Source: a virus | Taxonomy: Duplodnaviria; Heunggongvirae; Uroviricota; Caudoviricetes | Reading direction: 5' to 3' (one strand) | Virus record (IMG/VR): IMGVR_UViG_2675903409_000002 | Length of the DNA: 16,817 bases | Shown here: piece by piece, positions 1 to 16,817 of the stretch | Numbering within the stretch: position 1 is the first letter of the stretch | Layout: each line of letters opens with the position of its first letter | Made by a program: the position numbers and the translations under genes | The notes under the pieces: model-generated | Told to the model about the DNA's origin: nothing | The model's input: only the letters and a program-made list of their open reading frames with translations | Database searches by the model: none

Positions 1-179
1 TTGGTATTCCCCTCACTGTCCAGCACCGGCGTACTGTTCAGCAGCACGCTTTTTAATCCATCCACCGGACCTTCAACCGGCCCTTCGCTGATGGCATCGA
101 TCACACTCAGCAGCTGCGTGGACTTCAGGTTGTCCTTCGCTTCGCGCGGGGTATGCCCCTTACTGCTGCCTTTACCCAT
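1..179 (-). CDS. J: Tail tip/host-specificity protein J, N-terminal fragment (runs off the window edge)
   Basis: Minus-strand ATG at 179-177 (plus 'cat'); my translation reads MGKGSSKGHTPREAKDNLKS..., matching the lambda gpJ N-terminus from memory. 60-nt gap to the I stop, as in lambda. Not in the ORF track because no stop lies in the window. Confidence 0.85.
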   Translation of the reverse strand, partial: MGKGSSKGHTPREAKDNLKSTQLLSVIDAISEGPVEGPVDGLKSVLLNSTPVLDSEGNT

Positions 180-239
180 TCGTCATGCTCCATAAACGAT
201 AAAACCGCCCGGAGGCGATTTCACATAAAACATTTTGCA

Positions 240-911
240 TCAGCGACCAATCACCACAACCTGACCACCGTCCCCTTCGTCTGCCGTGCTGATCTCCTGA
301 GATACCACACGTGACCCCACGCGCATTTCACCATACAGAACAGGCATAACATTGCCCTGGGCAACCATGTTATCCAGTGAGGAGAAATAGGTGTTCTGCT
401 TACCGTTATCCGTTGTCTGTGTGCGGGGAGTTCTGGCTTTCGGTGCCAGCATCTGAGCCACACCGCCGAGCACCATACTGGCACCGAGAGAAAACAGAAT
501 GCCGGTCATACCACCGGCACCAATGGCAGCCCCCCATGCTGCAAGGGTGGCTCCGGCGGTAAAGAATGATCCGGCAATGGCGGCTGCTCCCAGGACAATC
601 TGGAATACACCACCTGACTTGGCCCCGGCGACTCTGGGAACAATATGAATCACAGCGCCGTCAGGCAGAGCCTCATGTAACTGTGCCGTTAATCCGGACG
701 TGCTAACATCCTGCCCGGCAATACGCACCTGATACCAGCCGTCGCTCAGCTTCTGACGAAACGCAGGGAGCTGTGTGGCCATCGCCCGGATGGCTTCGGC
801 ACCCGTTTTCACACGAAGGTCGATGCGGCGGCCAAATCGTTGCAAATCCCCGTAAAGGCAGATGCGTGCCATGCCCGGTGACGCCAGAGGGAGTGTGTGC
901 GTCGCTGCCAT
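240..911 (-). CDS. I: Tail assembly protein I (223 aa)
   Basis: ORF track 240..911; translation MAATHTLPLASPGMARICLYGDLQRFGRR... with Gly/Ala-rich C-terminal half, same length as lambda gpI. ATG confirmed at 911-909, TGA at 242-240. Confidence 0.95.
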   Translation of the reverse strand: MAATHTLPLASPGMARICLYGDLQRFGRRIDLRVKTGAEAIRAMATQLPAFRQKLSDGWYQVRIAGQDVSTSGLTAQLHEALPDGAVIHIVPRVAGAKSGGVFQIVLGAAAIAGSFFTAGATLAAWGAAIGAGGMTGILFSLGASMVLGGVAQMLAPKARTPRTQTTDNGKQNTYFSSLDNMVAQGNVMPVLYGEMRVGSRVVSQEISTADEGDGGQVVVIGR

Positions 912-1408
912 TTGTCGGTATACCTCTCTCGTTTGCTCAGTTGTTCAGGAATATGGTGCAGCAGCTCGCCGTCACCACAGTAAATGGCGGCATGATTCGG
1001 CACCGATGAACCAAAACAGCACAGCAGCACATCGCCCGGCTGCGCCGCTGACAACGGCACCTGATACAGCCCTGTGGCCTCCAGATTATCCAGATAGAGA
1101 TTCTGACCGTGACGCCACCAGTCATCCTCACGATGAAAATCCGGCATCTCAATCCCCGCCAGATGGTAAGCATCCCGGAACAGCGTGTAACAGTCCGTCA
1201 CCCCGTGCTCAAAGCGCCGCCCGGTAAGATGTGGCACACAGCGGAACTTGTGAATCGCCCCCCGGCAGACCAGCCACCACGGCAAATCACTCTGCACCTG
1301 CAGCCGCCGGTCGGCCTCACTCAGCCAGGGCAGACCACCGGGGTGGCTGTGAACCAGTGCCACAATCTCACCCTGCATCTCTGCCTGCAGCCAGTCTTCC
1401 GGCGACAT
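809..1408 (-). CDS. K: Tail assembly protein K (199 aa; MPN/JAMM-like and NlpC/P60-like motifs)
   Basis: Lower part of ORF-track entry 809..2221. ATG at 1408-1406 gives MSPEDWLQAEMQGEIVALVHSHPGG... (199 aa). 3' end overlaps I by 103 nt out of frame, as in lambda. HSHPGGLPWLSEAD fits HxHx7Sx2D. Confidence 0.93.
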   Translation of the reverse strand: MSPEDWLQAEMQGEIVALVHSHPGGLPWLSEADRRLQVQSDLPWWLVCRGAIHKFRCVPHLTGRRFEHGVTDCYTLFRDAYHLAGIEMPDFHREDDWWRHGQNLYLDNLEATGLYQVPLSAAQPGDVLLCCFGSSVPNHAAIYCGDGELLHHIPEQLSKRERYTDKWQRRTHSLWRHRAWHASAFTGICNDLAAASTFV

Positions 1409-1449
1409 ACGGAAATACGCCTCCGGCTCACCGGAGATATTCACGCAGG

Positions 1450-1699
1450 NNNNNNNNNNNNNNNNNNNNNNNNNNNNNNNNNNNNNNNNNNNNNNNNNNN
1501 NNNNNNNNNNNNNNNNNNNNNNNNNNNNNNNNNNNNNNNNNNNNNNNNNNNNNNNNNNNNNNNNNNNNNNNNNNNNNNNNNNNNNNNNNNNNNNNNNNNN
1601 NNNNNNNNNNNNNNNNNNNNNNNNNNNNNNNNNNNNNNNNNNNNNNNNNNNNNNNNNNNNNNNNNNNNNNNNNNNNNNNNNNNNNNNNNNNNNNNNNNN
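1450..1699. other. N-run (masked or unknown sequence) covering the L 3' end and L-K intergenic region
   Basis: 250 consecutive n. Confidence 1.
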
Positions 1700-2221
1700 G
1701 GTGCAGGTGTTGGCCAGCATGATACGTCCCGGAAAAACAGCGCCATCTGTTTCCGTCGGCGTGGACAGTACAAAAGAGGCACTCACCGCGCTCAGTTCGC
1801 TGCACTGCTCAATGCGCCAGCGGCTGATCACCTCCTGCTCCGGATCGGCGTCACTGTTTCCGTTGACGAAGTTCACCGCATCCAGAAAACGGGCGTAAAC
1901 CTTACGCCGGACCACCGTTCCGCCGACCAGACTCTGTAGATCTTCCGCCATCCCGGTGACCATACCGTACAGGTTAGAAACCATCAGCGTGGGGCGCGTA
2001 CTGGTGCCTTTGCCATTCAGTTCAAAACCACTCCCCTGAATGGGATACGGCTGATACTGTCGCCCCTGCCAGGTGACCGGCTCACCTTTTTCGTTCTGCT
2101 CATTACAGAAAAAATAACGTTCTCCACCGACCTCTGTCAGATCGATTTCCCAGAGCACCACGCTGGCCGACTGCTCCGCACGGGTGCATTCATTCAGTGT
2201 TTCCTGCCGGATATCCTGCAT
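1523..2221 (-). CDS. L: Tail tip protein L; 3' end hidden inside N-run 1450-1699, so the end coordinate is an estimate for a 232-aa protein
   Basis: ATG at 2221-2219; translation MQDIRQETLNECTRAEQSASVVLWEIDLTEVGGERYFFCNEQNEKGEP... matches lambda gpL. Visible to 1700; stop not observable. Confidence 0.85.
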
Positions 2222-2550
2222 CAGTTCACCACCTGTTCAAACTCTGCGCTGAACTCAACACGCAGCATACTGACCCGCGACGACCATTTTGCGCAGGTCA
2301 CCTTTATCTGCCGCCACTCATAAGGCGGCGTCCACAGAAAGGCTTTCCAGCCCCCGTGCTCTTCCAGAAACGACTCCAGTACCATGGCCTCCTCACGGGG
2401 GACAGAAAGCGTCACGCTGTACGTTTTCAGGTTGGCATTCAGCCCGGCAGGCGCTCGCTGGGAATAGCCATCACCAAAGCGCACCTTTCTTACAGAAGGG
2501 GCCGAAGCCACATCCATACCGGGTTTCACTTTCCAGCGGAAGGTTTTCAT
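2221..2550 (-). CDS. M: Tail tip assembly protein M (109 aa)
   Basis: ORF track 2221..2550; MKTFRWKVKPGMDVASAPSVRKVRFGDGYSQRAPAGLNANLKTYSV...; ATG at 2550-2548; abuts the L start at 2221. Confidence 0.95.
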   Translation of the reverse strand: MKTFRWKVKPGMDVASAPSVRKVRFGDGYSQRAPAGLNANLKTYSVTLSVPREEAMVLESFLEEHGGWKAFLWTPPYEWRQIKVTCAKWSSRVSMLRVEFSAEFEQVVN

Positions 2551-5116
2551 CGTCCACCTCCGGAGAACAGGCCACCATCACGCATCTGTGTCTGAATTTC
2601 ATCACGGGCACCCTTGCGGGCCATGTCATACACGGCCTTCATCATCTGTGGACCTGGCAGACCATTCGTACCGTCGTTCTGAATCACCACGTGATTGTTC
2701 TGATTAAAATTAATGCCTTCAGCCCGCCGCATCTGCGCCGGACTTCCGGCACCGCCCACATAACCACCTTCCGCATAGCCGCGCATCAGCCGGTAGAGAT
2801 TCCCCACGCCAATCCGGCTGGTTGCCTCCTTCGTGAAGACAAATTCACCACGGTGAACAATCCCCGCTGGCTCATATTTGCCGCCGGTTCCCGTAAATCC
2901 CCCGGTTGCAAAATGGAATTTCACCGCAGCGGCCTGAATGGCTGTACCACCTGACGCGGATGCGCCGCCACCAACAGCCCCGCCAATGGCGCTGNNNNNN
3001 NNNNNNNNNNNNNNNNNNNNNNNNNNNNNNNNNNNNNNNNNNNNNNNNNNNNNNNNNNNNNNNNNNNNNNNNNNNNNNNNNNNNNNNNNNNNNNNNNNNN
3101 NNNNNNNNNNNNNNNNNNNNNNNNNNNNNNNNNNNNNNNNNNNNNNNNNNNNNNNNNNNNNNNNNNNNNNNNNNNNNNNNNNNNNNNNNNNNNNNNNNNN
3201 NNNNNNNNNNNNNNNNNNNNNNNNNNNNNNNNNNNNNNNNNNNNAGCTGGTCTTCAGCCGCCCAGGTCTTTTTCTGCTCTGACATGACGTTATTCAGCGC
3301 CAGAGGATTATCGCCATACTGTTCCTTCAGGCGCTGTTCCGTGGCTTCCCGCGCTGCCTGCCGGTCAGTCAGCCCCCGGTTTTTCGCATCAATGGCTGCC
3401 CGTTTTGCCCGTTGCTGCTGTGCGAATTTATCCGCCTGCTGCGCCAGCGCATTCAGGTGCTCCTGATACGTAACCTTGTCACCAAGTGCAGCCAGCTGGC
3501 GTTTGTACTCCAGCGTCTCGTCTTTATGCGCCAGCAGGGATTTCTCCTGTGCGGACAGCTGGCGACGTTGTGCCGCCTCCTCCAGTACCGCGAACTGACT
3601 TTCTGCCTTCCACAAATCCCGGCGCTGCTGGCTGATTTTCTCATTCGCTCCGGCATGCTTCTCCAGCGTCCGGAGTTCTGCCTGAAGCGTCAGCAGGGCC
3701 GCATGAGCACTGTCTTCCTGACGATCGCCCGCATACACCTTCACGCCGGACTGTTTCGGCTTTTTCAGCGTCGCTTCATAATCCTTTTTCGCCGCCGCCA
3801 TCAGCGTGTTGTAATCTGCCTGCAGGATTTTTCCGTCTTTCAGTGCCTTGTTCAGTTCTTCCTGACGGGCGGTATATTTCTCCAGCGGCGTCTGCAGCCG
3901 TTCGTAAGCCTTCTGCGCCTCTTCGGTATATTTCAGCCGTGACGCTTCGGTATCGCTCTGCTGCTGCGCATTTTTGTCCTGTTGACGCTGTTGATCTACC
4001 CTCTTTTGGGCTGCATCCCGCTCCAGGCGTTTTTTTTCACGATCATCCCAGTAACGCGCCCGTGCTTCATCGTTAACGAAATAATCATCCTTGCGCAGAT
4101 TCCAGATGTCGTCTGCTTTCTTAAACGCAGCCTCTGCCTTAATCAGCATCTCCTGCGCGGTATCAGGACGACCAATATCCAGCACCGCATCCCACATGGA
4201 TTTGAATGCACGTGCAGTCCTGTCTGCCCAGGTCTCCAGCGTGCCCATGTTCTCTTTCAGGCGGCGGGTCTGGTCATCAAACCCTTTCGTTGCGGCCTCG
4301 TTCGCCGCCTGCAATGCCCCGGCTTCATCGCCGGAACGCTGCAACTGAGCAACATACGCAATCTGCTCCGCCGTCACGTTATGGAACTGGCGTGCCATCG
4401 CCGTCAGCCCCGACGTCGGGTCTGTGGTCAGCTTCCCGAAGGCTTCAGCGACCTTGTCCACCTCCACGCCGGATGCATAGGAGAAACGCGCCACACTCTG
4501 GCTGATGGACGCAATCTGAGCCTCACCGCTTACCCCCGCCTTAACCAGTGCGCTGAGTGACTCGCTGGTCTGGTTAAACGTCAGCCCTGCCGCCTGCCCG
4601 GCTCTGGACAGGACCAGCATACGATCTGCCGTCAGTCCCGCCTGATTACCGGAAAGGACCAGCGTTTTGTTGAAATCGGACAGGGTTGAGTTGNNNNNNN
4701 NNNNNNNNNNNNNNNNNNNNNNNNNNNNNNNNNNNNNNNNNNNNNNNNNNNNNNNNNNNNNNNNNNNNNNNNNNNNNNNNNNNNNNNNNNNNNNNNNNNN
4801 NNNNNNNNNNNNNNNNNNNNNNNNNNNNNNNNNNNNNNNNNNNNNNNNNNNNNNNNNNNNNNNNNNNNNNNNNNNNNNNNNNNNNNNNNNNNNNNNNNNN
4901 NNNNNNNNNNNNNNNNNNNNNNNNNNNNNNNNNNNNNNNNNNNGCTTTCTGTGCAGCCAGCGCCTGTCGGCTCAGCGACTGTTCAACGACTGCCGCTGTT
5001 TTTTTCGCATCACTTTCCGTACCGGAAAAATGACGCCTGACTCTGGCCATCTGCTCGTCAAATCTGGCCGCATCCAGACTCAAATCAACGACCAGATCGC
5101 CTACCGGTTCAGCCAT
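2547..5116 (-). CDS. H: Tail tape-measure protein H; interrupted by two N-runs, and the three visible segments are in three different reading frames
   Basis: N-terminal segment MAEPVGDLVVDLSLDAARFDEQMARVRRHFSGTESDAKK (from 5116); middle segment ...MLVLSRAGQAAGLTFNQ...EQKKTWAAEDQ (4620 down to N-run); C-terminal segment ...AAVKFHFATGGFTGTGGKYEPAGIVHRGEFVF...GGGR ending at TGA 2549-2547 overlapping the M start. Span 2570 nt against 2562 nt expected for 853 aa. Confidence 0.85.
2995..3244. other. N-run inside H (C-terminal third)
   Basis: 250 consecutive n. Confidence 1.
4694..4943. other. N-run inside H (N-terminal part)
   Basis: 250 consecutive n. Confidence 1.
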
Positions 5117-5947
5117 ACCGGACTCCTCCTGCGATCCCTTCTGATACTGTCATCAGCATTACGTCATCCTCCGTCATGTCCGCCACATCCGGGGAAGCGG
5201 GGATAACTTCATTCCCGTCCGGGCCAAAGCGGACACCTCCGGCAAGCCCTGCCGCTTTCTGCATCAGCACATCATCTTCAGGCTCTTCGTCAGCCTCGCG
5301 CCGGTTCAGCAGACTGAAATCCAGCGGATGCATCTCCGGATCGCTGAAAAACAGGCTGAGCACGGTGTACGTCAGCCCGGAAAAGTGCATATCCAGCAGA
5401 ACATCATGAAAATAATGGGTACTGTAAAAGCGGTGCCAGTCGGCATACTCCGTGGATGACATCCCGGCAAGCATGGCGCGCCAGTCGGGTCGCCCCATCT
5501 CACGCGCCAGTTTCAGGGCAAAACTCAGCTCACCGTCGAACACTTTCCCGCAGAAACAGGCTCTGCAGGCCCGGCGTCCTCTGCCTGTTCAGGAGCATCA
5601 TTCACCACAAACTCATACATACCGGACAGCCGGTACACCACGTTTTCAGCATGAGAAATTGCCTCTGTGGGCCAGGTGGTAAGCACTTCCTGCTCAATCT
5701 GTTTAACGGCTTCATTCATGGACGGCATCTGCGTCTTCTTCGGATGGTTATGCCACAGGGACATCGCAACCACAAAAGCGCCGGTTCTGATGGCGTCTTC
5801 CACAGTAAACTTCCGGTTGCTGTCTGACTCCGCCTGTTCTGCCTGCCGTTTCATCAGGTCGAGATGCTCAATACGCTGCAGGGCTGACAGTTCAGAAAGC
5901 GTGACGGTCACACCGTTATGTTCAAATGATTCGGTTTTCAGGAACAT
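5109..5947 (-). CDS. G-T fusion tail assembly chaperone made by programmed -1 ribosomal frameshift near the end of G
   Basis: The -1 frame ORF 5109..5543 (…FDGELSFALKLAREMGRPDWRAMLAGMSSTEYADWHRFY…) overlaps the 3' end of G, has no independent start context, and ends (TGA 5111-5109) just before the H start at 5116. Slippery heptamer GGGAAAG on the minus strand at 5549-5543, in G frame as G GGA AAG. Confidence 0.9.
5525..5947 (-). CDS. G: Tail assembly chaperone G (140 aa)
   Basis: ORF track 5525..5947; MFLKTESFEHNGVTVTLSELSALQRIEHLDLMKRQAEQAESD...; ATG at 5947-5945. Confidence 0.95.
   Translation of the reverse strand: MFLKTESFEHNGVTVTLSELSALQRIEHLDLMKRQAEQAESDSNRKFTVEDAIRTGAFVVAMSLWHNHPKKTQMPSMNEAVKQIEQEVLTTWPTEAISHAENVVYRLSGMYEFVVNDAPEQAEDAGPAEPVSAGKCSTVS
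5543..5549 (-). promoter_or_regulatory. Programmed -1 frameshift slippery site GGGAAAG (G to G-T)
   Basis: Plus strand reads ctttccc at 5543-5549; in the G reading frame it is X XXY YYZ. Confidence 0.85.
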
Positions 5948-5962
5948 CGCTGACTCTCCGGA

Positions 5963-6703
5963 TTAACTGGCGGTGACGTTGATTTCTGCAACCGCAGCAA
6001 ACTCACCATTACCAGATACGACCGGAATGTTGACCTTGCCTGCAGCAACACCTTTCACGGTGATGGTCATACCACTGACCGACACGGTGGCTTTTGTTTT
6101 ATCCGCAGACACCGCACGGAAGCTCTTGTCGGTTGCGCCATCCGGCTGGAATGCCACGGTCAGCGTGGTGCTCTGCCCTTTCACTACGGAAGCACTGGCG
6201 GGTGTCACCGTCATGCCGGTCGTCGCCGTCACCGTGCTGCGATCTTCTGCCATCGACGGACGTCCCACATTGGTGACCTTCACCGTGCGGGTAATCACCT
6301 CCTTCGCCGTCACCGCCTTACCGATACTGCTGACCCAGCCACGGAACACATCGACCGTGCCGTTCGGGAAGCGGATTTTATAGGCACGGGTATCACCTTC
6401 ATTAAACCACGCCAGCAGCGCCTGCTGCCCCTGCTCTCCGGGCATCCACGCCAGCGTGAAGCTGGTATCTCCGGCAGATTTCTGCCCCTGCCCGGTCGCA
6501 GTCCAGTCTGCATCTTCATCATCGAGATAGCTGTCGTCATAGGACTCAGCGGTCAGTTCGCCGGGCGTCAGGTCTTTAACTTTTGCCAGACGCGACCAGT
6601 CAACGTCTGAAAGCGGGTTCGCATAAGGGTCACCGCTCCCCTTATAAACCCACAGGGTGGTCCCGGCACCTTTCACCGGCATTGTAGGATTTGGTACAGG
6701 CAT
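5963..6703 (-). CDS. V: Major tail tube protein V (246 aa)
   Basis: ATG at 6703-6701 gives [42 protein letters not shown]..., the lambda gpV start. The ORF-track entry begins 10 codons further upstream at 6733, which I treat as a non-used extension. Confidence 0.93.
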
Positions 6704-6710
6704 AGCGTCC

Positions 6711-7106
6711 TCACATTTCATAGATAATGACATAAGTCAGATCGGCTGAACTCCACAGGCCCGCATCATCGTCGCGCCGGTAGTCATAGCCGCTGGCCAC
6801 CATACTGGTGATCAAATCTGACAGTGCCGGGATATCGCTCATCACAGGATAAATCCGGGACTCCATCCACGAATCCAGCTCTGAATCCGGCACCTGAGCA
6901 GGCAGGAAAACTTCAATATGCAGCTCCGCCTGCCAGGTATCGCTGTCCAGCTCTTCGCCCGTGTATTCAGCGCCGGTGAGATAAACGGCAATTGCCGGAA
7001 AATCTTCCTCATCAAAAACAGCGGGGCGACCATCAAAAAGCGTCGCCCCGGTGTCATGCTTCTCCAGTGCATCCAGTACGGCTGCACGGAGTTCAGTATG
7101 TTTCAT
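6711..7106 (-). CDS. U: Tail tube terminator protein U (131 aa)
   Basis: ORF track 6711..7106; [54 protein letters not shown]...; ATG at 7106-7104. Confidence 0.95.
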
Positions 7107-7681
7107 CGCTTTATTACCATTCTCAGTTGATGCTGCAGCGCATAGCCCAGCTCTTTCGGAAGACGTTCACGCCGTATCCGTTCAATATTCTGTTTAAACG
7201 CCGTGGTCAGCGGCACCGCCATCGGGATTTTCACCACATCAATGGGGTAACGGTTTTTCCCGGCCACACGCTGCATAACATGCCACCGGCCGTTTTTCAG
7301 TTGCTGAATAAACGCGCCGGGAATACGACGGTTACCCACCACAAGCACGCTGCCGCCACCTTTCAGGGATGAACGCTGCCCCTTTTTATGACGCCTGCGG
7401 CGGGACAGGACAACCCGCGCATTACCCAGCTTGATTACGGGCAAATCCCCCCGGTTAACTTTGATTCTGGCCTGCGGATTTTTGACCGTGGCCCTTTTCA
7501 GCCTGGCCCTTTCCTTTACCAGTTTCCGGCGTACCTTTGTCTCACGGGCAACCTGTGACGCAGACTGCGATATCGCGGATGAAGCAACGCGGTTAATGGC
7601 CATTGCGGCGGCACCGGGCACCGCCGTTTTGCTGATACGGCTGAGGTTTTCAACGGCCTGCTCAAGACCTTTTATGGCCAT
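7103..7681 (-). CDS. Z: Tail completion protein Z (192 aa)
   Basis: ORF track 7103..7681; MAIKGLEQAVENLSRISKTAVPGAAAMAINRVASSAISQSASQVARETKVRRK...; ATG at 7681-7679; 4-nt overlap with the U start. Confidence 0.95.
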   Translation of the reverse strand: MAIKGLEQAVENLSRISKTAVPGAAAMAINRVASSAISQSASQVARETKVRRKLVKERARLKRATVKNPQARIKVNRGDLPVIKLGNARVVLSRRRRHKKGQRSSLKGGGSVLVVGNRRIPGAFIQQLKNGRWHVMQRVAGKNRYPIDVVKIPMAVPLTTAFKQNIERIRRERLPKELGYALQHQLRMVIKR

Positions 7682-7692
7682 ACATCCCCCTT

Positions 7693-8046
7693 TCAGCGGC
7701 GACGGTTAACGGCAGGCGGTACGCCCCGTCCAAGCCAGAGATGACAACTTCCGCCATCATCCGGCGAAACCCGATCTACCCAGAAATTTTCCTCACCGAT
7801 GGTCAGCGTGTCTCCACGCCGCAGCTGCCGCACCTCATCAGTCCGGACAAACAGGGACGGGCTGGAGCCTTCAACGCGCACGCCCTGTCCGGCATAGCTG
7901 ATATTTTCAGGGTCATCAAAAACACCACGTATCACCGCACCTGACTGCTCACCGGATGTCATGGTGGCTGACGTTCCCATGTACCCGCGTATCGTTTCAT
8001 CGGCGCGGGCAATGGCAGCATCGAACAGGTTATCGAAATCAGCCAC
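7693..8046 (-). CDS. FII: Head-tail connector protein FII (117 aa), GTG start
   Basis: ORF track 7693..8046; MADFDNLFDAAIARADETIRGYMGTSATMTSGEQSGAVIRGVFDDPEN.... Start codon reads GTG (plus 'cac' at 8044-8046), preceded by GGGAGG. Confidence 0.93.
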   Translation of the reverse strand: MADFDNLFDAAIARADETIRGYMGTSATMTSGEQSGAVIRGVFDDPENISYAGQGVRVEGSSPSLFVRTDEVRQLRRGDTLTIGEENFWVDRVSPDDGGSCHLWLGRGVPPAVNRRR

Positions 8047-8057
8047 AGCGCCTCCCG

Positions 8058-8456
8058 TTATTGCATTCTGGCCAGGCCGCGCTCTGTCATTTCGGCTGCC
8101 ACACCGGCAGAGACACGAAACGCCGTTCCCGGCAGCACAAATGCCACAGGTTTATCCCGCGTGGCGTGAAGTGCATCAGTATGCAGCGTCACCAGTGCCA
8201 CGACCGTGACCAGTTCAGCCGTATCCTGAATCACGGTATCCGGCTGCGCTGATACCACCTCATTTTCATGCCCGGTCAGCACATTTTCCCGGCTGAGAGG
8301 GGTGTCCTGACCGGCAGTTTCATCCGTGTCATCAAGCTCTTCTTCCAGCTCTGCCACACGAAGCGCCAGTTCTTCTTTCGTTCCCGTCAAACTGACATCG
8401 CGGTTCAATTGCTCACCCAGCTCCTGAAGACGGGCAATCAGTTCATCTTTCGTCAT
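8058..8456 (-). CDS. FI: DNA packaging / head assembly protein FI (132 aa)
   Basis: ATG at 8456-8454 gives MTKDELIARLQELGEQLNRDVSLTGTKEELALRVAELEEELDDTDETAGQD.... The ORF-track entry extends 13 codons further upstream to 8495. Confidence 0.92.
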   Translation of the reverse strand: MTKDELIARLQELGEQLNRDVSLTGTKEELALRVAELEEELDDTDETAGQDTPLSRENVLTGHENEVVSAQPDTVIQDTAELVTVVALVTLHTDALHATRDKPVAFVLPGTAFRVSAGVAAEMTERGLARMQ

Positions 8457-8497
8457 GAACTCCTCCACAGAGAGAAAATGGCCCCGAAGGGCCATGA

Positions 8498-9523
8498 TTA
8501 CGCCAGTTGAACGGACACGAACTCATCAGGATCAGCCAGCAGCATCAGCGGTGCTGACTGAATCATGGTGAACTCACGCGCCGGATCGCCGGTGGTCACC
8601 CAGTTTTTCGGGTAACGGGCAGAAGCGTTAATGCCTTCGCGCTGTGCGTCCGCATCCTGAATGCAGCCATAGGTGCGCAGACCGCGAGCCTGAGTGTTCC
8701 CCAGCACCATCGTGTTGTCCGGCAGGAAGTTCTTTTTGACGCCGTTTTCCACGTACTGTCCGGAATACACGACGATGGCCACATCGCCATACATTCCCTT
8801 ATAGGACACCGCTTTGCCCAGGTCTTTTACCGCTGTCTCCAGCTCGGAATGAGAGCCGCGACGGGTATCCAGCTTCTCCTTGACGGCTTTGAAGGAACGG
8901 AACAGCGCCCAGCCTTTCGGGTCAAACACGATGATATTCACCACACCGCTGGCGTTCAGCGCGTAGGCTTCGATATCGTCGGTCGGGTCATACGTGGACT
9001 TGTCACGCTTGCTCCACTCCGTGACGCCGGACTGTGTGATGTTGTTCGCCGCACTGCGGCCCATATCCACCTCAACCGGATCGAAGGCTTCACCGGTCAT
9101 GGTGTATTTGCCCTTGAGCACGGCAGAAACTGCCTGCATCTCTTCGACCTGAGCAATGGCCAGCTCTTCGTCACGCATGTTCTGCATGATGATGCGACGG
9201 CGGCGGTAAGCCGGGTCCGCCAGATTCTGCGGATCTTCATCCGGCAGGCGACGCAGGGTCATCTGCGGATTCACCTCATGCTTGGGTTTGACATATCCCG
9301 GCGTAAATTCAGAGGTGGAGCCGCCACGGGAACGGATAACCTCACCGGAAACAATCGGCGAAACGTACAGCGCCATGTTTACCAGTCCCGGAATTTGTGA
9401 GAGATAGACTTTCTCCGTAGTGAAGGGATAGCTCTCACGGAAAAAGAGACGCAGAAACAGCGGATCAAACTTAAATTTCTGCTCATTTGCCGCCAGCAGC
9501 TGGGCGGTTGTGTACATCGACAT
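8498..9523 (-). CDS. E: Major capsid protein E (341 aa)
   Basis: ATG at 9523-9521 gives MSMYTTAQLLAANEQKFKFDPLFLRLFFRESYPFTTEKVYLSQIPGLVNMALYVS.... The ORF track begins 9 codons upstream at 9550. Confidence 0.95.
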   Translation of the reverse strand: MSMYTTAQLLAANEQKFKFDPLFLRLFFRESYPFTTEKVYLSQIPGLVNMALYVSPIVSGEVIRSRGGSTSEFTPGYVKPKHEVNPQMTLRRLPDEDPQNLADPAYRRRRIIMQNMRDEELAIAQVEEMQAVSAVLKGKYTMTGEAFDPVEVDMGRSAANNITQSGVTEWSKRDKSTYDPTDDIEAYALNASGVVNIIVFDPKGWALFRSFKAVKEKLDTRRGSHSELETAVKDLGKAVSYKGMYGDVAIVVYSGQYVENGVKKNFLPDNTMVLGNTQARGLRTYGCIQDADAQREGINASARYPKNWVTTGDPAREFTMIQSAPLMLLADPDEFVSVQLA

Positions 9524-9578
9524 AAAAAAATCCCGTAAAAAAAGCCACACAGGCGGCCTTTAGTGATGAAGGGTAAAG

Positions 9579-9911
9579 TTAAACGATGCTGATTGCCGTT
9601 CCGGCAAACACGGTCCGTTTTTTCGTCTCGTCGCTGGCAGCCTCCGGCCAGAGCACATCCTCATAACGGAACGTGCCGGACTTGTAGAACGTCAGTGTGG
9701 TGCTGGTCTGGTCAGCAGCAACCGCAAGAATGCCAACGGCAGCACCGTCGGTGGTGCCATCCCACGCAACCAGCTTACGGGTGGAGGTGTCCAGCATCAG
9801 CGGGGTCATTGCAGGCGCTTTCGCACTCAATCCGCCGGGCGCGGTTGCGGTATGAGCCGGGTCACTATTGCCCAGCGGCTGGTAATGGGTAAAGGTTTCT
9901 TTGCTCGTCAT
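9579..9911 (-). CDS. D: Head decoration protein D (110 aa)
   Basis: ATG at 9911-9909 gives [56 protein letters not shown].... The ORF track begins 2 codons upstream at 9917. Confidence 0.95.
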
Positions 9912-9920
9912 AAACATCCC

Positions 9921-10526
9921 TTACACTGGTGTGTTCAGCAAATCGTTAACGGCATCAGATGCCGGGTTACCTGCAGCCAGCGGTGCCGGTGCCCCCTGCA
10001 TCAGACGATCCAGCGCAGTGTCACTGCGCGTCTGTGCACTCTGTGGTGCTGCGGCCAGAATACGGCGGGCCGTTTCCACGGTCATACCGGGGGTTTCGGC
10101 CAGCACGCGTGCCTGTTCTTCGCGTCCGTGAGCCTCCTCACAGTTGAGGATCCCCATAATGCGACTGTTTTCTGCCGCAACCGCTGCGGTGATCTGCGCG
10201 TTCACGTCCGGCTGCGCCGCGCTGGCGTTCTCGCCCTCCGTCGCTTGCACCACGCCAGTAACGTCAGCCTGCGAAGCAGTGGCTGAAACAGTTGTTGATT
10301 GAGTCTCTTTGGTCATTCGCCCTCCTGAGAGACGGGATTTACGTGCATCCAGTGCATCACGCATGACGGTGATCGCATCGGTACTGTTAACAAGTTCATC
10401 AGCCAGTCCGGCATCAATGGCCTCCTGACCGCTGTACACTGCAGCCTCGGTATCCAGCACAGCCTGCACGGACAGGCCGGTATATGCCGACACCTTCTGT
10501 GCAAACATCCGGCGGGTTGCATCCAT
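9921..10526 (-). CDS. Nu3: Capsid scaffolding protein Nu3 (201 aa), nested in frame in the 3' third of C
   Basis: Internal ATG at 10526-10524 in the C frame gives MDATRRMFAQKVSAYTGLSVQAVLDTEAAVYSGQEAIDAGLADELVN..., 201 aa, sharing the C stop. Confidence 0.85.
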   Translation of the reverse strand: MDATRRMFAQKVSAYTGLSVQAVLDTEAAVYSGQEAIDAGLADELVNSTDAITVMRDALDARKSRLSGGRMTKETQSTTVSATASQADVTGVVQATEGENASAAQPDVNAQITAAVAAENSRIMGILNCEEAHGREEQARVLAETPGMTVETARRILAAAPQSAQTRSDTALDRLMQGAPAPLAAGNPASDAVNDLLNTPV

Positions 10527-11220
10527 CCGGGACTGCAATGTTTCCCGGACATCATCCGGTAGATGGCTGTAGGGGTTGCCATCCACCTTATGGCTGCCGC
10601 TGTAAATCAGCGTGATTTCCACGCCCTGTTTCTCCAGTGCAGCGCCGTAATTACTGTGAGCCATCATGACGCCGATGGAGCCTGTCCGGGCGGTCTGCGT
10701 GACCAGACGCCGGGAGGCGGCACTGGCAAGCAGCTGACCTGCGCTGCAGTTCATGTCATTGGCCAGCGCCCATACCGGCTTTATGTCACGCACACGGGCG
10801 ATGATGTCAGCGCAGTCAAATGCTCCCGCCACCATTCCGCCCGGTGTGTCCATATCGAGCAGAATGCCGTCCACCATCGGGTCGCTGGCAGCCTGTTGCA
10901 GACGGGCGATAATGCCGTTGTAACCGGTCATCCCCGAGTACGGCTGCAGCGCCCGCGTCCGGCTGACCAGCGTGCCGGACACCGGCAGCACGGCGATGCC
11001 GTTCATTACCTGATAACTGCGGGCCTGTCGTGGTCCGTCATCATCACCGGATAACGCCAGCGCCGCGGGTGCCTCTCCGGCAGTCAGGCTGTCGCCGGAT
11101 ACTGCATCCGTCAGGCAGCTGATCCCAAGCTGGCCTGCAAGCGCACAAAAGAAAACCCGCGCATAGGCGGGTTCAAGCATCAGCGGCTCATTAAAAGCCA
11201 TGCTGGCAATATGCGGGAGA

Positions 11221-11240
<20 letters not shown>
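9921..11240 (-). CDS. C: Head maturation protease / minor capsid protein C (439 aa), GTG start
   Basis: Protein ...TAELRNLPHIASMAFNEPLMLEPAYARVFFCALAGQLG... matches lambda gpC. Start taken as GTG at 11240-11238, preceded by GAGGAGAAGA, giving a 20-nt overlap with the end of B as in lambda. The ORF track runs on to an ATG at 11375 inside B. Confidence 0.9.
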
Positions 11241-14924
<3,684 letters not shown>

Positions 14925-14950
<26 letters not shown>

Positions 14951-15470
14951 TCAGCAACCCCGGTATCAGTTCATCCAGCGCGGCTGCTTTGTTCATGGCT
15001 TTGATGATATCCCGTTTCAGGAAATCAACATGTCGGTTTTCCAGTTCCGGAAAACGCCGCTGCACCGACAGGGGGATCCCGTCGAGAATACTGGCAATTT
15101 CACCTGCGATCCGCGACAGCACGAAAGTACAGAATGCGGTTTCCACCACTTCAGCGGAGTCTCTGGCATTTTTCAGCTCCTGTGCGTCGGCCTGCGCACG
15201 CGTAAGTCGATGGCGTTCGTACTCAATAGTCCCTGGCTGGAGATCTGTCTCGCTGGCCTGCCGCAGTTCTTCAACTTCCCGGCGCAGCTTTTCGTTCTCA
15301 ATTTCAGCATCCCTTTCGGCATACCATCTTATAACGGCGGCAGAGTCATAAAGCACCTCATTACCCTTGCCACCGCCTCGCAGAACGGGCATTCCCTGTT
15401 CCTGCCAGTTCTGAATGGTACGGATACTCGCACCGAAAATGTCAGCCAGCTGCTTTTTGTTGACTTCCAT
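14925..15470 (-). CDS. Nu1: Terminase small subunit Nu1 (181 aa)
   Basis: ORF track 14925..15470; MEVNKKQLADIFGASIRTIQNWQEQGMPVLRGGGKGNEVLYDSAAVIRWYAERD...; ATG at 15470-15468. Confidence 0.96.
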
Positions 15471-15489
15471 TGTTCATTCCACGGACAAA

Positions 15490-15615
15490 AACAGAGAAAG
15501 GAAACGACAGAGGCCAAAAAGCCCGTTTTCAGCACCTGTCGTTTCCTTTCTTTTCAGGGGGTGTTTTAAATAAAAACATTAGGTTACGGCGAAGAAGAAC
15601 GGAAACGCCTTAAAC
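15490..15615 (-). other. cosB: terminase (Nu1) binding elements R1, R2, R3 with an intervening AT-rich IHF-type segment
   Basis: Three copies of the CGTTTCC-type element read on the minus strand: near 15495-15510 (CTGTCGTTTCCTTTCTCTG, R1), 15541-15556 (inverted, GAAAGGAAACGACAG, R2) and 15592-15610 (GGCGTTTCCGTTCTTCTT, R3), at lambda-like spacing upstream of Nu1. Confidence 0.8.
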
Positions 15616-15647
15616 CGGAAAATTGTCATAAATAGCGAAAACCCGCG

Positions 15648-15659
15648 CGCCTTCCGCCC
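15648..15659 (-). other. cosN: 12-nt cohesive-end segment of the joined cos site, variant sequence
   Basis: Minus strand reads ...CAGGTTACG | GGGCGGAAGGCG | CGCGGGTTTTCGCTATTTATGA.... Both flanks match the lambda cos junction from memory; the 12-mer reads GGGCGGAAGGCG where lambda has GGGCGGCGACCT. Confidence 0.75.
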
Positions 15660-15700
15660 CGTAACCTGTCGGATCGCCGGAAAGGACCCGCAAAATGATA
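15660..15700 (-). other. cosQ-containing region on the right-end side of cosN (position approximate)
   Basis: Positional homology to the last ~40 bp of the lambda right end (…CCGGAAAGGACCCG…GATCCGACAGGTTACG); the exact cosQ element is not delimited. Confidence 0.45.
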
Positions 15701-15710
15701 ATAATTATCA
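15696..15710. promoter_or_regulatory. Perfect 7-1-7 inverted repeat TGATAAT-A-ATTATCA (Fur-box-like candidate operator)
   Basis: Read directly: 15696-15702 TGATAAT, 15703 A, 15704-15710 ATTATCA, exact reverse complements. About 150 bp upstream of the plus-strand ORF starting at 15859. Confidence 0.3.
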
Positions 15711-15858
15711 TCTACATGTCACAACGTGCATCTACGCCATCAAACCACGTCAAATAATCAATTATGACGCAGGTATCGTATTAATTGATCTGCATCAACT
15801 TAACGTAAAAACAACTTCAGACAATACAAATCAGCGACACTGAATACAGGGCAACCTC

Positions 15859-16092
15859 ATGTCAACGAAGAACAGAACCCGCAGAACAACAACCCGCAAC
15901 ATCCGCTTTCCTAACCAAATGATTGAACAAATTAACATCGCTCTTGTTCAAAAAGGGTCCGGGAATTTCTCAGCCTGGGTCATTGAAGCCTGCCGCCGGA
16001 GACTGTGCTCAGAAAAAAGAGTTTCGCCTGAAGCAAACAAAGAAAAGAGTGACATTACTGAATTGCTCAGAAAACAGGTTAGACCAGATTGA
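15859..16092 (+). CDS. Small hypothetical protein, YbcW-like / lambda right-end ORF homologue (77 aa) with a divergent C-terminus
   Basis: ORF track 15859..16092; MSTKNRTRRTTTRNIRFPNQMIEQINIALVQKGSGNFSAWVIEACRRR.... The first ~50 residues match the small ORF I recall next to cos in lambda and DLP12 (ybcW); the tail LCSEKRVSPEANKEKSDITELLRKQVRPD differs. Weak SD (aggg). Confidence 0.6.
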   Translation: MSTKNRTRRTTTRNIRFPNQMIEQINIALVQKGSGNFSAWVIEACRRRLCSEKRVSPEANKEKSDITELLRKQVRPD

Positions 16093-16149
16093 AGCAATTT
16101 AGATAATCGTGCAGACTACGCCCCCTCATATCACATGGAAGGTACTACA

Positions 16150-16560
16150 ATGGCTCAGGTTGCCATTTTTAAACAAATATTCGATAAAGTGCGAAATAAT
16201 TTAAACTATCACTGGTTTTATTCTGAACTAAAACGTCACAATGTCTCACATTACATTTACTATTTAGCCACAGAGAATATTCATCTTGTTCTTGAAAACG
16301 ATAATACGGTTTTAATAAAAGGACAGGGTAAGGTTGTAAATGTAAGATTTTCAAAAAATAAATGCCTTATAGAAGCCACCTTAAAAGGATTCAAATCAGG
16401 AGAGTTATCATTTTACGAATACAGGAAAAATCTTGCTACAGCAGGGGTTTTCAGATGGATTACAAATATCCACGAAAACAAAAGGTATTACTATACCTTT
16501 GATAATTCATTACTCTTTACTGAGAACATACAGAACACTACACAAATATTTCCGCACTAA
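16150..16560 (+). CDS. DUF1398-family protein, YbcV/YdfO-like (136 aa)
   Basis: ORF track 16135..16560; I prefer the second ATG at 16150 because GGAAGG lies 7 nt upstream. [67 protein letters not shown]...[39 protein letters not shown] resembles E. coli prophage proteins YbcV/YdfO from memory. Visibly AT-rich against the GC-rich late genes. Confidence 0.65.
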
Positions 16561-16568
16561 ATCATAAC

Positions 16569-16597
16569 GTCCGGTTTCTTCCGTGCCAGAACCGGAC
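16569..16597 (+). terminator. Hairpin just downstream of the YbcV-like stop (8-bp stem gtccggtt/aaccggac, 13-nt loop); weak terminator candidate
   Basis: Inverted repeat at 16569-16576 and 16590-16597, read directly. No U-tract follows on the plus strand, so intrinsic-terminator function is doubtful. Confidence 0.2.
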
Positions 16598-16605
16598 TCG
16601 CTGGC

Positions 16606-16815
16606 ATGATGAAATATGTGTACCCGGTAACCCCGGTGTGCATCGTTTTTGATTATTCCCGCACACTCGCGCAGAAGGAGTTCCCCGTCGGGCTACGGTC
16701 TCTGTTAATACGGGAATACGGCGACGATTGGATTTGCCCCTATATTTCCAGACATCTGTTATCACTTAACCCATTACAAGCCCGCTGCCGCAGATATTCC
16801 CGTGGCGAGCGATAA
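16606..16815 (+). CDS. Hypothetical small protein (69 aa), unrecognised; may be non-coding
   Basis: ORF track 16606..16815; complete ATG to TAA (16813-16815). MMKYVYPVTPVCIVFDYSRTLAQKEFPVGLRSLLIREYGDDWICPYISRHLLSLNPLQARCRRYSRGER. No clear SD; Cys/Arg-rich. All three minus-strand frames here hit stops within ~80 nt of the window end. Confidence 0.25.
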   Translation: MMKYVYPVTPVCIVFDYSRTLAQKEFPVGLRSLLIREYGDDWICPYISRHLLSLNPLQARCRRYSRGER

Positions 16816-16817
16816 CC

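Follow-up and report, generated by a model that had tools for sequence, protein, structure and literature searches.

A recurrent natural allele of the right half of cosN in lambda-type prophages

The lambda-type cos region and its cosN junction

The stretch of DNA analyzed here, called the window below, comprises 16,817 nucleotides from the IMG/VR virus record IMGVR_UViG_2675903409_000002. It corresponds to the left arm of the lambda late operon in reverse orientation (Nu1, A, W, B, C, D, E, FI, FII, Z, U, V, G, T, H, M, L, K, I) and is 96 to 98% identical to lambda-like phages across more than 90% of its length. The Nu1-to-I structural module is open, masked stretches aside. Four runs of 250 to 251 N (positions 1450-1699, 2995-3244, 4694-4943, and 13480-13730) distort the calling of open reading frames (ORFs): L and K are seemingly fused into one 470-aa ORF (809-2221), the tape-measure gene H seemingly falls into three ORFs (4646-5116, 2872-4620, and 2547-2924), and the A ORF has 642 codons instead of 641.

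The window contains the features of a lambda-like cos, namely, the left half of cosN with its flanking CG pairs, cosQ, R3 at a fixed spacing, and Nu1 and A directly downstream. The architecture (cosQ-cosN-I2-cosB) and spacing are the same as in the lambda cos, the end of which is common to phage 21. All features lie on the minus strand and are numbered with cosN bp 1 at window position 15659. The heptamer GGGTCCT (15683-15689; positions -30 to -24 from cosN bp 1) has the same sequence as its lambda counterpart and is invariant in our alignments. From the Cue and Feiss literature, we take it to be cosQ, the packaging-termination signal located ~24 to 30 bp upstream of the top-strand nick. cosQ is described as a highly conserved element of 7 bp (PMC4669245). 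The cosN nicking site (15646-15661) consists of 12 bp with a 2-bp CG on each side (CG-GGGCGGAAGGCG-CG), and both CG pairs are intact. Its left half (bp 1 to 6, GGGCGG, 15654-15659) is identical to that of lambda, N15, and phage 21. In the alignment, its right half (bp 7 to 12, 15648-15653) reads AAGGCG, compared to CGACCT in lambda.

The I2 spacer between cosN and cosB (bp 18 to 50, 15610-15642; extent from PMC4856287) matches lambda except for one base, A35C, at window position 15625. This substitution lies at the edge of the critical bp 30 to 35 block, the replacement of which is lethal in lambda (PMC4856287). Since A35C recurs in 10 loci with the variant cosN and in 2 loci with the canonical cosN, it is a natural polymorphism and is presumably tolerated. 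The combination of A35C with the variant cosN was absent from the complete E. coli genomes searched, where the best match to a 72-mer reached 71/72. Next to I2, the R3 site of cosB (bp 50 to 65, 15595-15610, AGGCGTTTCCGTTCTT; R3 coordinates from PMC9026076), at which TerS binds and anchors TerL, is identical to lambda in both sequence and spacing.

The Nu1 gene (14925-15470, minus strand) encodes a TerS of 181 aa with lambda specificity. The protein is 98.3% identical to its lambda counterpart and differs from it only by K48R, A75T, and L132I, all of which are outside the recognition helix (residues 17 to 24) and the wing (residues 31 to 39) named in PMC9026076. The A gene (TerL; 13022-14950, minus strand, 642-codon ORF) encodes a gpA 99.5% identical to that of lambda, with T151S, D185E, and L404R in the readable part and with residues ~407 to 490 masked by the N-run at 13480-13730.

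As the lambda reference, we used a record that runs across cos (PV340536), along with a phage 21 record in which the cos subsites are annotated. The cosN 12-mer on the minus strand (15648-15659) is GGGCGGAAGGCG, within the junction ACG-GGGCGGAAGGCG-CGC. It is preceded by GACAGGTTACG and followed by CGCGGGTTTTCGC (longer flanks, TCCGACAGGTTACG on the left and CGCGGGTTTTCGCTATTTATGA on the right), and it is found once within the window, for a chance expectation of 0.01. The canonical 12-mer GGGCGGCGACCT aligned at the homologous position in lambda PV340536, DE3, 2H10, Turner, and an Stx1 phage; the DE3 record labels the same 12 bp "cos site," and NC_001416 and phage 21 OL657228 both begin with this sequence. 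PhiR70_1 was the exception among the aligned phages, with GGGCGGAGACCT, and has A7 in common with the window. The original prediction, made from the letters of the window, was that the 12-mer differs from lambda at positions 7, 8, 9, 10, and 12 and that the left half is conserved. Both points are borne out by the alignment with lambda, DE3, and phage 21, in which 7/12 positions are identical. Aligned to the lambda ends and to other lambdoid cos junctions, the 12-mer reads GGGCGGAAGGCG and not GGGCGGCGACCT.

Between positions -100 and +185 of cosN, divergence from lambda affects 17 of the 279 positions that lie outside the right half (6.1%), whereas inside the right half it affects 5 of 6. As this excess goes far beyond the local rate (binomial P = 4.8e-6), the clustering of differences in the right half is real and is not ordinary local divergence. 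The twofold rotational symmetry of cosN amounts to 8/16 bp in the window versus 10/16 in lambda: the symmetric nick-proximal pairs (-2, -1, 2 / 11, 13, 14) are retained, 3/10 and 6/7 are no longer symmetric, and 4/9 has become so. The cosN sites of PhiR70_1 and LLS/mEp213 also score 8/16 symmetric bp, and such symmetry describes a lambda-like cosN more than it strictly defines one.

Recurrence of the AAGGCG allele

A search of 5,426 complete E. coli genomes with a 38-mer unable to seed on canonical sites located the 12-mer GGGCGGAAGGCG in 155 of them. The 166 places, all matched at 100% identity, comprise 150 on chromosomes and 16 on plasmids. The sources of these carriers include human, pig, poultry (chicken), cattle, sheep, mouse, and water, and enterotoxigenic (ETEC) strain H10407 is among them. 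A cos-spanning 72-mer gave 5,535 lambda-type places in 3,464 E. coli genomes. The AAGGCG allele represents ~3% of the lambda-type cos sites in E. coli and is present in ~3% of E. coli genomes.

In IMG/VR, the exact 32-bp junction was present in 14 contigs, and the AAGGCG hexamer was present in at least 77 contigs when the left flank was relaxed and the canonical allele was excluded. Other right halves were rarer: CAGGCG was seen in 4 contigs, AGACCT and CAGACG in 3 each, GAGCGT and TGACCT in 2 each, and AAGCGT, AAGGCT, CGACCG, and CTGACG once each. AAGGCG therefore accounts for at least 77 of the ~95 non-canonical contigs; intermediates are rare, and the spectrum is strongly bimodal. When the 12-mer was left degenerate, 130 canonical sites and two single-base variants were among the matches listed. 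In the contigs of GTDB, which holds one genome per species and thus few E. coli genomes, the exact 32-mer had zero matches and a degenerate scan returned canonical sites alone. Two GenBank phage records have the allele, PhiR46_1 (PV340565) and YDC107_1 (CP025712, classified as Ravinvirus), and no record starting at the variant cos was found in the collections searched. Of the non-canonical alleles in close relatives of lambda, AAGGCG is the most frequent. The occurrence of the same junction in 155 E. coli genomes, at least 77 IMG/VR contigs, and two phages supports one of the two readings initially offered for it, that of a naturally divergent cohesive end. The 12-mer is not unusual, since it is common among lambdoid prophages with Nu1 and A close to those of lambda.

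We also considered how the hexamer may have arisen. A micro-inversion is not convincing, as the reverse complement of CGACCT (AGGTCG) matches AAGGCG at only 4/6 positions. Stepwise change or import from another lineage fits better, because one-step neighbor alleles exist in IMG/VR (CAGGCG in four contigs, AAGGCT in one, and AGACCT in three).

Within ~240 loci, the sole left-half variant was L091 (IMGVR_UViG_2778261513_000005), which reads GGGCGACGACCT, with position 6 changed. The canonical lambda cos and its flanks were also seen in records from a cyanobacterium (L144, Raphidiopsis brookii D9), an actinobacterium (L145, Aeromicrobium sp. PE09-221), and a Firmicute (L146, a 39.8-kb "plasmid unnamed3" of Alicyclobacillus fastidiosus). 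In these three cases, lambda DNA contamination or vector carry-over seems more likely than a real prophage.

Published genetics of the lambda cos describe cosN as functionally asymmetric (PMC4669245, Feiss et al. 2015). Mutations in the left half are severe, G2C lowering the yield ~10-fold, whereas many mutations at bp 7 to 12 have a minimal effect and the symmetric C11G has none; the right half adjoins cosB. Right-half changes had no measurable effect on cos cleavage in that work. Natural differences at bp 7 to 12 are common, and the authors conclude that the hexamer is not under selection; the conserved elements are cosQ, the left half of cosN, and the CG pairs on its two sides, and these CG pairs are reported to be under selection (PMC4669245). 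N15 and phiD326 differ from lambda at positions 9 and 12, and Gifsy-1 differs at positions 8, 9, and 11 (PMC4669245). The cohesive end of LLS/mEp213 is reported as GGGCGGCGCGCT (PMC12315714).

We confirmed by sequence that the cohesive end of N15 is GGGCGGCGTCCG, and likewise confirmed right-half precedents at position 7 (PhiR70_1) and at positions 9 and 12 (N15). Precedents at position 8 (Gifsy-1, PMC4669245) and at positions 9 and 10 (LLS/mEp213, PMC12315714) are taken from the literature. The N15/phiD326 end is a natural right-half variant that has T12G in common with the window. N15 is unlike the window in that just two positions (9 and 12) depart from lambda and in that its cosB is of a simple single-R type; its TerS is divergent, being 54% identical to lambda Nu1. 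The identity of N15 gp2 to lambda gpA was 87% in our computation and is quoted as 64.9% in PMC4669245, and we do not rely on this figure. Gifsy-1 and LLS/mEp213 carry other hexamers with two to three changes, versus five in the window, and LLS/mEp213 has G10 in common with it.

Since the AAGGCG allele recurs in ~3% of E. coli genomes and its changes are confined to the half of cosN that tolerates change, it is an ordinary natural polymorphism, a fairly frequent one, and one more allele of a known kind. Right-half variation as a phenomenon has already been published, and GGGCGGAAGGCG is present in public records without being annotated there. In a full-text literature search, the 12-mer was matched by a single paper, an unrelated one on plants. 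Vahanian et al. 2017 (Virology 509:140), which is reportedly a dedicated survey of natural cosN variation, may list it.

Association with flanks, cosB, and terminase genes

AAGGCG was found with a lambda-type cosB at 62 loci, with a second cosB at 19 loci, and with a third cosB at 4 loci, and 14 kinds of left flanks accompany it. The second cosB is phage 21-like: in ETEC H10407, R3 is 1 bp off the annotated phage 21 R3, and the N-terminal 60 residues of the prophage Nu1 share 88% identity with phage 21 gp1 and 57% with lambda-type Nu1. The H10407 prophage has the same 12-mer as the window and a gpA 99.7% identical to that of lambda, but it differs from the window in its 21-type cosB and Nu1 DNA-binding domain and in its divergent left flank. 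H10407, the reference ETEC strain (NC_017633.1, L156), contains two variant-cosN places, and the one examined has a different lysis cassette. The reciprocal pair, a 21-like cosB with the canonical cosN, occurs in phage IdasGreatGrand, so that all four combinations of cosN and cosB exist. The third cosB, carried by four variant-cosN contigs of IMG/VR, reads GGACTGGTGGTGGTTTTGTT at bp 46 to 65 and loosely resembles GGACATGAGGTTGTTGTT, the R3 region of N15. This cosB may be that of the group which Feiss et al. call "Monarch."

The terminase genes do not distinguish the carriers. Nu1 and A were intact in every carrier examined, and the gpA of ten carriers was 98.9 to 99.7% identical to lambda gpA. 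In alignments of variant and canonical loci, no residue private to the carriers was found in Nu1 (71 sequences) or in gpA (58 and later 65 sequences). Three Nu1 haplotypes are common to both cosN alleles, and the very same gpA of 641 aa is found at a variant-cosN locus (L156, H10407) and at two canonical ones (L060 and L143). The allele is independent of the cosB/TerS type, and there is no co-variation with the terminase.

The allele is also found outside integrated prophages. PhiR46_1, YDC107_1, and the ~46-kb plasmid prophages pEC21Z151-46K and pRHBSTW-00124_4 have GGGCGGAAGGCG, the right flank, and R3 as in the window, together with a lambda-type Nu1 (93%) and gpA (99.5%). In contrast to the window, these telomere phages and plasmid prophages are linear plasmids (telL/telR, ParAB) and not integrated lambda-type prophages, carry two left-flank substitutions (GGCAGGCTACG), and are without A35C; their cos is unannotated in the records. 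The packaging, head, and tail module of PhiR46_1 is complete and of lambda type; this phage was deposited with a propagation host and is viable according to its GenBank description. The 16 plasmid matches in E. coli are 46-kb relatives of PhiR46_1. In these N15-style telomere prophages of ~46 kb (L150/L159, L151, L152, L153, and the 16 plasmid matches), a lambda-type module is present instead of the N15 terminase and simple cosB. The telomere prophages with the variant cos are thus mosaics, in which a Ravinvirus backbone is combined with the structural genes of lambda.

Predicted cleavage of the variant site and annealing of its ends

In lambda, TerL is anchored by TerS sitting on R3, and the distance from cosN to R3 is critical (PMC9026076; PMC4856287). 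At the variant site, Nu1 (TerS) would bind R3/cosB at the fixed spacing and anchor gpA (TerL), which would introduce a top-strand nick 5' of bp 1 and a bottom-strand nick between bp 12 and 13. As anchoring at cosB would position the enzyme, the bottom-strand nick would be largely indifferent to the sequence of bp 7 to 12, which would leave the hexamer free to vary. Cutting by a lambda-type (or 21-type) terminase would generate self-complementary 12-nt 5' ends, GGGCGGAAGGCG, that would cyclise normally with each other; their predicted self-annealing energy is -18.6 kcal/mol, versus -19.0 kcal/mol for lambda. Because every changed position has a precedent and all of the elements reported to be important are kept, we consider it highly probable, judging from the sequence, that the window contains a lambda-type prophage cos with a natural recurrent cosN allele and that this site is cut by an ordinary lambda-type terminase. 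The allele is very probably functional, and we infer cutting at the homologous positions and normal packaging. Some caution is called for, since the five right-half changes occur jointly and include position 7, by the center of symmetry, and position 12, by the bottom-strand nick, and the published tests considered here cover fewer changes.

Concerning the vectors and helper phages based on lambda, the original prediction had raised the possibility of a packaging incompatibility. An impairment of packaging by the lambda terminase is not supported: besides the lack of effect of right-half changes on cleavage, with the lambda terminase, which showed no cosN specificity, the yield was the same for the cosN of lambda and that of N15 (PMC4669245, Table 4). 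G12, beside the bottom-strand nick, is experimentally tolerated, since the N15 end GGGCGGCGTCCG shares this base and the lambda terminase handles the N15 cosN. The part of the concern that stands, as a prediction, is the annealing with lambda ends. The window is outside the canonical GGGCGGCGACCT end group of lambda and phage 21, with 7/12 identical overhang positions, and it is also outside the N15/phiD326 end type, with which G12 is common and positions 7, 8, 9, and 10 differ. Pairing between lambda and variant ends is predicted to extend over 6 bp (the left half) at -9.5 kcal/mol, compared to -19.0 kcal/mol for lambda ends with each other and -15.3 kcal/mol for lambda with N15 ends. The sole plausible functional effect predicted for the allele would thus be poor annealing with lambda ends, in recombinant concatemers or in vitro, and not a packaging defect.

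Such poor annealing raises the question of whether CGACCT and AAGGCG define separate cohesive-end compatibility types, for which cutting would be normal and particles with hybrid ends would fail to cyclise. The hexamer would then be a partial barrier, or a small barcode of reproductive isolation or incompatibility, among co-circulating and freely recombining lambda-like phages, and the allele would perhaps be kept by selection and not by drift. This would explain the dominance of a single allele five steps removed from the canonical one and the rarity of intermediates, in line with the bimodal spectrum in IMG/VR, and it agrees with the limited pairing of hybrid ends and with the report that even a 2/12 end mismatch (lambda with N15) lowers the yield (PMC4669245). 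However, the allele turns up in free combination with different cosB types, left flanks, and terminase haplotypes, so no suppression of recombination is visible. Moreover, the bimodality is equally expected from shared ancestry and from recombination in the conserved sequence that flanks the hexamer. We regard separate compatibility types as unlikely.

Most carriers are integrated prophages, as would be the case if the changes had inactivated the cos of a cryptic prophage that no longer packages its DNA. Yet decay is expected to yield different sequences in each lineage, whereas one hexamer is found in 166 places and in at least 77 contigs, in diverse contexts. The intact Nu1 and A of all carriers examined, the Nu1-to-I module that is open in the window apart from its masked stretches, and the presence of the allele on N15-style plasmid prophages and in deposited phage genomes also argue against decay, which we hold to be very improbable.

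A variant site that depends on an altered TerL, and that would stay uncut by the authentic lambda terminase, was suggested by the gpA substitution T466I, which is present in 12 of 16 carriers versus 13 of 54 canonical loci. Residue 466, which is masked in the window, is presumably within the C-terminal endonuclease region, given the general organization of gpA. The enrichment could hint at a mild co-adaptation, but linkage over ~2 kb explains it equally well and is the simplest explanation, and the substitution is neither necessary nor exclusive: four carriers keep T466, and I466 is also encoded at 13 canonical-cos loci. The full-length gpA common to both alleles argues in the same direction, as does the lack of cosN specificity reported for the lambda and N15-hybrid terminases (PMC4669245). 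In the window, gpA N509 and E515 are as in lambda, which speaks against an adaptation of the enzyme at these residues. The two are the sites of published cosN-suppressor mutations. A co-adapted nuclease thus appears most unlikely. Finally, the clustering of the differences is all that would speak for a sequencing, assembly, or engineering artefact at the phage-end junction, and this other reading of the original prediction, an engineered or erroneous junction, is rejected with near certainty by the identical junction found within closed chromosomes and plasmids, which come from many laboratories and from many sequencing platforms, across the 155 genomes, at least 77 contigs, and two phage records.

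If the variant site is cut by an ordinary lambda-type terminase, as we favor, DNA carrying it, whether a phage or a cosmid, would be expected to be packaged by a lambda-type terminase and is predicted not to anneal or be ligated to lambda ends. Searches or oligonucleotides based on the exact lambda 12-mer would miss the termini of phages with the variant cos. The allele extends the published view that bp 7 to 12 are unconstrained, since it changes five of the six bases together. Its occurrence with the same terminase and with at least two TerS/cosB specificities is consistent with the positioning of TerL being set by cosB anchoring and by the left half of cosN.

Follow-up and report, generated by a model that had tools for sequence, protein, structure and literature searches.

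A probable Fur-binding palindrome that accompanies cosQ in most lambda-type phages

A perfect 7-1-7 inverted repeat, TGATAATAATTATCA, stands beside the packaging-termination site cosQ in the window studied here, a 16,817-nucleotide stretch of DNA from a lambda-type phage or prophage whose head genes are encoded by the minus strand. Taken as a whole, it seems likely that this repeat is a high-affinity Fur site and a modular companion of cosQ which lambda-type cos regions can dispense with; less certainly, it may serve locally in the repression of a promoter facing cos. One Fe2+-Fur dimer would recognize the 19-bp 9-1-9 palindrome AATGATAATAATTATCATC, and further dimers could occupy overlapping sites shifted by 6 bp, as has been published for the DLP12/Qin sequence. 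The box would belong to the cos region and not to the adjacent accessory genes. In the flank class represented by the window, it would cover the -10 hexamer and spacer of a predicted promoter facing cosQ, cosN, cosB, and Nu1, and Fur together with iron would repress leftward transcription into the terminase genes (the Escherichia coli K-12 copies are catalogued as nohA/nohB Fur sites). That one of the strongest Fur sites of K-12 lies upstream of the Nu1 homologues of the DLP12 and Qin prophages is known already; the comparison presented here adds that the box occurs in lambda, phi80, N15, and most of the lambda-type cos regions listed, whatever its distal flank.

The palindrome and its position beside cos

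The right end of lambda (48502) aligns to window position 15660, and since the lambda record ends there, the 12-nt cohesive-end sequence is placed at 15648-15659. For cosQ, the exact lambda coordinates are those reportedly given by Wieczorek and Feiss (2001). The relevant features are as follows.

14925..15470, minus strand: terminase small subunit Nu1, homologue of K-12 nohA and nohD/nohB (Pfam Phage_Nu1, E = 2.4e-101; Nu1 in matching phages)
15471..15647, minus strand: putative cosB region (Nu1-binding repeats, I1/I2), assigned by homology only, as one stretch between cosN and the Nu1 start
15648..15659, minus strand: cosN cohesive end, variant GGGCGGAAGGCG (lambda: GGGCGGCGACCT), from alignment with DLP12, Qin, and lambda
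15683..15689, minus strand: cosQ, the packaging-termination site, AGGACCC on the window strand (lambda top strand: GGGTCCT), placed by homology to the right end of lambda
15694..15712, no strand: 9-1-9 Fur site of 19 bp, AATGATAATAATTATCATC, the single-dimer unit in the model of Chen et al.
15695..15722, minus strand: predicted sigma-70-like promoter, GTGACA-16-TATCAT (consensus scan, 10/12 matches)
15696..15710, no strand: Fur box core, TGATAATAATTATCA, identical to the DLP12 copy and the centre of the published 25.3-bit cluster
15859..16092, plus strand: YlcI/YnfO-family ORF, DUF3950, the first accessory ORF (Pfam E = 2e-20; RefSeq annotation of matching loci)
16135..16560, plus strand: YbcV/YdfO-family ORF, DUF1398 (Pfam E = 3.3e-43)

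The perfect repeat that the initial annotation had described at 15696-15710 is present there. Its placement next to cos is accurate, with the lambda right end at 15660 and cosQ at 15683-15689, and its mention of a similar repeat at the right end of lambda is borne out by TGATAATGATTATCA, found on the window strand at the same place (about lambda 48452-48466). The box starts 6 bp past cosQ, a highly conserved sequence of 7 bp (PMC4669245), and is 37-51 bp from the cos nick. The putative cosB stretch is about 90-96% identical to lambda-type phages, and among 5426 complete E. coli genomes, 4024 carry the 300 bp surrounding the box, with 7402 occurrences in all. The cohesive end differs from that of lambda (GGGCGGAAGGCG versus GGGCGGCGACCT) at five bases, all within cohesive-end positions 7-12, the half that is free to vary among lambda-like phages (PMC4669245); the same variant was seen in one other viral contig (L091). 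Masked runs of N at 1450-1699, 2995-3244, and 4694-4943 (250 bases each) and at 13480-13730 (251 bases) interrupt the head/tail gene region, so that ORF calls across them are unreliable.

By sequence, the repeat is a Fur recognition palindrome, as the 7-1-7 and 19-bp consensus comparisons and its identity to a published 25.3-bit site indicate. It matches the 7-1-7 Fur consensus TGATAATnATTATCA at 14 of 14 positions. Positions 15691-15709 match the classical 19-bp Fur box GATAATGATAATCATTATC at 16 of 19, the highest value in the window, the next independent match reaching 13 of 19. Shuffles of the window that preserve dinucleotides give an expectation of 0.01 occurrences for the exact 15-mer. 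Two further perfect 7-1-7 palindromes were found, CGGCATCAGATGCCG (9950-9964) and CGCAGTGTCACTGCG (10014-10028), which lie 64 bp apart in the head-gene region, are GC-rich, and have no relation to the Fur box. A perfect 7-1-7 palindrome as such is thus no rarity in the window, and the notable feature is the match to the Fur consensus. With canonical Fur boxes (the 19-bp box, the 7-1-7 form of Baichoo and Helmann, and the 9-1-9 form of Chen et al.) the window box shares the core, the AA/T-rich outer positions, and the unconstrained centre. In contrast to these, it is not at an iron-uptake promoter, and nothing but a phage packaging site is conserved next to it.

Fur binding at the E. coli K-12 prophage copies

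Chen et al. scanned the K-12 genome with an information-theory model of Fur sites (Chen et al. 2007, PMC2189734). Their 'nohB' cluster, at old coordinate 579824, reaches 25.3 bits and ranks third genome-wide; it was predicted at this score and carries no gel-shift mark in their Table 4. Their 'nohA' site scores 22.3 bits at old coordinate 1634624 and is accompanied by a second site 6 bp away. An oligonucleotide with the nohA site was shifted by 150 nM Fur, and nohA was picked as a predicted Fur-controlled promoter (PMC2189734). As cited by Chen et al., a nohA fragment had come out of the in vivo selection of Fur sites by Vassinova and Kozyrev (2000), and for nohB the reference given is to the Fur titration assay by Stojiljkovic et al. 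(1994). Later papers place nohB among Fur-regulated genes. In the ChIP-seq data of Myers et al. (2013), obtained with an FNR antibody, a summit is reported at 1634625 and nohA falls in the class of Fur-bound operons. This FNR summit is 1 bp off the centre of the Qin box, and peaks are seen at nine other Fur-bound operons as well; it may stem either from FNR itself or from the co-recovery of DNA bound by Fur.

Two copies of the box are present in K-12, one in each of the cryptic prophages DLP12 and Qin. Window positions 15691-15730 (40 bases, including the 19-mer AATGATAATAATTATCATC) are identical to DLP12, and the Qin copy departs from the 19-bp site of the window in a single base, the central one. 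For the DLP12 region, the offset between K-12 sequence versions is assumed to be 777. The centre of the DLP12 box (L001 1102) is NC_000913.3 580601, or U00096.2 579824, which is the coordinate of the 'nohB' cluster. An offset of 777 fits the homologous -233 geometry at nohA, although -133 is printed for nohB in the table of Chen et al. The centre of the Qin box (L002 2101) is NC_000913.3 1636600, or old 1634624, which is the coordinate of the 'nohA' site; here, the conversion uses an offset of 1976, derived from the position of nohA in Chen et al. compared with NC_000913.3. With the coordinates converted in this way, both published sites are centred exactly on the palindrome. The bit score assigned to the window box is accordingly the published DLP12 score, carried over by sequence identity.

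Since the window site is identical or nearly identical to sites with published Fur binding, binding of Fur at this element is already known. Publications on it, for this sequence or one almost identical, go back to 1994-2007, and Fur would be expected to bind the window copy likewise. The Fur-site reading put forward in the initial annotation therefore holds, given the consensus match, the identity of the 19-bp site to the DLP12 'nohB' cluster, and the gel shift of the Qin 'nohA' copy (PMC2189734); its remark that no function had been described does not, in view of those same publications. The K-12 nohB/nohD (DLP12) and nohA (Qin) sites are the same element, placed alike with respect to cosQ, cosN, and the Nu1 homologue. 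The K-12 copies reside in decayed cryptic prophages, whereas in the window the lambda-type head and terminase region is apparently intact and the cohesive end is a variant one. Furthermore, the K-12 literature treats the site as the operator of a host promoter, without discussing cos.

Conservation of the box across lambda-type cos regions

When viral contigs were scanned for the core of cosQ, at least 116 usable loci were obtained, and the counts that follow are among the loci listed. The box, defined by at least 11 of 14 matches, adjoins cosQ in 99 of 116 and is perfect in 69. No locus scores 9 or 10, so that the distribution of box scores is bimodal, and the remaining 17 cosQ-bearing contigs (about 15%) are without a box. 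Box and cosQ are 3 to 8 bp apart, most often 6. Fourteen unrelated classes of distal flank carry the box, or sixteen once reference phages are added. Across 40 unique contexts among these loci, there is hardly any variation at arm positions 2, 3, 5, 6, 11, 13, and 15, most variation is at the central base (A 23, G 16, T 1), and AA and T(T/C) are favoured at the outer positions, in keeping with the 9-1-9 Fur model. The comparison anchored on cosQ gives the following boxes.

Window and DLP12: TGATAATAATTATCA
Lambda (about 48452-48466) and Qin: TGATAATGATTATCA
Stx1a phage: TGATAATGGTTATCA
PhiR12_2_star: TGATAATGATTGTCA
HK225: CGATAATAATTATCA
PhiR57_1, PhiR47_2, and ev017: CGAGAATAATTATCA
phi80: TGATAATAATTATCA
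N15: CGATAATAGTTATCG

The window, DLP12, lambda, and Qin constitute a lambda-like flank class. The distal flank is unrelated to that of the window in the Stx1a phage, PhiR12_2_star, HK225, PhiR57_1, PhiR47_2, ev017, phi80, and N15, and in the latter two the gene next to the box (gp59) is unrelated to YlcI and oriented toward cos. Matches to distant phages often stop at the outer edge of the box (window 15710-15716), and others stop just past cosQ. The box marks the boundary of the exchanged cos module. Its conservation pattern is that of a selected binding site for a protein dimer, with cos as the only constant neighbour. That such a pattern is maintained whatever lies distally suggests that phages have been selected to keep the box. 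Homology breaks between lambdoid lineages recur within a few bases of the outer box edge in several of the loci compared (L004-L009, L013).

Despite this conservation, cos regions without the box exist. The phages 4A7 and IdasGreatGrand have a lambda-type cosQ and cosN and unrelated sequence where the box would be; in IdasGreatGrand an annotated small-terminase gene adjoins cos, and the neighbours in 4A7 are annotated only as hypothetical proteins. The largest box-less class, with 10 contigs among those listed, has AlpA, gpD-like and gpE-like capsid genes, and SSB near cosQ and lacks Nu1. Because of these flanks and the missing Nu1, the elements of this class are probably phage satellites relying on a borrowed lambda-type terminase, and satellites with a lambda-type cos are of a kind that has been reviewed (PMC9026076). 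The absence of the box from 4A7, IdasGreatGrand, and the satellite-like elements indicates that packaging does not require it. Elements that combine a lambda-type cosN and cosQ with the absence of both box and Nu1 include L029 (about 1900-5100), L040, L071, L075, L088, L091, L114, and others. The satellite-like elements also carry an 80-aa ORF, with no Pfam match, at the expected place of an Rpp-like gene.

Possible roles of the site

The predicted minus-strand promoter points through cos toward Nu1, and its -10 hexamer and spacer are inside the Fur box. This arrangement agrees with the literature, in which the site is assigned to the Nu1 homologues nohA and nohB. Iron-dependent occlusion of a cos-facing promoter is the most likely local effect of the box in the window, and is held with much less confidence than Fur binding because it cannot explain the conservation of the box in other contexts. 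In lambda and Qin the -10 of the overlapping promoter is weaker (TATCAC). When one representative of each of the 16 flank classes was scanned by the same criteria as the window, a cos-facing promoter-like site was found over the box in 4 of 16 and a plus-strand one in 2 of 16. Since the overlap is confined to four classes, repression of this promoter does not account for the persistence of the box next to cosQ when the contexts are unrelated. An overlapping promoter as the conserved partner of the box was accordingly ruled out. In the lambda-like flank class itself the predicted promoter would have to be active, and its repression may be the function under selection there.

The initial annotation had proposed that the box could be an iron-responsive operator of the transcription unit of the first accessory ORF. 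This would be the rightward unit formed by the YlcI/YnfO-family and then the YbcV/YdfO-family ORF, and Fur would repress a promoter reading away from cos into these genes, which are expressed in lysogens. The box is indeed 149-163 bp upstream of the YlcI-like ATG, in the same intergenic stretch, and the GATAAT within it looks like a -10 hexamer. Iron-regulated phage cargo genes, such as stx1, exist elsewhere. However, the consensus scan found no plus-strand promoter-like site overlapping the box in the window, and the box keeps its place at cosQ even when unrelated sequence follows it and homology ends just past it (Stx1a phage, HK225, PhiR57_1, and others), as also in phi80 and N15 with their unrelated gene directed toward cos. 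The literature, moreover, assigns the site to nohA/nohB, on the other side. As a general explanation, an operator of YlcI was ruled out, the box following cosQ into contexts without that gene, and for the window we consider the accessory-operator proposal improbable. A full-text literature search for Fur together with ynfO found nothing. In one study of K-12 under copper stress, ybcV was strongly down-regulated and iron-acquisition genes were up-regulated; this is opposite to what a Fur-repressed gene would do and weighs slightly against the proposal. In DLP12, ybcW separates ybcV from ylcI. It is far less probable still, to the point of being barely credible, that the box is a chance AT-rich palindrome, hairpin, or cruciform without a protein-binding role. 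AT-rich palindromes are common near phage ends, and a single strand of the box can form a 7-bp hairpin. This fold is weak, though, at -3.3 kcal/mol with nearly all pairs A-T, the exact 15-mer is rare by the shuffling estimate given above, and the box is kept in many unrelated contexts, where its variation follows the pattern of a protein site and not that of compensatory changes in a stem. In addition, the K-12 copies are associated with a published gel shift and, as reported by Chen et al., an in vivo selection (PMC2189734), and this Fur binding already contradicts a chance palindrome.

A further proposal, unlikely on the present evidence, is a role in packaging or DNA entry. Fur or another palindrome-binding protein, bound just before cosQ in the direction of translocation, would aid termination or else act on the right end; for example, a bound protein might slow the motor as cosQ arrives. 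In the 14-16 unrelated contexts among the loci listed, nothing but cosQ/cosN is constantly next to the box, mosaic breakpoints fall just outside its distal edge, and the 55-bp 'cosQ; aka R4 region' of phi80 contains it. Termination, furthermore, requires recognition of cosQ and cosN by the moving complex, and a host factor, IHF, has an established role inside cos (PMC4669245). Against this stand the position of the box at 15696, outside the 7-bp cosQ (PMC4669245), and its presence in most but not all lambda-type cos sites, 4A7, IdasGreatGrand, and the satellite-like elements having cosQ and cosN without it. Also, its distance from cosQ is not fixed, with 3-8 bp among the loci listed. The cosQ-cosN spacing, by comparison, is critical. 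No paper naming both cosQ and Fur, and none connecting Fur with cos, was found by full-text search of the literature for these two terms. The suggestion in the initial annotation that the repeat is part of the packaging signal is therefore not upheld, given its place outside cosQ, its variable spacing, and its absence from isolated lambda-type cos phages; as part of cosQ proper, the box was ruled out by position, variable spacing, and dispensability.

A related idea, to which we assign a low probability, is that Fur is an unrecognized host accessory factor of lambda-type cos that couples an event at the chromosome end to the iron state. The event could be a pause of the motor that aids recognition of cosQ and cosN, the protection or handling of the entering right end, or the titration of Fur by replicating DNA, and the 'nohA/nohB promoter' annotation would then be incidental. 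In the direction of packaging, the motor meets the box immediately ahead of cosQ, about 40 bp from the right end. Lambda DNA enters a new host with its right end leading. Should Fur influence packaging, DNA entry, or the expression of terminase, phage production would be linked to the iron status of the host; if it does not, the case would be one for caution, as members of a 'host regulon' that reside in prophages can be phage cis-elements.

The box can also be compared with the established cos elements. The IHF site I1 in lambda cosB is likewise a site for a host DNA-binding protein within a lambda-type cos (PMC4669245). I1, however, lies across cosN, with R3 and R2 on either side of it, and its part in the initiation of packaging has been demonstrated, whereas the Fur box is dispensable in some phages. 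The box adjoins the cosQ/R4 region at 3-8 bp and is co-inherited with it. Nevertheless, cosQ is an asymmetric 7-bp sequence required for termination and the Fur box is a separate palindrome outside it. In the phi80 record, the feature 'cosQ; aka R4 region' spans 55 bp at 46084-46138 (L010 385-439) and takes in the Fur box, so that users of the database may read the box as part of cosQ.

What the first reader, a model, noticed from the sequence alone, without database searches (positions are those of the whole stretch)
15859..16560. Right-end accessory cluster switches from lambda-type to DLP12/Qin-type content about 330 bp right of cos
The sequence tracks the lambda right end from cos to about 15990, then diverges. 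The small cos-proximal ORF keeps a lambda-like N-terminus but gets a new C-terminus, and the next gene is an AT-rich YbcV/YdfO-like DUF1398 protein rather than what lambda carries there. These genes run opposite to the late operon, as lambda bor does, which suggests lysogen-expressed cargo. The breakpoint inside a coding sequence is a clean example of modular recombination.
Basis: partly seen in the sequence, partly recalled or inferred. Interest (0 to 1): 0.45.

Follow-up and report, generated by a model that had tools for sequence, protein, structure and literature searches.

The report
Qin-type accessory genes beside cos
Next to the packaging site of this lambda-like prophage sit two small accessory genes in the arrangement already known from the E. 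coli K-12 Qin prophage and phage ev099, differing from lambda mainly by lacking lambda's small gene p79, so this is ordinary, well-documented phage mosaicism.

Summary
The sequence features are real, but the comparison with lambda was partly wrong. Window 15859-16092 encodes a 77-aa DUF3950 (YlcI/YnfO) protein. Window 16150-16560 encodes a 136-aa DUF1398 (YdfO/YbcV) protein. Both lie on the strand opposite Nu1/A, in AT-rich DNA.

Lambda carries both genes in the same order and orientation: an unannotated 64-aa DUF3950 ORF, and lambdap78, which is DUF1398. The real difference is a cassette. Lambda and DLP12 have 613 bp, holding the opposite-strand gene lambdap79/ybcW and a different DUF3950 tail, where the window has 54 bp (16022-16075). 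DLP12 is therefore lambda-type; only Qin matches the window.

High identity to lambda (95%) runs to 16004-16021, not 15990. It resumes at 16076 at 83%. The window is colinear with Qin (89.5%), with phage ev099 (98.8%) and with many E. coli prophages (up to 99.9%).

Both layouts are common: the Qin-type junction occurs in 2175 of 5426 complete E. coli genomes, ybcW in 1938. Phage PhiR46_1 lacks both genes.

Published work shows lambda exchanges this region with DLP12 by homologous recombination. A 2026 preprint reports that lambda escapes the Vulcan defence by losing p79, likely through recombination with Qin.

Verdict: already known; low interest.

The parts
14925..15470 (-). Nu1 (small terminase) gene. 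It marks the start of the late/packaging operon, which runs leftward in the window.
   Evidence: ORF list. The homologous ORFs are annotated as terminase subunit Nu1 in PhiR49_1 and as nohD/nohA in K-12.
15648..15659 (.). The 12-nt cohesive-end sequence of cosN, in a variant form. It reads CGCCTTCCGCCC, against AGGTCGCCGCCC in lambda (from memory; the lambda locus fetched ends at cos), DLP12, Qin, HK630 and PhiR49_1.
   Evidence: Alignments. The variant is also present in at least 77 complete E. coli genomes, 14 IMG/VR contigs and phages PhiR46_1 and YDC107_1.
15660..15858 (.). Conserved spacer from the lambda right end to the DUF3950 start. It includes the cosQ-like AGGACCC at 15683-15689.
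   Evidence: 90-100% identical to lambda, DLP12 and Qin in 40-bp bins. The cosQ position is taken from my memory of lambda (48473-48479). No convincing sigma-70 promoter was found.
15859..16092 (+). ynfO-type DUF3950 (YlcI/YnfO family) gene, 77 aa. Codons 1-49 form the conserved core; from about codon 50-55 onward is the Qin-type tail.
   Evidence: Pfam PF13132 E 2e-20; NCBIfam NF041551; phrog_949. It is 97.4% identical to K-12 YnfO, and matches YlcI and lambda at 52/54 residues before the tail changes. Coding signature: 29 of 46 variable sites fall at codon position 3.
16022..16075 (.). 54-bp Qin-type segment standing where lambda and DLP12 have 613 bp (lambda 47528-48140) carrying lambdap79/ybcW.
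   Evidence: blastn and alignments. There is no significant similarity to lambda's 613 bp: 23 of 300 shuffles reach the observed score. The segment is 95-100% identical to Qin.
16073..16107 (+). The point where homology to lambda/DLP12 resumes. It holds a GGT-N3-ACC palindrome (16073-16089) equivalent to the reported PdhR site between ybcV and ybcW. It also holds a candidate promoter, TAGACC-16 nt-GATAAT (16080-16107).
   Evidence: Promoter scans. Five-way comparison of the sequence upstream of DUF1398. The PdhR site AtcTGGTctgACCtcTT is reported in PMC7660256. The promoter is only a 9/12 consensus match and is not validated.
16150..16560 (+). DUF1398 gene (YdfO/YbcV/lambda p78 family), 136 aa, with a GGAAGG ribosome-binding site at 16137-16142.
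   Evidence: Pfam PF07166 E 3.3e-43; PDB 2HH8 E 2.9e-67; phrog_413. It is 100% identical to the ev099, PhiR49_1, Kati and Chlobot proteins. The start at 16150 matches the K-12 annotations of 136 aa.
16568..16598 (+). Hairpin downstream of the DUF1398 gene (stem 16568-16577 pairing with 16589-16598). It is not a convincing intrinsic terminator.
   Evidence: The 61-nt stretch 16555-16615 that contains it folds at -15.2 kcal/mol, z -1.7 against shuffles, and no U tract follows the hairpin.
16606..16728 (+). 5' part of a small hypothetical ORF (homologue of ev099 gp70 and the PhiR46_1 58-aa ORF), cut by IS2. It overlaps a degenerate copy of the lambda/HK630 bor promoter region (16696-16722).
16729..16817 (-). 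Right end of an IS2 element. It explains why similarity to lambda and ev099 stops at 16728.
   Evidence: 100% identity over 89 bp to K-12 IS2A positions 1331-1243.

Best explanation
This is one allele of a known cassette polymorphism in the accessory region just across cos from the terminase genes of lambda-like phages.

The window carries the short, Qin-type allele: cos, then a 77-aa YnfO-type DUF3950 gene, 57 bp, then a DUF1398 gene. Lambda and DLP12 carry the long allele. In that allele the DUF3950 gene has another C-terminal tail, and 613 bp with the opposite-strand gene lambdap79/ybcW separate it from the DUF1398 gene.

The alleles are exchanged by homologous recombination in the conserved flanks:
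- On one side lies the roughly 345-bp stretch from cos to codon 49 of DUF3950.
- On the other side lies the sequence from the conserved AGACCAGATTGA block, about 75 bp upstream of DUF1398, through the DUF1398 gene.

The exchange itself is inferred from the sequence pattern. Experiments on lambda with K-12 cryptic prophages support it.

Both genes are dispensable cargo and lie antisense to the late transcript. I infer, without having shown it, that they are expressed from their own promoters in the lysogen. I also infer that DUF3950 is a small Arc/Mnt-like DNA-binding protein. The biochemical role of DUF1398 remains unknown.
For: - Family assignments are solid.
- Layouts come from K-12 annotation: DLP12 has the lambda layout and Qin has the window layout.
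- Segment identities: Qin is colinear over 15471-16598 at 89.5%. Lambda and DLP12 match in two pieces with a 54-versus-613 bp replacement. ev099 matches at 98.8%.
- The window's 54 bp have no counterpart in lambda's 613 bp.
- The DUF3950 core is nearly invariant, while at least 8 different tails follow codon about 50. The joint is therefore recurrent.
- DUF3950 is a real coding gene under purifying selection.
- What lies beyond DUF3950 varies: DUF1398 directly, ybcW plus DUF1398 plus bor, a TonB_C protein, or nothing.
- PhiR46_1 lacks window 15711-16628 altogether.
- Both layouts are frequent: 2175 and 1938 of 5426 genomes.
- Lambda recombines with DLP12 across this region, using a ybcV::Kan marker, and half of the junctions lie next to cos (PMC3945230).
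- Lambda-vir escapers of the Vulcan defence all deleted lambdap79, probably by recombination with Qin (bioRxiv 10.64898/2026.09.04.749371).
- Homologues are expressed in K-12: ydfO is stress-induced (PMC4077768). ybcV and ybcW fall about 10-fold in a pdhR mutant (PMC7660256). ybcW and ylcI transcripts overlap convergently (PMC12288877).
Against: - The direction of change cannot be decided from these data. It could be an insertion of ybcW in the lambda/DLP12 lineage or a replacement in the Qin lineage.
- Promoter evidence is weak. The scan finds no more promoter-like sites than in shuffled sequence (4 against 3.2 expected). No candidate precedes DUF3950. The -35 to -10 spacing of the DUF1398 candidate is 16 nt here but 19 nt in lambda, DLP12 and L036.
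- No clear terminator follows DUF1398.
- The RHH (ribbon-helix-helix) assignment is not statistically supported: hhalign probability 3% against Arc, no Pfam RHH hit, no Foldseek hit.
- Lysogen expression was not measured for this prophage.
Confidence: 0.85

Rival explanations
1. The window arose from a lambda-type ancestor by a simple internal deletion of the lambdap79/ybcW segment, rather than by exchange of a different allele.
For: A short direct repeat, GCTCAGAAAA, occurs at 16007-16016 and 16064-16073 and flanks most of the 54-bp segment (read). Lambda keeps TCAGAAAAGAGAG at the left joint.
Against: The 54 bp between the joints have no counterpart in lambda's 613 bp. A deletion alone therefore cannot produce them. 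The flanking DUF1398 gene is only 83% identical in nucleotides and 76% in amino acids to lambda's. The cos side is 95% identical, so the segments have different histories.
Confidence: 0.05
2. The Qin-type layout is ancestral, and lambda/DLP12 gained ybcW/p79 as an inserted late-strand moron that also overwrote the DUF3950 tail. On this reading the window simply never had p79.
For: DUF3950 sits directly next to DUF1398 with three different DUF3950 tails or spacers: the window/Qin type, ev099, and the P0100 type with a 101-bp gap. ybcW is the only gene of the region on the late strand.
Against: No outgroup or phylogeny was built. The other tails with no DUF1398 at all show that the slot turns over in many ways. 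This rival concerns polarity only and is compatible with the recombination mechanism.
Confidence: 0.35
3. DUF3950 and DUF1398 form an obligate two-gene system, for example an RHH antitoxin or regulator with a toxin or effector. The swap would then move a functional pair.
For: A small upstream gene with an RHH-like motif is followed 57 bp later by a larger gene on the same strand. 12 of 14 IMG/VR contigs with the same cos variant keep exactly this spacing.
Against: The two genes occur apart:
- DUF1398 occurs without DUF3950 next to bluR (ycgX), between Q and holin, and in non-phage contexts.
- DUF3950 occurs without DUF1398.
- In lambda and DLP12 the two are separated by 613 bp and an opposite-strand gene.

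There is no PADLOC hit and no toxin-family hit. ybcV can be knocked out (Keio strain used in PMC3945230).
Confidence: 0.07
4. The junction is an assembly or database artefact.
For: The window contains four masked N runs and ends in an IS element.
Against: The same junction occurs at 95% identity or more in 2175 complete E. coli genomes and in independently sequenced phages.
Confidence: 0.01

Closest known systems
Qin cryptic prophage of E. coli K-12: nohA-cos-ynfO-ydfO
   Same: Gene order, orientation, gene lengths (234 and 411 bp) and the 57-bp spacer are identical. The two are colinear at 89.5% over 1128 bp. YnfO is 97.4% identical.
   Different: The DUF1398 allele is only 75.6% identical to YdfO, and its centre (16280-16440) has diverged. 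Similarity to Qin ends at 16598, where Qin continues into gnsB. The cosN cohesive-end sequence differs.
Phage ev099 (Radostvirus ev099), PhiR49_1, Kati and Chlobot
   Same: 97.7-98.8% nucleotide identity from cos to 16728. The DUF1398 protein is 100% identical. The layout is the same.
   Different: The window has an IS2 inserted at 16728/16729. PhiR49_1 has the canonical lambda cosN while the window has the variant.
Lambda right end (bor - lambdap78 - lambdap79 - unannotated DUF3950 ORF - cos) and DLP12 (borD-ybcV-ybcW-ylcI-cos-nohD)
   Same: The same two protein families occur in the same order and orientation relative to cos. Identity is 95% from cos to codon about 50 of DUF3950. It is 83% from about 75 bp upstream of DUF1398 to about 170 bp past it.
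   Different: Lambda and DLP12 have 613 bp carrying lambdap79/ybcW where the window has 54 bp. Their DUF3950 is 64 aa with a different tail. bor follows in lambda, whereas the window lineage has other ORFs there.
Morons of lambdoid phages (Juhala, Hendrix and colleagues; e.g. lambda bor and lom)
   Same: Dispensable, AT-rich DNA lying antisense to the late operon at a module boundary, and absent from a close relative.
   Different: An autonomous promoter and terminator, and expression from the prophage, were not demonstrated here.

Membership tests
DUF1398 (PF07166; YdfO/YbcV/YcgX/lambda p78) | Pfam model match above the gathering score, over the full length of the model | tested here: met
   147 bits against a cut-off of 22; profile positions 1-119 of 119. 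The lambda p78 control scores 157 bits.
DUF1398 (PF07166; YdfO/YbcV/YcgX/lambda p78) | Sequence relationship to the solved YdfO structure (PDB 2HH8) | tested here: met
   E 2.9e-67 over residues 1-135. A profile of distant members finds only 2HH8.
DUF1398 (PF07166; YdfO/YbcV/YcgX/lambda p78) | Same three-dimensional fold, shown by a confident model | tested here: inconclusive
DUF3950 / YlcI-YnfO family (PF13132, NF041551) | Model matches above the curated cut-offs | tested here: met
   Pfam 72.8 bits against 25. NCBIfam 35.2 bits against 30. phrog_949 E 6e-33.
DUF3950 / YlcI-YnfO family (PF13132, NF041551) | Real protein-coding gene, placed as the first gene across cos and divergent from Nu1 | tested here: met
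   Variation is biased to the third codon position, and synonymous changes outnumber non-synonymous ones. The position is the same in lambda, DLP12, Qin, ev099 and four further contigs.
Ribbon-helix-helix (Arc/MetJ/CopG) DNA-binding proteins | Significant sequence or profile similarity to an RHH family | tested here: not met
   hhalign against Arc aligns TRNIRFPNQMIEQINIALVQKG with QFNLRWPREVLDLVRKVAEENG in the expected register. The probability is only 3%. Mnt gives 0.3% and CopG 0.1%. No RHH Pfam family is found at E up to 10 for 18 members.
Ribbon-helix-helix (Arc/MetJ/CopG) DNA-binding proteins | Strand-helix-helix fold forming a dimer | tested here: inconclusive
   The monomer model (pLDDT 67.8) has helices at 19-32 and 34-54, as an RHH would, but no strand. 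Foldseek against the PDB finds nothing. A dimer prediction was not possible with these tools.
Moron (autonomous accessory transcription unit in a lambdoid phage) | Dispensable insert with deviant base composition, absent from close relatives | tested here: met
   GC 0.30-0.35 against 0.52-0.58. PhiR46_1 lacks 15711-16628.
Moron (autonomous accessory transcription unit in a lambdoid phage) | Own promoter and terminator | tested here: inconclusive
   There is one 9/12 promoter-like site at 16080-16107 and none before DUF3950. The count is no higher than in shuffled sequence. The hairpin has z -1.7 and no U tract.
Moron (autonomous accessory transcription unit in a lambdoid phage) | Expressed from the repressed prophage | not testable with these tools
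   Only indirect evidence exists: the K-12 homologues ydfO, ybcV and ylcI are transcribed.
Type II toxin-antitoxin pair | Obligate co-occurrence of the two genes as one operon | tested here: not met
   Each gene is found without the other, and the two are split by an opposite-strand gene in lambda and DLP12.
IS2 (IS3 family) | Terminal sequence identical to a reference IS2 end | tested here: met
   Window 16729-16817 equals IS2A positions 1331-1243, 89 of 89 bases.

The most novel reading that the evidence does not exclude
The slot between cos and the lysis genes may be a defence/counter-defence hot spot.
- The presence or absence of lambdap79/ybcW (36% against 40% of complete E. coli genomes) could be maintained by host systems such as Vulcan that sense p79. 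This prophage lineage would then be intrinsically insensitive.
- The always cos-adjacent DUF3950 gene, unannotated in the lambda reference, could encode an Arc/Mnt-like repressor that controls lysogen expression of whatever cargo sits in the slot.
Probability: 0.15. Interest if true: 0.5.

Novelty: already known. Interest (0 to 1): 0.17.

Why it matters
The finding matters little in itself. The arrangement is that of K-12 Qin and of sequenced phages such as ev099, and it occurs in about 40% of complete E. coli genomes. Exchange of this region between lambda and cryptic prophages has been shown experimentally.

It has some practical value as a corrected map of the lambda right end:
- Lambda has an unannotated DUF3950 gene.
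- lambdap78 is a DUF1398 protein whose annotated start is probably 41 codons too early.
- The only gene that distinguishes the lambda/DLP12 layout from the Qin layout is lambdap79/ybcW. A 2026 preprint reports that gene as the trigger of the Vulcan NADase defence.

Tried and rejected
- **Rfam** on 15400-16817 gave only sub-threshold miRNA-family matches on the hairpin at about 15490-15556, between the Nu1 start and cosN. Rejected.
- **PADLOC** gave no defence-system match. Csx23 at E 0.023 is noise.
- **RHH test for DUF3950.** hhalign against Arc, CopG and Mnt, a Pfam scan of 18 members at E up to 10, a PDB sequence and profile search, and Foldseek on the AlphaFold2 model were all non-significant. 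The RHH idea rests only on the N-x-R-aromatic-P and G-x-x-x-x-S motif register and on helix positions.
- **Toxin-antitoxin pair.** Rejected because each gene occurs without the other.
- **Stop-codon readthrough fusion.** The DUF3950 TGA and the DUF1398 ATG are in the same frame, and the databases hold 'fused' 233-aa proteins (P0134). In those proteins the TGA is read as W, so they are gene-calling artefacts. The frame relation is also not conserved: the offset in L036 is 296 nt.
- **Simple deletion of p79.** Rejected.
- **Promoter upstream of DUF3950.** No convincing candidate.
- **Intrinsic terminator after DUF1398.** Not supported.
- **bor promoter.** The stretch homologous to the HK630 promoter is degenerate here.
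- **Papers not held.** Casjens & Hendrix 2015 and Liu et al. 2013 (lambda ribosome profiling) are not in the library. Lysogen translation of the lambda homologues could not be checked.

Full report
**What is in the window**

The window is a lambda-like packaging and head region read in reverse. Terminase A (13022-14950) and Nu1 (14925-15470) are on the minus strand. Lambda's last base, 48502, aligns with window 15660, so the 12-nt cohesive end occupies 15648-15659.

To the right of cos, on the plus strand and therefore antisense to the late operon, lie two ORFs.
- 15859-16092 encodes 77 aa and matches Pfam DUF3950 (E 2e-20), NCBIfam YlcI_YnfO_N and phrog_949.
- 16150-16560 encodes 136 aa. An upstream ATG at 16135 would give 141 aa. 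It matches Pfam DUF1398 (E 3.3e-43), phrog_413 and the NMR structure of E. coli YdfO, PDB 2HH8 (E 2.9e-67).

The GGAAGG ribosome-binding site at 16137-16142, and the 136-aa annotations of ydfO and ybcV in K-12, favour the start at 16150. The DUF1398 gene is AT-rich: GC 0.30-0.35, against 0.52-0.58 in the terminase genes.

The window ends in an IS2 element. Bases 16729-16817 are 89/89 identical to the right end of K-12 IS2A. That insertion is the only reason similarity to lambda and to phage ev099 stops at 16728.

**Checking the comparison with lambda**

blastn against lambda gives two pieces:
- window 15660-16021 = lambda 48502-48141, at 95.0%;
- window 16076-16729 = lambda 47527-46875, at 82.6%.

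Between the two pieces the window has 54 bp and lambda has 613 bp. The alignment shows clean identity up to 16004, four mismatches, 12 of 13 matches at 16009-16021, and then nothing. A local alignment of the window's segment against lambda's 613 bp scores no better than shuffled sequence: 23 of 300 shuffles reach the observed score.

The break is therefore real but lies 15-30 bp to the right of the stated 15990. It falls in codons 50-55 of the DUF3950 ORF.

Lambda is not empty to the right of the break. The lambda-identical right end of phage O276 is annotated, in window orientation, as follows:
- a YlcI/YnfO family protein of 64 aa;
- lambda p79 on the opposite strand;
- lambda p78;
- Bor.

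Lambda p78 is itself a DUF1398 protein (Pfam E 2.2e-46) and is 76.3% identical to the window protein. The 64-aa DUF3950 ORF is not annotated in J02459 or NC_001416.

**DLP12 versus Qin**

K-12 annotation settles which prophage the window resembles.
- DLP12 reads borD-ybcV-ybcW-ylcI-(cos)-nohD. That is lambda's layout. Lambda p78 and YbcV are 98.5% identical, and DLP12 gives the same two-piece match to the window as lambda does.
- Qin reads nohA-(cos)-ynfO (77 aa)-57 bp-ydfO (136 aa). It is colinear with window 15471-16598 at 89.5% with two gaps.

In 40-bp bins all three references are 90-100% identical to the window from 15680 to about 16000. From 16000 to 16120 only Qin matches (95-100%, against 55-75% for the other two).

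The DUF1398 gene is a separate allele whose centre (16280-16440) is 58-80% identical to all three. Downstream of the gene, 16600-16729 resembles lambda and DLP12 (68-82%) and not Qin. At protein level the window's DUF1398 is 75.6% identical to YdfO, 77.8% to YbcV and 76.3% to lambda p78.

'Qin-type' is therefore correct for the layout and the DUF3950 tail. 'DLP12-type' is not correct. The DUF1398 allele belongs to neither.

**How common it is**

The same region is 97.7-98.8% identical in phages ev099 (genus Radostvirus), PhiR49_1, Kati and Chlobot, whose DUF1398 protein is 100% identical. It is up to 99.9% identical in many E. coli chromosomes.

A probe specific for the Qin-type joint (16006-16085) hits 2175 of 5426 complete E. 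coli genomes. The ybcW/lambdap79 gene hits 1938. Both layouts are thus widespread.

A third state exists. Phage PhiR46_1 matches the window up to 15710 and again from 16629. It lacks both genes.

**The joint is recurrent**

Across DUF3950 homologues, residues 1-49 are nearly invariant, while at least eight unrelated tails follow. The core is genuinely coding. Of 46 variable nucleotide sites among 12 distinct copies of the core (11 of them differing from the window), 29 are at codon position 3. The more diverged copies show 13-15 synonymous against 3-5 non-synonymous codon changes.

In every context examined, DUF3950 is the first gene across cos, divergent from Nu1. What follows it varies: DUF1398, ybcW plus DUF1398 plus bor, a TonB_C-domain gene, or nothing before Rz1.

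DUF1398 in turn occurs without DUF3950. It is found next to bluR (K-12 ycgX), between the Q antiterminator and the holin gene of another prophage, and in non-phage surroundings. The two genes are therefore not an obligate pair, which argues against a toxin-antitoxin reading.

DUF1398 is a small family. Only 189 clusters at 50% identity, out of 1.84 billion representatives, reach E of 0.001 or better.

**Mechanism**

The right-hand joint lies exactly where a block conserved in all layouts begins. That block runs from AGACCAGATTGA through a -10-like GATAAT or TATCAT and a conserved leader with the ribosome-binding site.

In DLP12 this block contains the site reported to bind PdhR, AtcTGGTctgACCtcTT. 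ybcV and ybcW mRNA fall about 10-fold in a pdhR mutant (PMC7660256). The window keeps the GGT-N3-ACC core at 16073-16089, overlapping a 9/12 promoter-like match at 16080-16107.

This suggests that the DUF1398 gene carries its own regulatory region and that the cassette boundary sits just upstream of it. The promoter evidence is weak: the number of sites is no higher than in shuffles, and the spacer length varies between 16 and 19 nt. No promoter candidate precedes DUF3950, and no convincing terminator follows DUF1398.

Exchange by homologous recombination in the flanks is inferred here from the identity pattern. It has direct experimental precedent.
- De Paepe et al. found 98% identity between lambda and DLP12 over 3353 bp spanning cos.
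- They recovered lambda recombinants carrying a ybcV::Kan marker about 100-fold more often than with Qin or Rac markers.
- They placed half of the junctions next to cos (PMC3945230).
- A 2026 preprint reports that all seven lambda-vir escapers of the NADase defence system Vulcan had deleted lambdap79, 'likely' by recombination with Qin. It also reports that p79 co-expressed with Vulcan is toxic.

The product of that event is exactly the layout seen in this window.

**Function of the two proteins**

Function remains open. In the papers I could search, YdfO is linked to stress: ydfO is induced by an ionic liquid, and its overexpression reportedly raises oxidative-stress resistance (PMC4077768). 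lambdap78 is non-essential by CRISPRi (PMC10695390).

DUF3950 carries a motif in register with the Arc and Mnt repressors: N-I-R-F-P against N-L-R-W-P and N-F-R-M-P, followed by a helix, a glycine turn and a second helix. The AlphaFold2 monomer has helices at the expected places. Every statistical test failed, however, so this is a lead, not a finding.

The 'head protein' label that PHROGs and RefSeq give to DUF1398 has no support in anything I found. It also sits oddly with a gene that viable phages lack.

**Verdict**

The region is a known, common allele of a known mosaic hot spot. Novelty: already known. Interest is low, with a modest topical link to p79-sensing defence.

Noticed in passing
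window 15648-15659: The 12-nt cohesive-end sequence differs at 5 positions from the canonical form found in DLP12, Qin, HK630 and even the 98.6%-identical PhiR49_1, and, from my memory of lambda's left end, in lambda itself. It reads CGCCTTCCGCCC against AGGTCGCCGCCC; in lambda orientation, GGGCGGAAGGCG against GGGCGGCGACCT. The variant recurs in at least 77 complete E. coli genomes, 14 IMG/VR contigs and the phage records PhiR46_1 and YDC107_1, so it is a lineage and not a lesion. I did not examine whether the terminase co-varies with it.
   Followed up: partly
window 16729-16817: An IS2 right end is inserted 168 bp downstream of the DUF1398 gene. It cuts a small hypothetical ORF (16606-) and sits 6 bp after the stretch homologous to the lambda/HK630 bor promoter. 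The prophage may therefore be decaying.
   Followed up: yes
window 1450-1699, 2995-3244, 4694-4943, 13480-13730: Four masked N runs of 250-251 bases sit inside the structural and terminase genes. The one in terminase A shows up as a run of X in the translation.
   Followed up: no
L001/L038 (lambda 48110-48304, minus strand): The lambda reference records J02459 and NC_001416 do not annotate the 64-aa DUF3950 (YlcI/YnfO) ORF next to cos, although it is conserved and shows a coding signature. lambdap78 is annotated as 177 aa, but the DUF1398 domain and the K-12 homologues indicate a 136-aa protein starting 41 codons later.
   Followed up: partly
L009:1-33 (NC_049953.1, phage ev099 left end): The deposited ev099 genome begins with what I recognise as a Nextera adapter (TCGTCGGCAGCGTCAGATGTGTATAAGAGACAG) in place of the true left cohesive end. 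Its cosN therefore cannot be read from that record.
   Followed up: no
protein hits: Hundreds of error-laden contigs of about 3.5 kb from ENA encode lambda-type DUF3950 and DUF1398 proteins. There are also 'Staphylococcus aureus', 'Klebsiella' and spider entries. These look like carry-over of the 3.6-kb lambda right-end control DNA used in nanopore sequencing (my inference). They inflate cluster counts for these families.
   Followed up: no
window 16280-16440 (within the DUF1398 gene): The DUF1398 gene is itself mosaic. Its centre ([40 protein letters not shown]) is shared with some alleles (P0125), whose ends differ. Other alleles (P0123) share the window's ends but have another centre.
   Followed up: partly
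L039 (PhiR46_1) 1587-1669 against window 15711-16628: PhiR46_1 joins cos almost directly to the small ORF that lies downstream of DUF1398 in the window. This is a natural 'empty' state of the accessory slot.
   Followed up: yes
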